Assembly (NCBI GenBank): GCA_000165345.1 | Contig: CM000434.1 | Location: 224,001 to 288,000, forward strand | Length of the DNA stretch: 64,000 bases | Reading direction: 5' to 3' | Shown here: one piece after another, positions 1 to 64,000 of the stretch | Layout of the letters: the number at the start of each line of letters is the position of its first letter | Numbering within the stretch: position 1 is the first letter of the stretch | Notes under the pieces: model-generated | Database searches by the model: none | What the model was told of the DNA's origin: nothing | The model's input: only the letters and a program-made list of their open reading frames with translations | Translations under genes and position numbers: made by a program

Positions 1-129
1 CGTGTAAACAATAATTATATAAATATATATTTAATATAATTATTAAAAATAATAATAAAATGCCCCGCGCCTAAAGACAAGTTAATTACTATTAAAAAAG
101 ACCGCCCAATCCGGCCTCGATTTCTCTTA

Positions 130-202
130 TACGGGTTACGAGGATCGAACTCGTGATCTCTCGCGTGTTAGGCGAGCGTCATAGCCACTAGACCAAACCC
201 GC
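130..202 (-). tRNA. tRNA-Val(AAC), 73 nt
   Basis: The minus-strand sequence GCGGGTT-TG-GTCT..ATGAC-G-CTCGC-CTAACAC-GCGAG-AGATC-ACGAG-TTCGATC-CTCGT-AACCCGT-A folds as a cloverleaf. The anticodon arm CGCCTAACACGCG is identical to eukaryotic tRNA-Val(AAC). TTCGATC is the T-loop, and a T6 run lies about 30 nt downstream on the minus strand (A-run at 93-99 on plus). Confidence 0.8.
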
Positions 203-702
203 TACGTTTGGAAAGATCATAGATCGTAGTTATAATATTTCAGAAGAGAAGAAAAAAATTAATACTGATCAATTCTACCGGTTAAAGGTGTGTTATATCA
301 GTGAGGTAATTTTTCTTCATTTTTTAATAAAAATCAGAAAAAATCAAAAAATATAAAACCTAAGAATAGAGGGAATTTAGGGCAATTTCTTTTCTCACAA
401 AGGATATTTGGAATGCAGCTTGAATAAGTAATTATGAAGAACTTTCAATTCCGAGAAATTTTTATTCACTTCAAATCCCGATTATATTTCAATTATACAC
501 ATCTAGCAAGGCTTATCATTAACAGAACTCATCTTTCCCAATATATTAAATAATCTCCTAATTAACAGTGACCGAATTTACTCTCTATGATTCACATAAT
601 TTTGTAAACATGAAGTACTCTTATAAACATTGGCTATTACGCTCTTCCACGTACAATTTGTTAAAAAGTATCTATCTATTCATCTACCGCATGAACATTT
701 AA

Positions 703-893
703 TCCTATCTCTTCTCCCTTCCTCTCACTATCCTTCTTTCCCCCTCCTCTCCCCTCCTCTCCCCTCCTCTCCCCTCCTCTCTCCTCTTTTCCCCTTTTTT
801 CCCCTCATCCCCACTTCTTTCACTATCTCTCCTCCCCTTTTCTCTCCCTTCTTTTCTCTTTTCTTTGTCCCTTTTTTGCTTCCCCCCATTTTA
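703..893. repeat. Polypyrimidine (CT-rich) microsatellite tract, repeating units (CCTCTCC)n / (CTCTT)n
   Basis: Read directly: cctctcccctcctctcccctcctctcccctcctctctcctcttttcccc... It is responsible for the spurious ORF 630..905. Confidence 0.9.
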
Positions 894-1003
894 ATCAAAA
901 ATTAACTTTGGCGGGTGGCGCCTAAACATGCATATTTGCAGTATAATACAAAAATTATTTTACACTCCCTCGTAATTTCCCCCCTGCAAGAGTGAATATA
1001 ATA

Positions 1004-1080
1004 ATATAAATATATATATATTTATATTTACATTCATATGTATTTATATATATATTTATAATATATATATAAATAATATA
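1004..1080. repeat. TA-rich simple sequence (TA dinucleotide runs and ATATTTAT units)
   Basis: Direct observation of atatatatatatttatatttacattcatatgtatttatatatatatttataatatatatataaataatat. Confidence 0.7.
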
Positions 1081-1418
1081 ATTCTTAGATATTAACATTT
1101 CAAGACTCGAAAATATACTGAGAGTGAAAGTTGAATGATTTTGATGGAATTAACCACATTTGGAAATATATAGATTTACGAGAAAAGTGCGCAAACTTAT
1201 AAATTTCCTTGAACTCTAAATCGCAAGTAAATTTCACTCAAACTTTAGTAATCACAATCAAAACTTCCAAAAGCTTTGATTATTGCTATACAAACTCATT
1301 TAGAGGAGAAAAAAAAAGGATCAAAGGGTTAGGAGGGAATATAATAACAACTCACTATTAAAATTAAAATTAATATTAATATTTAAACGGTATATATGTG
1401 AATACAAGAGTGAAAGAA

Positions 1419-4400
1419 ATGTCAGCTTTATTCTCGTTAAATTTTAGAAACCAAAACAAATCAAAGCAGGAAAAGGAGGAAAACTTGACTAAAGAGACAA
1501 AAATAGAAAAAATAGAAGTCATGGAATCAAATTTTCAAAAGAATACAGAAAATATGAAATTTACGATTAAAAATGAACAGGTAGAAGATCAACAAGCAGA
1601 TATTTCTATACAAATAAAGGAGTCAAATAATGATAATGAAAAAGATTGTGTGCTTTTACATTCTGATACTTTGAGTAAATACCAAAAACAAAATCTTGAA
1701 ACTTTTGACCCTATAAACTCAAAATGGTACACAGAATTTGACAAAAAGGGACGAATTTCCTGTGTAGGAAGTCATGGAAATATCCGTATTTTAGCTGGGG
1801 ATACTTTAGCTTTAAGATTATATAATGGTACAATTCAAGGTGAGAGCTTTGTTATTACCATAGAAGATTTCTTTGGAAATAGAAAGATTATTCCTCCAAA
1901 AGATACAGATTCTTTAGGAAATTTCTATTGGGACCTAAAAATAACTGAACCAGGCTCTGTTCAAATTTCTATTTCTGTTGTAAATTGCTTTCAAGAATCA
2001 AAAGAAATCATCCAAAAGCTTAATGATAATTTAATAACTAATACAATCATTGTAGAACCAAAACTATATATCAACAATAACTTTATCCCAAGCTCAGGAA
2101 TTTGTATGCAAACAATTCTTAGTCAATGTTTAGGTAATATTCAAAACTGGAAGAGACGCCTTGAAATTACTTCAAAGCTTAATTATAATATGGTTCACTT
2201 TACTCCTTTACAGATTTTTGGCCAATCTGGATCCTGTTATTCCCTAGCAAATCAAAATGAAATATCCTCTTTATTCTTTAATAATGAATTTGATAAAGAC
2301 CAAAGCCAAAATTTGACTAATAAAGATACAAAGTCTATTCAAAATGATACTGAGACTAAAAAAACTTATACACCTGAAGAAAAATATAATTTCCTTAAAC
2401 AAGTTATTAATGAGTTGGAAATAGACTATGGGATCTTATCTGCTTGTGATGTAGTTCTAAATCATACTGCAGATAATTCTCCTTGGTTAAAAGAGCATCC
2501 TGAATCCGGTTATAATTTGGATAACTCTCCTCATCTTACAGCAGCTGTTGAACTTGATCAAAAATTGCAAGAATTCTCAAGAAATATATATCACGGAAAA
2601 TATTTAAATTCATATGGGATTAACAAAAATATTAATAATATTCAAAATGTTGATTCAGTCATTTCAGCTTTAAAGAATGAGGTTATTAACCCTTTCAATA
2701 TTAAAGATTTCTTCACTCTAAATATTAATGAAATCATTCAAAATTCTAAAATGGGTAATTCTTCTCAATCTATATTAGATCCTAAACAAGAAAGAGAGTA
2801 CAATGATATGATTAAGAGAATCAATGAAAATGATACCTTTGAGAATAAAATCTATAATCTATCCCTCTTCTTTTCATGTTCAAGTAGATCCAAGAAAATC
2901 ACAATTCCATCATATATTCTTAAAAAGATGAATCTTTCAAATATTTCAGAAAATATATTGGAAAATGTTCAGAATAGACTCTTTGAGTTTTCTGAACAAA
3001 TTTCAAATAATATTTGTAACTCAATTAGAGGTCTGGTAGTTTGGGAAAGAGTTGAATGTAGCAAAGGGCCAATAGGACTGAATCACTGGGAATCATTAAC
3101 CCCAAGGTACTTTACCCCAATTGAAGATTCTCAAGGAAGGACTCACTATCTCGCAAATAACGGCTGGGTAATGGGATGGAATGCTAAAGAAGACTTTGCT
3201 GCTCCTGGATCTTTTGTTTATCTTAAAAGAGATTTGATTGTTTGGTCTGATTGTGTTAAGCTCAAATATGGAAACTGTGAATCAGAATCTACATTTCTAT
3301 GGAAATGGATGTCTGATTATTGTAAGAGTATTGCAAATATATTCCATGCAATTAGACTTGATAACTGCCACTCTACTCCTCTCCATGTTGCTAAACATAT
3401 GCTCAGAGTATGTAGGGAGACCAGACCAAATATATGGGTATATGCTGAACTTTTCACTGGTGACTACGAAGTAGATTTAGAATTTGAAAGAACTCTTGGA
3501 CTTAATGCTTTAATTAGAGAAGCTATGAGAGCTGAAACACCAGGATCTTTAGGGAATTACGTAAGCAACTATAGTACAGCTCCAATTGGAGGCTTATCCA
3601 CGGTTCCAAGTTTATTCCAAGCAGTTAATTCCGAGAATCTAAATAAAAAGAGTAACCAAGAAACTCTTATATCACTTCCTATACTGCAAGGAGCTAAACC
3701 TCTCAAGAGACTCTCATGTCCAGCAATCTTCTTTGATTGTACTCATGATAATGAAACTCCTTGCGAAATCCGTACTCCTATTGACACTTTACCAACAGCA
3801 GCTTTGGTTGCTTCAACTAATTGTGCTCTTGGCTCTACCAGAGGTTTTGATGAGATTGTACCTCATAATATTAGTGTAGTATCTGAAAGACGACTTTATC
3901 AAAACTATATTGTCAATGTTAATGGAGATGAAAAAAGTCAACCTAAAGGCAAAGAATCAATAGAATTAAGCTTAAGATCAAGATCTAATAGTTTTGGTCC
4001 ATTTCAGAAACTTGCTAGTAATTATCTCACAGAGCCTTCTACAATTAACTGGAACTTTGGAAAAATCAAAAGTAATAATTCCAATATCTCCACAGAAATT
4101 ACTGTTGAATGGAGACATCCTGCCAATACTGTTGAAATACGTGGAGATTGGGATGACTGGAAAGAAGGTATTCAACTTGAGAAACATCCAAACGGTAACT
4201 TTATCGCAAAACTCTTTATTAGGTTTGGAATGAAGCCAGAACAAACTCAAATTCATGATCAAGAAAGTAAGAGTCATAACTCATCCAAAATTATTTATCC
4301 AATTAACCATCGTCTACAATATGAATATAAGTACATTGTAGATGGGAATTGGATGCATGATCCAAATCTACCCTATACTTCAGATGATAAAGGAAATACC

Positions 4401-7094
4401 AATAATATTATTACACTATTAAAGAGGCAAAGATCTATTGCTATGGTATCAAAATGGAAGCATGGTGATCAGCTTCCTGGCATTATGAGTGCCAGAAAGA
4501 TTCTTAATAAGTTACACCAACAAATGGCTTTGTTTGGGTTCAATGAATCTCATGTACACTATCTCACTTCAGATATTTTGATGGTTCAGAGATATAATCC
4601 CAAGATCCAAGAAAATATCTACTTCATTACTCATTCTTCTTTTACTAGAAACAAGATTGATCAACTCCCAGAAACCATTGTATTGGATGGTTGTATTAAA
4701 GATATAGTCTTTGCCGGTTCTTTGTTTGTTCCAAACTACACTTCAGTATATAAAAATGATACAAATAGAATACATGGATTAGATTCAGAGCTTCATAAAT
4801 ACAAGAAACTTGAAGAAATCTCAGCCTACTCTTACGATCCTGTAAAGAATATTACCATTATAAACTTTAACAGATTCCCTCCTGGATCACTAGTAATACT
4901 TCATACAATCAGACATAAAGGATTTTCTGTTACTCAAAATGCATTATTGGAATTCTATAGAAATACACAACAAAGCTTACCAAAAATTCTTACCAATTGT
5001 CTGGAATCTGATCATTGTCATCCTTCTGATGCTATTAATTATATTCTATTTAGCTGTAACAACGAAGAACTTGACAGAAGCTCAGGAAGTAGAGGAGTAT
5101 ACAATGTTCCAAATCTTGGAGATTTTGTCTATTGTGGGATTTATAGCTGTATACATGCTTTTGATACTGCAAGAAAAATGGAAGATAATGGTACTAATCA
5201 TCCATTTGTTTTACATCTTAAACAAGGACCTTGGTATATTAATTATGTAATTCAAAGATTAAAGGAATATAAAGGTACTGGATTTAATGGACATAAAAAA
5301 TCTTATCCAAACTATTTGGAAAACTCAGAATCTGAGAATATTCGTCCATTATCAGAACTTGCCGAATGGATTGAGGTACAGTACTCTTTGATAAACAAAA
5401 TAGCAAATATACCAATAGAGTATATTATATCCTATATAGATATGATGTTTTCTTCCATTTACAGAAATATCTTATATTACGTTTTAAATAGTGACAAAAG
5501 TAAAGTTTTACTTGAAACAAGTTCAAAAGATATCTCAGACTTCCTATTAAAACAAGATCCTTTATATATTCATCTTCAACTAGCTACTTATCAGGTATAT
5601 TCTTATGTACCATCATCTCCTTTAATTTGGAATTCCAAGATCCCATCTATTTCTGCAGGACTCCCTCACTTTTCAACAGGATTCATGAGAAGTTGGGGAA
5701 GAGATACATTTATTGCATTTAATGGTATTTTAATTTCTTCTAAAAGATATTTAGAAGCAAAACAAGAGATTCTTGGAGTTGCAAGGCTGATGAGGCATGG
5801 TTTAATTCCAAATCTGATAGACTCTGGAAATAGGCCGAGATATAATGCAAGAGATGCAACATGGTTCTTTTTGAATGCAGCTCTTGATTATTGTGTTAAT
5901 ATCCCAAATGGATATCAAATCCTAAATGAGGATATTGAACTTAGATTCACATTAAATCTTGAGGAAGATTTGTCAAAGTTCAAGGAAGCTTTTGAATGGC
6001 TAAAAATTAAATTTGATTATACTCAAAGTGAAAGAAAGGACCTTAAAAATATTCGAATACTTAAATTTTCCGATATTATACAATATATTATGGTAAAACA
6101 CGTTGTAGGTATTAAATTTAGAGAGGAAAATGCTGGAGTTCAGTTGGATGAGCAAATGACGGACTTGGGATTCAATATTGAAGTAAATTGGGACCCTTCT
6201 AATGGTTTAATTTTTGGTGGAAATATCCATAACTGTGGAACCTGGATGGATAAGATGGGTTCATCTGTGAAAGCTAATAATAAAGGAATTCCATCTTCTC
6301 CAAGAGATGGAGCAGACATTGAAATAATTGCTCTTTTATATTCATGTATTAATCATCTAATTACCCTTCAAAATTTAAATAGATTCCCTCATAAAGGAGT
6401 GACTCATCCAGGTTCTGGTTACATTTCTTATTCAGACTGGTCAAAACTTATTAAAACAAACTTTGAACGTTGTTTCTATATTCCTTCTTGCGATAGTAAT
6501 GAATATTATGTTGACAGTAAAATTGTGAATAGAAGAGAAATTTATAAAGATACTTTCAAATCAACCCATGGATGGACAGACTATCAACTCAGATGTAATC
6601 TTGCTGTAGCAATTGGTGTTTCAAAAGATCTATTTGATCATGAGCATGCTATTAAAAGTATTGAAGCTGTTGAGAAGTATTTATTCTCTCCAAATATGCT
6701 TGGAATTAAGACATTAGATCCATCAGATTATAATTATAGGCCTAATTATGATAATTCTAATGATTCTGAAGATTATAAAATAGCTCATGGATTTAACTAT
6801 CATCAAGGTCCTGAATGGGTTTGGCCTATGGGACATTTTCTTATGGCAAAATATCAACTCTTAAAGGAAAAATACGAAAAAACTATTAGTACTGAAAAAG
6901 CCACCAAGTTAGCTATTTCTGAAACAATGAAATATCTGATGAACCATAGAAATCACATAATTTCGGACCAATGGGGTTCTTTGCCAGAGCTCACTAATGA
7001 CAACGGATCATTTTGCAAAGATAGTTGTTTTGCCCAAGCTTGGTCAGTTGGTACCATTTTGTATTTCCTTACATCTGTAATGAATAATCAATAG
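1419..7094 (+). CDS. Glycogen debranching enzyme (4-alpha-glucanotransferase / amylo-alpha-1,6-glucosidase), about 1891 aa, with an embedded AMPK-beta-like CBM48 glycogen-binding module
   Basis: A single uninterrupted ORF. The six-frame start at 1398 is GTG, and the first in-frame ATG is at 1419 (MSALFSLNF...). The N-terminal glucanotransferase region contains LSACDVVLNHTADNSPW and the C-terminal GDE_C region contains GPEWVWPMGHF...AQAWSVG, which match eukaryotic AGL/Gdb1 from memory. Residues around 4098-4425 (ITVEWRHPANTVEIRGDWDDWKEG...YEYKYIVDGNWMHDPN...NNIITL) resemble the AMPK-beta glycogen-binding domain. Confidence 0.85.
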   Translation: MSALFSLNFRNQNKSKQEKEENLTKETKIEKIEVMESNFQKNTENMKFTIKNEQVEDQQADISIQIKESNNDNEKDCVLLHSDTLSKYQKQNLETFDPINSKWYTEFDKKGRISCVGSHGNIRILAGDTLALRLYNGTIQGESFVITIEDFFGNRKIIPPKDTDSLGNFYWDLKITEPGSVQISISVVNCFQESKEIIQKLNDNLITNTIIVEPKLYINNNFIPSSGICMQTILSQCLGNIQNWKRRLEITSKLNYNMVHFTPLQIFGQSGSCYSLANQNEISSLFFNNEFDKDQSQNLTNKDTKSIQNDTETKKTYTPEEKYNFLKQVINELEIDYGILSACDVVLNHTADNSPWLKEHPESGYNLDNSPHLTAAVELDQKLQEFSRNIYHGKYLNSYGINKNINNIQNVDSVISALKNEVINPFNIKDFFTLNINEIIQNSKMGNSSQSILDPKQEREYNDMIKRINENDTFENKIYNLSLFFSCSSRSKKITIPSYILKKMNLSNISENILENVQNRLFEFSEQISNNICNSIRGLVVWERVECSKGPIGLNHWESLTPRYFTPIEDSQGRTHYLANNGWVMGWNAKEDFAAPGSFVYLKRDLIVWSDCVKLKYGNCESESTFLWKWMSDYCKSIANIFHAIRLDNCHSTPLHVAKHMLRVCRETRPNIWVYAELFTGDYEVDLEFERTLGLNALIREAMRAETPGSLGNYVSNYSTAPIGGLSTVPSLFQAVNSENLNKKSNQETLISLPILQGAKPLKRLSCPAIFFDCTHDNETPCEIRTPIDTLPTAALVASTNCALGSTRGFDEIVPHNISVVSERRLYQNYIVNVNGDEKSQPKGKESIELSLRSRSNSFGPFQKLASNYLTEPSTINWNFGKIKSNNSNISTEITVEWRHPANTVEIRGDWDDWKEGIQLEKHPNGNFIAKLFIRFGMKPEQTQIHDQESKSHNSSKIIYPINHRLQYEYKYIVDGNWMHDPNLPYTSDDKGNTNNIITLLKRQRSIAMVSKWKHGDQLPGIMSARKILNKLHQQMALFGFNESHVHYLTSDILMVQRYNPKIQENIYFITHSSFTRNKIDQLPETIVLDGCIKDIVFAGSLFVPNYTSVYKNDTNRIHGLDSELHKYKKLEEISAYSYDPVKNITIINFNRFPPGSLVILHTIRHKGFSVTQNALLEFYRNTQQSLPKILTNCLESDHCHPSDAINYILFSCNNEELDRSSGSRGVYNVPNLGDFVYCGIYSCIHAFDTARKMEDNGTNHPFVLHLKQGPWYINYVIQRLKEYKGTGFNGHKKSYPNYLENSESENIRPLSELAEWIEVQYSLINKIANIPIEYIISYIDMMFSSIYRNILYYVLNSDKSKVLLETSSKDISDFLLKQDPLYIHLQLATYQVYSYVPSSPLIWNSKIPSISAGLPHFSTGFMRSWGRDTFIAFNGILISSKRYLEAKQEILGVARLMRHGLIPNLIDSGNRPRYNARDATWFFLNAALDYCVNIPNGYQILNEDIELRFTLNLEEDLSKFKEAFEWLKIKFDYTQSERKDLKNIRILKFSDIIQYIMVKHVVGIKFREENAGVQLDEQMTDLGFNIEVNWDPSNGLIFGGNIHNCGTWMDKMGSSVKANNKGIPSSPRDGADIEIIALLYSCINHLITLQNLNRFPHKGVTHPGSGYISYSDWSKLIKTNFERCFYIPSCDSNEYYVDSKIVNRREIYKDTFKSTHGWTDYQLRCNLAVAIGVSKDLFDHEHAIKSIEAVEKYLFSPNMLGIKTLDPSDYNYRPNYDNSNDSEDYKIAHGFNYHQGPEWVWPMGHFLMAKYQLLKEKYEKTISTEKATKLAISETMKYLMNHRNHIISDQWGSLPELTNDNGSFCKDSCFAQAWSVGTILYFLTSVMNNQ

Positions 7095-7880
7095 ATAACA
7101 ATCCTAAACATTTTCTTCTATCTTTCTTCTTAAAAAATATTCATTTTAATAATCAATGTTAGTTAAAAAAGTTTGTAAAATTTTAATTTAAAAAGCTATC
7201 CATTTTCATTTTTTCTTTTTTAATTATATTTTATATTATTGCATAAATTGCATGTTGAATTATGAATTTTGTCTTTATTTTTGACACGTAATTGCATGTG
7301 GACATTAATAATAATAAATTATTAGGAACAAATAAGAGGTTAATTAATGATCTAACTTTTTTCCTTTTTTAAGAAGAGATTTAAATCATTTTTCCAATCA
7401 ATTGTTATTAATTTAGTTAATTATTTTTATTAATAGCTCTAAATTCATTCAAACCAAGTAAATTAAATGGATAAATGTGTGTGCAGGAGAGAATAATAAA
7501 AGAAAAAAAGTATTATGAGTGAAATTAGGTCAAATAAGAACGAAAATATCGAAGATATAATTAGATTTTATGAAAAGAGTAAGTTTAGATGTAAAACAAA
7601 TTTGATGGACAAAAAATAATATTAACAAAACTTTTTTTGTGTGGAAAATGAATTTTTTGTATTTATATTAAGTAATACAATCACAAAAAAAAACAGTAAG
7701 TTGCATGCAAATATAAATATTATTTATTTTTAATAAAATAATTAAACAAAATATATATTTCTACATATATATATTTGTTCGGATAAATAGAATCAGAGTC
7801 TACTAAATGAAAACATAAGATTGAGAGCGAAAATAAGGAATGAGTATTTAAAACAAAATGAAGAGACATCTGGAAATATA

Positions 7881-8396
7881 ATGCTTTCAACTCCTCCACA
7901 GCTAAGCCAAATAAGAAGAGTAAAATTTCAACCAACACTATCACCAATTGCACAGTCTCCATTATCGGAAAATGTAAGTAAATCATCTCCAAAGATTGAA
8001 AAAGAAATGAAGAATATTGGGACTCAGACAGATTTAGTGGAATTAAAGGCAATATCTAAAGTTTGTGAAAATAGGATAGAAATTAAAACAAAAGAAGATT
8101 CGATCGATGAAACAGAAAACCAATATGAATTGGACGAAATTAAGAGTATTAATACTGGAGAAATTATGATAAATTATAACAAGATTAAAGAGAATCAGAA
8201 ACAAAGGATGAACCAATTTGAAGCAAATCCAGAAAAAGATATACAAACAAAAAAATATTCTCTAAGAGAGAATTCAAGATCAATCACTTATACTGTTCCT
8301 TCTTTAAGGGTAAAATTAAGAAGAGATACAGAAAAACCAGAATATAATCCTTTTAAAACACATAATTACTTTAAACCAAAAAAAATTCTGAATTAA
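7881..8396 (+). CDS. Hypothetical low-complexity protein, about 171 aa from the first ATG
   Basis: The ORF 7821..8396 starts at TTG, and the first in-frame ATG is 7881 (MLSTPPQLSQ...). A GCATGCA box at about 7705 lies upstream. I recognise no domain, and the ORF may be spurious. Confidence 0.3.
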   Translation: MLSTPPQLSQIRRVKFQPTLSPIAQSPLSENVSKSSPKIEKEMKNIGTQTDLVELKAISKVCENRIEIKTKEDSIDETENQYELDEIKSINTGEIMINYNKIKENQKQRMNQFEANPEKDIQTKKYSLRENSRSITYTVPSLRVKLRRDTEKPEYNPFKTHNYFKPKKILN

Positions 8397-8436
8397 AGGT
8401 ATTTATTGAGAGATAAAGAAGAAAAAATAGTATTAA

Positions 8437-10578
8437 TTAATAAATAATTTGAGAATCTTTTTCGGAAATATTAAGAGGTAATAAAATATTGACATATTTA
8501 TCTTTAGATATAGATTTGAAAAAGCTTGCATTCTTCCAAGAAACTCCATTTTTTTTATAAATAGATTCAGGATCATCTTTTCCAGTATAATGGGGATCTA
8601 CCAACAAATATTGGACATTATTAGGGTTAAAAGGAGAAGAAGGATCTTTTGAAATTTGAATTGCTACTAATAAATACGAATAATCTCCAATACTAAGAAT
8701 TATTGGTGTTGAGACATTTTGAAAATGATCAGAAATTGTATTATAATCTTTAAGAAATTCTTCAATATCATAAAAGTATTTTAATTTACAAGAAATTCCA
8801 AGATACATCATTAAAAGATATGAAGCTTCAACAGTTCCAATCCAAATTTTTGATCCAATTTCAAGGTTGCTATGTGTTGGATCATTTTTTCTTAAGAAAT
8901 CTTGAATTTCTGGTATTGTCAAAATATGTTTATTAGTATAATTATTAATAAGGTACCAACTAAATACCATTTGAAGAGATCTATAAGTACAACCCCAACC
9001 AATATCTTTGAAATTATCATGATTATAATGATAATAGTAAAAATCTCCATAACATTGGTAAATTATAGGTAGTTTTAATTTTTGTTTTCTTGGGTAATTT
9101 GGATCTAAATTCAAATCAAAATTTCCATCAAAATCTAATTCAAGATCTTGATCTAAATCTAAATCTAAACCATTATTAATAAATTCTTCCGAGTCTGTTT
9201 TATTCTTATTTAGATCAAAATTAGTTTTTTTGTCTTTTATCTTTGAATTTTTTAATTTCATTTGTTCAATCAGAAATAAATGTGGTGAGACAAGCTTGTC
9301 GTGATAGTATTTAATATTTTCTGGTTCATTCTTAGGCTTTGGAATTAGTGCAAGATTCTTAGTAATGGATGGTATTAAGGGATAAATATTGAGTATATTT
9401 GACCAAAGCTTTCTAAGAGCTTTTTTGTCAGAGTTATTTTCAAATAGAATTCCAGTATTAAGAAGAGTTATTGGGAAAGAAATATGGGAAACTTTGAATA
9501 AATAAAATTCAAATTCATAGTTATCTGAAAATGTTGTTGATGAAGAATAAAGTTGTGAATAATAAAAAAGACGAGTTGGATTATTTACCCTTTCTTTAAT
9601 GTAATTACATTGGTTAATGAAACATTTTTTAATCGTATTTTGAAAAGACATTAACTCATCATTATCCTTGAGCTTAAAGATACAGGCTTGGAGATGTAAG
9701 TTAATTTTCTGAAAAGATTTCTCATCATTATTAGTAATTGTATAGGATGTAAAGAAATGAGAATTTGAATTTTCATTCGAATTTGATTCAATATGTTGAA
9801 TATTTTGAGAAAAAAAGACTGGAATTTGTATTGGGAAAGAATTCAAATCTTTGTTGATGAATTTGTAATTTTTATTGTAATTATAGATATTTAAAAATTG
9901 ATGATAATTATTATTGAGAGAATTTGGGGTTTGTACAACCAAATTTGATTCAATAATTTCTTCAATAGATGAAATATTTGAATCAATTTGGTTACTTTCG
10001 TGGGAATTTGTAGATAAAATTGGCAAAGAAATATGAATTTCACAAGAGTAAAATTGTCCAATTTCTGAAAGATCCTTAATCATCTTTATTCTTGAATCAG
10101 GAATCAAATAATTTGCATTTTGATTTATTAGAAAAATCTTTAATGATGATATAACTGAAAGAATATTAAAATCTGGAACAATCACTAAATTTGGAAAGTC
10201 ATTTGGATTCCAAAACTTTCCATATTTATTATTATGTTTTTTATAATCCACTTTAATTATATTAATCCATTCTGAACAATCTGATTTGCTTTGTATTGAA
10301 CCTAAAATTGTAAATCCTTCAGGTAAACTAATTATTATATCTTCAATAAATTCAGTAATAGATTTGTCCCAATCCAAACAGTTGAGTTTAACAACATCTG
10401 ATATTATCACTATATTTCTATTAGAAATTCTGTTTTTCTTATAGTACCCTATTGCAAAATATTTAGCATTAATTGATTCTCCAATTTCATCTTGAGCAAT
10501 TTCAAGTCTATTCAAGTTGTTTAAGAGGCTATCCAATATGTAAATATCAAAGTTTTCCAGTTCATTTATTATACTCAT
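8437..10578 (-). CDS. Ufm1-specific protease 2 (peptidase C78)-like protein with a long N-terminal extension, 713 aa
   Basis: The C-terminal region has the C78 catalytic signatures GWGCTYRSLQM (catalytic Cys; consensus WGCGYR) and LLVDPHYTGKDD (catalytic His/Asp; consensus DPHY). The ATG at 10576-10578 is confirmed. Confidence 0.6.
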   Translation of the reverse strand: MSIINELENFDIYILDSLLNNLNRLEIAQDEIGESINAKYFAIGYYKKNRISNRNIVIISDVVKLNCLDWDKSITEFIEDIIISLPEGFTILGSIQSKSDCSEWINIIKVDYKKHNNKYGKFWNPNDFPNLVIVPDFNILSVISSLKIFLINQNANYLIPDSRIKMIKDLSEIGQFYSCEIHISLPILSTNSHESNQIDSNISSIEEIIESNLVVQTPNSLNNNYHQFLNIYNYNKNYKFINKDLNSFPIQIPVFFSQNIQHIESNSNENSNSHFFTSYTITNNDEKSFQKINLHLQACIFKLKDNDELMSFQNTIKKCFINQCNYIKERVNNPTRLFYYSQLYSSSTTFSDNYEFEFYLFKVSHISFPITLLNTGILFENNSDKKALRKLWSNILNIYPLIPSITKNLALIPKPKNEPENIKYYHDKLVSPHLFLIEQMKLKNSKIKDKKTNFDLNKNKTDSEEFINNGLDLDLDQDLELDFDGNFDLNLDPNYPRKQKLKLPIIYQCYGDFYYYHYNHDNFKDIGWGCTYRSLQMVFSWYLINNYTNKHILTIPEIQDFLRKNDPTHSNLEIGSKIWIGTVEASYLLMMYLGISCKLKYFYDIEEFLKDYNTISDHFQNVSTPIILSIGDYSYLLVAIQISKDPSSPFNPNNVQYLLVDPHYTGKDDPESIYKKNGVSWKNASFFKSISKDKYVNILLPLNISEKDSQIIY

Positions 10579-11126
10579 TTTAACCTTGTTATTTAATTCC
10601 AGTTATTTGTTTATCATTTAATCAAAGATTAGCTTTTTATTCTTGAAAATATTATTTAAATACAAACAGTTGGGGGAAAAAAAATTATCACCTTGTTTGG
10701 AGTTATTAATATTATTTAGTTAGAAAATTTCTTTAAACTTGTTGAATTAGTTTTAGAGATAGAGGAGGGAAATTAGCCAAGATATATGATTCGAAGGAAA
10801 AAAAAGGCTTAAATTTTGTACTTTATTTCAAAATATGCCAACTCGAGATTTCTTTTCAAAAGTTTTCTAAAAACTAACAAGGCTAATTAATATATTAGAC
10901 ACATTCCATTCCAGTCATTATGAAAAGAGAGAAAGAAAGAAAAAAAAGAAAAGTCAAACTATACTACTTAAATTCAATCCCAGACCTTAAGGGGGGTGGG
11001 GTAGTAAAAGGCGGCAGAATTAGAAGAAAAAATAAAATGAATTTTGCCATAAAAATTGTGAGGCATGGCGCCAAAATTGTCACAAAAATAATTCATGTAA
11101 AGATTAAAAAATTAAAATATAATAAG

Positions 11127-11531
11127 TTATAATTCAGACTTTGCAGAACCATCATAATTGTTGATAATAAAGAATTTGATAATATATTTGATGGCCTTAA
11201 ATATAAGGATAATGGGTTTTTGGATTAAAATGTAGATGATACCTAGTCTACGAAAAATAATGTATAGGGAAACAATTATAAGGAAATAAAATGAGTACCA
11301 TAAAAAGAGGGTTTCTTGCTCAGATTTCTTTTTGATAGTTTTGAATTTCTGAAAATTACTTGCGAGTTTATCACCATACTGCTTATAAGTATCGTTTGCA
11401 TTTAATAGTGAATTCTTATCTTCAGTAAGAATTTGTTCAGATTTATGAAAGCGGTCGACTTCCTGTTTCATCTTATTTTTGGTCTCAAAAAGCTGGTTTT
11501 GCAATTCGGTTGATTCTTGATCTTCACTCAT
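11127..11531 (-). CDS. Hypothetical small protein with an N-terminal coiled coil and a C-terminal transmembrane anchor (tail-anchored, SNARE-like topology), 134 aa
   Basis: The ORF has an ATG start. The hydrophobic segment LFLWYSFYFLIIVSLYIIF lies near the C-terminus. A CCCGCC box at about 11694 lies roughly 160 bp upstream on the gene strand. Confidence 0.45.
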   Translation of the reverse strand: MSEDQESTELQNQLFETKNKMKQEVDRFHKSEQILTEDKNSLLNANDTYKQYGDKLASNFQKFKTIKKKSEQETLFLWYSFYFLIIVSLYIIFRRLGIIYILIQKPIILIFKAIKYIIKFFIINNYDGSAKSEL

Positions 11532-12184
11532 CTTTTATTTATGCAATTATTTCTTGGGGTTTCGATCCTTTTTTAATTGTTATCTTCTTCTTTCCTCTTT
11601 TTTCTTTTCCCTTTTGCTTTCCTCCTTTTAAAATTGGGATTCTCAGTAATATATTTATTTCACTTCAAAATGTAAAATTAATGATTGGCATGTGCCCGCC
11701 TTTTTTTTTGTTATTGATTTAGAGGGTAAGTTAAAAGTAATTAATAAATAATAAATATAAATAGTGAAAATAAGCAGAAAATAAGATAAAGGGGAAAAAT
11801 AAAATTTGTGGGAAAATAACAAATATCAGAAGAAACAAAGAAGAGAAAAAAGAGAATATTTAATATTGAGGAGATTTATTAGTGAAGAATAAATCAAAGG
11901 ACAAAGATTGTGATATTACTGCTACTAAGGAGATATATATATATACATATATTTTTTTTTTCTTCTTTTTTATTAATTTTGAAAAGAAATATCCCCAAAA
12001 CTATAAATTGGAAGGATCTTACAAAGTAAATTGATAAAATAAGAAAAAGAGTCAATATTAGTAAAGAGGAATTATTTTTGAGTAAATATATTGTAATAAA
12101 TAGAAGTAATTCTGTATTTATAAATAATTTAACAAATACTAATTTATAACTTGTTTGGATTATTTAAAATAAAGAAAGGAGAAG

Positions 12185-13497
12185 ATGTTGGATTCAATAA
12201 ATCCTGCATCATCCTATTACTCAAAAAGGATTGAGCATTTAAAAATTTTGATTGATTCAAAAAAATTGGATATACGTAGATTACATGCACAGAGAAATGA
12301 ACTAAATTCCAAAGGTAAGTTGATTTTCTTTAAAACTTATTTCAATTATGTGAATATACTTAACTTAATAATGTTAATGATTTTAGTTAAAGAACTCAAG
12401 GATGAATTACAATATCTATTGGAATCTAATAGTTATGTTGGAGAAGTTATAAAGGTAATGGGAAGAAATAAAGTATTGGTAAAGTTAAATCCAGAAGGAA
12501 AGTTTCTGGTTGATGTTTCTAAGAATATTGATATTTCAAAATGTACTACAAATACTAGGTAAGTAAAAATGAATTACAAAATAACCTTAAAATATTTGAA
12601 CTTTTTTATTATTTTAGAGTTGCATTATTGAGCGATTCATTTAAGCTTCACCGTATATTTCCTAACAAAGTAGATCCTTTGGTATCTTTAATGAAGGTTG
12701 AAAAAGTTCCAGATAGTACATATGATATGGTTGGTGGACTTGATGAACAGATTAAAGAAATTAAGGAGGTAATAGAACTTCCAATAAAACATCCTGAGAT
12801 ATTTGAAAGTTTGGGAATTGCTCAACCGAAAGGAGTTCTATTATATGGTCCACCAGGTACTGGTAAGACTTTATTAGCAAGAGCTGTTGCTCATCATACA
12901 GATTGTACTTTTATTAGAGTATCTGGTTCTGAGCTTGTTCAAAAATATATTGGAGAAGGAAGTAGAATGGTTAGAGAGTTATTTGTTATGGCTAGAGAAC
13001 ATGCTCCATCTTTAATTTTTATGGATGAAATTGACTCAATAGGATCACAAAGAACAGAAGGGGAAAGTGGTGACAGTGAAGTACAGAGGACAATGCTTGA
13101 ACTTTTAAACCAATTGGATGGTTTTGAGTCAACACAAAACATTAAGATTATTATGGCAACCAATAGAATTGACATATTAGATGATGCTCTTCTTAGACCT
13201 GGTCGTATTGATAGAAAGATAGAGTTCCCAAATCCAAATGAAGATGCTAGATTAGAAATTCTCAAGATTCATAGTAGAAAGATGAACTTAGTTAGAGGAA
13301 TTGACTTAAGAAAGGTAGCTCAACAGATGCAAGGAGCATCTGGTGCTGAATCTAAAGCAGTTTGTACTGAAGCTGGAATGTTTGCTTTAAGAGAGAGAAG
13401 GAAACATGTTACTCAAGAGGACTTCGATATGGCAGTTTCCAGGGTAATGAAAAAAGATAGTGATTGGAATATGAGTTTGAAGAAGTTATGGAAGTAA
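12185..13497 (+). CDS. RPT6: 26S proteasome regulatory AAA-ATPase subunit Rpt6 (PSMC5/Sug1 orthologue). Three exons: join(12185..12314,12387..12558,12618..13497), about 393 aa
   Basis: Exon 3 aligns almost residue for residue with human PSMC5 ([121 protein letters not shown]...). Intron 1 has donor AAAG|GTAAGT at 12315 and acceptor TTTTAG| at 12386, and is phase 1. Intron 2 has donor AG|GTAAGT at 12559 and acceptor TTTTAG| at 12617, and is phase 2. The spliced junctions give ...[14 protein letters not shown]... and ...[12 protein letters not shown]..., matching the human order. The track ORF 12628 starts at TTG because it lies inside exon 3. Confidence 0.85.
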
Positions 13498-14148
13498 GTA
13501 GAGACGAGAACAATTTTCACTCAGAATGCTTTAGTGATCTAGGAGGAGAGAGACAAACAATATGCAATGCAAAACTTCTCTCTTTCTTTTGTATTAAAAA
13601 ATTCCTCAATTCTACTTTTTTTTTGGATACCCTCAAATACACAATAATCAATCATAAGATACCTTTAAGATACCATTTTCTCTCCCCAAAATTTTACTTA
13701 ATAGCCACTGATAACTATATTTTATCATAAACCCTTACATTATTTAGCTTTGAGTTCTCATAGATGCAATAGTATCATACAATAGAATAACAATGGTATT
13801 ATTAGAGTTTTATTACCATATTCATCTACTTATTATTCAATTTCTGATTTATATGTACTATCGTACTTGAATTCTAACCTTAGGGGCGGAGAAAAAAGAG
13901 ATGAAGGAATCAGAAATAGGAAAGCCAGAAATGAGAAAGCCAGATATACAGAAACCACATATACAAAAGTCAGATATATAACAGAAAGAGATAAAAAATT
14001 AGAGAAATCATATAGAATGAGTTGAAATTAGAAACATATACAAATTAAGTAAATAATAATCAAATAGAAAATTTATATCAACTAAATAGTAATAATATTA
14101 AGTAAAAATAATTAGATTTTCATATAAATTAAGTTAATATAGACTAAT

Positions 14149-15306
14149 TTAATCAGTCATATTAAATTCATCATCAGAAGAGTTGTTATTTCCTTCCATA
14201 TTTTCATCCAAATCAGATTCAGCATTTGAAAAGAGAAATTCAAAATGATCAGAATTATCATTTGAAGTATTTCCTTGAATGATATTAACAAAATGAACTC
14301 CATTTTTATTAAATTCAAAAAGAAGTCTAAAATATTCGTTAATATCAACATTAAATCCTCTTTTTGAAGAAAGACCAGAATCTTCAAGTATCTTAAATAT
14401 AAATGTTTTGAAAGGCATATTTCCACAAGGATCTTTTTGATTAATTGAAGACCAAACTTTATAATTGTTTTCAAGAATATTTAAAACACTACTATTATTA
14501 AAATTAGCTCTTATTGTCTTCTTCTTACGAGAAAAACATATTCTCATAAGTCCATCCCATTCTCTAAAATTAACTGAAACTGGAATCTTTTTTGGCTCAA
14601 ATTTAACAACCATTGAATTAACTTTTGGTGGAGGATTAAAACTTCCTGGAGCAACTTTACAAACTCTGGTTACTTTACTAAATAATTTAGTATTTACAGA
14701 TAACCTACAGTAATGCTTTTCTCCAGGTTCTGCTAAAAGTCTTAAAGCAAATTCTTCTTGAAACATTAATACTGCACATCTATATTTATTTTGTAATGAA
14801 AGTAATTTAAAAACAAATGGAGAAGAAATTTGATATGGAAGATTTGCAGTACAAACATCAAAATCACCAAATGAACTTCTCAAAGCATCCCCTTCTCTAA
14901 CCTCTAAATTATTAAATCCTGAATTAACTGATCTCTTCTTTACTTCAGCAACCATTCTAGGATCTATATCAAATGCTACAACTTTTCTAGCTAATGGTAA
15001 TAATCTCATTGTTAAATTTCCAGTACCTGGACCAATTTCTAATACAGTATCAGTTGGCTTAATATCTGCTGCTAATATAATTTTATCTAAAATACCAGTA
15101 TTCTTAAGAAGATGTTGACCTTTCTTTTTATCCAAAATAACATTCACAAAACTGGAACCTCCTCCTTTATTATGACTAGAATTCTGGGAATTTGATGTTT
15201 GCTTCTGTATTCCAGAACCATTCTTAATAACTTTTCCTGATAATTCATTAATATTAAGCTTATTAGGCCTATTCTTAGTCAAATATTCTTTCCTAATAAC
15301 AACCAT
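14149..15306 (-). CDS. DIM1: 18S rRNA dimethyladenosine transferase (Dim1/KsgA family), about 385 aa
   Basis: The SAM-binding motif VLEIGPGTGNLT and the catalytic motif NLPYQISSP are present. The track start at 15348 is GTG, and the first in-frame ATG is 15304-15306 (MVVIRKEY...). A CCCGCC box at 15494 lies about 190 bp upstream. Confidence 0.8.
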   Translation of the reverse strand: MVVIRKEYLTKNRPNKLNINELSGKVIKNGSGIQKQTSNSQNSSHNKGGGSSFVNVILDKKKGQHLLKNTGILDKIILAADIKPTDTVLEIGPGTGNLTMRLLPLARKVVAFDIDPRMVAEVKKRSVNSGFNNLEVREGDALRSSFGDFDVCTANLPYQISSPFVFKLLSLQNKYRCAVLMFQEEFALRLLAEPGEKHYCRLSVNTKLFSKVTRVCKVAPGSFNPPPKVNSMVVKFEPKKIPVSVNFREWDGLMRICFSRKKKTIRANFNNSSVLNILENNYKVWSSINQKDPCGNMPFKTFIFKILEDSGLSSKRGFNVDINEYFRLLFEFNKNGVHFVNIIQGNTSNDNSDHFEFLFSNAESDLDENMEGNNNSSDDEFNMTD

Positions 15307-15828
15307 ATTTAAAATAAAGAAATAATACCAAATAGAATGATTTTGCACATATAAAAAATTGATTCAAGGTTCCAATTCAATTTTTATAAAATTCAATAGT
15401 TACAAGTATTCCATCAAACACTGTAAATCTCAAAATTTTTCATCTCAAATTTCAACTAATATTAATTTTAATATTAATGGTCAAGAAAAAGCCCGCCAAA
15501 ACTCCAATTAATTTATTTTATAGGTAACTATTAATAAATGGAGGTAAAAAAAAAAAAAATAATAAAAATAAAGTCAAGTCTTGTCTAAAGTAATATATTA
15601 CAAAGTGATAAATTAATAATCAAGTTGATTTTTATTAACGATTGATTTGGAAAATTAGGGGAAAAATTGAGAATTTACTAGTCAATATTAACATTTGGAG
15701 CTGGAAAAAAAAAGTGTTAATTCGAAAAAGATATAATTAAAGTTAAGAAGTGAGACAGAGGTAAAATTATAAGAATAATAACAGAAGGTTTGAATATAGT
15801 AGTATTATAAAAGAAACAGAAATAAAAC

Positions 15829-17475
15829 ATGGGTGGACAAAAAATTAAAAAAGGAACTAGAGGAGATAGTGCAATGTTTATTACAAGGGCACAAGCTATA
15901 AAGCGTCTTCAAGTATCTTTAGCAGATTTTAGAAGACTATGTATTTTGAAGGGAGTTTATCCAAGAGAACCAAAAAAAAAGTTGAGTGGATTGGATAAGA
16001 CTTATTATCATTTAAAGGATATTATACATTTAAAACATGATCCAATATTATCCAGAATAAGAGAATTAAAAATTCATTTGAGAAAATACAGAAAAGCAAT
16101 GGGACGTAATGACAAAACTAAAGCTCGTTCAATTAGAGAAAATAAACCAATAATTACTTTGCAACATATTGTTAAAGAAAGATATCCATGTTTTGTTGAT
16201 GCCTTAAGAGATCTGGATGACGCTCTTTCAACTTGTTCATTATTTGCATCATTAGGAGCTGATGATAATTATAGTATTCGTTCTAATATGATCAAAAAGT
16301 CAACTTATTTGATAGATGAATTTATGTACTTAGTATCAGAACTTGGATTCTTAACAAAATCTTTTATTTCTATAAAAGGTTTCTATTTCCAAGCAAAAAT
16401 TCTTGGCGAGACAATCACATGGCTTGTTCCACATCAATTTGCACAAAGTATTCCAGATGAAGTAGATTTTAAAGTTTTGTCAACATTCTTGGAGTTTTAC
16501 CATTCATTATTAAAGTTTGTTAATTTTAAGTTATACCAACTTAATAATTTAACTTACCCTCCAACAATTAATACTCCAATTTTTGATAATGGAGGAAGAT
16601 TCCTTTCACTTCATGCATATAATCTTTCCAAATTGAATTCTAACATTCCTTCGAATGTTGAACAAAAAGTGGAAAAAAAACGTATTTTTGAAGGACTCAC
16701 TTTCTTTATTTCTAGAGAAGTTCCACTTCTTCCTTTAGCTTTTGTAATTAAAAGCTTTGGTGGTAAAGTTGGATGGGAAAACCAATTTTCAAGTATTAAA
16801 CAGGATGATGAGGGAATTACACACTATGTTATTGATAGACCCATTAATTTCCTTAAAAGTTTCATAGATAAACACCCAAATTGTGAGTTTATTCAACCTC
16901 AATGGGTATTTGACTCTATGAATGAATCAATTAGATTACCTACACGTCCTTATGGCCCTGGTGAAAAGTTACCTCCACATCTATCTCCATTTGTGGATGA
17001 TAGTACCCAAGGTTATATTCCAACTCAGAGACAAGTTCTTGATGAAATTAAGGAATCCAATAGTCATAAATCTCAATCTTGCTTATCTGAAGATGAATCA
17101 ACAGAAATTGATGAACTTTCAGAACATGATTCTGATATTGAAGTTCAACAAGCTAGAGAAGATGCCTACTTTGATTCTATTGAGAGAGAACAATCATTAT
17201 CAACCTCAAATGAAATTGATTCAATTGATAACGAGCATAAAGATTCATCCAATTTTACAACAGAATCTGAATTAACTAATACAAAAGATAAAGTAAATAT
17301 TGCTAGAAAGCTCGCGAAGAAACGTAAAGAAGAGGAACAAAGAGAACAACAAAAGACTCTACTCAAAAAGAAGCATAAGAGACTTTTACAAAGAATTGAA
17401 TATTCTAACAAAATCGCTTCGGAGAAAGCAGAAAGGTTGGAATCTCGAAGAAAATTATTAAGTAAAAATAACTAA
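15829..17475 (+). CDS. NOP7: Pescadillo homologue (Nop7/PES1, pre-60S ribosome biogenesis, BRCT domain), 548 aa
   Basis: The N-terminus [51 protein letters not shown] matches the conserved Pescadillo N-terminal domain (human [48 protein letters not shown]). A BRCT-like region ([13 protein letters not shown]) and an acidic/basic C-terminal tail follow. Confidence 0.85.
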   Translation: [548 protein letters not shown]

Positions 17476-17670
17476 TCCAGGTTGAACTATTTTCTTATAT
17501 TCGTTCAATAAGTTAGAAAAAAAAAAATTCAGGTAATACCTTTGCAAGACTTTGCACTAGTATTTTAAATTTTATATTTAGATATTAAAATAATCATAGT
17601 AATAACTCTATATATTATCTCTATATTTCATTTTTGCTTTTCTATTGCTATTTCTCAAAAATCCTATTAT

Positions 17671-17715
17671 TTTCTATATGCATGCAAATTCATTTCAAAG
17701 TTCCCGCCATTATAT
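17671..17715 (+). promoter_or_regulatory. Composite upstream module: GCATGCA box followed by an E2F-like TTCCCGCCAT box (copy 1)
   Basis: tatgcatgcaaattcatttcaaagttcccgccattatatgaaatc. Both motif types are the known over-represented Cryptosporidium upstream elements. The module lies about 560 bp upstream of the Sec14-like gene. Confidence 0.6.
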
Positions 17716-17980
17716 GAAATCTTTTATCAACCGATTCGTAAAGATAATTGAAACCACAAATTTATAAATTAAACACCGCAAAAAAAAAAAAATGGGCTCT
17801 TTAACAGTAATGAAAATTGATTAGTTAATATTACAAATGAGATATTTTCAAAAGCCAATACATTTTTAAAAAATTGAAAATCAAAATAGTTAAATAAAAA
17901 TGATTCAAAAATAAATATAATTTATTATTACCATTATTTTTTCAGAATTAATTTTGAAAATATTATACAAATTATTATTT

Positions 17981-18045
17981 GCATGCAAAAGTTTTGTCCT
18001 CATGGAAAATTTGATAAATTTTCCCGCCATGTGAATAGATCTTGT
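17981..18045 (+). promoter_or_regulatory. Composite upstream module: GCATGCA box followed by TTTCCCGCCATG (copy 2)
   Basis: ttgcatgcaaaag...ttttcccgccatgtgaatagatc. Order and orientation are the same as copy 1 but the spacer is longer. It lies about 200 bp upstream of the ATG at 18237. Confidence 0.6.
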
Positions 18046-18236
18046 AAGTGCTGTACTTTAAAAATAAAAGTGATATAAAAAAAAGTGTGAAAAGAGGGGC
18101 AGAATTTCTGAAATTTTTAGATAGAAAGAAAAAAGATTCGGGTTCTTTTTTTTTCTTTTTTTAAAAAAAAACTTTAAGAAAGCGAGAAAGGAGTTCTGTG
18201 ATTGTGGGAAAGCTAAATTGAACAAGGAGCTGAAAC

Positions 18237-19559
18237 ATGGTAAATTACAAGATTAGTCCAATACTTTCAGAGTGGAAAAAAACTCCACAAGGTCCAGGAG
18301 CTAAAACTGAAAAAGAAGAAAAAGCCTTATCAAGTTTAAGACAATTGTTAGAGGTTCAGAATAAGGCAGCAGAAAACAAGCAAAACTTAGAGAAACAAAA
18401 GGCAGCAAATGGTCTAGTAAAAAAACAGTCAACTTCAGAGGCTGTATTTGATAAAATTAAACACTTTGCTTCTTCAGCTTTTAAGAATAAAGAATCATGT
18501 GTTATCTCTTCTGTTTCATCACCAAACAAACCAGGAAAAATTATTAAGACCCGTCTTCTTCTTAAAGCTCCTTTAAGCCCATATGAATTGGATTGGTGTA
18601 CTGATGCATGCTTATTACGTTATTTAAGAGGATATAACCTCAAAGTTATTAAATCATTTGAAGCATTAGCAAAAACTATCCACTTTAGACGTAAGTATGC
18701 ACCTCAATTTATTAGTCCAAGAAATATTAGTTCTGGAAATAATGTTGAAGGATTGATTAGATATGGTCTTGATAAGGAAGGTCGTCCATGTATATTTATG
18801 AGAGCTAAATACAGCGACTCTAATATTGATGTTTCTCTTGTATTAAATTCTCTTTTATATTCAATGGAGAGAGCATGCTTGTATATAGATCAAGTAAGTA
18901 CTAGTGATAACAAAATTAACTTGATTGTTGATTTTACTGGTTATAAAAGCACTCAACAACCACCAGTTTCTTTATCTCTCAAATTTGCTAAGGCAATGGT
19001 TGACCATTATCCAGAGAGATTACATAGAGCATTCATCATACAACCTGGTTGGTTCTTCAAGGCTGTATGGGGATTAATTAGTCCATGTATTCCAGGTAAT
19101 ACTGCAGAAAAGTTTGTTTTAATTGATCCAGAATCTGATGGTTCAGAAAGCTTTAATGCATTAAAGTCATACATTGAAGATAAGTATTTGGATAAGGAAT
19201 GGGGTGGATCTTGTGAGGATGTTTTTGATCCAAATGAATATTGGCAAAAAGAAAATACTGAATTTGATAAGTTTTGTGAATTTTGTCAAAATAACTTTTA
19301 TACACCTGAACATCCTATTCCAGTCATTGATCCAAATTCAAAATCTGCAGTGAAAGTACCAACAGATGTTGATCCTACTGAAGTTCCACAACTTGCTGTT
19401 GCATTGCTAGATGATGAGGATATTGATCCAAATGAGCCGGTTGAGGATGGTGGTCATCAACCTGGAGAACCTTTCAAACCATTAAGCCAACAGCAATCCG
19501 AGGAGATTGAGGAGAACAATGATTTTGATGTATTGGATGATACAAATACTTCACAGTAA
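18237..19559 (+). CDS. Sec14-like (CRAL-TRIO) phosphatidylinositol/phosphatidylcholine transfer protein with an acidic C-terminal tail, 440 aa
   Basis: The CRAL-TRIO N-terminal motif CLLRYLRGYNLKV (compare yeast Sec14 LLRFLRARKFDV), YGLDKEGRPCIF (compare DKDGRPVYF) and a lipid-binding core are present. The ATG is confirmed. Confidence 0.75.
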   Translation: MVNYKISPILSEWKKTPQGPGAKTEKEEKALSSLRQLLEVQNKAAENKQNLEKQKAANGLVKKQSTSEAVFDKIKHFASSAFKNKESCVISSVSSPNKPGKIIKTRLLLKAPLSPYELDWCTDACLLRYLRGYNLKVIKSFEALAKTIHFRRKYAPQFISPRNISSGNNVEGLIRYGLDKEGRPCIFMRAKYSDSNIDVSLVLNSLLYSMERACLYIDQVSTSDNKINLIVDFTGYKSTQQPPVSLSLKFAKAMVDHYPERLHRAFIIQPGWFFKAVWGLISPCIPGNTAEKFVLIDPESDGSESFNALKSYIEDKYLDKEWGGSCEDVFDPNEYWQKENTEFDKFCEFCQNNFYTPEHPIPVIDPNSKSAVKVPTDVDPTEVPQLAVALLDDEDIDPNEPVEDGGHQPGEPFKPLSQQQSEEIEENNDFDVLDDTNTSQ

Positions 19560-19615
19560 AAAAGAAAAGAGAGAGAAAGAGAGAAAGAGAGAGAGAAAAA
19601 GAGAGAGAAAAGAGC
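19560..19615. repeat. GA-rich (AGAGAAAG-type) microsatellite in the convergent 3' intergenic region
   Basis: aaagaaaagagagagaaagagagaaagagagagagaaaaagagagagaaaagag, read directly. Confidence 0.85.
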
Positions 19616-20162
19616 GTTATTATATGGAGTGGATGGATCATTGGTACTCAATAATATACTTTTCAATCAAACTATTTTTTGATCTAATTATTAAAGCAAC
19701 TGAAATGGTAATTTACCAAGTTTTTTAAGATTTTTATTTTGGCTTTCAGTTTTATTTTAATTACTATATCGACTCTTTAAGAAAATTCATTTGTTATTTT
19801 CCTTTAATATTATGTTATTCAGAAGACAACTTATTAAGCAAATACATCATTTTCCTGTGTATCTTTCTCTCAGAAAGAAATAAAGAAAGATAGAAAGTAG
19901 TAATAATACAATATAATAATAATTTTTAAGTAATTAATCCCGGAATCCAAGAATGAATCAATATTCTTTAATTGCATTATAATCTAACTACTACTTGAAA
20001 GTCGATACACGACCCACCTTAATATACATTAAAAAGATGAAAATATATGTAAATATGCACCTGAGGATAAATTTGACTAACAGTAACACAATAAGGTAAA
20101 AATAAGATAGAATAAGACAAAAAATAGGAATTAAGAGGGATATAAAATAATATGTCAAATGT

Positions 20163-22363
20163 TTAAGAAACAGACTTCCAAATAAACGATCCATCTGGTC
20201 TGTCCTCCAAAGTAATTTTCAATTTGGAGAGTTGTACATCTCTTACTTGGTCACATTTAGAAAGTAGAGATATTGATGACTTATTCACTTCATCGATAAG
20301 GCTTCCTACATTACCAAAATCATTGTTTGAAATTGCCTTCTTTTCTTTTCTGCATAATCCCATAAGTTTCTTAGATTCCTCCTTGGCACAACTTCTAAAT
20401 CCTCCAATAATCTCCATGAATTCATTAGTGAGTTCTTCTACTTTGGAGTTATCATAAGCAGAATCGCAAGTGTCTTTGTAATTAAGCTTTTCATTATCTT
20501 CACCACATAAACCAAGTATCGATAAAATCTTGTAAACATATGTGGCACAACGTCTTAAGATATTTCCAACAATCTGATCATCTGATTTTAAGTTCATGTA
20601 ACTATTTGCAACAGTAACAAGAGACTGAAGTGCTTGAATAACTTCTGGAGTATTTATATTGTCTTTAAAGAATTCATCAATCTAAAAAGAAAAAAAAAAT
20701 TAAATTAATTTTAATGTTCGACAAAAAGTTCATTTAGAAGTAGGAAAAAAAAGTTACTGAGTTCTTCGTTACTCTTTACTCCAAACTTCCTATTCTCCAC
20801 TCTAATGTATATATCTCCCCAATAAATTAAATCATAAACTGTTCAAAAAAGAAAAAAAGAGATTGAACATTTTAGATTTAATGAGAATGTTCGTGACGGT
20901 ATTTTAAGATGTATTTCTACAATGAAAAAAAATACATTATAAATATACCAACATGAAAGAGTACACGTGTCAATGCATGCATGCATGCACAACATTTGTA
21001 CTCTAATTAGTATAGCAAGCTCTTAGTGCCTAAAAAAGCTATGAATAGAAAAGCTTCAAGGAGTGGAATCTTGCATATTACCAAATCAAGATGGGGGGAA
21101 AAAATACAATAAGAGTAGATTATATTGTAAACTTACCTTTTCACTGGAAGATTCAATTGCAAGCCTGAGTTTCTCTTCTTCGATATCATGTTTCTGTGAG
21201 TTTTTCAAGTAGGACGTCCTAAGGCGTGCTTTAACATTAGCAAAAAAGTTGACAAAGGTTTTGTCAACAGCAATAGCTTCTTGTAAAGAAGTTTCTGGTG
21301 AGTAATTCATAGGTGCATCCCATTTATGGAGAAGGAAAAGCATCCTAATGTGTCTGGGTGAGTTTTCCTTAAGGATTTCCTGAATAGTAGTAAAGTTTTT
21401 AAGACTTTTAGACATCTTGGATCCGTGAATATGAAGATGACCAGAATGAAGGAAGTAGTTAACCCACTGGGCTTGATCATAATGAGCCTCACTTTGAGCA
21501 AGCTCATTATCATGATGAGGGAATCTCAAGTCAATACCTCCACTGTGAATGTCAATTGGGAATCCAAGAGTATTTGAAGCCATGACAGAACATTCAATAT
21601 GCCATCCTGGTCTACCTTTTCCCCAAGGACTATCCCAACAAGGCTCCTCAGGCTTTGCTTTCTTCCAAAGAGCAAAATCCAAAGGACTCTTCTTATCCTT
21701 AAGATGTTCTCCAAGTTCACCTTCACCTTCTAATACTCTATTAACATCAGCAACACTCTTTGGCTCCATTCTTCCATATACATGCTTTTCATCAGCTCTG
21801 AATGATTCTACATCAAAGTAAACACTTCCTTCTGATTCATAAGCAAAACCTCTAGAAATAATTGTAGAGATAAAATCAATAATTTCAGGAATAAATTCAG
21901 ATACCCTTGTAACAACATCCGGCATCTTAACATTTAAAGCCTTCATATCATCAAAGAATTCAAGTTCAAATTCTCTAGCCAAATCTAAAAAGTTTTCTCT
22001 TTTTTGCTCATTAGATCTCTTAATGATTTTATCATCAATATCTGTAATGTTCATAACCAAATAAACATCATACCCAAAGTAATCCTCTAATACTCTCCTA
22101 ATTATGTCAAAAGTTACATAATTTCTAGCATGGCCTAAATGAGCTGAGTCATATACTGTAGGACCACATGCATACCAGTTCACTCTTCTACCATTCACTG
22201 GTATAAATTCTGTCCTCCCTCCTGTCATACTATTATTAAGCATTAATCCTGTCGAATAAGAACATCTCTTTGATGCAGAACTCGTATCACCTGATTCTGC
22301 ATTAGAAAAACATCTTGTTGGTGGGATCCAATCTGCCATTCCTTCTGCTGTATTTAAACCCAT
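20163..22363 (-). CDS. Cysteinyl-tRNA synthetase (class I). Two exons: join(complement(21137..22363),complement(20163..20681)), about 581 aa
   Basis: Exon 1 carries [21 protein letters not shown] (HIGH motif) and [14 protein letters not shown] (KMSKS). It ends ...AIESSSEK with donor AAG|GTAAGT (plus-strand acttac at 21131-21136). The acceptor (T)10CTTTTTAG|ATTGATGAATTC has its AG as plus-strand ct at 20682-20683. Both junctions are phase 0 and in frame with ORF 20163..20597. Exon 2 ([29 protein letters not shown]...) aligns with the human CARS region downstream of KMSKS ([26 protein letters not shown]). Confidence 0.8.
20975..20989. repeat. (GCAT)n tetranucleotide repeat, i.e. overlapping GCATGCA boxes, inside the CysRS intron
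   Basis: gcatgcatgcatgca, read directly. Confidence 0.9.
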
Positions 22364-22614
22364 CTCTAAATTCTCAACAATTATATAAGTATTATACTTG
22401 TTTCAAATTTACTCTTGGAAATTTATTTCGTATTAAAATGAATAAAATTATTATTACATTTTTGCCCTAGTTTACTTAGATAATTATTTCATTGAGTTTG
22501 CTTGACCTATTTTACCTTAATATTGTATTGACCTGCTTAATTTAAATATCTTTATATACACTACTAATAATTTGCTTATTAATTCTATTTATAACCTTTA
22601 ATACACAAATTGGC

Positions 22615-22640
22615 GTCTCACAATTTCCCGCCACTTGCAA
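22615..22640. promoter_or_regulatory. E2F-like TTTCCCGCCAC box in the bidirectional intergenic region between CysRS(-) and the kinase gene(+)
   Basis: acaatttcccgccacttgcaataat. It lies about 255 bp from the CysRS ATG and about 240 bp from the kinase ATG. Confidence 0.5.
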
Positions 22641-22864
22641 TAATAATATTTGCCTATGTAAATTCTGGAGAAAAATTTGTATTAAAAGGAAATGAGGGGA
22701 AATCACGAAATGTAACTTTGAACTGGTTTTACATACAGAGGAAAATTAAAGATTAAATTGGTAAAAATACTAATATATTAATCAAGTTCAAAGGATAGTA
22801 TAGGCGCATACTTTTAAAGTTTAGATGTGTTTATGTGTGTGTATCTGATTTATGAAAGAAATCA

Positions 22865-24231
22865 ATGGAAGTAAAGTCTTCGGGTATCTTTGAAGAAATT
22901 CTAATCAAATCGGAAATATCTTCCAAAAAAGTATCCAAAGTTTGTATTGCAGAAGGATTGACCAAATCTGGTGAGAAAATCAATTTAATTCTTCTCAAGA
23001 TGTATAGAAAAGATATGGTTGTTAACCATAATCATATTTGGAATGAAAGAAATGTTTTGGAATATATTAGAGATTGCCAAACAATGAAAGAAGATGAGAA
23101 ATTAGCTTTACCATTGATGTAAGTTTTTTTTTCTTTTTAACGAATGAAAAATAATCAAATCTATTCAAATACTTTTTATATCTTAAAAAACTAATTGTTT
23201 CTTTTTTTTTTTAATTATAAAAATCAAATCTATTTTCTAAAACCTTTTATTTTTATCTAATTAGATATGATTCATTGGTTTTAGAAGAAAAAGAAACTAA
23301 AATAACGTACATTTGTATTGCTTTAAATTATATTCGGGGTAAAACTCTAGACAAGTATATAAATAATACAAGTTTATCTGTCGATTTCTTGAGAAAAATC
23401 TTCATTCAGGTATGTTCAATTATTTATATTTGTAATAGTAATAGTTAAAAAAAATGGTGGGGGAAGAAGGCAGAGAGGGATGAGTGTATAATAAAAAAGA
23501 AGCAACTAATAAATATTCCACTAATAAATAATTAACTTTATGATTATATTAGGTAGCAAAAGTCATCGGTTCTTTACATAAAGAAGGAATAATACATAGA
23601 GATATTAAATGTAGCAATATCATTATCGAATCTGAAACAGAAAAAATTAAACTGATTGATATGAGCTTGTCATGTTTTGTCGACACTAAAAAACAAAGGT
23701 TGTCAGAATTTTGTGGATCATTTCATACTATGGCGCCAGAAATGATTTGCATGCAAAAACCAAATTACAGTATAGAATATGACTGGTGGTCATTTGGGGT
23801 ATTAATTTACGAAATGGTATTTGGGTAAGTTTTAACAAACAATTTTTTTCATTAAAGTTTCATTTTGAACGAATCAAACTTGAATACAAATTTAACTTGC
23901 AAAATAAATAAATTTTAGTATACCACCTTATGGATATCATCCAGAAGAAAATAAATACCTTCTTAAAAGAATTAATGAATCTCCTAAATCTCTTAGTTTT
24001 CCCGAGCCTGTAATTTTCATGGGTGATTTTATTCAAGGTAGAAAAAATCGGGAAGAAACAGAAGATTTAATCATGAAACTTTTAAATAAAGATGAATCTA
24101 TCAGATTAGGCTCAAACGGCGATTTTAAACAAGTAATAGAGCATCCTTGGTTTAAAAGCTACCATTTGATGAATTTTCATGAAGATAGTTATTTCCTTGA
24201 AAATATAGATCTAATCAATGATGAAATATGA
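22865..24231 (+). CDS. Protein kinase-like protein with degenerate catalytic motifs. Four exons: join(22865..23118,23265..23409,23553..23824,23919..24231), about 327 aa
   Basis: Exon 1 ends at donor AT|GTAAGT and exon 2 starts after acceptor TTAG| (phase 2, codon ATA). Exon 2 ends at donor CAG|GTATGT at 23410 and exon 3 starts after acceptor TATTAG| (phase 0). Exon 3 ends at donor GG|GTAAGT at 23825 and exon 4 starts after acceptor TTTTAG| (phase 2, codon GGT). The spliced protein carries HRDIKCSNIII (catalytic loop), IDMSLS in place of DFG, MAPEM (APE), and DWWSFGVLIYEMVFG-IPPYGY (subdomains IX-X), ending HPWF. No canonical GxGxxG loop is visible in exon 1. Confidence 0.6.
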
Positions 24232-25592
24232 CGTAGAAAACTAGTTCTTTCTCTTTTATTTTCATATAGCATTTTGCCAAAGAGTTTGATATCCAACCAA
24301 TATCTTTTCATAAAGAATTTTATACTTGATCCAAAAACGGTTTCTGAGATTCTAGCAGCTTTTCTAAAATATTTTTCTTGAATTTCTGGATCTTTTGATA
24401 TTAGTCCAATTATAATTAAAACGGGAATATTATGTTCATCTTTGATATGAATCATTCTATACATAATATCTAACCAATATTGAGCTTTATCAAGATTCTT
24501 ATAAGATATATAATCATATACCAAGAACCCAATTAACTTTGAAGCATCTAACCCAACAAGTTTTTGAGCCTTTGATAAGTTAACTTGTTCATTTGGTAGA
24601 AAACTTTCTACTAGAATATCTTCAATAACAGAGATTCTTTCTTCTAAAGATAAACCCTGAAGCATATATATATATTTTTTAGATATCAATGAGCATCTTT
24701 TATTAAGTTTTCTTGAGATTTTGTTAATTTCGAATATTCTGGATGTGCTTTCATCAGGTGAGAATCTTCCTTCTTTCTGACATAATTCGCATCTACAAAA
24801 GAAATTGAGCTCACTACTTCTCACCCAAAGTGGATCTTGAATGTATTCACTTTCTATATAACATATAGATAAGGTCTCTTTTCTTTTGATTGGTCTTAAA
24901 GCTCTAAATACAGCAACCGTTCCAATATAGAATCTAGCAACATTTGGACTACATGAATGATCTAAAAATGAAGATTTGAAGTATAAAGAATTGATTGAGA
25001 AAATTTCAGTCCAGTAAAATGGATTTTTCCAAAGTTCAGGCATGGTGCTAACTGACATTTGATTGTATTTTACAACTAAATATATTCTAAGTGCTTCATT
25101 GAATCTTATTTTATTTGCCAAATCTGGGTTAGCTTCATAGAAACGACTGATTTTTTTTATAGGTATTTTGTAGTTCTCAGATTCTTGTCTAATTTTTTTA
25201 ATATCAGCTTGTGTACGTGGGAAAAACAATTTCAAATTTCTCAATAATTTATTATCATTTTTACATTTTTTAATCAACTTTTTCCAAAGTACTAATGAAT
25301 AATCTTTGAAATGATTTCCAATTTTGGTTGTGATCCAACATAGTGGTTTTTCCGCTAATATAAGCTCTCCTTTTGAAATATTCTCAAATGCAACCCAAGT
25401 ATTAGATTCTTGACTACTATTCAAAGCAATTTTTGGAGAAATATAATTGTTGGCACGTTTCCTGGAAAGACGGTTTTCAAAATCATACAAAGATTTATTA
25501 ATTTTTTCTCTTTTATTGGATTTATATGTATCATCGAATAATATTTGTAATTCAGATGATAACCAATCATCATCATCTAAAACTTTATGCAT
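24189..25592 (-). CDS. SET-domain lysine methyltransferase (SET plus Cys-rich post-SET, with a TPR-like N-terminal half), 467 aa
   Basis: LDHSCSPNVARFYIGTVAVFRALRPIKRKETLSICYIESEY (NHSCxPN and ELxxxY SET signatures) is followed by a post-SET CRCELC. The ATG is confirmed. The 3' end overlaps the convergent kinase gene's last exon by about 43 nt. Confidence 0.7.
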   Translation of the reverse strand: MHKVLDDDDWLSSELQILFDDTYKSNKREKINKSLYDFENRLSRKRANNYISPKIALNSSQESNTWVAFENISKGELILAEKPLCWITTKIGNHFKDYSLVLWKKLIKKCKNDNKLLRNLKLFFPRTQADIKKIRQESENYKIPIKKISRFYEANPDLANKIRFNEALRIYLVVKYNQMSVSTMPELWKNPFYWTEIFSINSLYFKSSFLDHSCSPNVARFYIGTVAVFRALRPIKRKETLSICYIESEYIQDPLWVRSSELNFFCRCELCQKEGRFSPDESTSRIFEINKISRKLNKRCSLISKKYIYMLQGLSLEERISVIEDILVESFLPNEQVNLSKAQKLVGLDASKLIGFLVYDYISYKNLDKAQYWLDIMYRMIHIKDEHNIPVLIIIGLISKDPEIQEKYFRKAARISETVFGSSIKFFMKRYWLDIKLFGKMLYENKRERTSFLRHISSLIRSIFSRK

Positions 25593-25754
25593 TTTGACAA
25601 AAATTACTGATTCTTAAATAATACAATGTATAACTTAATTCAATAAATTAGTATGGTAACTCCCACACACAAAAAAAACACTCTTTATTTTCCTCTTTCT
25701 AATAACTCTTAAATTGAGGATTTAACCTAAAAAGAAATGAGATAATTTTTTTTT

Positions 25755-25776
25755 GGCGGGTTACTCGTGTGATAAT
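25755..25776. promoter_or_regulatory. E2F-like box TTTTGGCGGGTTACTCGTGTG in the bidirectional SET(-) / U1-70K(+) intergenic region
   Basis: Read directly. It lies about 165 bp upstream of the SET ATG on its strand. It shares the extended pattern TTGGCGGGT[TA]AC...GTGTG with the box at 56551. Confidence 0.5.
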
Positions 25777-26112
25777 GATTTAAAGCTAAGAAATAAAATC
25801 TTCCGAGCAAATAATCGAGAAAAAAGAGAGGGGATAGATAAAAGAGGGGAAGAATAACGTATCTGAGGTTTTTTTAATATTTCTACAGGTACGATATTTA
25901 TTTTCTTTGGTCTTGCCTCTATATTTTCTCTTATTGAATTGTTCATGGCGTAAAGAATTGAATACAAGGCGAATAGGTAAAGATATACATTATTAAATAT
26001 ATATATATATATATTATAAATTAGAGTTATAACAAATTAGTAAGCTAGTGATCCTAGCTAGTTACCCTTATTTTCTATAGCCAAGATATTATTTACAAAA
26101 GACTAAGAAAAC

Positions 26113-26958
26113 ATGTCGGCAGTTGGTATGTCTAATGACTTGCTAAAGTTTTTTCAAGCAAGGCCACCATTGCCATATGTTCCATATCCGAATAGAAGAC
26201 CGCATAAGCCTTACCAAGGACTGGCTGACCTAATAAATGAGAATCCAGATTTATTTGATAAGGTTAATACGCCACCAGAACCATATATAAGTAAAAAAAT
26301 GCGTAGAGAAACGGAGAAATTGCAAAGGATTCAGAATTATATGAAAGATATGCGAAAAAAAATTGAATCATATAATCCAATGGAAGAGAATGTAGATAAT
26401 AAGACTTTTGATCCATACAATACATTGTTTATCGCAAGGTTAAATTATGATACTACAGAGAGAACTTTAAAGAGAGAGTTAGAAGTTTATGGCAAAATAT
26501 TAAATTTACGAATTGTTAAAGATTTCCAAGGCGAATCAAGAGGATATGCATTTGTGGAATTTGATAATGAAGATTCTCTGAAAGAAGCATATAAGTCATT
26601 TAACAAGAAGAGTATTGATGGATGGAAGGTATTAGTTGATGTTGAGAGAGGTAGAACAGTTGAGAACTGGTTACCAAAAAGACTTGGTGGTGGATTGGGG
26701 AAAGTAAGAGGACAAGAAAAGCCAGAATCGAAAAGCTTCTTTGGTGGTAACAATAGTATTTATAATCATGGCTCAAAGCAAGGTAATAGTAATTATGGAA
26801 ATTCTGGGTTTGGGCAAACATATAGACAAAGAGAACATAGAAGCTTTAGAAGTTATGGCTATAAGGGTCAAAATGACAGAAATAGCAGTGGAGGGGATTA
26901 TAATTCTTCTAGGAATTATGGAAACTTTGGAAATAAGAAGTTTAAATACTCAAGGTAA
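26113..26958 (+). CDS. SNRNP70: U1 small nuclear ribonucleoprotein 70 kDa (U1-70K), 281 aa
   Basis: The N-terminal U1-70K-specific region ([10 protein letters not shown]...NPDLFD) precedes an RRM matching human SNRNP70 ([55 protein letters not shown]...[29 protein letters not shown]; human [32 protein letters not shown]...[57 protein letters not shown]). An RG/S-rich tail follows. Confidence 0.85.
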   Translation: [281 protein letters not shown]

Positions 26959-27070
26959 AGGAGTATAAATAATTATCTACTGAAGGAATTTTATTGATCT
27001 ATAATAAAGTAAATTATTGTAAAATCATATAAATAAATAGCTGTGTTAATTAAAGGCTTTCTAGAAAATA

Positions 27071-27106
27071 TTACTATTATTATTATTATTATTATTATTA
27101 TTGTTA
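27071..27106. repeat. (TTA)n trinucleotide microsatellite, about 10 units
   Basis: ttactattattattattattattattattattgtt, read directly. Confidence 0.9.
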
Positions 27107-27481
27107 TAGCCACCCTAAAATTAATTTTGTTACTATTTTTAATTAATGTGTGTATATAAAAAAGTGCACACGAAGAAAAAAAAAACTAAGGTATAATATA
27201 AGGAAAAAAAATTTAGCACACACTTCTTTCTTTTGTTTTTTTTTTTAACAACAAAAGAATTAATAGCAAATATTGAGAAGGCAAGTATAATAATAAAAAA
27301 AGATCTGGTCTGATTATTCTATTTTAAATTAGTGAATTCTAGCAGGTTTAATAATTCAAATTTAAACTTGGATGTCGAGATTATAAAAGTTATTTATATT
27401 TTAAATTGAGCATATATTTCTTTTACACATTATTATATTTTAAAGGGGTGCCTGATTTAATTATATCAAATTTAAGAAGAA

Positions 27482-28453
27482 ATGAATTATTGTAAACTAA
27501 GATGGAGCCTAATTGTGCTCATATTAGCAATTGTAATTTCTTCAAATTATTGTTTTGGTAAGGATAATACTGATAATAAAGGTAACTCAATTGCTAAAGA
27601 TGCAGATAATGGTGAGATTTCTGAAAAAGGAGATCATATAGTGACACCTGATCAAGACTCTAATTCGGAAAATAGTGAAAATTTGGATGAAGGGGAAAAG
27701 AAGGAAGATGGTGATAAAAAGGAAGAAGGAGATAATAAAGAAGAGGGAGAGAAAAAAGAAGGAGATAAGAATGAAGATGGTGAGAAGAAAGAAGGAGATA
27801 AGAACGAAGAGGGTGAGAAGAAAGAAGAGGGTGAGAAGAAAGAAGAGGGGGATAAAAAAGAAGATGGAGATAATAAAGAAGAGGGAGAAAAAAAAGAAGA
27901 GGGAGAAAAAAAAGAAGAAGGAGATAATAAAGAAGAGGGAGAGAAAAAAGAAGGAGATAAGAATGAAGATGGCGAGAAGAAAGAAGAAGACAAAAAGGAA
28001 AATGGAGAGAAAAAAGATGGAATTGAAAAGTTTGGAGAGAACTCTGACATTGAAAATGGGATTATTGACAATAAAGAAGATTCAGTGGAAGACCAAGAAA
28101 ATACTGAAAGCCAGAAAGAGGAAGAAAAAAAAGATAATGGAGATGGAGAACAACAGGATTCAATTCATACAAGTATTATGGAGGGTTTGTATAAGTTAGA
28201 TTATAAATTAAAGTTTTTGAGAAGGATGCTAAGAAAAGACAAAAAAATGATTATTCAGATACATGCTTTAGGTTATTTGGTTAATACTATAAAAGAACAG
28301 ATTGTGAGAGACGTAGCAGCATTGAATGCAATAGTAAAATTGGAGGCAGAAAATGCTAGTGAATTAAATAAATTACAGTCAGTGCATGATAACCATGTAA
28401 ACAATAGATTAGATTTTATTAAACATGAAAATATAGTTCAAGTAAATAATTAA
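27482..28453 (+). CDS. Secreted acidic repeat protein: signal peptide, then about 12 tandem (E/K/G/D)-rich decapeptide-like repeats (EEGEKKEGDKN type), then a C-terminal coiled coil. 323 aa
   Basis: The N-terminus MNYCKLRWSLIVLILAIVISSNYCFG is a predicted signal peptide. The DNA at 27690-28010 is a tandem array of about 30-nt units (gaagagggagagaaaaaagaaggagataagaatgaagatggtgagaagaaagaaggagataagaacgaa...). Confidence 0.6.
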   Translation: MNYCKLRWSLIVLILAIVISSNYCFGKDNTDNKGNSIAKDADNGEISEKGDHIVTPDQDSNSENSENLDEGEKKEDGDKKEEGDNKEEGEKKEGDKNEDGEKKEGDKNEEGEKKEEGEKKEEGDKKEDGDNKEEGEKKEEGEKKEEGDNKEEGEKKEGDKNEDGEKKEEDKKENGEKKDGIEKFGENSDIENGIIDNKEDSVEDQENTESQKEEEKKDNGDGEQQDSIHTSIMEGLYKLDYKLKFLRRMLRKDKKMIIQIHALGYLVNTIKEQIVRDVAALNAIVKLEAENASELNKLQSVHDNHVNNRLDFIKHENIVQVNN

Positions 28454-28664
28454 TTAGCTAATTTTATTATTGTTATTATTTTTAAATGTTTCCTCACATT
28501 TTAAATTCTCATGTCATTGAGCGGCACAAAGAAAGCTTGCAAATTTGCAAATGCATGCACCTAATCCAACTAATTAGCTTTCATGTGGACAATAATCAAT
28601 ACAATGAAAACATTAAGTTAATGAAAACAAAAAAAAAGAATGAATTTAGAAAATTAAATAGAAC

Positions 28665-30812
28665 TTAATTTTGATTTTTAAGGAAAATATTTGGTATCTC
28701 TCTCATTTTACAAGTTTTTGCTCTTGCAGGTGAAGGAGTGGTAATCTTCCTTCTCCTTTGGATAGGAGTTACCGTTCTATGAAAGCACATTGGATTGGGC
28801 TTAAAGCTTCGAATGGGGGTTTCAGATGATTTCCAATTATTCAATTTTGTAGGACTGCTCAGTATACTATTAGTATGATTACTGAAATTTGAAGTGTCAG
28901 AATTTGTGCAAGTGTTGATGGTACTACCAGTATTTGTATTTGCTTTATCATTATGACTTTTGAGAGTAATTTTCTCAATGCAAATATTATTATTCAAGTT
29001 TATATCAACAAGAGGTTTGGTAGGCGATTCCAAAATGCCATTGCAATCATTTGCAGTTTGGTCATAAAACTTATTTCTCAAGTGTACAACAATTACAGTG
29101 CAGTTATCAGCCCGAATATTACTCATTCTTCGTTTTCTCTCAGCTTCAGTTGTAAGCAAACTAGCGATTTCTTGCATACTCTTATCTTGAGAATCAACAA
29201 TAATGTCAGCAATAGTAAAACCATCTAATATATCACTGACTCCATCAGACATAATCACAATATAAGAATCTTTCCACGGTTTACCATCGCACCCTCCATT
29301 GATAGCTAAATGGTTTGAAAAGCTTTCATCATCAGTGCCCCAGTCTAACTCAATATTTTCAACATGATTATTACTTTTATAAATGCTCGGTCTGTTTCCC
29401 CAACCAATAGCAATAACGCTCTGTTCAATTAGCGCTTCGGAAAAACATGCCATATTCTCATCCTCTATCTTGGCCCTTTGGCTATCAACAGTTTGTCTCC
29501 GAATGGAGTTAATACACTCCTTCCTTGGAGGAATACCTCCTAAGTTTAAAATTCGGTAATCTGGTGTTGGTAATAAAGCGCATCTAGAAAGATGCATATG
29601 ACCAAGAGATCTACTCATTGAAATACTTAATCCCAAGTCCCTAGCCTGCGAGTATGAAAGATAAGAAGGAATCAGTCTAAGCATACCGTAGTCCCCCAAT
29701 ACAACTTTCCCTACTCCGCTTTGGTCTATTCTCTGCCTCTCACTCTTTCTATTCAGACAATGGGGATTTGAAAGATAATATATTCCATGGAAGTTAGAGG
29801 TAGTTTGACCAGATGACTTGTTATAAGATAAAGGAACTGGAAGATCTGGAAGTAAAACTTTTGAATTCCCATTATCTCCTCCTTCAATATGTCGGTCATT
29901 AACACTATTGTGACTTTCATCATAACTACTACTACTACTAGTGGAGCTCATATTTTTGCTACCAATATTGTCACTATAAATTGTACTAAAATCCCGATTA
30001 TTTCCAATATTTCCGAAATTATAATGACCAGAGTTAGTGAGTCCAGGATTCTCCCCTGGTTTTTGTTGGAATCCACCATTTCTATCCAGATTTGGAATTA
30101 TACAAATTGCAGATGAATCACCGCAATTAGCTGTTACTAGATATTGATCAACAATTCCAACTACAACACAAGTAGTACCAAAATCTTTTTTGCTTGAAAT
30201 ATTTGCATTAATAACGCTATCATGAGCATAAGTAAACCCTCTGTTCAAGACAAAAAGAATTTGTTCAACATAATCGGCGATAGCAATATTTCTTGGAATA
30301 TCTGGAACTTCCTTACTTAAAATTTTAGATATACAATAACCTGCCACATGAGAGGCAGTCTTTCCATAATGTCCATGCCCATCTAGAAGACCAAAGAAAC
30401 AAGAGTTATTTGAATCCTCTAACTTATTACCTGTCGAGTGAGAATTCCATCCAGGGCCATTTCTTTTTGGTGGTAATGGTGGTAATGTAAACAAAGGAAA
30501 AACTGGAGGAAATGCCTCGTTTATTATTTCATCTAAACAATGTACATCTTTTTTGGAGTATGGCATTCCTTGAGGGCAAAAGGTGCCAGCATTTGCTAAA
30601 TTTGGTTGAATTGGGTCAAAATTCCACACTCCTTGTGAAAACCCAAGCTTCTCCAACCTTTCATCTTTTAAATTGCCATTCTGTCTCTTACTTTGATTTT
30701 CTTTCTTATTATTGGACTTCTTCTGAGCTGGTATTGATACAAACCAGCCGTCTTGGTTTTCCTTGCATCCACCCTGGGAACAAGATACACCCCAATCAAC
30801 CAACCAATTCAT
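28665..30812 (-). CDS. Protein phosphatase 2C (PPM family) with large low-complexity insertions, 715 aa
   Basis: PPM motifs are present: FFGLLDGHGHYG (DGHGG), GTTCVVVGIV, ANCGDSSAICI (consensus ANxGDSRA) and MSDGVSDIL (DG-W-D). The ATG is confirmed. Confidence 0.8.
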   Translation of the reverse strand: MNWLVDWGVSCSQGGCKENQDGWFVSIPAQKKSNNKKENQSKRQNGNLKDERLEKLGFSQGVWNFDPIQPNLANAGTFCPQGMPYSKKDVHCLDEIINEAFPPVFPLFTLPPLPPKRNGPGWNSHSTGNKLEDSNNSCFFGLLDGHGHYGKTASHVAGYCISKILSKEVPDIPRNIAIADYVEQILFVLNRGFTYAHDSVINANISSKKDFGTTCVVVGIVDQYLVTANCGDSSAICIIPNLDRNGGFQQKPGENPGLTNSGHYNFGNIGNNRDFSTIYSDNIGSKNMSSTSSSSSYDESHNSVNDRHIEGGDNGNSKVLLPDLPVPLSYNKSSGQTTSNFHGIYYLSNPHCLNRKSERQRIDQSGVGKVVLGDYGMLRLIPSYLSYSQARDLGLSISMSRSLGHMHLSRCALLPTPDYRILNLGGIPPRKECINSIRRQTVDSQRAKIEDENMACFSEALIEQSVIAIGWGNRPSIYKSNNHVENIELDWGTDDESFSNHLAINGGCDGKPWKDSYIVIMSDGVSDILDGFTIADIIVDSQDKSMQEIASLLTTEAERKRRMSNIRADNCTVIVVHLRNKFYDQTANDCNGILESPTKPLVDINLNNNICIEKITLKSHNDKANTNTGSTINTCTNSDTSNFSNHTNSILSSPTKLNNWKSSETPIRSFKPNPMCFHRTVTPIQRRRKITTPSPARAKTCKMREIPNIFLKNQN

Positions 30813-31910
30813 TGATTAAAGCTAGGTAAATCTCTCCAAATCTGGGAACAGTTAAATACCTGAAATTAATTTCATTTTCTGAAATTCCTTATAAACTTGA
30901 TTAATATTATTTATTTTGAAAGTACAAATATTTCAAGTCTAATAAAATACCTACTGTGAAAAGCCTAGAAAGAATTCCTTAATAACCAAGAAAAATGATC
31001 AATCTGATTGCACTGATTCTTGTCCCTCTATAACAAAATATAATCTCCCTATTTCAAAGTCTGACTAGTTAAGTAATTTCTTCAATACGATTATGCGCAC
31101 ACACAAAATTAAAGTATGTACTTGCAATGCCCTATATTGCCAAAAAAAAAACTGATTTCTTCTATTACTTTAACTTTTATTAATAAGCATGTAATGCGTT
31201 TTCTCAGACAATACTTTGAATTATGAATTTTTTTATGTACAAATATATTATTTGAACTTTTCTTGAGTTAAGTCTGTATATAATAATATATGTAATATAT
31301 TATTACTATTATATATACATATATATAAATATATATATTAATTAGTTTTTATGACTTTTCATATTTCGATACTTCACCAAAATTATTTATTTATTACTAG
31401 AAATTTTAACTTCTCAATGAAAAGTGGGCTATTTTTAGCTTTAAGTAAATTTATTTTTTTTTTTGAATAAGTGTGCAGTCTTGAATAATATTGGTTTATA
31501 ATTTGAAAGTATAGAAAAAATACCAAGTATTTTCAAATAAATACCACAATTTAGAGAATTCTCACTCTGAATCCATTAAACTCTCTTTTTACCGTGCTCT
31601 AAGATTTTTCTTTTACAGTTGCCCCCCTTTATTTTGCTTTTGAATCTTAAATTATTATTGCCTCAAATTTTCCCTCTTCTTTTTTTTTTACCTAAATTTA
31701 TCATTTTGCGCGCCAAATTCCAACTTAAATTATTTAATTTAAAAAAAAAAAATCAGAGCTCTCGCCAGCGGGGGAAACGGCGGTTCTCTAGTAATAGTTA
31801 ATTGGACGTGGGGATTAAAAAATTTAAGGGAAAAAAAATAAAAGGTAAGGAGAATATATTGGATAAATATTTAAGGTACCGTCAAATATTAATAGAAATT
31901 AATATATCAG

Positions 31911-32633
31911 ATGACTGAGAAAGAAGTAGTTTCAAAGTATTTGTCCTTTAATGAGTCCATAGAGCCAAACTTGACACTTCCAACGGCCTGTAGTGAAGTT
32001 GATTTACCAGAGGATTTAATATCTAGGCCATTACCATTATCTCATGAATGGATTGTATGGGAACAATTAAATGTGGAGACAAGAAAAGATTTAGACTACT
32101 CAAATGCAACAAAGCCAGTTGCCAGGTTTTCATCTGTTCAACAGTTTTGGTGGCTATGGCATAATATTCCTCAGCCTTCTGAGTTATTAAAGGGAAAAAG
32201 AATGATTAGAGAATCATCAGATGGTTCAAAGAGTGTAGTAGACGCAGTGATTTTATTTAAAGAAGGTATCCAACCAATGTGGGAAGATCCAATGAATGCA
32301 ACTGGTGGTCATATTCACTTTAGAGCTTGGCAATCATCAGTTGTTCCTGGAGAATTAGATACAATGTGGAATAATTTGGTTTTGGCTGTGATAGGAGGAA
32401 GTTTGGAGAACTCTTCTATAGTTAATGGAATTAGATTGGTTGATAAACTTGGAGGTAATAAGGGTAATATTAGAGTTGAGATATGGTTTTCAGATTTTTC
32501 AAATCAATCAGCCCATCAAGCACTTCTTAAGGAAATTGAGACTTTAATGAGTAGCTTATTGGATGGTACATCTTGTGAGCCTCCTCATTTTGAAGTTAAA
32601 TCGCATTCAAAGTCAAAACCCGATGCAAATTAA
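31911..32633 (+). CDS. Divergent eIF4E-family cap-binding protein, 240 aa
   Basis: Trp-containing eIF4E signatures are present: HEWIVWEQ, FWWLWHNI, and LFKEGIQPMWEDPMNATGGHIHF, which matches human LFKDGIEPMWEDEKNKRGGRWLI. Confidence 0.65.
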   Translation: MTEKEVVSKYLSFNESIEPNLTLPTACSEVDLPEDLISRPLPLSHEWIVWEQLNVETRKDLDYSNATKPVARFSSVQQFWWLWHNIPQPSELLKGKRMIRESSDGSKSVVDAVILFKEGIQPMWEDPMNATGGHIHFRAWQSSVVPGELDTMWNNLVLAVIGGSLENSSIVNGIRLVDKLGGNKGNIRVEIWFSDFSNQSAHQALLKEIETLMSSLLDGTSCEPPHFEVKSHSKSKPDAN

Positions 32634-32924
32634 AAAGAAACAACAAATGTTGGGGATAATTTATTTTGAGAGATTTATAAGTTTTAAAAAATCTTAGTTT
32701 GATTGAAATTCTCTCTTATCTTTTTCATTATTAATTGACAGAAAATTCAGAATTAGAATATATTTTTTGACTTATTAATAGAGGAATATAAGTAGTCTAA
32801 AGGATTTATCTTATTATTTCAGACTCTGTATAAGAAAAACTACTACATTTTAATATTACGATTTCTTTATATCAGAAGTTAAGATTGCTAATATCTACTA
32901 ACTTAGTTTAGTTATATCTATTGA

Positions 32925-34622
32925 TTAACTTGTTTGCTTCTTTGACTTCTCTCTCTGAATCCATTCTCTCCCCAAAAGTGGTTTTTCTGGGATATTACTT
33001 GACAGAGCCCTTCTTAGTACATGATTCTTTTCTCTGTTTGCAATTTCTCTACTAATAAGAGTGGAAATCAGGTTAACATCGTCATTACTTATCCGACTAA
33101 AAAGTTTTTTCAAGAAAGTTATCTTCTTTTTTGTTTTTGAAGTATTAAACTCTTTAATTAACAGCGATAGACCTTTCTTTGTCATTATTTTTCTAGCTCT
33201 TCTTTTACTTGAACCACTTCTTCTACTTGTTTTAATGGGATCTGTCTGTGTTGCAACAGAAACATACTTATACGAAGTATTAGTTTCCTGAGGTTTTGTC
33301 AAATTCTCTACTTGAGTGGAAACTTCTTGGATTTCTGGTTTCTCAAAAGTGATTGCAATCTCTTCATCTTTTGTATTGCTACCAGTAGAACTTGTGGTTG
33401 AACCTGATTTAGCACTAGAAGAGGAGGCCTTACTATTATCATCTGGGAACTCAACATTATTTTCGAAATCTGAAGAGAACTCTGACTCTTCTGCTTGCAT
33501 TTCAGATTTGAGTTTCTTGCTTTCACCATCCTCTTCCTCACTCTGAGAAGAATTCTGAGGTTTCAATTCAGTCTCATCATTTGTTTGTGAGCTATAACTA
33601 GATTCTGAATTTGTATTAGTTTTAGCTTCTGTATCAGTGGTGTTTTTTTCTTCCTCGGATGCAGAATCCACTGTTGGAAGATTATATGTGGAAGATTTTA
33701 GTAGTAATTGAAGTTCAACTTCATCCGATGAAGCTTCAGAAGTTCCTGGTAACAATAATCCCGAACCTGAATTTGATGTTGAGGCTAAGTTTGATGCTGA
33801 GGCTGAACCTGCAGGAGGTTTTGATCCAGAATCTGAATCTGGTCCTACAGAAGAGAGTTCAGGATGGATTTCCTCTTTATAGCCTCTGAGACCTCTTTGA
33901 GATGTTGAAGAGTATGACTCTTGAGAATCTTGGCTTAAAGTTTTAAGTTCGCTTTCCTCGTGATCTAACTTAATTTCTTCATCTGCTTGGTTTGAAGAGG
34001 AAGCATGATTAAATGTCGAGGTTTGAACTGAACTTGAGAATGAATCTGGAGCAGATTCCAAAGTTGATGCTGAAGATGATACTGCTGCAGATGAATCAGA
34101 ACTAGAATTTGAACTTGAACCTGAACTAGAGGTTGAAGTTGAGACCTGTTCCTGATTAATTGGAGTGGAAATAGTTTTTAAATGTAAATCTGAATCTTTA
34201 TTCTCAGATTCTGACTTTTGTTCCTCCTTCTTTTCATTAGTATTGATATCGTTATCTAATCTTGGAATTTCTTCTAAATCTAATGCTGGTGGTGCTTCCT
34301 CCATAAGTTTAATTGTGGAATGTTTTTCTGAAGATTTTTCAGGATCATCCTTATTATTCAATTCTTTTTCTTGAATAAAAGAATCAAAATCGCTACTATG
34401 TAAAAGCCCTATAGCTTCTGAAGAAGCACCATCATCTAAGCTTTCTGGCTTTTTGCTTGAGTCCTCACTATCTTGTGTATTTTTAACTTCTGTTAGATTG
34501 CTTTCACTCTCTTTTGCATCTGATGCATAAAGTAATTCAAAGTTTAAAAACAGTAAAATTACTATAATAAACAAGAATATAACAGAAATCTTTTTAAATC
34601 TGTGTAATCTTAAAAGCTCCAT
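32925..34622 (-). CDS. Secreted Ser/Thr/Glu-rich mucin-like protein with a basic C-terminal region, 565 aa
   Basis: The N-terminus is hydrophobic (signal peptide or anchor: ISVIFLFIIVILLFLNFELLYASDA). Long S/T-rich tracts follow (STSTSSSGSSSNSSSDSSAAVSSSAST...), typical of O-glycosylated mucin domains. The C-terminus is K/R-rich. Confidence 0.6.
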   Translation of the reverse strand: MELLRLHRFKKISVIFLFIIVILLFLNFELLYASDAKESESNLTEVKNTQDSEDSSKKPESLDDGASSEAIGLLHSSDFDSFIQEKELNNKDDPEKSSEKHSTIKLMEEAPPALDLEEIPRLDNDINTNEKKEEQKSESENKDSDLHLKTISTPINQEQVSTSTSSSGSSSNSSSDSSAAVSSSASTLESAPDSFSSSVQTSTFNHASSSNQADEEIKLDHEESELKTLSQDSQESYSSTSQRGLRGYKEEIHPELSSVGPDSDSGSKPPAGSASASNLASTSNSGSGLLLPGTSEASSDEVELQLLLKSSTYNLPTVDSASEEEKNTTDTEAKTNTNSESSYSSQTNDETELKPQNSSQSEEEDGESKKLKSEMQAEESEFSSDFENNVEFPDDNSKASSSSAKSGSTTSSTGSNTKDEEIAITFEKPEIQEVSTQVENLTKPQETNTSYKYVSVATQTDPIKTSRRSGSSKRRARKIMTKKGLSLLIKEFNTSKTKKKITFLKKLFSRISNDDVNLISTLISREIANREKNHVLRRALSSNIPEKPLLGREWIQREKSKKQTS

Positions 34623-35814
34623 TTTTCTTAATTACGAATTTTCTGGTATCTGCTGCCTAAATAATATAATATAATTTTAAAATATAACCTTTTGTTTCCT
34701 TTATATTGATAAATCGGTTCTTATATAAAACTTTTAATATTACTATTTAAGAATCAATTACTTTCATATACTTTTAATCCACAATCCAAAATAATACTAT
34801 CGTTTCTCCTGCACTATTTTCAAGTAAAAAACTTATTTTCAACTTACTTAATTTTTAGATCGTAATTTATAGCCGCCACCCTACTGATCTATTTGACACC
34901 TTATTTGAAATCTCCCTTTAACTTTACAATTTCCCTAAGCTTTTAAAATATAACAATAGTTTTTTCAGAATTTACTCTTTGAAATGAATATTAAATTGCC
35001 ATTTCATTTTTTTTCATTTCTATCTATTTTTACTAAATAATATACGTCATTTTTGCTAGCCCCCCCCCACACCTTATTCTTTAAAGTCAAAATTTATTTA
35101 AAAAAAAACTGTAAGCAAAAATTTGGTAGGTATTAAACATTAGCCTTTTATTTCCGGCTAGCTTATAGATAAATTACAGATAAATAGAAGACTTATCAGA
35201 CTTACAAAGGTTAACTAATTTCTTATTATTGCTGATACCCTAATCATCTACAATAACTAGGGTGCAATAAGAAAATTGTTTAAATAAATTTTTAAAAATG
35301 CATGTATATCAGAACTCTATCTCTCTTTTGAATCTTTATAATCAATAATAAATGGACAACTATTTTTTGTGTATGCACCGTAAATTCACCATGTTTTTTT
35401 CCTCTATAATAATTTTTAATAAATTACATGTGGGCAAGGCGGTAAATTGCTAGATTAACACGTAATAGTTGACTTTCAATGAATTAAATTATGAAGAATA
35501 AATAAATTAATGGGTAAATATAGGTAGAATATGAATTTTAACTTAAAAATTAAAGTATTTATACATTTATATTTAAAAATATGAATAAATTTATTTAAAT
35601 GCTATGTTGTTAATGAATATTAAATTTATTAGCAATAAAGGGATAAATTTGTAATGGAAAATTTCAAAAATAATATTGGCAATATGCAACAATTCTCTTA
35701 TTAAATTATTCCTAATAAAGTTAGCGCAATTAATTTCAAATTTATGAACCAATATGGAGCATGAATAAAGTTTGTATATTTTTCTTTTAAAAAAAGTTGT
35801 AGTAAATCATTCAA

Positions 35815-36234
35815 TTAATCGATTATCATGTTTTTCTCTTCATCTTCAAATTCATCAAAAACTTTATAAGTATGTCTCTTTTTCCAATTACAATAGTTGC
35901 ACCTGTTAAAGATATTGGTTTTAACGAACTTTTTATTATTATTGTTATTGCCACCGGAAATAATTTGATCTTCAAGGATGAATTCGCAAGTAATGCCCGG
36001 AATAAAGTGGGTATTACATCTTTTACACCACAATCTCCTAGAATCTGGATCAATTCTAGCTAGTTTTTTCCTAGAAATTTCTCTTGCTAGACTATAGCAA
36101 TACCTAGAAAGCTCATTTGAAACTAATGCATATTGTTGGCTAACTTGAAGAAGAAAATTCATTCTATGATAAGCAGGTGCCACGGACATGCCTTCTTTCT
36201 TTTTCTCAGAATCTGGCTGAGAATTCTGCTCCAT
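35815..36234 (-). CDS. RNase P/MRP protein subunit Rpr2 (Rpp21 family), 139 aa
   Basis: The conserved N-terminal block RMNFLLQVSQQYALVS...YCYSLAREISRKKLARIDP is followed by the Rpr2 zinc ribbon C-x2-C...C-x2-C (RRLWCKRCNTHFIPGITCEFIL...CNYCNWKKRHTYK). Confidence 0.6.
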   Translation of the reverse strand: MEQNSQPDSEKKKEGMSVAPAYHRMNFLLQVSQQYALVSNELSRYCYSLAREISRKKLARIDPDSRRLWCKRCNTHFIPGITCEFILEDQIISGGNNNNNKKFVKTNIFNRCNYCNWKKRHTYKVFDEFEDEEKNMIID

Positions 36235-36467
36235 AATTACTATCTATCAACTATAATAATTCTTATTACCAAATAATAATTAAATTAACTCATTAAAATA
36301 AACATGTAAACTAATCAATCAAATATAACCCTTTCTACCATTATTAGATTTGTAAATCTGTTTATTTAATAGTCTCACACAATTCTGATTTTTTTTCTTT
36401 TACATATTATTTTCTCTTGACCTATTTAACAAGATTTTCTTTATTTTTAGTTAAGTACTGATTATTT

Positions 36468-36486
36468 AATACTTGCCCGCCTAACA
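36468..36486. promoter_or_regulatory. GC box CTTGCCCGCCTAACAG upstream of Rpr2 on the minus strand
   Basis: It lies about 240 bp upstream of the Rpr2 ATG and is one of seven copies of the CCCGCCTAA-type variant in the window. Confidence 0.4.
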
Positions 36487-37233
36487 GTTTTTTTTCTAAT
36501 TATTTAATATTTTATTTACATTTAACTTTATATTTTAATATTTTTAGTTGCTTGATTTTTTTCACTAGTTACTATTATAAATACTTATCTTCATGTCTTT
36601 TCTTTAATCAATATACAATCATTTTTTTTTCTATATCTGGAGTGTCTTGTCTTTTGGCTGGAGTTAATAATTTATATATCGTATTAATGATATATTGAAT
36701 AAAAATCTATTAAAAATTGCAGAGAATTAATTTATTCAAGTCAAGTCAAATTTAGAAAAAAAAATATACTAAACATATTTTGTTAATTTATGCGTGCAAT
36801 TTTTATCCTCGAAATTACCGTCGACTTTTCTAAACTTGTTTAACTTTGGCGTAAACTTATTAAAAAATAATCCTTTAAGACTCTAAAAGAGAAAAAGGGT
36901 TCATAAATATATATATTTATATTTATATTAGCAAATGTTAATAATATAATAATACTTAATATACATCTTTATATGTATATTTATGTGTATTACATTTATG
37001 AAATATCTACTTAATAAATATATGCATAGTTCAATAAGGAAATATTTGATGCAAAGTTAATCGAATTTTATGCTCGGCTTTTAAAAAAACATTGAAATTT
37101 CCTCTCTATTATTGTGAGAGAGAGAGAGAGAAAAAAAAAAGAGAATTGTGAATATTACGAACCATATTCACTCCTTTATTTGTATTGTATATTGCAATGC
37201 TAAGAGGTGGCTCTAATAGTGTAAATTTTAACT

Positions 37234-37686
37234 ATGTTGCAATTAAGACAGCTTATCGATAAAAGAATACTAATAAAGAAATGTGTTCCGATTTGTCAAA
37301 GACTTTTCTATAGTGATACTGTACATGATCATTTTAGAAATCCAAGAAATGTGGGGAGTCTCCCCAGTGATGACAAAAACGTCGGAACGGCAGTTGTTGG
37401 CAAGGCTTCATGTGGAGATGTCGTCAAATTACAAGTAGATATTAGGGATGGAATTATTAAAGATGCAAAGTTTAAAACCTTTGGATGTGGTTCTGCTATT
37501 GCCAGTACATCTTATGCTACTGAATTAATCATTGGTAAAACTACGGAAGAAGCTTTGAAGATCAACAACAAAACAATTGCAGATCACTTAAACTTACCTC
37601 CAATTAAATTGCATTGCTCTTTGTTAGCTGAAGATGCTATTAAACATGCAATTAAGAATTATCAAGACAAACAGCTCAAATCATGA
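37234..37686 (+). CDS. ISCU: Iron-sulfur cluster assembly scaffold protein IscU/Isu1 (mitosomal ISC pathway), 150 aa
   Basis: Near-identity to the IscU core: HF.NPRNVGSL...KNVGT.VVGKASCGDVVKLQ...FKTFGCGSAIASTSYATELI.GKT.EEAL.I.N..IA..L.LPPIKLHCSLLAEDAIKHAI. All three conserved Cys and the LPPVKLHCS motif are present. The N-terminal presequence-like leader is MLQLRQLIDKRILIKKCVPICQRLFYS. Confidence 0.9.
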   Translation: MLQLRQLIDKRILIKKCVPICQRLFYSDTVHDHFRNPRNVGSLPSDDKNVGTAVVGKASCGDVVKLQVDIRDGIIKDAKFKTFGCGSAIASTSYATELIIGKTTEEALKINNKTIADHLNLPPIKLHCSLLAEDAIKHAIKNYQDKQLKS

Positions 37687-38494
37687 ACAGCATTTTTTTT
37701 ATACTATATGTATATATATGTATGCATATAATCCAACCTGAAACTATTTGGTTACCAACTCGTCTATATAAAAAAAGAGAAAATTGAAGCTCATATTGAT
37801 TTAAACAGAGTTAAATATAATTTTTCAATGCCAAACACTTGATAAATATGACTATATTTAATATATTAATATTATTCAGCACAAGAATATGATTTTTAAG
37901 TTCCGTTCTCACATAAGATTGATTCAGCAGTCCTTTTACTGCATATTTGATCTTAATCTGTGTGATCTATTCTAATGAATCATCTTATCTCCCTTTTTAT
38001 TAAGTACTATTACTTAATGAATAGAACTTCAATTCTGTTCACTAAGAGGGAGATATTACTTTTATTTATTTATGCCTGCCATTAAACTAGGTTTTAATTT
38101 CCTTATATTGCAAACCCCTTAAATGCCTCTGTTTCTTATCTAGACACTTATACTAAGGATTCTCGGTAGGCTTTTCTTAAGAAAAAAGACGAAAAGAAAG
38201 GGAATGAAGTCACTGTGAAAAGTAATTGCAACAAAAACTTCTAATTTAGCTCCAAGTAGCAAATTGAAGCTAAAATTACGAGACGATGGTTCCCGCCAAA
38301 ACACGTAATTAAATGTTAAAAATGACATTCGATATTAATTTACCTCGAATCCGATTTAATTCTAATATTTTTTTTATTGAAGTTCTGAGAATCATTATCA
38401 CTACCGTTTTCGGAATTTGAATTCATAAAAGTTGATAATACTACACTTTGGAAACAATTAAATATATTTATATAAGATGAAAATTGAGTAACCA

Positions 38495-40171
38495 TTACTT
38501 GGGCGTTGAACAAAGAAATTTGTGTGAACTACTTACTTCAAATATTCCATAGTCTACATCTGTTGAATTCGAATTTTTATGTTCAGCCCCAAGTAAATTT
38601 TCTGAATAGTTCTCATTATTTTCGTTCTCCTCCTCCTGAAGAATCTGCTTAAGTCTTTGCCTTTGGCTTCTTAGTAAAGGAGACATTCTGGGAGGTATCA
38701 ACCTCTCTGAACTATCACTAAAAGTTTTACCACGCAAATAATTTGGAGTAATTTCTTGAGAAGAAACATTTCCAGTATTTAGATCGGAAAAATTATTTGT
38801 GAGAGTTGTCTTCTGTGAAAGATTGGTATTGCTTGTAACTATTACACTACTATTTGGAGGATCTGCTTCTTTCTTTGAACTTGATTCAGCTGTTTCTGTA
38901 ATTCCAACAATAAATTTTCTTCTGATAGTATTGTTTGGGCTTATTCTATAGCTTGGTGATGTAAAGAGTATCTCTCCATCGCTCTGGCTTAGAGAATAAA
39001 GCTCATATTCTTCTGAAGGAGGAGTCTCCAAATTCTTTTCTTTTTCTGGCTCTGTTGGTAAAGCCTCCTTCATGGAGTATGAAACTGAGTCTGGCTTGTA
39101 AACATTGCTAAAGTCTTTATTCTCTATAATGATATGGTTTGTTTTATTAACAGAAGTTGAACTACTATTGATCGGAGTAAGGCCGTATTCCTCTTCTTTC
39201 TGTTTCTTTTTAATCTTATCCGAACTTAAACCAAAACTACTAGATTCACGTTGCTTCCCTAAATAGCTTAAATTCTCTCTCGACCCACGTACTGGGCAAC
39301 TGTTTCTACCTGCCTGAGATCCATTCCTTGCCTTTCTTTTAGATGACACAGAACTTGGGTTCGAATTTGCGTTACGACCAAAAGATGTGTTTTTCTCCTC
39401 TTCTAAAATTCTCATATTTAAAATATGTTCCATTCTCTTTATTTCACGTAGTCTAGTATCCAATTCTTCGTTCTTATATTTGATTTTCTCTTCTCTACTT
39501 TGTAGAATCTCTTCCTGTCTCAATTTTTCTTGTCTTAAAGCCTCTTTAGTATGCTCTAAAGCCCTTCTTTCCCAATCAAGTTCCATTGATTTAAACTCTA
39601 ACTCAATAATTTCTGGGTCTCCATCAAAGTTACAACCAAATCCTGAACTTCCTGCGATAACTTCTCCATTTATAATAAATATAGGATATCCGCAATTACA
39701 TCTTCCAGTTGACTTGCCAAATTTTTCAGCTTGAATCTTCTTTGAATACTCTAAAAAGTCTGATTCATTTTTTTTGACCTTTAGCAAATAGTTTCTAAGT
39801 AATTCTAATTTGCTAAAAATATCCATATTTTGATCAGGGTCTGATGACTCTAATTCAAACTCACTTATTATTGAGTCTAAACTTTCAGTCATTTTTTTTT
39901 CTTTAAGCTTTAAGCTCTCCATAGCAGAATTAAATATCTTCTCAGTCTTTGCATTCACTACTCTTAAATACTCATTGTTTTTTTTTTCTTGTTCCAACAC
40001 CCTCAAAGACTCTGCTAAATTTGACTCTCTCTTCTTCAAATTTAACTCATTCTCCTTAAGTTCCAATAATGAAGCTCTTATCTCATTTTCTCTCTTATTT
40101 AGTGTACGCCTTAATATTTCAACTCCCGTCTCAATTGCCCTTTCATATCTTAAACTTTTTGGCCTGGACAT
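38495..40171 (-). CDS. Hypothetical coiled-coil protein with a glutaredoxin-like TGRCNCGYPIFIINGEVIAG segment, about 558 aa
   Basis: The track ORF starts at GTG (40246). The first in-frame ATG is at 40169-40171 (MSRPKSLRYERAIETG...). A GCATGCA box at 40216 lies about 45 bp upstream of that ATG, supporting the shorter start. Long heptad-like E/K/L-rich stretches are present. Confidence 0.55.
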   Translation of the reverse strand: MSRPKSLRYERAIETGVEILRRTLNKRENEIRASLLELKENELNLKKRESNLAESLRVLEQEKKNNEYLRVVNAKTEKIFNSAMESLKLKEKKMTESLDSIISEFELESSDPDQNMDIFSKLELLRNYLLKVKKNESDFLEYSKKIQAEKFGKSTGRCNCGYPIFIINGEVIAGSSGFGCNFDGDPEIIELEFKSMELDWERRALEHTKEALRQEKLRQEEILQSREEKIKYKNEELDTRLREIKRMEHILNMRILEEEKNTSFGRNANSNPSSVSSKRKARNGSQAGRNSCPVRGSRENLSYLGKQRESSSFGLSSDKIKKKQKEEEYGLTPINSSSTSVNKTNHIIIENKDFSNVYKPDSVSYSMKEALPTEPEKEKNLETPPSEEYELYSLSQSDGEILFTSPSYRISPNNTIRRKFIVGITETAESSSKKEADPPNSSVIVTSNTNLSQKTTLTNNFSDLNTGNVSSQEITPNYLRGKTFSDSSERLIPPRMSPLLRSQRQRLKQILQEEENENNENYSENLLGAEHKNSNSTDVDYGIFEVSSSHKFLCSTPK

Positions 40172-41322
40172 ATCTTTCCATTGAAATTTCAAATTTTTTG
40201 TTAATAATCTCCTTTTGCATGCAAACTTAATTATTATAAACCCCACAAATGTTTGTTTATAGTGTGGATGAATATTTCAAAAAATTCAATTCACTCAACT
40301 TATCTGAATTTCATAAAAAGTATCCAATTATTCAAAATTTTGGCTAGTTTAAATTGGTATATGACACAAAGAATAATTATATAGAATTAATACCTCTTCA
40401 AATTCCTCTTTATTCCCTCACTTGTATTAAGGAAATTTATTTTCCTACAAAATTCTTATAAAAATAATATTATTATTAATATTATATTTATATATAATTT
40501 TAATATGAGAATGTATTTATAAGTTGGATTTATCACGTTTATTACTCAAGTCACATGTGTTGACTAATTATTAACTTATTTACTAATGGTAGCTTTGAAA
40601 TTAAAAAATGAAAGATAAACTTTTGAAAAATATTAATATAATCCAATGGCCAACAAACCAAAATTCTTTAACTATGATTTGGAAAGAAATGTATTCAATT
40701 TAAATATGAGAAATAGGAAAAATGAAATATTGATTTTATTCTCTCAAGTCCTTTCAACCTTTTTTCGTTTCTCTATTAGAGCTTTTTGCCTTTTCACAAT
40801 ATTCCCCCCACACCCCACTATACCCACACACTACAAATATTGTTTATTAAGTACCAATCTAAAATTACAAACAATTTATTTATAAAATTCTCGTATTAAA
40901 TTACCACTTAATCATTCTCATCATACAGCTTTATCTATAATTTGTGCACCAAGTTTGTTCACCTATATTACTCTATTTCAAACAAACATCCCTCTTGTTT
41001 GTTTCTTAAATATTAAAAAAAAAGCATATTAAATTTCCCGCGCTAAAATAACGTTATAATGTGACTAATTAGGAATAAAATGTAAATTAAAAATAATGAA
41101 TCGATAGATCCAACGCTTACAGAGGAATGGTAAATGCATATAGAGACTCAATTATTTTTTAATGATCTTGAATATTCTAATTAGGTAATTTTGAGTCAAA
41201 ACTTATACAAATTATATCATTTAGAAAACTATTTGCGACAGATTAATGTAACCACTCACCCCCCAAGATTCCCGCTCAAAATAATTTAACCCGACAAGAA
41301 GAAGCATTCCCAAGTCTCAAAA

Positions 41323-42012
41323 ATGACTGCAAACCAAAGAATGAGGAAAAATGAGCAAGAAGAGACACTCGAAAGCGACACAAGATCGAATCTTGGGAGC
41401 AGGTACGACGCATGGGTAATAAATCCAAAAACTATCGAAAAAAAAATTAATAAAAGTCCTGATAAACGAGTACTTATAGGATCAAGTCCTTGCGATCGTA
41501 CAAAGCAAGACCGCAACTCAAGTAGTAGCAATACTAACAGTCACTGCGCAAGTAACTCGACGCTAAACCCCAGAATAAAACACCAAGGCCCAACAGTATG
41601 TGCGATTGAAAACGCAGAAATACAAACAAACCAAAATGCCTCCGAAGCTTGCAATTTTGATAAGAAGGCATGGAGCATTGCTCATCTGCCACTTAAAACC
41701 ATGGGTATGACGTTTTTCATGCTATATATGAGCGGTAATAACGCCGGAATTTTCAGCATACTTGTCGTTAGCTATGCTCTCGTTAATGCAGTAAAGATAT
41801 TAATCCAAGCAAACAAGAACTTTCTTGAAATCGAGCGCGCAGCAAGAAAGCCGTTCAACATCCAAAAAGTGGTATATTGCCTATACTCACTCCTTGGAAT
41901 CGCCTTCATCCTCTTCAAGCTGGGCACTATGGGACTCATTCCTGTCAACCGCGGAGACTTCTTTTCGGACACACCACCTCACGCCTTTCCATTGTACGCC
42001 ATTGGTACATGA
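41323..42012 (+). CDS. EMC4: ER membrane protein complex subunit 4 (EMC4/TMEM85) homologue, 229 aa
   Basis: The C-terminal half KKAWSIAHLPLKTMGMTFFMLYMSGNNAGIFSILVVSYALVNAVKILIQANKNF...MGLIPVNRGDFFS aligns with human EMC4 ([49 protein letters not shown]...MGLLPTHASDWLAF). GC content is noticeably higher than in neighbouring genes. Confidence 0.7.
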   Translation: MTANQRMRKNEQEETLESDTRSNLGSRYDAWVINPKTIEKKINKSPDKRVLIGSSPCDRTKQDRNSSSSNTNSHCASNSTLNPRIKHQGPTVCAIENAEIQTNQNASEACNFDKKAWSIAHLPLKTMGMTFFMLYMSGNNAGIFSILVVSYALVNAVKILIQANKNFLEIERAARKPFNIQKVVYCLYSLLGIAFILFKLGTMGLIPVNRGDFFSDTPPHAFPLYAIGT

Positions 42013-42433
42013 GAAAAATTCACAACCCGACAAAAAAATGAAACTTAGAAAAAATTTCAAGCTCGCTTAAATAAAAAATTAGTCTTTTCTGTTATTAATC
42101 CTCACTCGATCTAGCTCAAACATTAAAATCTTCATCACGCAAGGCAAACTAAGTAGCCAAATAATCTTCTAAGTAATCCTTCGAATTGTCTCGCCAAATT
42201 GCTTACTCTATTTTGCTTATAAGTTTACGATAATCAACTCATTCATACGAAAAAAACCTGCGGAACCCGTGGGAAAATTCTGGAAATTAAAAATTAATTA
42301 TTCTTCAGCATTGTAAAAACTGGCGTCCTGATTCAATGTAATAAACAAAACCCTTAATGCGAATTCGCACGAAAGATTTCCATTGCAATTACTCTTAAAA
42401 CTCTTAAACTTTTAAAATTTAATTGAAAAAAAT

Positions 42434-43408
<975 letters not shown>

Positions 43409-43577
43409 CTTCCTTTGTCCTTAGTTGCCTACTTATTAAAGACTGACTAATTATCACCTATAGAAGGGTCGAGCCGAATGTATAAAAATTTGTTATCAAT
43501 TTTTACTTGACGACGCTACAGATGTGTGGGTAAAATGTGGTTAATTGCTTTTTTATGTGGATACACCCAGTCCACGT

Positions 43578-43592
43578 ATTTTTGCATGCATG
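43578..43592. promoter_or_regulatory. GCATGCATG box about 175 bp upstream of the gp60 ATG
   Basis: ttttgcatgcatgtgaag on the plus strand. The motif is palindromic, so its orientation is ambiguous. Confidence 0.45.
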
Positions 43593-45209
43593 TGAAGACG
43601 ATAAGCATTTCATACGTACGAGTCTACTCTTAAAAATTTATATTAATTTAATTTCAAGGTTGACTTTATATTGAGTCCTATTCTTTGTATTGAATTCGAA
43701 AAACCACTTTTTTATTTTATAGAACGTAATACAAAATTTTTTTTTCAATTTTTTTGCGCGAAAGTTTAATTTATTTAAGACATAAAATTATATCTCAATC
43801 GTATAATGCACAAATATTGGTTCTTTTACATGTTCTTTTATTTTTATTCTAATGTATAATTGTTGTTGAGCACTCAAGCCTACGAAAATGAGATATTAAC
43901 TCCAAAGTTATCATCGTTCTTATTTTTTTTTTGAAATGTGGTTAATTAGATTTTCTATTCCAATAGCACTAAAGGTGATTTTTTTTTTCCGAATACCGAG
44001 TAATTCGTGCCAGCATTTTGACGAGGCGAATGCATTTATTACTATCCCTCTAATACAAGGTTTTTTTGATTTGAATTTTAATTTCTGAGTGCAGTGGATT
44101 TGTTCTGAATGGGAAAAAAAAGGTCTAAGCTCCTAAGCACTAAATTGCGACTTTTCGTTTTTTTTAATATTTTGGGTAACTGATTACGATATGCATTTTT
44201 ACTTTAGACGTTGTTCTGAATAATATCTACTCTAACTATTACTCTAGAAGTGAAATATATACAACAAATAGTAAGTTTGTTATCTTCGTATTCTTCGTGA
44301 AAAAAGTAATAAAAATTTGAAATAATTTTAATCTTTGAAGAAAAACTTCAAATAAGAATTTCCTAAAAATTAATAATTCATGTTTACAGCAAATTGATAC
44401 TTATTCACTATTACAAAAATCTGAATCTAACGCTTTTATTATTTTTTTTAGAAGAAAAATTTATTTTTCGAAATTTGAATAAGCAGAAATTTTAGAAATT
44501 AAATGTGTGCTTAAATAAAATCATAAGTGTTGTATTCACTTTTGTTAGCAACAATACTTGTTTCTATTTTAAATTATATTTTCCAAAAGGAAATTTTTTT
44601 CTTTTTTTTCTGGTAAAATTATTCACATTTTCCTTGCTTCCGCCTGCCTTCCAAGATCATTCGATAATCTCAAATTCGAACTTAAAAAAAAAGATCAAAT
44701 ATCGAGAAATGCATTAAGACATTACTGCAGATCAATATTCGGACTTTCTTATAACTATTAACAATCATTATTGTTTCTTGAAATCATTCATATTTATCGT
44801 TGTTAGATCAATTACTTTCACAATCAACTTTAAACAGAGGAAGAATGAGAATGAGATATTATAATGCAGACATCCTATGAAATTTTACCGTCAACTGTTC
44901 CGAATCTCATGTCCGATATTCCATAGAACAAATCAACATAGAAAAAGCACACAAACACGATTTAAAAACACACGCGCAAAACATGAATAAACATAGAAAG
45001 TAGTTTCAAGAACAAAGTAGAAGAGAAAGATGTCCCCAGAATAAATTAGTTAAAGTAGAATAGGAATTGTGTATAGGTAAGTTGAACAATTCTAACCAAG
45101 TCGAGAATTCAATGAATAAACACTCAACATTACATTATTAACTGATCGCTTATTTGCAGGTTAGACTAGTGTTCTTTTCTTCCTTTTTAAATTCTTAGAG
45201 AAGTAATCA

Positions 45210-45467
45210 CTAGATGTTTCTACAAATTATTGCAATACCCCAAACAATGGCCCAGATCCATCCAACAAATGGCAATAATAATTGGAGAACCCCAGTGATA
45301 ATGTCTGAAGCGTCATTATTTAGTATTCCAATAATAATCATCCCCAAACCAAAAATAATTATGTTCAATACTCCAAATAATACGTATTTGCCTTTATCAT
45401 GGGGTGAGGCTGTTGGTGTAGAAAACTTCTTGAGTCTTTCCCAAACTACTCTCAATGCATTTGACAT
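45210..45467 (-). CDS. Small two-TM proteolipid, tentatively Pmp3/UPF0057 (YqaE)-like, 85 aa
   Basis: Two hydrophobic helices (VLFGVLNIIIFGLGMIIIGIL and GVLQLLLPFVGWIWAIVWGIAII) resemble the Pmp3 family, recalled approximately from memory. A TCCCGCCTAA box at 45603 lies about 135 bp upstream. The ATG is confirmed. Confidence 0.45.
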   Translation of the reverse strand: MSNALRVVWERLKKFSTPTASPHDKGKYVLFGVLNIIIFGLGMIIIGILNNDASDIITGVLQLLLPFVGWIWAIVWGIAIICRNI

Positions 45468-45920
45468 TCTTGATCTTTAACCTGAAATAATAACAATATT
45501 AATAGTTTTTGGTGATTCTAATAATTTTAAAACTGGGCATTAATATCCTCATTGTGAGGGGTTATTGGGTAGTAATTCTTTTATTTAAAAACCGAGTGGA
45601 TATTCCCGCCTAATTTTGTGTGGAAATTTATCGTTACTTTCGAACGCATTCTTTTTATCTTGGCTAGCATATGAACAAATTATATGGAAAAATGCAACTA
45701 ACTTAACGTATAGAATTAAATAGATGAAAATGATAAATATACACTAAAGAGTTTTTATGTTATAATCTAAATGGGGACATCTTTCTCAGCACATAAATCC
45801 ATATAAAAAAAAAATCGAGTTAATTTATCCGAGTTGTCAATTAAAAAATTTTGTAATTATGTTATATAATCTTAAATGCATTACATTAAAATTCAAGAAT
45901 TAAACTTAAACATTTAAAAA

Positions 45921-47030
45921 TTAGTTTATGAATTTGCCTCTGGTCAACCTGCATTCTGATGGTTTTTTTGTATTATGGCTGCCTTCTGGATTAATCTTAA
46001 CCTTTTCTATTATTTTCTTGTGCGCATGTCTTACAGAGACTTTTTCAAACATATCCTCTCTAAAATGGTCTGAAACTGGTTTAAATCTATCTGAATTATT
46101 TTTTATTGAAGTTCCGAACATATGTGGCCCATCCGATCCGCTACAAAGAGTTTGTTGTTGAATATAATTAGGAGTTCTATAATCTGGAGCGTTTAACATA
46201 TTCATTCTGTAATCAGGTGTTTTTTGATTTTTTGAAAGAAGGTAAGGAGTTTTTTCAGGATCACTATTTGTACTATCAGAAGGTGTACTTGTAGAAGCAA
46301 AGTCATCATCAAGTGAAGTTGTCTTGTTTAAACCGGTAAGCACCTGTTTTTTTTCAAAAACGGGTTTAGGGGTGGTATCTTCATTATGTTGCATACCACT
46401 CAATTCATCAAAGGAGCTGGACATTTTTATATTAACTTTATTTTTTAGGATTGTGTTTTTCAAGTCAAGAAACTTTGAGGCTGCAGCGCTGACACTTACT
46501 TCACTTCCGTTAACGGCATTAGAAACCACTTCGTAGATAGAATTTAGTCCATTTATTAGCCTCTCAGATAGTTGAACATAATCCTCTTTTTTTCTTAATT
46601 CACTTTCTTTTGACTTTCTTGAGCCTAAAACTGAGCCTTGGGAACTTTGTTTCTCTTTATGAGATATATGTATCAATCCCGGATTAGTTCCTTGTCTTGC
46701 AAACTTGGCCCCACCTCCAAATAATGACCCATCGAATTTAGTTGTTCTTGCTCCACTGACAACTCCTCTTGAAAAAATATCCTTTTTTCTCGACTCATAC
46801 TCTGCTTGGCTACGTTTTAGAGGATCTGTTAATATATCATAAGCTTCAACTATATCTTTAAATTTCGCCTCACACATCTGTCTATCATTTCCCATGTTTT
46901 TATCTGGGTGCCATTTTATCGCTAATTTATGATAAGCCTTCTTAATTTCCCCATCATTATTTAAATTGGATATCTTAAGATTCAAAATTTCACAGCATTC
47001 TTTTATTGACTTTTTGGGAGCATTCATCAT
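45921..47030 (-). CDS. DnaJ (Hsp40) J-domain protein, 369 aa
   Basis: The N-terminal J domain [47 protein letters not shown] carries the HPD motif. The ATG ATG start is confirmed. Confidence 0.75.
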
Positions 47031-47683
47031 TGAAATTTTGCCAAAAAATTGAAATTAATTTATGCTCTTAAATTCTGAGCTAATTGTGGTCTTAATTATA
47101 TGAAGAAAAATACTCAAATTTCAAGGCATTTGTATGAATTTTCTTAAATCTATATTCTAACTTTCTTCCCTGCTATTATTCCCTAACTCAAGGCCACTCA
47201 CTTATTTTTTTCTTATTAAATATATTATTATCGAATTTAGACGTGTGAGCACGTACATGTAATTTGGGTGTGTGTAATATCTACACAATGAACAAAAAAA
47301 AAAGAAATTGATAATCAAAGCTACACAAAACTAAAAACTTAAGAATTTAATTACTATGTTATATTCATAAGAAATCACATCATTAATTCACATTTAAAGT
47401 GAAAATTCTCTAATTTTTTTTTTTTTATTAGTTTTTTTTTTTTTTTAATTTAAAGTTGAGCGATGAGGGGTTGTAGAAAAGACGAAAAACCATGCTAATA
47501 TAACTGTGATATTAAATTCGCTCGCTTGTAATATCTTTTATAAGATTTGTCTCTAATACTCGAAAAAAAAATAGTTTTTAAGAAAGGTACCCATGTTTGT
47601 ATTTAGCACTGGTCCAAGCCAAAAGTGAGAATAACCATATTTAAAAGTTATATAGTATCAACATAAACAATAATACTCTAATC

Positions 47684-49288
47684 ATGTCGAAAATTCTTTG
47701 CAATGTGTTGTTATTGTTATTTATCTTCTTCTCATATTGTATGTGTGGGGATATGATTTCAGCAATAATTGAAAGTGCTAGTTCAAATTTACAAAATGCT
47801 CCAACTTTAAGAAAAGATGTTGAGCTTGATATCAAAAACAACAAGCCAAAGAACTTTAAACAAGGTAACAAGAGATGGTTTAAAGCAAAGAAAGATCTAA
47901 TGAAATTCACTCCACAGAAAGGGATTGAGCTCGGGAAAAAGATCGCTCGTAATGCTTCTATTGGAGTTATTTGGATTTACGAGCCAGGACTTTTATTAGC
48001 AGAGGAATTAGTATCCCCTTGCTTTGGTATAATAAGTTATTACCCAAATATGCAAATTACTGTAATGAAAGGAGAAAGATTCTTAGGTATTATTTGTGAT
48101 GCTAGAGACTATAAGCCAATTAATACTGATAGATTTAAATGGTATGTAGCTATAGGAAATGATCTCAGTTTTACTGCAAGATATTATGTTAAAGAGGGGA
48201 TGTATATAAAGGAGGGTCAGGAACTTGGTCATCTTTCCAGGCCAGCTAGATCAGTTGGAAGAGTTGCAATAAAATCTAGGGCAAGATGTTCTGGAATAAT
48301 TGTATTATGCAAAACTGGTCCATTGGAAACTGGAGAAGAGTTCCTAAGAATATCATGTGATGCTGCTACAGGCACTGCTGATGTTAACAATAGTCTAGTT
48401 GATAAATCTCATACATCTCTTCTTGATCAATCAGATATGGGAAAAAGTATTCCAAAGCTTAGAGGTCTTGCTCAGATTTCTCCAGAACAGGCTGATTATG
48501 ATGGTAAACAGTTTAAACTTCCTCAAATAATGAATTCTGCAGAAGAATCAAATATTATAGGAGACGATGACGGAAAATCTGAGTCTGAAGAGGAAGAAGA
48601 GTTTGGTAATAATAAAGATACTAGAAATATCCAAAGTACTAAGAAAGAAGAAAAGATTAAAATTCCTTTAGATAGCTCAGACACTCTTGATGAAAGCACT
48701 CCCTCATCTAACTCTGACTTGAATATCATCAACAAAGCAATTCAACCACCGCCTGAAGCCAAGAAAGGTAAGAACTTTTTTGATTTCGAGTTTGAGGAAG
48801 AAGATGATGGAGTCAATGACGAAACTGAATATAAAAAAGTGATTCAAGAATTAGGAAATAATGAAGAAGATGAAAAGAATACTGAAAAGGAAAAATTAGA
48901 AAAAGAAAAATTAGAAAAAGAACAATTAGAAAAAGAAAAATTAGAAAGAGAAAGAATAGAAAAAGAAAGATTAGAAAAGGAAAAAATCGAAAAAGAAATA
49001 CTTGAAAAGGAAAGATTAGAAAAAGAAAGGTTAGAAAAAGAAAGATTGATGAAAGCAGATGCAAAGAAGAAAGAAGTGGATGTATCTTCATCAATCCCAG
49101 GATCTACTGATTATCATGTCATATTACAGACTCACAGGAATGCAAACGAAAACTTTAAAAAACACCCAGAAAAGAAAGTAGAAAGAAAACATAACGAAAT
49201 TGGTTCTGTCAAAACTGGAGGCGTAATAGATTTAGATGGCTTGAGTTCTAGTATAGTAAGCGAAGCTGAAATCAGTATTTTGGACTAG
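47684..49288 (+). CDS. Secreted hypothetical protein with a C-terminal (LEKEK)n coiled-coil repeat block, 534 aa
   Basis: The N-terminus is a signal peptide (MSKILCNVLLLLFIFFSYCMCG). The DNA at 48886-49050 is a tandem array of 24-nt units, gaaaaagaaaaattagaaaaagaa, encoding EKEKLEKE repeats. Confidence 0.6.
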   Translation: MSKILCNVLLLLFIFFSYCMCGDMISAIIESASSNLQNAPTLRKDVELDIKNNKPKNFKQGNKRWFKAKKDLMKFTPQKGIELGKKIARNASIGVIWIYEPGLLLAEELVSPCFGIISYYPNMQITVMKGERFLGIICDARDYKPINTDRFKWYVAIGNDLSFTARYYVKEGMYIKEGQELGHLSRPARSVGRVAIKSRARCSGIIVLCKTGPLETGEEFLRISCDAATGTADVNNSLVDKSHTSLLDQSDMGKSIPKLRGLAQISPEQADYDGKQFKLPQIMNSAEESNIIGDDDGKSESEEEEEFGNNKDTRNIQSTKKEEKIKIPLDSSDTLDESTPSSNSDLNIINKAIQPPPEAKKGKNFFDFEFEEEDDGVNDETEYKKVIQELGNNEEDEKNTEKEKLEKEKLEKEQLEKEKLERERIEKERLEKEKIEKEILEKERLEKERLEKERLMKADAKKKEVDVSSSIPGSTDYHVILQTHRNANENFKKHPEKKVERKHNEIGSVKTGGVIDLDGLSSSIVSEAEISILD

Positions 49289-49541
49289 ATGTTAATAAAC
49301 TGAACTAATGGATATAAAAATCACAATATATCTACAAATAGCTAGATACTGCTCGAAATGAAAAAAAAAATATATATATATATATTCTTAAATTATACTG
49401 GAAGTTAGTTCTCCAGTGTTTAAATAATATTTCTTCCTTATGAAATAAGTCATAATTCTCTGTTTGAGGAATAATTTAATAAATAATAAAAAAAATATAT
49501 ATTATTAACTTCATGTAGTAGCAGACTTAACGTATTATTTA

Positions 49542-50918
49542 TTATTCCTTATTCTCCATTCGATCGTACTGGCTAACTTTTTCTGGCCTTGTATTTGAAT
49601 CCTTTTCGTGAAAGAGAGCATCATCGCAAGCCTTTATTAACAAACTCCTTATTGGACGATACCTTTCAGTACTGTCATAATAAGTTTCTGCTTTAAGCTT
49701 GAAAAATGTTATAAGAGCTTCTGCACATTCTATAATTGATTGTTTCCCGAGTATTATATCACAATAGTCTGATAAACTAATCCTCTGTGTAATATGTTTG
49801 ATTTGAGGAATATTGTCAACAGAAGTTTTTAATTGAATAGCTTTTTCCCTAAGATTTTGTGGTAATAAGCTACATATGCCACTTCTGGTTCTAAGTAATC
49901 TAACAAACTCCCTTCTTTCTTTAGTTGGCTCAGTTTTGATAGGCTTTTTTGCTGACCTTAATACAGAATATTGAGAATAGGCTCTGTCATTGTAAACATC
50001 CCAGCGTCCAGTACTATATCCCGCTTCCTTACAAATTTGACGAAATTTTTGTCTAAACATCTTATAAAAAAGACTCCATTGGCCATGGAATCTTGCCATT
50101 AGATCAACAAAAATCCTCTCACAATCCCCTTCTCCACGATAAGTATTTAATAAATAAATCCCCTCGCAAATATGTTGTTGGGTCCATCCACTACCTGCTC
50201 TACTTCCAGAATATCCCTGATTACTAGAAGATCCATCTAATCCAATTCCTCCAAGTACACTAACTAAGTCCGATTGTATCATTCTATATATATTATTAAC
50301 TTTTGTCATAATTTCAGGTTCTCTTGTGGCAATAATTTTACACCAATTAACATTTCCTCTCTCATTTTGATGAGCTTTTGGCAATCCTCTATACTTTGAT
50401 CCAGAAAGTCGCCTAATTGTATTAAACTGATGTTCTGGTTTCATTGTAGGAATAGGAATTGAAAATATGAGCTCTTCTGAAGGATGTACGTACATTTCAA
50501 GTTCCTCTTCTCTAATTGAAGGTCCAGGTTCCCCAAATTTGAAATCTGGAGCTGAAGCTTTGGCTCCCGTATCTTTCCTGGAGTCTGAAATACCAGCTCC
50601 TATCAAATCTATTTTTTCAGCTGAAGTTGGTAAACTCTCACTTTTTCTAGCAGATGTAACTTTAGCTGCATCTATAATTGAATCTTTTTCATCTTGTTTT
50701 TCTTCAGAAGCATCTAAAAGTGGCTGAAATGGTTCCGTATGTTGTGCATCAGAACCAATCTTACGTATACTGTCAATTAACTTTGCTTGATCAAGATCTT
50801 GTTCATCTCCTAGTTCTTTTTCCAAACCACTATATATATTTTCATTACCTGTTGTAAGTATTACTTCCCTCGCAAATTTCACACAAAACAGAAGTAACCA
50901 AAATATTTTAATTTCCAT
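49542..50918 (-). CDS. Secreted hypothetical protein, 458 aa
   Basis: The N-terminus is a signal peptide (MEIKIFWLLLFCVKFAREVIL). The ATG is confirmed. I recognise no domain. Confidence 0.55.
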   Translation of the reverse strand: MEIKIFWLLLFCVKFAREVILTTGNENIYSGLEKELGDEQDLDQAKLIDSIRKIGSDAQHTEPFQPLLDASEEKQDEKDSIIDAAKVTSARKSESLPTSAEKIDLIGAGISDSRKDTGAKASAPDFKFGEPGPSIREEELEMYVHPSEELIFSIPIPTMKPEHQFNTIRRLSGSKYRGLPKAHQNERGNVNWCKIIATREPEIMTKVNNIYRMIQSDLVSVLGGIGLDGSSSNQGYSGSRAGSGWTQQHICEGIYLLNTYRGEGDCERIFVDLMARFHGQWSLFYKMFRQKFRQICKEAGYSTGRWDVYNDRAYSQYSVLRSAKKPIKTEPTKERREFVRLLRTRSGICSLLPQNLREKAIQLKTSVDNIPQIKHITQRISLSDYCDIILGKQSIIECAEALITFFKLKAETYYDSTERYRPIRSLLIKACDDALFHEKDSNTRPEKVSQYDRMENKE

Positions 50919-51737
50919 ATTCTAAATAAGTTTGTATTGACATTGTTCAAAATTGTCTATAGAAATTTATCGTACTCCCAACGTTTTTACCTTTTTAATC
51001 CTTTTTCAAAAAATTTTACCAGACCGTTATGGCGCGCAAGCTCATAAAGATCTAGAAATAGAGAAAATGCAATGATTTCAAATTAAATAAAAAAATTTAC
51101 CAACTATTCAAATGCTAGAATATCTTAGAAATAATATTCAATTCTTTAAATAGATAGCTTTGCTATGTCATTGGCTCTATTGATCTTTTTTGTTTTGGGA
51201 TAATTGTGTTTCTTAATTAACTAAGTACTATAAAACTTAACAAATAATAAATAAATATATATATTTATATTTAAAAAAAAAAAAATATTAACAAACAAAT
51301 CATTTACGCCTTTCCTTGTGTTAATCTCTTATTATTGCATCAATCACTCTGAAATTTTGAAGGAACCTAATTTAACTTAACAATCTCGTTTCTTGGAGAT
51401 ACGAACTCTTCACACGTCGTAATCTTGCATCTTACAGTTTCTAACACAAATAATCGAATAAACTTAAGCTGTTTGTGCATATATAACAATAATTGTGAAT
51501 AATTTGTGTTATATTAATAAAATAAAATTTTAGAGATAAGACATAGTAATTTATATTATTTAAAAAAAAAAAAGAAAGGAAGATAAGAAACCCATATAAT
51601 TGTTAAGGTTTGAAAACTTTATTTATTTTCAAACTACCACTCAAAATAAAACTTAACATTAACCTCCAAAAATAATTCTAAATTCATTAAATTATTGAAT
51701 CAATAATAATAAAAATTGCCATTAAACCTGTCTCCCA

Positions 51738-51755
51738 TTTTTCCCGCCACCTGTT
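51738..51755. promoter_or_regulatory. E2F-like TTTTTCCCGCCACC box about 135 bp upstream of the ATG at 51875
   Basis: Read directly. Confidence 0.5.
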
Positions 51756-51874
51756 TGTAAAAAATGACATGACCAATTCGTCAAGTAAGTCTGGATAAAC
51801 ATTACTCTCATAACCTTAAATTACTTAAATAGTAGATTCCCTGTACAAAATCAACAGAAAGGGAATAAATTCAG

Positions 51875-54328
51875 ATGAGATTTATACCATTCTCCATTAT
51901 ATGGCTATTCTACCTATTTTTTGGGCCATGTTTAGGTTTAAGAGCAAATACTACTCATAAGTTAGCAATAGATCAATTCCTTGGAGATCTAAGTTCTGAA
52001 AACCTTCAAATTTTAGAATATGACTTTATTTTTAGTAAATTAAAAGACATTAATGGAGATGTCAATGATTTACTAAAATCAATGTCTCAAAAAGAAAATT
52101 TGAAATATACTCTTCAAAAATATAAGACAAAGATTAAGAATATTGCAGAAGCTTTGTCTATTGAGATAAAAGACTCTTTAGATTCCCACTTAAATTTATT
52201 AGATAATTTGAATAATAAATTTCAGGAAATTAATATTGAAATTGTTAAAAAAGACTTTATATCAAAACAAGATAATATTTACCAACAGAATCTATTAAAT
52301 TATTTGAACAAACAATCTTTTAATAAAAGTATCCAATTCCTTGAAAAATCTGATATAGATAATAAGGAGGAGTTGATCAATCAATTAAAAAATTTACTAT
52401 ATTCAAGACACGAGAGTCAAAATGGTATTTTGGATAAAATAATCATTTTACATAAACTTGCTATTGAAATTGAACTCACTAAAATTGTTTATTTATACTC
52501 TAAGAATCAAACAGAATCGCGTGAATTTGAAAGCAAACTACAGAAATTTGTGAAAATGTTGCATTTATTGGCAAATTTTGAGCTATTTCTAAATGGATGC
52601 TTTAATTCTCCTTATGAAATCTCCATTACCAAAATTATTAATTTAAGCCAAAATTATGAAACAACAAGTTCTACAGATACTAGATTTGTTATTTATCCAA
52701 ATTTACTATTTGAACAAGAGATATGTGATCTTTCCATAATAAATCAAAATGAAAAGGACATTTTAAGTAAAAGTGAAAAAACTATTACACCTGTTACTAA
52801 TCAACAAGAGTTTTGTACAAATTCTTATGAATCTAATGAAAATATATCATTCAACCAATCAGAGGTTTTGAATCAAGTAAAAGTCAGTAATGAAAGTTCT
52901 TTATTACTGAATGATAAAAATGATTCATTGTTTGACTTTAATTCCCTCAAAAGTGTTAAACAAAACGAAGTATTTAATCAAATTTACAATGATAATCAAT
53001 TTAAAGTAGAAATCGATATAATTTCTCCCATTCTTAGTGTTGAATCAAATAAATCACCTAGAATTGGAGATTATATAATTAATAATGATTTTAATCAATA
53101 TTCTGCAAACAAGTCTCACGATTCTATTAGGAATACTCGTGAGACATTTAAAATTAATGATGAAGAAGTAAAGTCACATATGAATAATATACGTATTAAA
53201 CAAATGCATAAAAATACAATTATAGATAAAAGAAAAAATTACAAAGATTCAAAATTGGACTTAGCATCATTAAGAAAATGTTTTGAATATCAATATGTTT
53301 GTTTACTAGCCAGACATTTGGAAGATGACGAAATTTTGGAGCTAGACAGTTACTTATTTTCTTATGGAGTTAAATTACCTCTAGAAAAGGATTCTAATTT
53401 AATTTGGTCAATTTCAGAAAGCTTAGTTGATAATTTTGGTGCAAGAAAAAGGCTAATTGAACACGTCTCACAGAAAATTATTGATTTTACTTTGTCTATA
53501 GGCCGATTAAATACTGATCCTTTAATGAATACTGGAAATCAAAGGAATGATCAAATAGGGTTTTACAGGGAAAAACACATCGATATTCTTTCAATTTTAA
53601 TTGCTTTAAGGGAATTCTTAAATTCTAAAAATTCAGAAGAAATTTCTACAGCCAGAATAAATTTTATTGATAAATTTGTACCTTTAATTAAACGTCATTC
53701 AAACAAAAAAATCAAATTTTCTAAAAATTCAGAAACAAACAAAAAAAAAAGTCAATTTGACTTATCAAGTTATCATGCCAGCAGTAGATTTATAAAACTA
53801 AGAGACTCATTCGATAATGATGGTGAATCAAAATATAATTCAGAAAATGGATTACTACCTACAAATATTAGTGAGACAATAAGTGAACCAAGTCTTTATG
53901 AGCTATGTACTAGATTTATCACAACTCTATCAATTACCAAGTCAGTTAAAAGTTTCAATGATAATTCCTATAAGTTTGCTCAAAAAGTTTGCTCAATGAT
54001 TTTTGAACAACCTATTCATAATATCTTAAGTAGTCAAGATTATGCATGGCTTACTGGATTTACTTTGGTTAGAACAGTAAATTATTTAATCAAAAAACAA
54101 AATCTTCCTGAAGAAATTTTTATTGATCATGAAAATGCGCTTAGAGCTCTAAACTATTCATTCTCACAAAAAGTTTACAATTTTCATCAAGCATGTACAC
54201 AATCTCTTATTTCTCAAAAAAGTACCGCTATTTATCGAAATAATATTTCATTACATTTAATTAAACCTTTGATGAAAATATCATGCGCAGAATATTTTGG
54301 AATTAGCGTATTTTTATATGAAAATTAG
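51875..54328 (+). CDS. Secreted Asn/Ser-rich hypothetical protein, 817 aa
   Basis: The N-terminus is a signal peptide (MRFIPFSIIWLFYLFFGPCLG). The protein is long and low-complexity but non-repetitive. The ATG is confirmed. Confidence 0.6.
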   Translation: MRFIPFSIIWLFYLFFGPCLGLRANTTHKLAIDQFLGDLSSENLQILEYDFIFSKLKDINGDVNDLLKSMSQKENLKYTLQKYKTKIKNIAEALSIEIKDSLDSHLNLLDNLNNKFQEINIEIVKKDFISKQDNIYQQNLLNYLNKQSFNKSIQFLEKSDIDNKEELINQLKNLLYSRHESQNGILDKIIILHKLAIEIELTKIVYLYSKNQTESREFESKLQKFVKMLHLLANFELFLNGCFNSPYEISITKIINLSQNYETTSSTDTRFVIYPNLLFEQEICDLSIINQNEKDILSKSEKTITPVTNQQEFCTNSYESNENISFNQSEVLNQVKVSNESSLLLNDKNDSLFDFNSLKSVKQNEVFNQIYNDNQFKVEIDIISPILSVESNKSPRIGDYIINNDFNQYSANKSHDSIRNTRETFKINDEEVKSHMNNIRIKQMHKNTIIDKRKNYKDSKLDLASLRKCFEYQYVCLLARHLEDDEILELDSYLFSYGVKLPLEKDSNLIWSISESLVDNFGARKRLIEHVSQKIIDFTLSIGRLNTDPLMNTGNQRNDQIGFYREKHIDILSILIALREFLNSKNSEEISTARINFIDKFVPLIKRHSNKKIKFSKNSETNKKKSQFDLSSYHASSRFIKLRDSFDNDGESKYNSENGLLPTNISETISEPSLYELCTRFITTLSITKSVKSFNDNSYKFAQKVCSMIFEQPIHNILSSQDYAWLTGFTLVRTVNYLIKKQNLPEEIFIDHENALRALNYSFSQKVYNFHQACTQSLISQKSTAIYRNNISLHLIKPLMKISCAEYFGISVFLYEN

Positions 54329-54455
54329 ATAATTATATTCAATTATTATTTCGTTCTAATTATATCTAAAATAGAAATGTCGGTATTCCTTCTCTTTTCC
54401 CCTAATACTTCTTTGATTTTTAATATTCTTAATATATTGCGCCCGTTACCTAGAT

Positions 54456-54529
54456 GGCTGGATGGCCGAGTGGACTAAGGCGCAGCATTCAGGTTGCTGT
54501 TTTCAGGGGTTCGAATCCCCTTTCAGTCA
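54456..54529 (+). tRNA. tRNA-Leu(CAG)-like gene, 74 nt, with an atypically short variable region
   Basis: The acceptor is GGCTGGA/TTCAGTC (two G-U pairs) with discriminator A. The class-II-style D-arm is GCC-GAGTGGACTAA-GGC. The anticodon arm is CAGCA-TTCAGGT-TGCTG (anticodon CAG, G37). The T-arm is AGGGG-TTCGAAT-CCCCT. A T5 run follows immediately downstream. The gene resembles human tRNA-Leu-CAG (GTCAGGATGGCCGAGCGGTCTAAGGCGCTGCGTTCAGGTCGCAG...) but only TTTTC (5 nt) sits where the long variable arm should be. Confidence 0.6.
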
Positions 54530-54643
54530 CTTTTTCCTATAATAAAAAAAAAATTAAATTGGCACTGAGGATCAGTAAAAAACGGAATGAACAGAGATAT
54601 GAATAATAATACTCAATTTATTTTGATAACAGATATCTAACAT

Positions 54644-56470
54644 CTAGAGTCTATCAAAAGTAGAGTATAAACCAAGCAGACCATATGTCTGCAAACAGAC
54701 AACTTTTAGAATTTCTTCATTATTCTGAAATTTATGGAAATTGTTTTCTCCAAGTAAAAGTCGTTTTACCTGGATAAAACATTGCTTTGGTCTGTCCAAA
54801 GGATTATTATTTCTATTTCTGACAATAACTTCATTAGTCTTTAATATTTTGTCGTTTTCTCCGAATGAAAAATGCTTTACAAGCAAGAAATTGAAGAAAA
54901 CATTATCTCTGTAAAACATTTGTTTATTAGTATCATTAATTTCCTTCTGAATGACAATTTTTTGCACTTGTAAATCATCTTCTGAATAGAAGATGATCAT
55001 AGTTACAATTTCCAATTTTAAATTGAAAATTGGACTAGTCAGTTTTGGATCTGATTTATTAATAATTAAATTTAACATAAATCTGGTAAAGTCTGATTTA
55101 TAGTAGAGTCTCCTTTCTTGAATGTAATCAAATTTGGCAAAATATTGTTCAAAAACGTATTTCATTGAAGCAAAGTTAATGTAATTTCCAAAAAATGAAT
55201 GTAATTTGGAAATTCCATTTTTACCATTGATTATTTCAACAACTTTCTCGAGATTATCCTCCAAAGTTGAATAAACAACCAAATATTCATAAATTGCCAA
55301 GTATAAAAGCTTTGTTTTTGTGGGAGTAAAATAACTCTTCAATTCTTTATTTTCTGTTTGAATGAACCTATATGTTAAAGTTTCTGAAATATTGTACAAG
55401 GAAATTCCAGAAATTTCATTTTTAATTTTTAAGTTAATTTGATTTTCACTTCGAGTTGACCTAAGGGACTTTGATCTTGAACGAGAACTGGTTATTTCTG
55501 AATCACTTACTTCCTTAAGACCACGCATCTCCACCTTTTTGTTGTTAATTTCCTTTTCTGTTTCTCTTAATGCTTCCTTGAGCTCAGAATTAGAAAGATT
55601 TCGTTCCTCTATAGAATCATAGCTTATAATAGACTCACTTTCATTTTTTAAGGCTTCCAATATTTCATCAAAAATTGAAGCTTTATCATTTATTTCAATT
55701 TTGAAGCTGATATTGTCATCTTTAGATTGAACAATTTCTGTGATATTAAATCCGTCCAATTTTGAAGAATTATTATTTTCAAATAATTCTTCAAAGTTAT
55801 TCTGGATTTCAGCTTCTAATTCCTTAAATTTACTTTTCTTTTTTCCACAGCAAGATGATTTTTTTTCTTCAGTGTTATCCACTAATTTTTCTAATACTTC
55901 TAAATCTGTCCCATCAGGTTTTTGAAGAGGAATCTCACAGTTTTCTGAGGCTTTATTTGCATCTCCCTGATCAACATCAAATAAGAACTCTGATTCAGAT
56001 TTTACTTCACTTCTTTGCATCAGTCTTCTGCTGGATGGCTGCTGCTGGAATTCGTAGCTTCCAGATTTTAATTCAATACAATTATCTTTTAAAAATGCTA
56101 TATCATTGACTTTACTTTTTATGATATAATCAATAACTTCATTCTTACAAAAAAATAGCATCTTTTCTTTGTTACCCAATAAATCACCTACCAATTCTTC
56201 AATTTTCTCGTTTGCCATGATTACAATGAAGTTGAAAGTTGAGTTTTCGATAGGTAAAGGCTCGTGACCAGATTTTTCTGTTCCATTGGACACACGTTCT
56301 GTTAGTGAGACAGCTATCTTCTCATAATCATAGAAATCTTCGCCAGATATTAAACTTTTCTTGGAAATTACATTATTAATCTTATGTGCAGTAACATTTG
56401 TAAGTGATAAACTAGAAAGTACACTAAATAATAAACCCAAAATGAAAAATTTGAATACCTTAAATCTCAT
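54644..56470 (-). CDS. Secreted hypothetical protein, 608 aa
   Basis: The N-terminus is a signal peptide (MRFKVFKFFILGLLFSVLSSLSLT). The ATG is confirmed. A TTGGCGGGTAACGATTGTGTG box at 56551 lies about 80 bp upstream on the gene strand. Confidence 0.6.
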   Translation of the reverse strand: MRFKVFKFFILGLLFSVLSSLSLTNVTAHKINNVISKKSLISGEDFYDYEKIAVSLTERVSNGTEKSGHEPLPIENSTFNFIVIMANEKIEELVGDLLGNKEKMLFFCKNEVIDYIIKSKVNDIAFLKDNCIELKSGSYEFQQQPSSRRLMQRSEVKSESEFLFDVDQGDANKASENCEIPLQKPDGTDLEVLEKLVDNTEEKKSSCCGKKKSKFKELEAEIQNNFEELFENNNSSKLDGFNITEIVQSKDDNISFKIEINDKASIFDEILEALKNESESIISYDSIEERNLSNSELKEALRETEKEINNKKVEMRGLKEVSDSEITSSRSRSKSLRSTRSENQINLKIKNEISGISLYNISETLTYRFIQTENKELKSYFTPTKTKLLYLAIYEYLVVYSTLEDNLEKVVEIINGKNGISKLHSFFGNYINFASMKYVFEQYFAKFDYIQERRLYYKSDFTRFMLNLIINKSDPKLTSPIFNLKLEIVTMIIFYSEDDLQVQKIVIQKEINDTNKQMFYRDNVFFNFLLVKHFSFGENDKILKTNEVIVRNRNNNPLDRPKQCFIQVKRLLLGENNFHKFQNNEEILKVVCLQTYGLLGLYSTFDRL

Positions 56471-56920
56471 ACCTAGAATATATTTACCGTTTAGAATAAC
56501 AATTCATTAATTTATAATGATAGATATCTAAGACAACTTTGTGGGTATACCAGCAAATATTGGCGGGTAACGATTGTGTGTTATTTGCCAAATCTAATTC
56601 AAATCCAACAAAAGAGATAAAATAGTCAATAGACAAACAGAAAATTAATAATCTAAAGCCTATGATTAATGATAAGAGCAATAAAAAAATGTAGAATTCC
56701 AAATACTTCAGCGAAAAATTTAAGGAAAGAAACTTTCAAATGCCCATATTCTTGACAATGTGGAACAAATTAATCAAATCACAAATTCTAAGAAAAAAGT
56801 TACCAAAGAAGAATTGGTTTGAAAAAATATCAACGAGGATAAATCCAAACAAAACCAATTGCTCTTCACAAAAAAATATTTTTTAGAAAAATGTTTGTCT
56901 TTATTTTATTCATTTTGCAA

Positions 56921-59143
56921 TTACAACATTCCAAACTGGTTTTGATTGTTCAATAGAAATTGACCATAAAGTAGAGATTGATTATTGTTAACGCTTTGCA
57001 AAAAGGCTGAACTGTCAAAAAAGTTATTCAAGCTCGGCTGTCTAAAATTAAGGCTATGTTTTAAGTTATCTGCAGTCATTGGCTGTACGAAAGGGATCCC
57101 TTCATTATAGTTAATGCTAGATAAAGTTTGATAGCCAGACCTTAGAACACCATTATTGATGATCTGCTTGATTTGCTGGGAAACTGAAATAAATTCAGTC
57201 AGTTCAGTTAAACTAAAACTGTCCATCTTTTCACGCAGCGTTGAATCAAGAAGATTTTTTGCTGTCTTTTTACCCTCATCCTCGATAAAAGATTTGCCAT
57301 CGCTTAATGGCGATTCATGATAAGCTTCATTGTTTATTGCCATAACCTTTTGAAGAACAGCTATGCTGTTTGAGATTGTTGGACGTATTTGGGACACGTC
57401 ACAATTGAATTTAAATACGTTCAGTTTGCATGCGAGAACTAATGTTAGTGATTCAATCTCACCAAATTCCATCGAACCAAAAAATTTCTCTGCATATCCG
57501 TCGAGGCATAATTTCCAGCCTTTGTTGCGATTATCATAGTAAATTCCCTTCCACAGGCCCTCAGAGTCAGATAGGGCATTGCTTATGATATCTTTGAGCA
57601 TCAGCTGGGAGTCATTGTTATAAGAAACAATTCCCATACTCGGATTAATAATTGGAGTGGAAGGAACAATATTTGGAGAATTTACACAAGTCGTAAAATT
57701 CGTTCCATATTGTTGAGCTGGTGGTTGAGGAGTAGCTACCTTAGAGAAACAATGGATTGGAAGTCCCGTTGTTCCCTGTAAATTAACTGCGTTCCTAACA
57801 TTCATCATGGTACTTGCGAATAAATTATTCGCAATAATTTGATTCACAAGAATGTTATTAAGGATATTGTTAGTTATGTAATGAGAGAGTAATTGACTGT
57901 TGACATCTAAGTCTCCCTGAGAGGGAAACGATAATAGATTATTTAAATTTCCATTTAAAGGAACGGAGTCAGTGTTAAGTGGTTTGAATGATCCATCGAT
58001 ATAATTGTTGCATATCCTACTATTCGAACTAATATTCTTAAAAATATTGGTTCCATTTACAGAAGCACTATCGGTAATCTGGCTTTCAAGGCTCTTTTGT
58101 CCAGAAATTTGTCGTTCAAACAACTCATTCTGGCCGTCCTTTGAAAGGATTGGAGATACCTGATTATCGGATTTTCCATCTAATCTACGAGAGTTCTCAG
58201 AATTCCTGGCTGATTTTGAATCATTCCCAAAGTTTCCAATAATGTTAACTTGATAGAACCTAAGAGCCATTTCATACGACTTTTCAACTCCATATCTTTT
58301 TGCGGAGAAATACCTTGAAATTTCGGTTTGTCTTTTGCGAATACGTACCTGCCAACCATGATTCCTCCGGTCATAGTATATTCCTTTGAGAGATAGGCTA
58401 CGAAAGCCTTTGTTTGTAAGGCTAATTGCCTTGTCAAGATCCTGTGCGCTAATTCCTCCACTATTACTACTGCTACTCGCCCCTACTCCACCATGAGAAC
58501 TGCTACCACTAAGTTTGTTCTTACTAGTCCTTACAGCCCTTTCTCTTTTGGTTTGGAGAGGTTTCTGTACGGAACTATCGGATATAGTCGTTTTAATGAT
58601 ACCAGTTAGATGTTCCTCATCAATAGTTTGAATTAACGATGAACTAGACTGAGAAGTAGGGAATGCGTCAGTCATAGAGGAAGAAGAAACGGTGGATGAG
58701 CCTGAACTGGATAATTCCGTAAAATCTGTCGGGTTCAGTTCTTCTGACAAACCACCATTATATCCAGAACTGATAAGCTCTTCCTCATTAGATTTATTCT
58801 GATCTAACCTAAAATCAGAGCCTATAGATTCAAGCAGTTCTGTTAAATTTGGATTGTTAGTTTGAACTTCGGGTGTGGTTTGATAAGGAATTCGGTTTGC
58901 GAAAGCTATCATCGAATGTTGTAAATACGGAAGATTTGGGTTCAAAGCTACCGGAAGTTTATTCAAGGTCTGCTGTAAATACGGATTGAGATCGTTACTG
59001 AGGGATATGTTTGGAGAGCTACCTGTATTAGCTATTCTATTTGATGCAGCGAATGATGATGCTGAACTTGATGAGCTGCTTGTTCCACAATTGATACTTG
59101 GTAAATAGCCGTTGTAAAAATGTTGCATTCTCTGGAATCCCAT
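56921..59143 (-). CDS. ApiAP2 transcription factor with two AP2 DNA-binding domains, 740 aa
   Basis: AP2 domain 1 is KGIYYDRRNHGWQVRIRKRQTEISRYFSAKRYGVEKSYEMALRFYQ (DNA about 58250-58410). AP2 domain 2 is KGIYYDNRNKGWKLCLDGYAEKFFGSMEFGEIESLTLVLACKLN (DNA about 57405-57560). Both follow the apicomplexan AP2 pattern GV.YD...W.A.W....R.F....G.E.A...A. The remainder is low-complexity S/N-rich sequence. Confidence 0.8.
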   Translation of the reverse strand: MGFQRMQHFYNGYLPSINCGTSSSSSSASSFAASNRIANTGSSPNISLSNDLNPYLQQTLNKLPVALNPNLPYLQHSMIAFANRIPYQTTPEVQTNNPNLTELLESIGSDFRLDQNKSNEEELISSGYNGGLSEELNPTDFTELSSSGSSTVSSSSMTDAFPTSQSSSSLIQTIDEEHLTGIIKTTISDSSVQKPLQTKRERAVRTSKNKLSGSSSHGGVGASSSSNSGGISAQDLDKAISLTNKGFRSLSLKGIYYDRRNHGWQVRIRKRQTEISRYFSAKRYGVEKSYEMALRFYQVNIIGNFGNDSKSARNSENSRRLDGKSDNQVSPILSKDGQNELFERQISGQKSLESQITDSASVNGTNIFKNISSNSRICNNYIDGSFKPLNTDSVPLNGNLNNLLSFPSQGDLDVNSQLLSHYITNNILNNILVNQIIANNLFASTMMNVRNAVNLQGTTGLPIHCFSKVATPQPPAQQYGTNFTTCVNSPNIVPSTPIINPSMGIVSYNNDSQLMLKDIISNALSDSEGLWKGIYYDNRNKGWKLCLDGYAEKFFGSMEFGEIESLTLVLACKLNVFKFNCDVSQIRPTISNSIAVLQKVMAINNEAYHESPLSDGKSFIEDEGKKTAKNLLDSTLREKMDSFSLTELTEFISVSQQIKQIINNGVLRSGYQTLSSINYNEGIPFVQPMTADNLKHSLNFRQPSLNNFFDSSAFLQSVNNNQSLLYGQFLLNNQNQFGML

Positions 59144-59431
59144 AAACTATCAGTTCCCTTGTATATCTAGGGCAAAATTCTATTGAGAATCTTTAATTCT
59201 CCCCTAAATCCTTGAAGTATTCTTTTTATATCTTCTTAATACCCTAAAATCCCTGATTCATTAGGAGCGTTGACTAACTCACAGTTTTGTAAAGATGAAT
59301 AGCCCAATCACACTTCAATTTGTGCCATACTCTTTCTTCTTATTTCAATTCTTTGATTTTTATCTATTATTGCAATTTTAACTGTTATTTTATCCTCCTC
59401 CAAGATCTTAACAAATTAATGATAAAATGTT

Positions 59432-59535
59432 AGGCGGGCTGTCTGAGTCTACACAAATGTCGAGTTATAAGTGTGAGGCATTTTTTTTTGAGGGGGCTTT
59501 TCATGTCCAAATTGTAGCTGTTAGCCCGCCTAAAA
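59432..59535. promoter_or_regulatory. Inverted pair of GC boxes, TTAGGCGGGCT ... AGCCCGCCTAA, about 90 bp apart and 100-200 bp upstream of the ATG at 59641
   Basis: ttaggcgggctgtctgag at 59432 and gttagcccgcctaaaaaatc at 59521 are exact reverse complements over 10 nt. Confidence 0.45.
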
Positions 59536-59640
59536 AATCTCAAATATTGAGTTTCCTCGTAAATGTGGAATTATATGCCAGTTTACCATTAATTGCCGAA
59601 AGGTAACTATCCTGATACGTTTATTTCTTTGATCCAAGTG

Positions 59641-60876
59641 ATGCGGATCAAAGATCGCTTTTTAATCTGTATCATCCCACTTCTCCTTATATTTGGAGCT
59701 GGCCTATATAAAAATAGAAATGCTTCTGATTTTGAGATATTTTCAAGGCGGTATTGGGACTTTACGAGGTAAGCAATTGTAAGGCACATTTTTTGTTCCG
59801 ATTATATTAAATTAATGTAATAAATTTATAGGTTTATCTCAAATGATTTCAGTTCTACATATTATCACTTTCTAATTGGCCTAACAGTGATCGTTAATAG
59901 AGGTTTAATTGGCGGAGACGAATTAGTTTCGAATGCATTTGAATTCTTAGGTTCAAAAAATATTTTAATTAAAACAATTGGGTTTTGGGATGTATCTCCT
60001 CCCGGAACTCCTACTCTCACCATTTTGTTCTTAATACTGACTTTATGCAAGCTTTATTCAACTCTCACAAATTTGAATCGTTCGGGGTGTTATCGAGGAT
60101 GCAAGTTTCAGAACAAAGATGCAATAATCGAAAATTTGGATCATGACTTGGGAAGGATTGTCAAAGTAATGGCAAAAGGCAAACATAATAAGTCTCTAAA
60201 GGGCGAAAGAGTGGGAGTAGTCGATATAGGAGGGAGTTTTTTAACAAAAGAAATCTTAAGACTAGAAAATTCGATCAATACACTCTCCCATATTTCTTCA
60301 GAAATAACTGAGTCACTTTACAATTTTATTTCTGCATTTCACTTCAATCAGGCAGACTTCCCTGACTCAAATGAGTTCTCTAATTTAAGATCAGAAGCTG
60401 TTGTAAATAAACTACAAGGAAGTCTAAATGCTATGCAGAATAACAACGCAAATCATGACTACAATGACCAAGTACAATCTTCGAACCTATACTCTAATAT
60501 TTTTTCGGTTCAAAGCACACACAATCCCGCCTCTTGCGTAAATGCGCAATTTTCCACGCATTTTAAAAACGGGAAATCAATTGAGAACCAGATACATGGT
60601 AACGGTTATTTGGATGAACAGAGACACCAGGAACAGTTTAACTCGGAAGCTCCAAAAGTACAGTCTTCCGGAAATGAATACAGCGTTCCAACACAAATCC
60701 CCAACATTGAAGCCAACAATGCAATAAGTAATCCTGAATTATATATAGATGATACACTTTTACAAGGTAAAGACACGAACTTCGATGATGCAAGCCGCAT
60801 CGAATATAATGGGGGAACCCCGAATGCGAGCACAACATACGAATTCAATTCTAACATTTACTCGAGCTTAATATAG
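59641..60876 (+). CDS. Hypothetical multi-pass membrane protein. Proposed two-exon model: join(59641..59768,59832..60876), with the track's GTG-start ORF 59887 being internal
   Basis: Exon 1 (ATG CGG ATC AAA GAT CGC TTT TTA ATC TGT ATC ATC CCA CTT CTC CTT ATA TTT GGA GCT...ACG AG) encodes MRIKDRFLICIIPLLLIFGAGLY..., a signal anchor or TM segment. It ends at donor AG|GTAAGC at 59769. The acceptor TTTATAG|G at 59831 (or alternatively TTTCAG| at 59852, in the same frame) continues in phase 2 into ...FISNDFSSTYYHFLIGLTVIVNRGLIGGDE... That reading is stop-free and in frame with ORF 59887..60876. If no intron exists, the first ATG is 60169. Confidence 0.45.
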
Positions 60877-61009
60877 TATAAAGATTTCAAATACCCAATA
60901 TAGAACTGTATTTGTAGATAAGTAGCATTTATAAATGTAATAATTAATATAATTTATTTAGAAAAATGATTCCTGTGTAGATTTACTATCGCAACAGAGT
61001 AACCCAAAA

Positions 61010-63136
61010 TTACTTTTCTTTTGGCTTGCATACTGGAGTACTAATTGCTGAGGTCTGGACATCATTTTGATTATCCACGTTATTAGTGTTTGTTTCAGAA
61101 GCAACTGAATTGTTTAAGTTGAATGAGTCAATTTTATTTGTATTCTTATCTGATATAAAACTGTGGGTATTATTAAACTGTTGAGAAGCTAAGAAAGACG
61201 ACCAGAACATTGGAAATAAGGCATTCCCTATATTTGAAGCGAATCCAAAATTCGCACTATCTATTCCGGCATATCCGGTGAGGTTGGACTTACTAGCCTC
61301 ATTAGAGGGCATGAAAGATTCCGGATGGACATTACCACAGCCTGAACTTAGAACAGCTTCTGAACTACCATCCTGAAGGAGTCGAATAAATAAAGGAAGA
61401 TCATTTTTTGTTTTATCAAATGTATTTTGGACATTGGAAATAGGTTGCATAAGCCCTAGCCCTTTAGAAGATACCAATCCATTTTCTGATAAACTTCCAT
61501 TATTAATGCATGCGGCGTCTAATGCAGATCTTAGAGCAGCTGAAAACATATCTTGATTAAGGAACTTAATGCAAGATATTGCATGTAAAATTTCAGTTTG
61601 GAGTTTGGTACTAAGGGATCTAAAGTTAAGTAGTAGTGAAAGCTCGAGAGAATCTTTAGCGAAGTTTGAGTTAATATTCGAGCAAGGGACATGATTCTGA
61701 GAAAAAATGGAATTTTGGTCAAATGCTTGCCCTGGGTTTATTACACTACTTCCATTAATTGTCGCTGGGCTTGCGATATTTCCAACTGTTTTTCCATTCT
61801 CTGAGCCTGTTGTAATCTGTGTATCTTTGTTAACTTGTTTCAAAATTTGGTTCCCAAAAGAAACCAGGCCAGGATAGGTTTGAGCAAGATTCTTAAGCTC
61901 CATATCTTTGCTTGATTCTAATAAATGGCCAACATCATCCTTCATGTTTTGGCTAGTTTTTAGGTGTTTATCAATCCCCTTAGGATGCTTACGTTCATTA
62001 GGGGGGCTTGCTGCAATATTCATCTCAGCAACTGAATTAAAAGAATAGTCTTTTCTGATGTCTTCTGTTGCGAGGGACTCAGTATGGTCTTCAAAGAGGG
62101 CCATTCCTATTGGTAGGTCAGATCCATCTTTTTGTAGATGCACTGTGTGGAGTTTAATGAGCTTAGACAAGTGGGTGGAATTTATCAGAATTTGATGGCG
62201 GCTATTGAATGCATTGGTTCTCATTCTAGCGGAGTAGAATTGTTTCCATTGTGAGTCAGGCTTATTTGATTTGGCATATAAGATATAGAAGCCATTGTAC
62301 TTAAGGTCAAAACCGTTTTCGGTAATATAGGTAAAATCCTGGATATCGGAAACACTCAAATTCCGCCACTTCATGACCAGTCGCGAAAGAGGGTCACTCC
62401 CTCCCCCTCTATATCCGCCTCCGACCTTGTTCCCGTCATAGTTTAAAGGAGTGACTATATAAATGTTTCGTGTTCTATTTACTAGTGGTGGAGCATGGGG
62501 AGCTTTAGAGCAACCCAGTAGATCTTTAGATATACTCGATTTAGAAAAAACTACTCTATCAGAATCTACAGGTTGCCAATCACCTACATGGCAATTTAGG
62601 AGTGGAATACGGTACTGAACCTCTTCATTTTGTGGAATTTCAAGAGTATTACTTTCATAGAGATGCACTAAAAGTCTTGCAGCCGAAATAAGGCCCACAA
62701 GCTTTATTTGGTTAGATGACCCAATAATTAATCTCCTATAGATGGAGTCTGTTAATCTCTGAAAAAACGGTCTTTCAGTGAAGATCTGGCTACGAGTTGA
62801 AGCATTTTCATCAATTTTCAAGGAATTTTCAACTTTACGCAATTTAATTCCAGAGTCTGAGTTTTGTTTCTTCTTTCTAGTTGAAAGAGCCTTAGCAATC
62901 ATTTCATCCACAAAACCAATGTCATTACTCTCATTCTCCTTTTTAGATTCAGTTTCTGGGATCTCTTCCCTCATCCCAATTTGCAAATTCGGCTTTGATG
63001 CTTCCTGTTTCTCCCCTGAATTGTCTGTAGTGTTCTCTTCCAGTATTTTGTTTCCATTAATTTCTAATCTATTTTTTGTATTTGAAGCTTTCTGTTTCGA
63101 ATCCAATTCTATTCCATTCACTGATTCATTTCTCAT
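61010..63136 (-). CDS. Hypothetical protein with a conserved-looking globular core and low-complexity N/S-rich flanks, 708 aa
   Basis: A long ORF with a confirmed ATG. I recognise no domain. A GC box at 63596 (atgccgcctaatc) lies upstream. Confidence 0.55.
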   Translation of the reverse strand: MRNESVNGIELDSKQKASNTKNRLEINGNKILEENTTDNSGEKQEASKPNLQIGMREEIPETESKKENESNDIGFVDEMIAKALSTRKKKQNSDSGIKLRKVENSLKIDENASTRSQIFTERPFFQRLTDSIYRRLIIGSSNQIKLVGLISAARLLVHLYESNTLEIPQNEEVQYRIPLLNCHVGDWQPVDSDRVVFSKSSISKDLLGCSKAPHAPPLVNRTRNIYIVTPLNYDGNKVGGGYRGGGSDPLSRLVMKWRNLSVSDIQDFTYITENGFDLKYNGFYILYAKSNKPDSQWKQFYSARMRTNAFNSRHQILINSTHLSKLIKLHTVHLQKDGSDLPIGMALFEDHTESLATEDIRKDYSFNSVAEMNIAASPPNERKHPKGIDKHLKTSQNMKDDVGHLLESSKDMELKNLAQTYPGLVSFGNQILKQVNKDTQITTGSENGKTVGNIASPATINGSSVINPGQAFDQNSIFSQNHVPCSNINSNFAKDSLELSLLLNFRSLSTKLQTEILHAISCIKFLNQDMFSAALRSALDAACINNGSLSENGLVSSKGLGLMQPISNVQNTFDKTKNDLPLFIRLLQDGSSEAVLSSGCGNVHPESFMPSNEASKSNLTGYAGIDSANFGFASNIGNALFPMFWSSFLASQQFNNTHSFISDKNTNKIDSFNLNNSVASETNTNNVDNQNDVQTSAISTPVCKPKEK

Positions 63137-63797
63137 ATTATCAACATTGATGCAAACCTACTCAATTGCCGATATATTACTTGAAATGAATCATGAAGAT
63201 ATAAAGCAGCCCTATATTATACTGTACTATTCATATAGTGAGATTTCCCAAAGCTTTACAAGTAAAGCCTTCCGAGATACCCCTTCAATTGAAGTATCTA
63301 TTGAGAATAAATTTTTGAAAAGTAAATTCCAAAAGTATTAGGTGCACACTATTCATTTCAAATTATCATTAAAGTTGCCACGACATTGCAACATAATCTA
63401 TCTTAACCTTTGTAATTTGTATTAACTAAATTAATTAACAATTATTCACCTACGCCTCGTCTTGTCAAATATTAGCTATTATTTAATAATTTGAATTTAT
63501 TAATATTGAAAAATTTATGTTATATATTCTAAGACGCAAAGTTTAAAAAGCATGATTTATTTATTAAATACATTACTCTGTTGAGGGGCAATGATGCCGC
63601 CTAATCTATTTTTTCATTTAGTCTTTAATTACATGTAACTACAATAATTAAGATTGATAAAAATTTCGATTATGGGAATAATTTCTAAGTTAAGAGGCTA
63701 ATATAATTCTAGAGTACGCCATTTTCTATTAAATATTGTGAGCTCTACACTTTAGCATCGAAAAGTTTGCTCGAAATTCGAATTTTGCATTTGACAA

Positions 63798-64000
63798 TTA
63801 TTTATCGAAAATAATATCTCCACGGCTGGGGTCATGCTCTTGTATTGCCTCCTCAACTACCGTTTCTGGTGCATCCAGATCTTCTTCTGGTATAAAGTTT
63901 TGCCAGTGGGTTGATGTAATTCCATAGCTCAACATTAGAAATGACAAAGGTTCTTCTTGCTCTGATTTGTAAAGCAACGAAAGAAGAGATTTTGATATCC
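63798..64000 (-). CDS. 3' end of a gene that continues beyond the window edge (C-terminal fragment)
   Basis: The minus-strand frame is open from the window edge and ends ...EEDLDAPETVVEEAIQEHDPSRGDIIFDK, with a stop TAA whose complement is at 63798-63800. Confidence 0.35.
   Translation of the reverse strand, partial: ISKSLLSLLYKSEQEEPLSFLMLSYGITSTHWQNFIPEEDLDAPETVVEEAIQEHDPSRGDIIFDK

What the first reader, a model, noticed from the sequence alone, without database searches (positions are those of the whole stretch)
22865..24231. Four-exon kinase-fold gene with degenerate catalytic motifs (likely pseudokinase) in an intron-poor genome
Three canonical GT-AG introns, all phase-consistent, assemble a protein that retains HRDIKCSN, APE and subdomains IX-X. 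In the part I can see, however, DFG is replaced by DMS and there is no GxGxxG loop and no clear VAIK lysine context. Loss of the DFG Gly together with loss of the glycine loop usually marks a pseudokinase or a non-canonical ATP binder. Three introns is unusually many for this genome. The 3' end also overlaps the convergent SET-domain gene by about 43 nt.
Basis: partly seen in the sequence, partly recalled or inferred. Interest (0 to 1): 0.5.

Follow-up and report, generated by a model that had tools for sequence, protein, structure and literature searches.

The report
Cryptosporidium kinase lacking the glycine loop
This is a real, already annotated four-exon Cryptosporidium parvum gene (locus tag 6g970) for a small protein kinase that keeps every residue that does the chemistry but has lost the glycines of its ATP-clamping loop, so it is probably an unusual working kinase, not a dead one.

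Summary
The gene model is correct. Exons 22865-23118, 23265-23409, 23553-23824 and 23919-24231, joined across three GT-AG introns, give a 327-aa protein. It is identical to GenBank WRK32693.1, "Serine/threonine-protein kinase [Cryptosporidium parvum]"; related records carry locus tags CPCDC_6g970 and CHM_6g970. Intron positions and phases (2/0/2) are the same in five other Cryptosporidium species, and dN/dS is 0.16-0.22.

The motif observations are partly right. No orthologue has a GxGxxG; the loop reads I-S-S-K-K-V-S-K-V. DFG is DMS throughout, except DMG in C. ryanae. The claim of no clear VAIK lysine is wrong. K45, the helix-C Glu E61, HRDIKCSN, the metal-binding D169, APE, DWWS and RLG are all present and almost all invariant. 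The AlphaFold model has a complete N-lobe, so no 5' exon is missing.

By the usual sequence definition (loss of the beta-3 Lys, HRD Asp or DFG Asp) this is not a pseudokinase. It is a Cryptosporidium-restricted, AGC-related, kinase-domain-only protein. Glu sits at the activation-loop phosphosite, and the Ser/Lys-rich loop is conserved above background. I favour a catalytically competent atypical kinase (about 0.55) over a pseudokinase (about 0.35).

The 43-nt overlap with the SET gene is real. It is a recent 1-nt indel effect confined to the parvum clade. Interest is modest.

The parts
22865..23118 (+). Exon 1 (codons 1-84 plus 2 nt). It encodes the N-lobe strands beta1 to beta3 and helix C.
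   Evidence: The ATG is the first in frame after a stop. The GTAAGT donor is at 23119. Exon length (254 nt; 251 in C. serpentis) and phase 2 are conserved in 5 other species. pLDDT is above 90.
22916..22942 (+). Codons 18-26, I-S-S-K-K-V-S-K-V. This is the glycine-free equivalent of the GxGxxGxV nucleotide loop (G50->S19, G52->K21, G55->S24, V57=V26).
   Evidence: The AF2 strands are 9-20 and 24-33 with the turn at 21-23. Loop conservation is 0.85 against 0.69 for the N-lobe.
22997..22999 (+). Codon K45 (AAG), the beta-3 'VAIK' lysine in LILLKMY.
   Evidence: It aligns to the AMK lysine of MSK1 in the profile-vs-PDB search and to PKA K72. It is invariant in 8 of 8 species.
23045..23047 (+). 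Codon E61 (GAA), the helix-C glutamate that pairs with K45.
   Evidence: invariant.
23119..23264 (+). Intron 1 (146 nt, GTAAGT...TTAG, GC 14%, phase 2).
   Evidence: An intron at the same position is present in C. meleagridis, C. felis, C. ubiquitum, C. xiaoi and C. serpentis, with lengths of 54-138 nt.
23265..23409 (+). Exon 2 (145 nt), covering beta4, beta5, the hinge and helix D.
   Evidence: The Pfam Pkinase match starts at residue 98.
23410..23552 (+). Intron 2 (143 nt, GTATGT...TTAG, phase 0).
   Evidence: Position and phase are conserved.
23553..23824 (+). Exon 3 (272 nt). It holds the catalytic loop HRDIKCSN (23595-23618), DMS (23658-23666), the activation loop with E185 (23706-23708), APE (23733-23741) and DWWSFG.
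23825..23918 (+). Intron 3 (94 nt, GTAAGT...TTAG, phase 2).
   Evidence: The position is conserved. C. serpentis has a GC donor (GCAAGT) at the same site.
23919..24231 (+). Exon 4, covering helices G to I, RLG, HPWF, a 21-residue tail (307-327) inside the modelled-disordered C-terminus (306-327), and the stop codon TGA at 24229-24231.
   Evidence: residues 306-327 have pLDDT below 50. The tail exists only in the parvum/hominis/tyzzeri clade.
24189..24231 (.). The 43-nt stretch where the kinase CDS and the convergent SET-domain CDS (24189-25592, minus strand) overlap.
   Evidence: There is no overlap in C. ubiquitum, C. xiaoi, C. serpentis, C. meleagridis or C. felis. The cause is a 1-nt difference, CCATTTGATG in parvum against CCATTGATG in meleagridis.
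22364..22864 (.). The 501-bp intergenic region shared with the divergent cysteinyl-tRNA synthetase gene. It holds no extra kinase exon.
   Evidence: The only + strand ORF here (22610-22756) has no kinase motif. M1 is conserved in all orthologues. The N-lobe is complete.

Best explanation
The locus is the Cryptosporidium parvum chromosome-6 gene with locus tag 6g970. It is a four-exon gene for a 327-aa cytosolic protein that consists of a kinase domain and nothing else. The protein belongs to the eukaryotic protein kinase superfamily. It is closest to AGC kinases (MSK, S6K, SGK, PDK1, PKC) but has no AGC C-terminal tail, and it has recognisable orthologues only within the genus Cryptosporidium.

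Shown: the fold is a complete bilobal kinase. Lys45-Glu61, His-Arg-Asp150, Lys152, Asn155, Asp169, APE, Asp210 and Arg286 are all retained and almost all invariant. Three ATP-site features are derived and fixed in the genus:
- The GxGxxG glycines are replaced by a conserved Ser/Lys-rich hairpin ([ST]-x-K-x-[ST]-K-V).
- DFG is DMS.
- The VAIK Ala is Leu or Val in most species.

The activation-loop residue that AGC kinases need phosphorylated is a Glu (E185).

Inferred: the protein still binds ATP-Mg and transfers phosphate to Ser/Thr. The hydroxyl and basic side chains of the hairpin would take over phosphate clamping from the glycine backbone amides, as the basic residues of Toxoplasma WNG1 do. 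Met170 would fill the regulatory-spine position of the DFG Phe. E185 would make the activation loop constitutively 'on' without an upstream PDK1-type kinase. Turnover is probably slower than in canonical AGC kinases.
For: Gene model:
- Clean GT-AG splicing gives an open 984-nt CDS.
- The product is identical to WRK32693.1.
- Exon lengths of 254/145/272-275 nt (251/142/269 in C. serpentis) and phases 2/0/2 are conserved in five other species, while intron lengths vary from 54 to 155 nt.
- dN/dS is 0.22 against C. meleagridis and 0.16 against C. ubiquitum.
- Synteny CysRS / kinase / SET / U1-70K is conserved.

Fold and family:
- Pfam Pkinase E=2.2e-39.
- The best solved structures by sequence are PKC-theta, MSK1 and S6K1.
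- The AF2 model has pLDDT 88 and pTM 0.87, with beta1-beta5 and helix C.
- Foldseek aligns about 300 columns to PDK1, PKG, PKC and PKA at TM about 0.7.

Catalytic residues:
- K45 and E61 align to the MSK1 AMK Lys and helix-C Glu.
- K45, E61, H148, R149, D150, K152, N155, D169, P195, E196, D210 and R286 are identical in 8 of 8 species, although C. parvum and C. andersoni are only 45% identical overall.

The loop is constrained, not decaying:
- Residues 18-26 score 0.85 in conservation against 0.69 for the N-lobe.
- The deepest lineage shows S->T exchanges and keeps the lysines.

E185 aligns with the engineered T538E of PKC-theta (4q9z) and with PKA T197.

Precedent:
- WNG1 is active with no Gly loop, uses basic residues as a cap, has DFE and a non-Ala VAIK position (PMC6442604).
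- Eight of 65 typical P. falciparum kinases lack all three glycines. That paper states that ATP binding and phosphotransfer do not depend on the triad (PMC526369).
Against: - No biochemical, expression or phenotype data were found. The locus tag appears in no searchable paper, and the 2011 C. parvum kinome paper does not list it.
- The second loop glycine (PKA G52) is the best conserved of the three, and here it is Lys.
- A bulky residue at the VAIK Ala position has been proposed as diagnostic of failed ATP binding in some pseudokinases, such as STK40 and VRK3 (PMC7586955). C. parvum has Leu there.
- Replacing the DFG Gly with Ser should stiffen the DFG hinge.
- Conservation of the K/E/D/N/D set also occurs in nucleotide-binding pseudokinases, so it does not prove turnover.
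- I could not inspect model coordinates, so pocket geometry and the K45-E61 distance were not measured.
Confidence: 0.55

Rival explanations
1. It is a true pseudokinase. The fold and the conserved 'catalytic' residues are kept for nucleotide-dependent or nucleotide-independent scaffolding or allosteric regulation. The protein does not phosphorylate substrates at a meaningful rate.
For: - All three loop glycines are lost, including the critical second one (->Lys). DFG is DMS. The VAIK Ala is Leu.
- Degraded Gly loops combined with a bulky beta-3 residue accompany loss of ATP binding in STK40 and the TRIB family (PMC7586955).
- A Glu at the activation-loop phosphosite could lock an 'active-like' conformation, as expected for a scaffold.
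- The protein is a lone domain with no regulatory modules.
Against: - It does not meet the sequence definition. The beta-3 Lys, HRD Asp and DFG Asp are all present and invariant.
- The substrate-side and gamma-phosphate residues that scaffolds usually let drift (K152, N155, the P+1 loop GSFHTMAPE) are also kept across a genus whose orthologues are as little as 45% identical.
- The replaced loop is conserved above background with chemically conservative S/T and K retention. This looks like a working phosphate-binding element.
- Gly-free active kinases exist in Apicomplexa.
Confidence: 0.35
2. The gene model is incomplete or wrong. An unseen upstream exon supplies a canonical GxGxxG/VAIK N-lobe, or exon 1 belongs to another transcript.
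For: - The Pfam Pkinase match covers only residues 98-302, so the N-lobe is not matched.
- Many public models of this gene are truncated or mis-spliced.
Against: - Exon 1 already encodes beta1 to beta3 and helix C with pLDDT above 90.
- About 300 columns superpose on whole AGC kinase domains.
- The profile search aligns residues 41-304 to MSK1, including the Lys and the Glu.
- The Met1 start and exon 1 are conserved in all species with the same donor phase.
- The upstream 501 bp is a divergent promoter region with no kinase-like ORF.
Confidence: 0.02
3. It is a decaying pseudogene. The motif changes would then be neutral degeneration.
For: - Non-canonical motifs.
- A clade-specific frameshifted C-terminal tail.
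Against: - The ORF is intact and the splice sites are conserved in at least 10 Cryptosporidium species.
- dN/dS is 0.16-0.22.
- The catalytic loop is 97% conserved.
- The 'degenerate' motifs are themselves fixed rather than variable.
Confidence: 0.01

Closest known systems
AGC-group protein kinases (MSK1/RPS6KA5, S6K1, SGK1, PDK1, PKC-theta)
   Same: - They are the best sequence and structure matches.
- Helix C reads NERxVLEyIR as in MSK1.
- The activation loop contains xFCGS/T...APE, followed by DWWS, RLG and HPWF.
- As in PDK1, no hydrophobic-motif tail is attached.
   Different: - There is no Pkinase_C / AGC tail. Residues 306-327 are disordered and confined to one clade.
- There are no glycines in the nucleotide loop.
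- DFG is DMS, and the VAIK Ala is Leu or Val.
- The T-loop phospho-Thr is replaced by Glu.
- There is a 12-residue insert between helix C and beta4.
[quoted passage not shown] WNG1/ROP35 (PMC6442604)
   Same: - It is an apicomplexan kinase with no Gly loop that keeps the VAIK Lys, HRD and the DFG Asp.
- Basic residues sit where the loop would be.
- The DFG Gly is substituted (E in WNG1, S here).
- The VAIK Ala position is non-Ala.
- WNG1 is catalytically active.
   Different: - WNG kinases have lost beta1 and the hairpin itself, replaced by a helical lid. They are secreted dense-granule proteins restricted to coccidia.
- Here the beta1-turn-beta2 hairpin is predicted intact.
- There is no N-terminal extension or signal sequence.
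- The closest sequence relatives are AGC kinases.
FIKK kinases and the 8 'typical' P. falciparum kinases lacking all three glycines (PMC526369)
   Same: The glycine triad is missing or incomplete, while every other phosphotransfer residue is conserved.
   Different: - There is no FIKK motif (LLKMY here).
- There is no long N-terminal extension with the conserved Trp.
- There is no export signal.
- The gene is single-copy and confined to the genus.
Pseudokinases with degraded Gly loops (TRIB1-3, STK40; PMC7586955)
   Same: The Gly-rich loop is degraded and the residue at the beta-3 Ala position is non-Ala.
   Different: TRIB and STK40 also lack the DFG Asp and/or have altered HRD/Asn motifs. 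Here all of these are canonical.
C. parvum PKA-like kinase cgd2_1830 (Artz et al. 2011, PMC3227725)
   Same: It is another C. parvum AGC-type kinase in which no GxGxxG can be identified.
   Different: cgd2_1830 is described as N-terminally shortened. The present protein has the full hairpin. Any relationship between the two was not tested.

Membership tests
Eukaryotic protein kinase superfamily (Pfam PF00069 Pkinase) | Profile match above the curated cut-off | tested here: met
   135.9 bits against a cut-off of 31.7, E=2.2e-39. Residues 98-302 match profile positions 70-263.
Eukaryotic protein kinase superfamily (Pfam PF00069 Pkinase) | Bilobal fold with a five-stranded N-lobe sheet plus helix C | tested here: met
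   The AF2 model has pLDDT 88 and pTM 0.87, with strands 9-20, 24-33, 39-48, 85-92 and 99-106 and a helix at 56-70. About 300 columns align to PDK1, PKG, PKC and PKA.
Eukaryotic protein kinase superfamily (Pfam PF00069 Pkinase) | Beta-3 Lys, helix-C Glu, HRD Asp, catalytic-loop Asn and DFG Asp | tested here: met
   K45, E61, D150, N155 and D169 are invariant in 8 species.
Eukaryotic protein kinase superfamily (Pfam PF00069 Pkinase) | GxGxxG glycine-rich loop | tested here: not met
   The loop is I-S-S-K-K-V-S-K-V, with no Gly in any orthologue. This is common but not obligatory in the superfamily.
AGC kinase group | Closest similarity of the catalytic core to AGC members | tested here: met
   The top PDB sequence and fold hits are all AGC kinases.
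AGC kinase group | C-terminal AGC tail (Pkinase_C PF00433; turn motif and hydrophobic motif FxxF[ST][YF]) | tested here: not met
   There is no PF00433 hit. The 22 residues after HPWFK are disordered and absent outside the parvum clade. Orthologues end 1-7 residues after the HPWF motif.
AGC kinase group | Phosphorylatable Thr/Ser in the activation loop before FCGT | tested here: not met
   The position is occupied by E185, or Gln in the gastric species.
Pseudokinase (sequence definition: lacks at least one of the beta-3 Lys, HRD Asp or DFG Asp) | Absence of at least one of the three residues | tested here: not met
   All three are present and invariant. The criterion itself is taken from my own knowledge and is consistent with the reviews retrieved.
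Pseudokinase (functional definition: no phosphotransfer) | Lack of catalytic activity | not testable with these tools
   This needs a biochemical assay. Sequence evidence points both ways.
WNG kinases | Beta1 and the Gly-loop hairpin replaced by an N-terminal helical lid; secreted; found in coccidia | tested here: not met
   The hairpin is predicted intact. The protein starts 8 residues before beta1, with no leader sequence. Family features are taken from PMC6442604.
FIKK kinases | [quoted passage not shown] | tested here: not met
   Subdomain II reads LILLKMY, and there is no N-terminal extension.

The most novel reading that the evidence does not exclude
The genus Cryptosporidium has fixed an AGC-derived kinase that stays catalytically active. 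In it the glycine-rich loop has been rebuilt, inside an otherwise canonical beta1-beta2 hairpin, as a Ser/Thr-Lys 'Walker-A-like' phosphate clamp. DMS replaces DFG, and a built-in Glu replaces activation-loop phosphorylation. This would be a third, structurally distinct apicomplexan solution to working without a Gly loop, after WNG and FIKK. It would also give a parasite-specific ATP pocket that differs from every host kinase.
Probability: 0.4. Interest if true: 0.5.

Novelty: new member of a known kind. Interest (0 to 1): 0.3.

Why it matters
Cryptosporidium has few drug targets, and its kinases are being explored as targets. A single-copy kinase restricted to the genus and conserved within it would be a selective target if it is active and needed. 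Its ATP site differs from host kinases in three ways: no glycine loop, Leu at the VAIK Ala position, and DMS for DFG. For kinase enzymology it is one more natural test of how much of the Gly loop and the DFG motif is dispensable.

The practical yield is also useful. The gene was absent from the 2011 C. parvum kinome. It is mis-modelled in many public annotations, with products of 175, 223, 224, 257, 270, 282 and 293 aa. The conserved four-exon structure given here can be used to correct them.

Tried and rejected
- **Missing 5' exon with a glycine loop.** Rejected. The N-lobe is complete and confidently modelled, exon 1 and Met1 are conserved, and the 501-bp upstream region has no kinase-like ORF.
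- **DMS as a misread of DFG.** Rejected. It is present in independent assemblies of at least 10 species and in two extra fragment clusters found by the exhaustive search.
- **Pseudogene.** Rejected on dN/dS and intact ORFs.
- **Orthologues outside Cryptosporidium.** An exhaustive profile search of 1.84 billion representatives scored the full-length Cryptosporidium representatives at 400-461 bits, plus two short fragments carrying the same DMSLACF motif (155 and 207 bits). The 160-240-bit hits are multi-domain sums. The best single-domain outsiders score about 130 bits, and the three inspected have canonical GxGxxG and DFG.
- **Literature on the gene.** There were no hits for the locus tag, and it is not in the text or supplements of the 2011 kinome paper.
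- **WNG or FIKK membership.** Considered and rejected on fold and motifs.
- **A hydrophobic motif in the C-terminal tail (FHEDSYF).** It does not fit FxxF[ST][YF], and the tail is a clade-specific frameshift product.
- **Pocket geometry.** I could not obtain model coordinates, so the ATP pocket was not measured.

Full report
**What the window is.** The window is AT-rich (GC 25-37%). The protein assembled from the reported region is 100% identical to GenBank WRK32693.1, "Serine/threonine-protein kinase [Cryptosporidium parvum]". It clusters with C. hominis, C. tyzzeri and C. meleagridis proteins, some of which carry locus tags CPCDC_6g970, CPHLJ_6g970 and CHM_6g970. The window is therefore C. 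parvum chromosome 6, and the finding is gene 6g970, written cgd6_970 in the older locus-tag style.

**Checking the gene model.**
- The exons are 22865-23118, 23265-23409, 23553-23824 and 23919-24231. The introns are GTAAGT...AG, GTATGT...AG and GTAAGT...AG, of 146, 143 and 94 nt with GC 14-24%. Joining the exons gives a 984-nt open frame of 327 codons plus a stop.
- These intron sizes and compositions fit the published C. parvum averages of 99 nt mean length and 22% GC (PMC4637869).
- I fetched the orthologous loci of C. ubiquitum, C. xiaoi, C. serpentis, C. meleagridis and C. felis. The gene order is the same in all five: cysteinyl-tRNA synthetase (-), kinase (+), SET-domain gene (-), U1-70K (+).
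- Homology-guided splice models give the same structure in four of these species. Exon lengths are 254/145/272-275 nt and phases are 2/0/2, while intron lengths range from 54 to 155 nt.
- The gastric species C. serpentis fits the same structure (251/142/269 nt) once a GC-AG intron 3 is allowed.
- dN/dS is 0.22 against C. meleagridis and 0.16 against C. ubiquitum.
- The four-exon model is therefore real, old and under purifying selection.
- About 10.8% of C. parvum genes have introns, and those that do average 2.6 exons. Three introns is above average but not extraordinary.

**Checking the fold and the 'missing' N-lobe.**
- Pfam Pkinase matches at E=2.2e-39, but only over residues 98-302, which correspond to profile positions 70-263.
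- A profile of the orthologues searched against PDB sequences aligns residues 41-304 to MSK1. K45 in LILLKMY pairs with the AMK lysine, and E61 in NERNVLEYIR pairs with the helix-C Glu in TERQVLEHIR.
- AlphaFold2, run on a 21-sequence alignment, gives pLDDT 88 and pTM 0.87. The N-lobe is complete and confident: beta1 9-20, beta2 24-33, beta3 39-48, helix C 56-70, beta4 85-92 and beta5 99-106. Only residues 306-327 are disordered.
- Foldseek aligns about 300 columns to PDK1, PKG, PKC and PKA at TM about 0.7.
- No exon is missing. The upstream 501 bp is a divergent intergenic region with no kinase-like ORF.

**Motif inventory.** The nucleotide loop maps as follows.

| PKA | L49 | G50 | T51 | G52 | S53 | F54 | G55 | R56 | V57 |
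|---|---|---|---|---|---|---|---|---|---|
| This protein | I18 | S19 | S20 | K21 | K22 | V23 | S24 | K25 | V26 |

- All three glycines are replaced, and no orthologue has a Gly there.
- The replacement is not drifting. Residues 18-26 score 0.85 in conservation against 0.69 for the whole N-lobe. The deepest lineage (C. andersoni, 45% identical overall) reads I-Y-T-H-K-K-T-K-V, which keeps the hydroxyl and lysine positions.
- DFG is D169-M170-S171 in all 8 species compared; C. ryanae has DMG.
- The VAIK Ala position is Leu in the parvum clade and C. ubiquitum, Val in C. felis, C. xiaoi and C. bovis, and Ala in C. andersoni.
- Everything else is canonical. K45, E61, L65, H148, R149, D150, K152, N155, D169, P195, E196, D210 and R286 are invariant, and A194 is Pro only in C. 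andersoni.
- The AGC activation-loop phosphosite is E185. It corresponds to PKA T197 and to the engineered T538E of PKC-theta in 4q9z.

**Family placement.**
- The closest solved relatives are AGC kinases.
- There is no Pkinase_C tail.
- An exhaustive profile search of 1.84 billion representatives scored the full-length Cryptosporidium representatives at 400-461 bits. Two short fragment clusters carrying the same DMSLACF motif scored 155 and 207 bits.
- The next entries at 160-240 bits are multi-domain proteins whose scores are summed over several kinase domains. The best single-domain outsiders score about 130 bits, and the three I inspected have canonical GxGxxG, A-x-K and DFG.
- The family is therefore restricted to the genus as far as HMMER can see, and its ATP-site changes are derived.

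**Interpretation.**
- By the usual sequence criterion (loss of the beta-3 Lys, HRD Asp or DFG Asp) this is not a pseudokinase.
- Lack of the glycine triad is not unusual in Apicomplexa. Eight of 65 typical P. falciparum kinases lack all three glycines, and that paper notes that ATP binding and phosphotransfer do not depend on the triad (PMC526369).
- Toxoplasma WNG1 is active with no Gly loop at all. It uses basic residues as a Walker-A-like cap and has DFE and a non-Ala VAIK position (PMC6442604).
- The parallels here are conserved lysines and hydroxyls in the loop, a substituted DFG Gly, and a non-Ala VAIK position. Together with strict retention of the catalytic and substrate-side residues, they lead me to favour a working but atypical kinase with a constitutively 'phosphomimetic' activation loop.
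- The counter-arguments are real. The second loop glycine is the most important of the three, and here it is Lys. A bulky residue at the VAIK Ala position has been linked to loss of ATP binding in STK40 and VRK3 (PMC7586955). No experimental data exist for this gene.
- I put the active-kinase reading at about 0.55 and the pseudokinase reading at about 0.35.

**The overlap.**
- The convergent ORF at 24189-25592 is 467 aa with a SET domain. Its annotated orthologues are 467 aa in three of the five species, 469 aa in C. serpentis and 463 aa in C. felis.
- It overlaps the kinase CDS by exactly 43 nt in C. parvum.
- In the five other species the two CDSs do not overlap.
- C. meleagridis reads AGC TGC CAT TGA. 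C. parvum has one more T (AGC TAC CAT TTG ATG ...). This removes the stop and adds 21 codons that run into the SET 3' end.
- The tail is modelled as disordered and is shared only with C. hominis and C. tyzzeri. It is a recent by-product rather than a functional AGC tail.

**Verdict.** The 'likely pseudokinase' reading is only partly supported. The gene is already annotated as a Ser/Thr kinase but is uncharacterised and often mis-modelled. It is a new, genus-specific member of the known class of atypical kinases that lack a glycine loop, and it is of modest interest.

Noticed in passing
window 22624-22631 (shared CysRS/kinase intergenic region): There is a perfect E2F-type site, TTTCCCGC, here. 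It is one of only 7 TTTSSCGC matches on either strand in the 64-kb window. The same octamer sits in the corresponding upstream region of C. meleagridis (L004:2761), C. ubiquitum (L001:2768) and C. felis (L005:2852), but not of C. xiaoi or C. serpentis. It may be a shared promoter element for the divergent gene pair.
   Followed up: partly
window 21086-22363 (-): The cysteinyl-tRNA synthetase ORF is only 425 aa (Pfam tRNA-synt_1e, E=1.3e-120). The annotated orthologues are 577-592 aa and span about 2.0-2.3 kb. The C. parvum gene therefore probably continues below 21086 across at least one intron. The neighbour of the kinase would then also be an intron-containing gene.
   Followed up: no
window 24160-24170 versus L004 (about 4280-4290): A 1-nt length difference in a T run (CCATTTGATG in C. 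parvum, CCATTGATG in C. meleagridis) decides whether the kinase stops at ...KSCH or runs 21 codons further into the SET gene. C. tyzzeri and C. hominis share the long form.
   Followed up: yes
L003:3797-3860 (C. serpentis orthologue, intron 3): At the conserved intron-3 position the donor is GCAAGT, a GC-AG intron. Using it restores a 304-aa protein collinear with C. andersoni (285 of 304 identical). The deposited C. serpentis model (298 aa) uses other splice sites and loses part of helix F; the deposited C. muris model (293 aa) lacks the residues just after that junction (VPPFGYHPEQNE in C. andersoni).
   Followed up: partly
public protein records for this gene (P0003, P0007-P0009, P0023-P0031): Deposited models disagree widely. 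C. parvum Iowa II has a 175-aa partial. C. parvum has 224, 304 and 327 aa versions, and C. hominis has 223, 270 and 282 aa versions. C. felis is 257 aa and lacks most of the N-lobe. C. canis is 224 or 249 aa, and chipmunk genotype I is 293 aa and lacks the APE region. Only the 327-aa C. parvum and C. tyzzeri models match the conserved four-exon structure.
   Followed up: partly
C. hominis orthologues P0023, P0025 and P0030, residues about 41-45: C. hominis has a one-residue deletion in strand beta3 (TNLI-LKMY against C. parvum INLILLKMY), right next to the catalytic lysine. It appears in three independent C. hominis records.
   Followed up: no
window 26113-26958 (+): A 281-aa ORF carries U1snRNP70_N and RRM_1 domains, making it the U1-70K spliceosomal protein. 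Its position downstream of the SET gene is conserved in all five other species.
   Followed up: no

Follow-up and report, generated by a model that had tools for sequence, protein, structure and literature searches.

Cryptosporidium carries a 74-nt tRNA-Leu(CAG) gene of class-I shape, without the long variable arm, which we located at 54456..54529 (+) in the window (the whole 64,000-nucleotide stretch of DNA that was analysed) using ARAGORN, Rfam and a minimum-free-energy (MFE) fold, and followed across ten taxa. The reading that we favour as probable is that the gene is nuclear, single-copy and functional and encodes a cytosolic tRNA-Leu(CAG) whose class-II arm was lost by a precise deletion in an ancestor of Cryptosporidium, so that a 5-nt loop remains on an otherwise typical leucine body. 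A nuclear, cytosolic armless tRNA-Leu found genus-wide would be a natural counter-example to the long-arm rule. It would also serve as a natural experiment for asking how the substrate is recognised by a eukaryotic LeuRS, whether the arm acts as determinant or chiefly as anti-determinant, and how modification enzymes that depend on the arm manage in its absence.

Structure and surroundings of the armless tRNA gene

ARAGORN called a tRNA-Leu with anticodon CAG at 54456-54530 (+), and Rfam RF00005 matched 54456-54529 with 54.9 bits (gathering score 29, E=4.5e-9), covering the model end to end (1-71/71). The MFE fold of the 74 nt is a cloverleaf, with a weak z-score against shuffles (-1.69). The 5′ strand of the acceptor stem, GGCUGGA (54456..54462, +), pairs with UUCAGUC (54522-54528), pairs 1:72 to 7:66 being standard in all taxa, and the window copy contains two wobbles, G2-U71 and G6-U67. 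U8, G9 and G26 can be read directly from the sequence. The Leu-type D arm, GCCG-AGUGGACUA-AGGC (54465..54481, +), has a stem of three Watson-Crick pairs together with G13/A22, and its loop holds two additional bases following G19. The anticodon arm (54483..54499, +) consists of the stem CAGCA/UGCUG, in which two pairs show compensatory changes, and the loop UUCAGGU, which is invariant, with the anticodon CAG at 54490-54492 and G37 at 54493 unchanged in all ten taxa. The T arm AGGGG-UUCGAAU-CCCCU (54505..54521, +) is invariant in all taxa, as is the discriminator A73 (54529, +), the main leucine identity element.

Only UUUUC (positions 44-48; 54500..54504, +) separates the anticodon stem from the T stem, in place of the 13-15 nt class-II arm, and a variable region of 5 nt leaves no room for a long arm to fold. 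In all ten taxa this region is 5 nt long, below the 10 nt or more of a class-II variable arm and within the 4-5 nt that define class I (PMC3333845). Judged on its sequence, the tRNA is a member of the tRNA-Leu lineage, both in its descent and in most of its determinants, and fails the defining feature of class II.

The signals expected of a type-2 Pol III gene can all be recognised at the sequence level. An A-box-like element, TGGCCGAGTGG (54463..54473, +), fits TRGYNNARNNG and is invariant in all taxa, a B-box-like element, GGTTCGAATCC (54508-54518, +), fits RGTTCRANTCC and is likewise invariant (both consensus motifs from PMC11028032), and a terminator-like T5 run (54531..54535, +) follows A73 after a single C.

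The gene lies in the 315 bp gap between two convergent open-reading frames, 51875..54328 (+) and 54644..56470 (-), in a window of ca. 30% G+C whose open-reading frames are long and intron-poor. The upstream neighbour (817 aa) is a signal-peptide-containing protein with 99% identity to one from C. parvum; a protein search with this product returned four matches and gained no further taxa. The downstream neighbour (608 aa) is syntenic in all loci fetched. Both proteins have hydrophobic, signal-peptide-like N-termini and homologues named ‘signal peptide-containing protein’. Another window gene is 93% identical to its C. meleagridis match in a protein search, and these matches assign the window to Cryptosporidium, within the parvum/hominis lineage.

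An earlier note on this DNA had described a CAG-type tRNA gene with only TTTTC where the long arm should be, a T5 run that gave it the look of a Pol III unit, and a position between two convergent secreted-protein genes. Its coordinates are exact and coincide with the Rfam match, the lack of an arm is borne out by ARAGORN and Rfam and by the MFE fold, and the T run and the two neighbours are where they were said to be. The same note allowed that it might have mis-folded the molecule; this we reject, as three independent methods agree on one cloverleaf with 5 nt between the anticodon and T stems.

Conservation across Cryptosporidium

Orthologous regions were fetched from C. meleagridis (two assemblies), C. 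ubiquitum, chipmunk genotype I, C. canis, C. felis, C. xiaoi, C. ryanae, the gastric C. serpentis and a Cryptosporidium from a Logan assembly. Every locus holds one tRNA(CAG), 74-76 nt long by ARAGORN, between the same two flanking genes, and the ten taxa with the syntenic tRNA include C. serpentis and span the gastric/intestinal split of the genus. The tRNA body has a mean column identity of ~98%, whilst its immediate flanks cannot be aligned between distant species. All body substitutions but one fall in stems and preserve pairing: pair 7:66 changes from A-U to G-C in C. xiaoi and C. ryanae, pair 6:67 is either G-U or G-C, and the anticodon-stem pairs 28:42 and 29:41 are each A-U or G-C depending on the species. 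The sole change outside the stems is in the variable loop, where UUUUC becomes UAUUC in C. xiaoi and C. ryanae, and this loop never exceeds 5 nt. Stem cells were standard-paired in 80/80 cases, with compensatory double changes in three pairs, counts that only four distinct sequences underlie, which makes for a modest statistic with a clear direction; slid controls, in which the 3′ partners were moved by 1-3 columns, gave 31-53% pairing and 0-1 double-change pairs. This pattern of substitution shows the RNA fold to be under purifying selection across Cryptosporidium.

A run of at least four T's within 10 nt downstream of the tRNA was found in nine of the ten taxa. The tenth, C. felis (L007, downstream of 6723, - strand), has no run of at least four T's within 40 nt and carries CTTTATTC; termination by Pol III may there depend on a weaker or more distant signal. 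Upstream of the tRNA, within window positions 54416-54455, a G+C-rich patch, TTGCGCCCGTTACC (about -26 to -13), stands out from the AT-rich intergenic DNA and is preceded by a TATA-like TTTTTAATAT (about -38 to -29). The two together are conserved in the intestinal species (L001, L003, L005, L006, L017) and absent in C. serpentis; they could be an upstream Pol III promoter/TFIIIB element, or part of the 3′ UTR of the neighbouring gene.

Isotype origin of the tRNA body

The tRNA body was compared with 24 tRNAs, comprising four human tRNA-Leu, three tRNA-Ser and tRNA-His (PMC10359600), tRNA-Leu-CAG and tRNA-Ile (PMC13439101) and further class-I tRNAs. Human tRNA-Leu(CAG) aligned over the full length with a single 10-nt gap placed exactly at the stem-loop of the arm, U44 and C48 being kept, and at 80% identity it was the best of the 24 comparators, followed by Leu-CAA at 78%. 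The Leu and Ser comparators ranged from 66 to 80% identity and the 13 class-I tRNAs from 49 to 62%. The difference is also apparent over positions 8-27, which include the D arm, where human tRNA-Leu matches at 18-19 of 20 positions and class-I tRNAs at 10-15 of 20. Two features separate the molecule from tRNA-Ser: the extra D-loop base that distinguishes most tRNA-Leu from tRNA-Ser is present, and position 73 is A as in tRNA-Leu, where tRNA-Ser has G73. By this comparison the Cryptosporidium tRNA(CAG) is a tRNA-Leu with the arm cleanly removed, and not a chimera.

tRNA inventory and the meaning of CUG

To our knowledge Cryptosporidium has neither a mitochondrial nor a plastid genome, so a nuclear tRNA(CAG) can serve only cytosolic translation. 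A complete eukaryotic anticodon set amounts to about 45-46 genes. Nearly all Cryptosporidium species have 45 tRNA genes, two tRNA-Met among them (PMC8767354), with about one tRNA gene per isoacceptor (PMC10813123). As these published inventories leave almost no room for it, a second, canonical long-arm Leu(CAG) gene elsewhere in the genome is unlikely, and if the 45 genes make up the full anticodon set, a tRNA-Leu(UAG) is probably present as well.

The coding meaning of CUG was assessed in codon alignments of nine orthologue groups across the fetched species. CTG stood opposite a leucine codon in 60.7% of 626 comparisons, within the range of TTA, TTG, CTT, CTC and CTA (56.3-64.1%), and the runners-up opposite CTG (Ile, Phe, Ser and Val) were those of the other leucine codons, whilst each of the control codons (Ser, Ala, Ile, Val, Met and Phe) lined up chiefly with the amino acid it encodes. 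Among the leucine codons CTG is the least used (3.05 per 1000), and it is not specifically avoided: its G/(A+G) ratio relative to CTA is 0.255, and the corresponding ratios are 0.234 for GTG, 0.249 for CAG and 0.263 for GAG. The GC-richer C. felis and Logan species employ CTG more often, at 6.8-7.1 per 1000, and have the same tRNA. In these alignments CUG is shown to behave as a leucine codon, with no sign of reassignment. CUG is known to have been reassigned in the CUG-Ser and CUG-Ala yeasts. We looked in tRNA(CAG) for G3:U70, which confers alanine identity, and for G73 with the arm, which confers serine identity, and both were absent. Reassignment of CUG in Cryptosporidium was rejected on the codon alignments and the codon-usage ratios. 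As tRNA-Leu(UAG) could decode CUG by itself, the codon test is no proof that tRNA(CAG) carries leucine.

Proposed recognition by LeuRS

If the preferred reading is right, Pol III would transcribe the gene and the parasite's single cytosolic LeuRS would charge the product with leucine through the determinants that remain, namely A73, C3:G70, G5:C68, the Leu-type D loop, the tertiary core of G15:C48, G18-G19 and the T loop, and A35/G37. A14, G15:C48, G18G19 and A35 are all kept in the Cryptosporidium tRNA. The charged tRNA would decode CUG, a rare codon at about 3 per 1000, beside the probable tRNA-Leu(UAG), and as loss of the arm removes the element that SerRS needs, it should escape mis-serylation.

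Some published work favours this reading. A73 is a key leucine determinant (PMC9976931, PMC3333845, PMC11028032), and together with the D/T-loop tertiary core it dominates leucine identity in both E. coli and human, where minimal versions of tRNA-Leu are charged even when they lack the arm; differences in arm structure are tolerated, sequence-specific recognition of it being confined to Archaea (PMC9976931). Cryptosporidium has one cytoplasmic LeuRS gene (PMC5038320). Leucylation of tRNA(CAG) by this enzyme, which we infer, would mean that it tolerates, or has adapted to, an armless substrate. If recognition independent of the arm has evolved here, it would be the first such case in a cytosolic LeuRS system of the archaeal/eukaryal type, and would set parasite and host apart at an enzyme of proven value for drug action: in Cryptosporidium, LeuRS has been validated as the target of a benzoxaborole, the drug trapping tRNA-Leu in the editing site (PMC5038320), and parasite-specific tRNA recognition by the enzyme could be exploitable.

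Alternative explanations

The strongest competing view accepts that the tRNA is functional and conserved, and holds that LeuRS charges it poorly or not at all, that another synthetase or a non-decoding role accounts for its retention, and that tRNA-Leu(UAG), which a full anticodon set of 45 genes would by inference include, reads CUG. Under this view, charging by another synthetase would bring ambiguous, low-level decoding of CUG; outside decoding, the tRNA might regulate in its uncharged form, give rise to tRNA fragments or act as donor in some other reaction. Several observations from other organisms favour it. The cytosolic LeuRS of C. elegans suffers a severe loss of leucylation, most of its activity, when the variable arm is completely deleted (PMC3333845), the long arm is among the identity elements of human LeuRS as well as an anti-determinant against non-cognate synthetases (PMC11028032), and the VC-a domain of human LeuRS has been modelled as contacting the arm (PMC7229842); CUG, moreover, is the rarest leucine codon. 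However, armless tRNA-Leu is charged in the minimal E. coli and human systems (PMC9976931), CTG has the substitution profile of the other leucine codons with no other amino acid enriched, the GC-richer species employ CTG twice as often and have the same tRNA, and the anticodon loop, A73, G37 and Leu-type D arm are invariant, as expected under selection for leucine identity and decoding. We consider it unlikely, although worth keeping in view, that the tRNA escapes LeuRS in this way, and on our analysis it is rather improbable that it is not a normal LeuRS substrate, as would be predicted from the arm deletion in C. elegans, and is kept for deliberate low-level ambiguity at CUG through another synthetase, or for a function outside decoding.

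The earlier note had raised a tRNA-Leu pseudogene with an arm deletion. Such a gene would be in decay whilst a canonical copy or tRNA-Leu(UAG) does the work, and the loss of an arm usually held essential and the two G-U wobbles in the acceptor stem of the window copy are in keeping with this. The comparative data do not support it: pseudogene hallmarks (broken pairs, decay or loss in relatives) were sought in the ten taxa and none was found, the gene occupies the same site across the gastric/intestinal split, its changes comprise pair-preserving substitutions and a single variable-loop change whilst the flanks are saturated, neither promoter box (A or B) nor the T run is damaged, and the 45-gene inventories leave a spare copy no room. 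A conserved element acting only as DNA, as a TFIIIC-binding or chromatin-boundary site with no functional RNA, might be suspected from the position between two convergent genes and from the ability of A and B boxes alone to recruit TFIIIC, but it would not account for stem substitutions that preserve pairing, with three compensatory pairs across the taxa. Syntenic retention with pair-preserving changes, set against diverged flanks, speaks strongly against both a decaying pseudogene and a purely DNA-level element; we regard the former as very improbable and the latter as extremely so. A class-I tRNA body whose anticodon mutated to CAG has a precedent in the tRNAscan-SE 2.0 paper, in which seemingly armless ‘Leu’ tRNAs arise from class-I tRNAs with a mutated anticodon, and the variable loop is of class-I length; here, however, the body is closest to human Leu-CAG and Leu-CAA, its D-arm region is that of tRNA-Leu, all 13 class-I comparators are far less similar, and one gap, at the arm, suffices for the alignment to tRNA-Leu. 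An anticodon shift is ruled out against the published human tRNAs and the 13 class-I tRNAs, and we give this origin next to no credence. The earlier note's further suggestion, an unusual type-I tRNA carrying a CAG anticodon with possible implications for the decoding of CUG, holds for the structure, given the 5-nt loop, whereas a changed meaning of CUG is contradicted by the codon alignments and codon usage, and the body is derived from tRNA-Leu.

Comparison with known systems

Human tRNA-Leu-CAG-1-1 (PMC10359600, PMC13439101) shares with the Cryptosporidium tRNA the loop UUCAGGU, A73, G37, C3:G70, G5:C68, the T loop, the A and B boxes, and a D arm with a 3-bp stem, G13/A22 and two extra D-loop bases, the 80% identity between them being over 74 shared positions. 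It differs in having a stem-loop of 13-15 nt where Cryptosporidium has the 5-nt loop, and A-U at pair 4:69 where Cryptosporidium has U-A. According to reviews, the long arm is kept by all tRNA-Leu except those of animal mitochondria, the only armless kind recognised (PMC9976931). The animal mitochondrial tRNAs likewise have a short variable loop and rely on A73, but they are encoded in the organelle, often degenerate, and charged by a bacterial-type mitochondrial LeuRS, whereas the Cryptosporidium tRNA is nuclear, its D and T loops are fully canonical, and a single cytosolic LeuRS of archaeal/eukaryal type has to handle it.

Other departures from the class-II pattern each resemble the Cryptosporidium case in part. 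The human armless ‘Leu’ gene of the tRNAscan-SE 2.0 paper is likewise leucine by anticodon and without a long arm, but it has a tRNA-Met body, is recent in apes and of doubtful function, whereas in Cryptosporidium the body is that of tRNA-Leu and the gene is genus-wide. The nematode nev-tRNAs (PMC3333845) are also Leu-derived and also break the link between class-II shape and a Leu or Ser anticodon, as a mirror image: they kept the arm and changed the anticodon, where Cryptosporidium kept the anticodon and lost the arm. Archaeal and eukaryotic tRNA-Tyr (PMC9976931) represent a class-II family that lost its long arm and kept its amino-acid identity, though in this case the loss is ancient, domain-wide, common to all tRNA-Tyr and accompanied by co-evolution of TyrRS, whilst in Cryptosporidium a single isoacceptor in one genus is known to be affected.

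A degenerate pattern search for short-arm Leu-type tRNAs in viral and metagenome contig collections returned one viral and six metagenome matches (L010:1265-1338(-), L011:1020-1094(+), L012:776-851(-), L013:2479-2553(-), L014:885-959(-), L015:273-348(+) and L016:1660-1734(-)). All share with the Cryptosporidium tRNA a eukaryote-type Leu D arm, an NAG or YAA anticodon, G37, A73 and a variable loop of 5-6 nt. Their anticodons are CAA, UAA or AAG, none of the seven having CAG or a Cryptosporidium-like sequence; most lie in dense tRNA arrays, and their stems are unrelated to those of Cryptosporidium. A Pox_A32 packaging ATPase is encoded on L015, and on this evidence giant viruses are further carriers of short-arm Leu-like tRNAs. 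In L013 and L016 the short-arm tRNA adjoins a normal 83-nt long-arm tRNA-Leu(UAA). The armless Leu-like architecture is rare, but not unique.

A search of the open-access literature found no prior description of an armless Cryptosporidium tRNA-Leu, and the accessible part of a review of non-canonical tRNAs mentions no cytosolic armless tRNA-Leu; genome databases such as GtRNAdb may already flag the gene. Isotype-specific annotation models would probably mark it as aberrant, and annotators should treat it as genuine.

Other features of the window

Two of the open-reading frames are probably pieces of longer genes, intron-containing or mis-started in the mechanical ORF list: an AAA ATPase (12628-13497, +) with a TTG start which spans the ATPase core only, and a class-I CysRS (21086-22363, -; 425 aa) which spans mainly the catalytic domain. 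A 740 aa open-reading frame at 56921-59143 (-) contains two AP2-like motifs recognisable by eye, GIYYD...GWQVRI and GIYYDNRNKGWKL; it has no Pfam match at E<=0.001, its C. serpentis orthologue has only a ‘faint’ AP2 match, and it is probably a divergent ApiAP2 transcription factor. Housekeeping genes were also identified by Pfam. An ordinary class-I cloverleaf, tRNA-Val(AAC), is present at 130-202 (-) (ARAGORN; Rfam 61.4 bits). The gp60/GP40 glycoprotein gene (42434-43408, -; Pfam GP40, E=3.7e-114), which serves as the standard locus for subtyping Cryptosporidium, is some 11 kb away from the armless tRNA-Leu(CAG).

Follow-up and report, generated by a model that had tools for sequence, protein, structure and literature searches.

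In current annotations of Cryptosporidium (C.) parvum, the chromosome 6 gene cgd6_1150 has two exons, and this structure is already known as well from the models of 390 or 391 amino acids (aa) in C. tyzzeri, C. hominis and C. meleagridis. The orthologues of cpbgf_6001150, as the gene is named in one of the current annotations, are TRY51019.1 in C. tyzzeri, OLQ17525.1 (391 aa) in C. hominis and a 390-aa protein in C. meleagridis, which is annotated as "putative integral membrane protein". The annotators of the IOWA-ATCC genome made the general statement, which is not gene-specific, that all introns are supported by RNA-seq (PMC8744675). A literature search with the cgd6_1150, cpbgf_6001150 and CPATCC identifiers found no paper naming the gene.

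Upstream regions of C. parvum genes contain the E2F-like motif 4, TTTGGCGGGAAV, with the core GGCGGG (Oberstaller et al. 2013, PMC3734150). In sporozoites, E2F motifs dominate the peaks obtained by ATAC-seq, and more than half of these peaks were annotated as bidirectional promoters (bioRxiv 10.1101/2025.01.17.633476).

Public records hold at least five conflicting models of cgd6_1150, with protein lengths of 235, 229, 367/368, 324 and 390/391 aa, and the annotations of C. muris RN66, C. felis and C. ryanae are N-terminally truncated. Here, we describe the gene structure of cgd6_1150, its conservation and the coding constraint acting on it, together with the upstream region that the gene has in common with a divergently transcribed neighbor. 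The stretch of DNA analyzed, referred to as the window, is 64,000 nt long and has a G+C content of 30.5%; its positions 58141-62376 are 100% identical to chromosome 6 of C. parvum assembly GCA_035232765.1 (CP141123.1:279541-283776). Positions given below are those of the window.

59143, minus strand: ATG of cgd6_1140, an AP2-domain gene (740 aa), divergent from cgd6_1150
59641-60876, plus strand: cgd6_1150 (cpbgf_6001150 / CPATCC_002629), C. parvum chromosome 6
59641-59768, plus strand: exon 1, 128 nt, phase 2, identical to the annotated start of the coding sequence; ATG and length conserved
59769-59831, plus strand: GT-AG intron of 63 nt, GTAAGC...TTTATAG, with conserved boundaries and a coding join
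59832-60876, plus strand: exon 2 with the stop codon, which holds the GTG-initiated open reading frame (59887) and the old start Met 60169
59846-59852, plus strand: alternative acceptor TTTCAG (84-nt intron), not conserved
59887-60876, plus strand: GTG-initiated open reading frame (ORF) of the ORF track, between two minus-strand genes
61010-63136, minus strand: neighboring gene of 708 aa

Structure and conservation of the two-exon gene

A first-pass annotation, made from the letters of the window, had proposed that an exon encoding a hydrophobic leader was missed upstream of the GTG ORF, to which it could be joined through an intron of 63 or 84 nt. When the sequence was rechecked, the upstream ATG, the leader, the GTAAGC donor, both acceptors and the reading frame were all found as described. 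The ATG at 59641 opens MRIKDRFLICIIPLLLIFGAGLY... (in a fuller reading, MRIKDRFLICIIPLLLIFGAGLYKNRNASDFEIFSRRYWDFT), and exon 1 encodes MRIKDR, the N-terminal hydrophobic segment and then ...SRRYWDFT. The donor reads TACGAG/GTAAGC, with its GT at 59769, and the acceptor reads TTTATAG/G (slashes mark exon-intron boundaries). Joins through the 63-nt and the 84-nt intron both run on into the GTG ORF in frame and without a stop, and give products of 390 and 383 aa, respectively; without splicing, translation from ATG 59641 would end at a TAA inside the donor.

The 390-aa product of the 63-nt join is letter-for-letter that of QOY40993.1 (CPATCC_002629, IOWA-ATCC) and WRK32712.1 (cpbgf_6001150), and in the telomere-to-telomere (T2T) assembly GCA_035232765.1 the gene is annotated at exactly window positions 59641-60876, where 1236 nt equal 1173 nt of coding sequence plus the 63 nt of the intron. 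The exon was missed by the ORF track and by older or other models (those of 235, 229, 324 and 367 aa), but not by the current reference annotation.

The locus was compared with those of C. hominis, C. meleagridis, chipmunk genotype I, C. ubiquitum, C. canis and two species represented by Logan assemblies, and further with those of C. ryanae, C. felis and C. muris. [quoted passage not shown] Exon 1 and its ATG were found in ten species, reaching C. muris, and the exon is 128 nt long in nine of the ten (125 nt in one Logan species); in C. ryanae, inspection of three frames by eye revealed no homologous exon. The eight closest species have an identical ATG, G/GTAAG donor and first acceptor, AG/G, and their introns measure 62, 63 or 64 nt, so that in half of these species only removal of the intron brings the two exons into the same frame. 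More distant loci have the same arrangement: C. felis combines a 128-nt exon 1 with a G/GTAAGG donor, a 53-nt intron and a CAAG/G acceptor, and C. muris a 128-nt exon 1 with a G/GTGAGT donor, an 80-nt intron and an ATAG/A acceptor, with a protein of 375 aa. Across the ten species with exon 1, splicing yields proteins of 347-391 aa, and retention of the intron leads to a TAA or TGA inside the donor. The orthologue N-terminus, to which the first-pass annotation had pointed as a check, agrees with the proposal in that the 391-aa C. hominis model and the DNA of C. muris both carry exon 1 and the intron.

The conservation profile follows the same boundaries. Calculated in a 40-nt sliding window, identity is 0.75-0.83 in exon 1, 0.57-0.61 in the intron and 0.73-0.80 in exon 2; the whole intron is 0.60-0.83 identical to that of C. 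parvum. The changes in intron length are not multiples of three, and frame-shifting changes are confined to the intron. Variable sites in exon 1 fall on codon positions 1, 2 and 3 in the numbers 16, 11 and 30, and pN/pS ratios of 0.21-0.35 for the proposed frame compare with 0.6-1.7 for the two others, i.e., exon 1 is under purifying selection in the proposed frame only. In exon 2, the first 85 codons after the acceptor have a pN/pS of 0.29-0.40. In the C. parvum window, the first in-frame ATG after the acceptor is that of Met 60169, and C. meleagridis, chipmunk genotype I and C. ubiquitum have Ile in its place; therefore, the conserved coding segment is untranslatable without exon 1, which provides the sole usable start codon of cgd6_1150.

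The other gene models in public records differ from this structure. In a single-exon gene, translation would begin with Met 60169 (235 aa) or with the GTG, and the upstream ATG would belong to a small ORF or uORF ending at TAA 59770. The internal Met is the annotated start in C. parvum Iowa II (XP_627487.1, 235 aa) and in C. hominis TU502 (XP_666730.1, 229 aa), and internal starts are also annotated in C. muris RN66 and C. ryanae. However, a start at Met 60169 would not be available across species, and it would leave outside the protein 112 codons on which purifying selection acts and among which there is no start codon. A single exon also does not explain the conserved splice sites, or why length changes that shift the frame occur only within the intron, and the DNA of C. 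muris holds the conserved exon 1 and intron even though they were left out of its annotation. We consider a single-exon gene extremely unlikely. Just as unlikely are the published models that start at ATG 59720. One of these, CAD98662.1 (367 aa; 368 aa in CUV06541.1), uses a different frame and a donor at 59780, and another, CPHLJ_6g1150 / CPCDC_6g1150 (324 aa), uses the donor at 59769 and a far acceptor near 59950. Both lengths are represented in public records, and the GTAAGG at 59780 is a plausible donor in C. parvum. On the other hand, ATG 59720 is not conserved (GTG in C. hominis, missing in C. meleagridis), chipmunk genotype I and C. ubiquitum have lost the donor at 59780, the alternative frames have a pN/pS near 1, and the 324-aa model removes a conserved coding segment.

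The 84-nt intron shares its donor with the 63-nt intron and could be used alone or together with it, which would give a 383-aa isoform that lacks RFISNDF. Its join is in frame and free of stops, TTTCAG is a good acceptor, and the site is also found in C. hominis and C. meleagridis. It is absent, however, in chipmunk genotype I, C. ubiquitum, C. canis and both Logan species, whereas the acceptor of the 63-nt intron is identical in all eight; the seven residues lost with the downstream acceptor are conserved coding sequence; the AG of the 63-nt intron is the first AG past the donor region; and the 383-aa product matches no public model and is not in the protein collection. Use of the 84-nt intron is therefore rated as very unlikely. 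Of the two introns offered by the first-pass annotation, the 63-nt intron is the one with a conserved acceptor, and the acceptor of the 84-nt intron is restricted to C. parvum, C. hominis and C. meleagridis; minor use of this second site may occur in C. parvum.

A search for spliced cgd6_1150 transcripts in the Logan assemblies returned genomic contigs only. The best explanation overall, in which we place high confidence, is that cgd6_1150 consists of an exon at 59641-59768, a 63-nt intron and an exon at 59832-60876. This two-exon proposal agrees with the current annotation, its start, donor and first acceptor are conserved, and the bias in codon positions is seen in its frame only. Exon 1 and the 63-nt intron of cgd6_1150 are real and conserved across Cryptosporidium.

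The protein encoded by cgd6_1150

The cgd6_1150 protein is a predicted membrane protein of Cryptosporidium only, with two clear hydrophobic segments. Mean Kyte-Doolittle hydropathy over 19 residues is 1.88 for residues 7-25 and 1.65 for residues 104-122, with a borderline value of 1.26 for residues 57-75, and the C. muris protein displays the same three peaks, with 1.48 for the N-terminal segment. At the N-terminus, the charged MRIKDR precedes the hydrophobic FLICIIPLLLIFGAGL, and the segment is conserved in the orthologues. Judged from the Kyte-Doolittle scan only, the segment encoded by exon 1 would most likely act as a signal peptide or signal anchor for entry into the ER membrane.

The second hydrophobic segment, TLTILFLILTLCKLYSTLT (the one with a mean of 1.65), lies already inside the GTG ORF. 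The first-pass annotation had held that this ORF encodes a soluble protein, which exon 1 turns into a multi-pass membrane protein. The first part of this description does not hold, as only the 235-aa model from Met 60169 lacks the TLTILFLILTLCKLYSTLT segment. The second part is generous in its wording for two clear hydrophobic segments and a borderline one, yet a multi-pass membrane protein is plausible from the hydropathy profile.

Residues 104-122 are followed by a C-terminal region of about 270 residues that is largely of low complexity, and the basic residues after the second segment suggest that this region is cytosolic. The region ends in a conserved motif, N-x-Y-S-S-L-I, which is retained as far as C. 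muris (NFYSDMI) and fits a YxxPhi tyrosine-based sorting signal, a putative function. Both the targeting to the ER and the topology of the protein are predictions from its sequence. No Pfam family matches the protein, and a profile search of 1.84 billion representatives returned Cryptosporidium proteins only, with no distant homologues. The AlphaFold2 model of the protein (pLDDT 32) is unusable.

GGCGGG boxes and a conserved block upstream of the gene

The region upstream of cgd6_1150 is also that of the divergent AP2-domain gene cgd6_1140; this common region is 497 bp long and holds the following elements.

59403-59483, no strand assigned: non-coding block AGATCTTAACA...TAGGCGGGCTGTCTG.GTCTAC...GTCGAGTTATAAGTGTGAGGC, about 80 nt, which includes box 1; core GTCTAC/GTGTGAGG
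59430-59440, plus strand: E2F-like box 1, TTAGGCGGGCT, 201-211 nt upstream of ATG 59641
59523-59533, minus strand: E2F-like box 2, TTAGGCGGGCT, 108-118 nt upstream of ATG 59641

Both the boxes and their core are enriched in the window. With at most one mismatch, TTAGGCGGGCT has five matches where 0.14 are expected, and the core GGCGGG occurs 15 times against an expectation of 1.67 (nine-fold), with 14 of the 15 copies outside long ORFs. Most copies in the window read (T/A)GGCGGGAA or GGCGGGT/C on the GGCGGG strand.

The inverted pair of GC boxes described in the first-pass annotation is exact and lies where it was placed. Both box cores are unchanged in nine species of the intestinal clade, with a box spacing of 71-96 nt, and the conserved part is the heptamer AGGCGGG / CCCGCCT; the perfect 11-nt inversion, however, is specific to C. 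parvum and C. hominis, and the outer and inner palindrome pairs are broken in five of the nine species. The C. parvum TTAGGCGGGCT is without the T-rich 5' and A-rich 3' flanks of TTTGGCGGGAAV. Read on the minus strand, box 2 is GGCGGGAAA, the published consensus, in C. canis, Logan species A, C. felis and C. ryanae. In C. muris, one exact GGCGGG box is found in the opposite orientation, about 315 nt from the ATG of the AP2 gene and about 790 nt from that of the cgd6_1150 orthologue, and a degenerate TAGGCGG together with GGGGGG lies about 160 nt upstream of exon 1.

Motif and position suggest that the boxes are putative E2F/DP-type sites in a shared divergent promoter region, where the two would most likely help to drive cgd6_1140, cgd6_1150 or both. 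The earlier proposal that they are a promoter motif of cgd6_1150 agrees with the published E2F-like motif and with the conserved position, but the boxes are not assignable to cgd6_1150 alone because the promoter region is common to both genes, and their assignment to cgd6_1150 is uncertain also because the C. muris box is nearer to the AP2 gene.

The block that includes box 1 is more conserved than any other part of the 1.8-kb locus, with an identity of 0.91-0.93 across seven species compared with at most 0.85 in coding sequence, and it can still be recognized in C. ryanae and C. felis, whose proteins have an identity of only about 37-45%. It is probably a promoter or 5'-leader module. As a control, the upstream region of the 708-aa gene was examined, where a block at 63137-63216, directly before the ATG, has an identity of 0.93-0.94 and another at about 63357-63416 one of 0.89. 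Because an equal block is found upstream of this gene, such conserved blocks seem to belong to 5' regions of Cryptosporidium genes in general and not to this locus in particular. A coding function of the block at 59403-59483 was ruled out by an in-frame TAA in chipmunk genotype I and by the varying length of a T run. An nhmmer search of the window found no further copy of the block, and one pattern scan for it in JGI metagenome contigs gave zero matches.

The inverted boxes could instead be the closing stem of a structured small RNA of about 100 nt that extends over the block, in which case they would not be transcription-factor sites. Annotation covers only a few of the small RNAs expected in C. 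parvum, and a published set comprises 43 intergenic small RNAs without a known function (PMC9465071). The stem was examined by folding of the alignment, folding of single species and counting of pairs. In the fold of the C. parvum sequence, 11 bp form the closing stem (z = -3.4), one stem position varies between C-G, A-U and G-U, and conservation of the block exceeds that of the coding sequence. Against a stem stand the same broken palindrome pairs, which flank it, as well as a covariation no better than that of shuffled alignments, 54 of 500 of which reach the observed score. Folds of the individual species disagree and differ in their interior pairings (z from -4.4 to -0.6), C. muris has a single box, in the opposite orientation, box 2 fits the E2F consensus in four species, and the block before the ATG of the neighboring gene indicates that conserved blocks are not unusual here. 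At permissive E-values, no Rfam family matches the intergenic region; sub-threshold matches to manA-II, ceN53 and sR52 were judged to be due to chance, and the only matches to reach gathering thresholds anywhere in the window were two tRNAs. We thus regard a structured RNA with the boxes as its closing stem as unlikely. Also unlikely is a genus-wide functional unit composed of the block and the GGCGGG pair, which would be either a small RNA selected for its sequence rather than its fold, or a fixed multi-factor regulatory module for the joint control of the AP2 gene and cgd6_1150; if this reading were true, the region would go beyond an ordinary promoter or 5' leader. We continue to prefer E2F-like sites beside a promoter or 5'-leader module.

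Comparison with known gene models and promoter motifs

With respect to C. parvum itself, nothing new is learned about the structure of the gene; the analysis corrects only the ORF track and the older annotations. It does, however, illustrate that reading of the sequence alone recovered a eukaryotic gene model that had been missed by the ORF track and by the reference annotation of 2004. For C. muris and C. felis, the conserved exon 1 and intron allow the truncated models to be put right. Conserved non-coding blocks beside E2F-like sites offer candidate regulatory elements for a parasite with poorly understood promoters.

The structure described here agrees with the current cpbgf_6001150 / CPATCC_002629 model in exon 1, in the 63-nt intron and in the stop codon, and there is no difference. 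The annotated acceptor of C. ubiquitum is found 6 nt downstream of the conserved acceptor. The intron itself is like other short spliceosomal introns of Cryptosporidium, with a GTAAG donor, an AG acceptor, a length of 53-80 nt and an A/T-rich sequence, and nothing about it is unusual. The boxes resemble motif 4 (PMC3734150) in their GGCGGG core, their intergenic location 100-200 nt before a start codon and their enrichment in the window. They differ from motif 4 in that the C. parvum boxes have TTA...CT instead of TTT...AAV flanks and form an inverted pair, 92 nt apart, around a conserved block.

Gene models of the cgd6_1150 orthologues

In C. muris RN66 the orthologue of the membrane-protein gene cgd6_1150 is annotated as a protein of 307 amino acids that starts at an internal Met (CDS 2690-3613, minus strand, of DS989729.1). 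The same contig carries a conserved first exon and an intron:

DS989729.1 3770-3897, minus strand: conserved C. muris exon 1, 128 nt, encoding MGINYFIKIPCVIFTSFYFLGLWHF...RFWDLS
DS989729.1 3690-3769, minus strand: C. muris intron, 80 nt, with a GTGAGT donor

Together, exon 1 and the 80-nt intron yield a protein of 375 amino acids, and the public C. muris RN66 model appears to be truncated. For the C. felis orthologue, the annotation covers only a fragment of 107 amino acids (3190-3570, minus strand, of JABXOJ010000022.1); a protein of 357 amino acids is obtained using exon 1, listed here, and a 53-nt intron:

JABXOJ010000022.1 4195-4322, minus strand: C. felis exon 1

At the C. ubiquitum locus (L003, around 3129-3196), the annotated acceptor, GCAGGTTTAG ahead of a C, is found 6 nt downstream of the AG that is conserved in the genus, which gives a 68-nt intron and 385 amino acids, while use of the conserved AG would yield a 62-nt intron and 387 amino acids. 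This model may be a little inaccurate; a tandem acceptor at the site is the other possibility. In C. ryanae (locus L008, 2580-3000), nothing homologous to exon 1 was recognisable upstream of the annotated 230-amino-acid protein; positions 2475-2580 of this locus do contain the conserved block discussed below along with the two GC boxes.

Conserved non-coding blocks, upstream ATGs and tRNA genes

An 80-nt non-coding block at window 59403-59483, with GC box 1 inside it, displays an identity of 0.91-0.93 across Cryptosporidium species and in this comparison exceeds every coding stretch of the cgd6_1150 locus in conservation. Both C. ryanae and C. felis keep the block, and C. muris has a looser version of it. 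Neither an Rfam match nor covariation was found for this block.

Two upstream ATGs, at 59563 and 59575, are located between GC box 2 and the cgd6_1150 start codon. The cgd6_1150 mRNA would contain short uORFs if its transcription start lies upstream of these ATGs.

Within an intergenic part conserved among close species, 59271-59327 (minus strand) matches the C/D-box snoRNA model ceN53 of Rfam below threshold (21 bits, E = 0.11; gathering score 50). Canonical C and D boxes are absent from this match, which is probably due to chance. Two tRNA genes are found in the window:

130-202, minus strand: tRNA gene, Rfam RF00005, 61.4 bits
54456-54529, plus strand: tRNA gene, Rfam RF00005, 54.9 bits

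Two further strongly conserved non-coding blocks are found on the 5' side of the neighbouring minus-strand gene, which encodes 708 amino acids:

63137-63216: abuts the ATG of this gene, identity 0.93-0.94
about 63357-63416: 5' side of this gene, identity 0.89

The former may represent a conserved 5' leader; alternatively, it may hint that the start of this gene needs checking too.

The C-terminus of the protein

The C-terminal heptapeptide N-I-Y-S-S-L-I (window 60853-60873) is conserved in the nine orthologues for which the C-terminus was recovered, with the variants NFYSDMI in C. muris and NIYPDLI in C. ryanae. It fits the YxxPhi pattern of tyrosine-based sorting signals.
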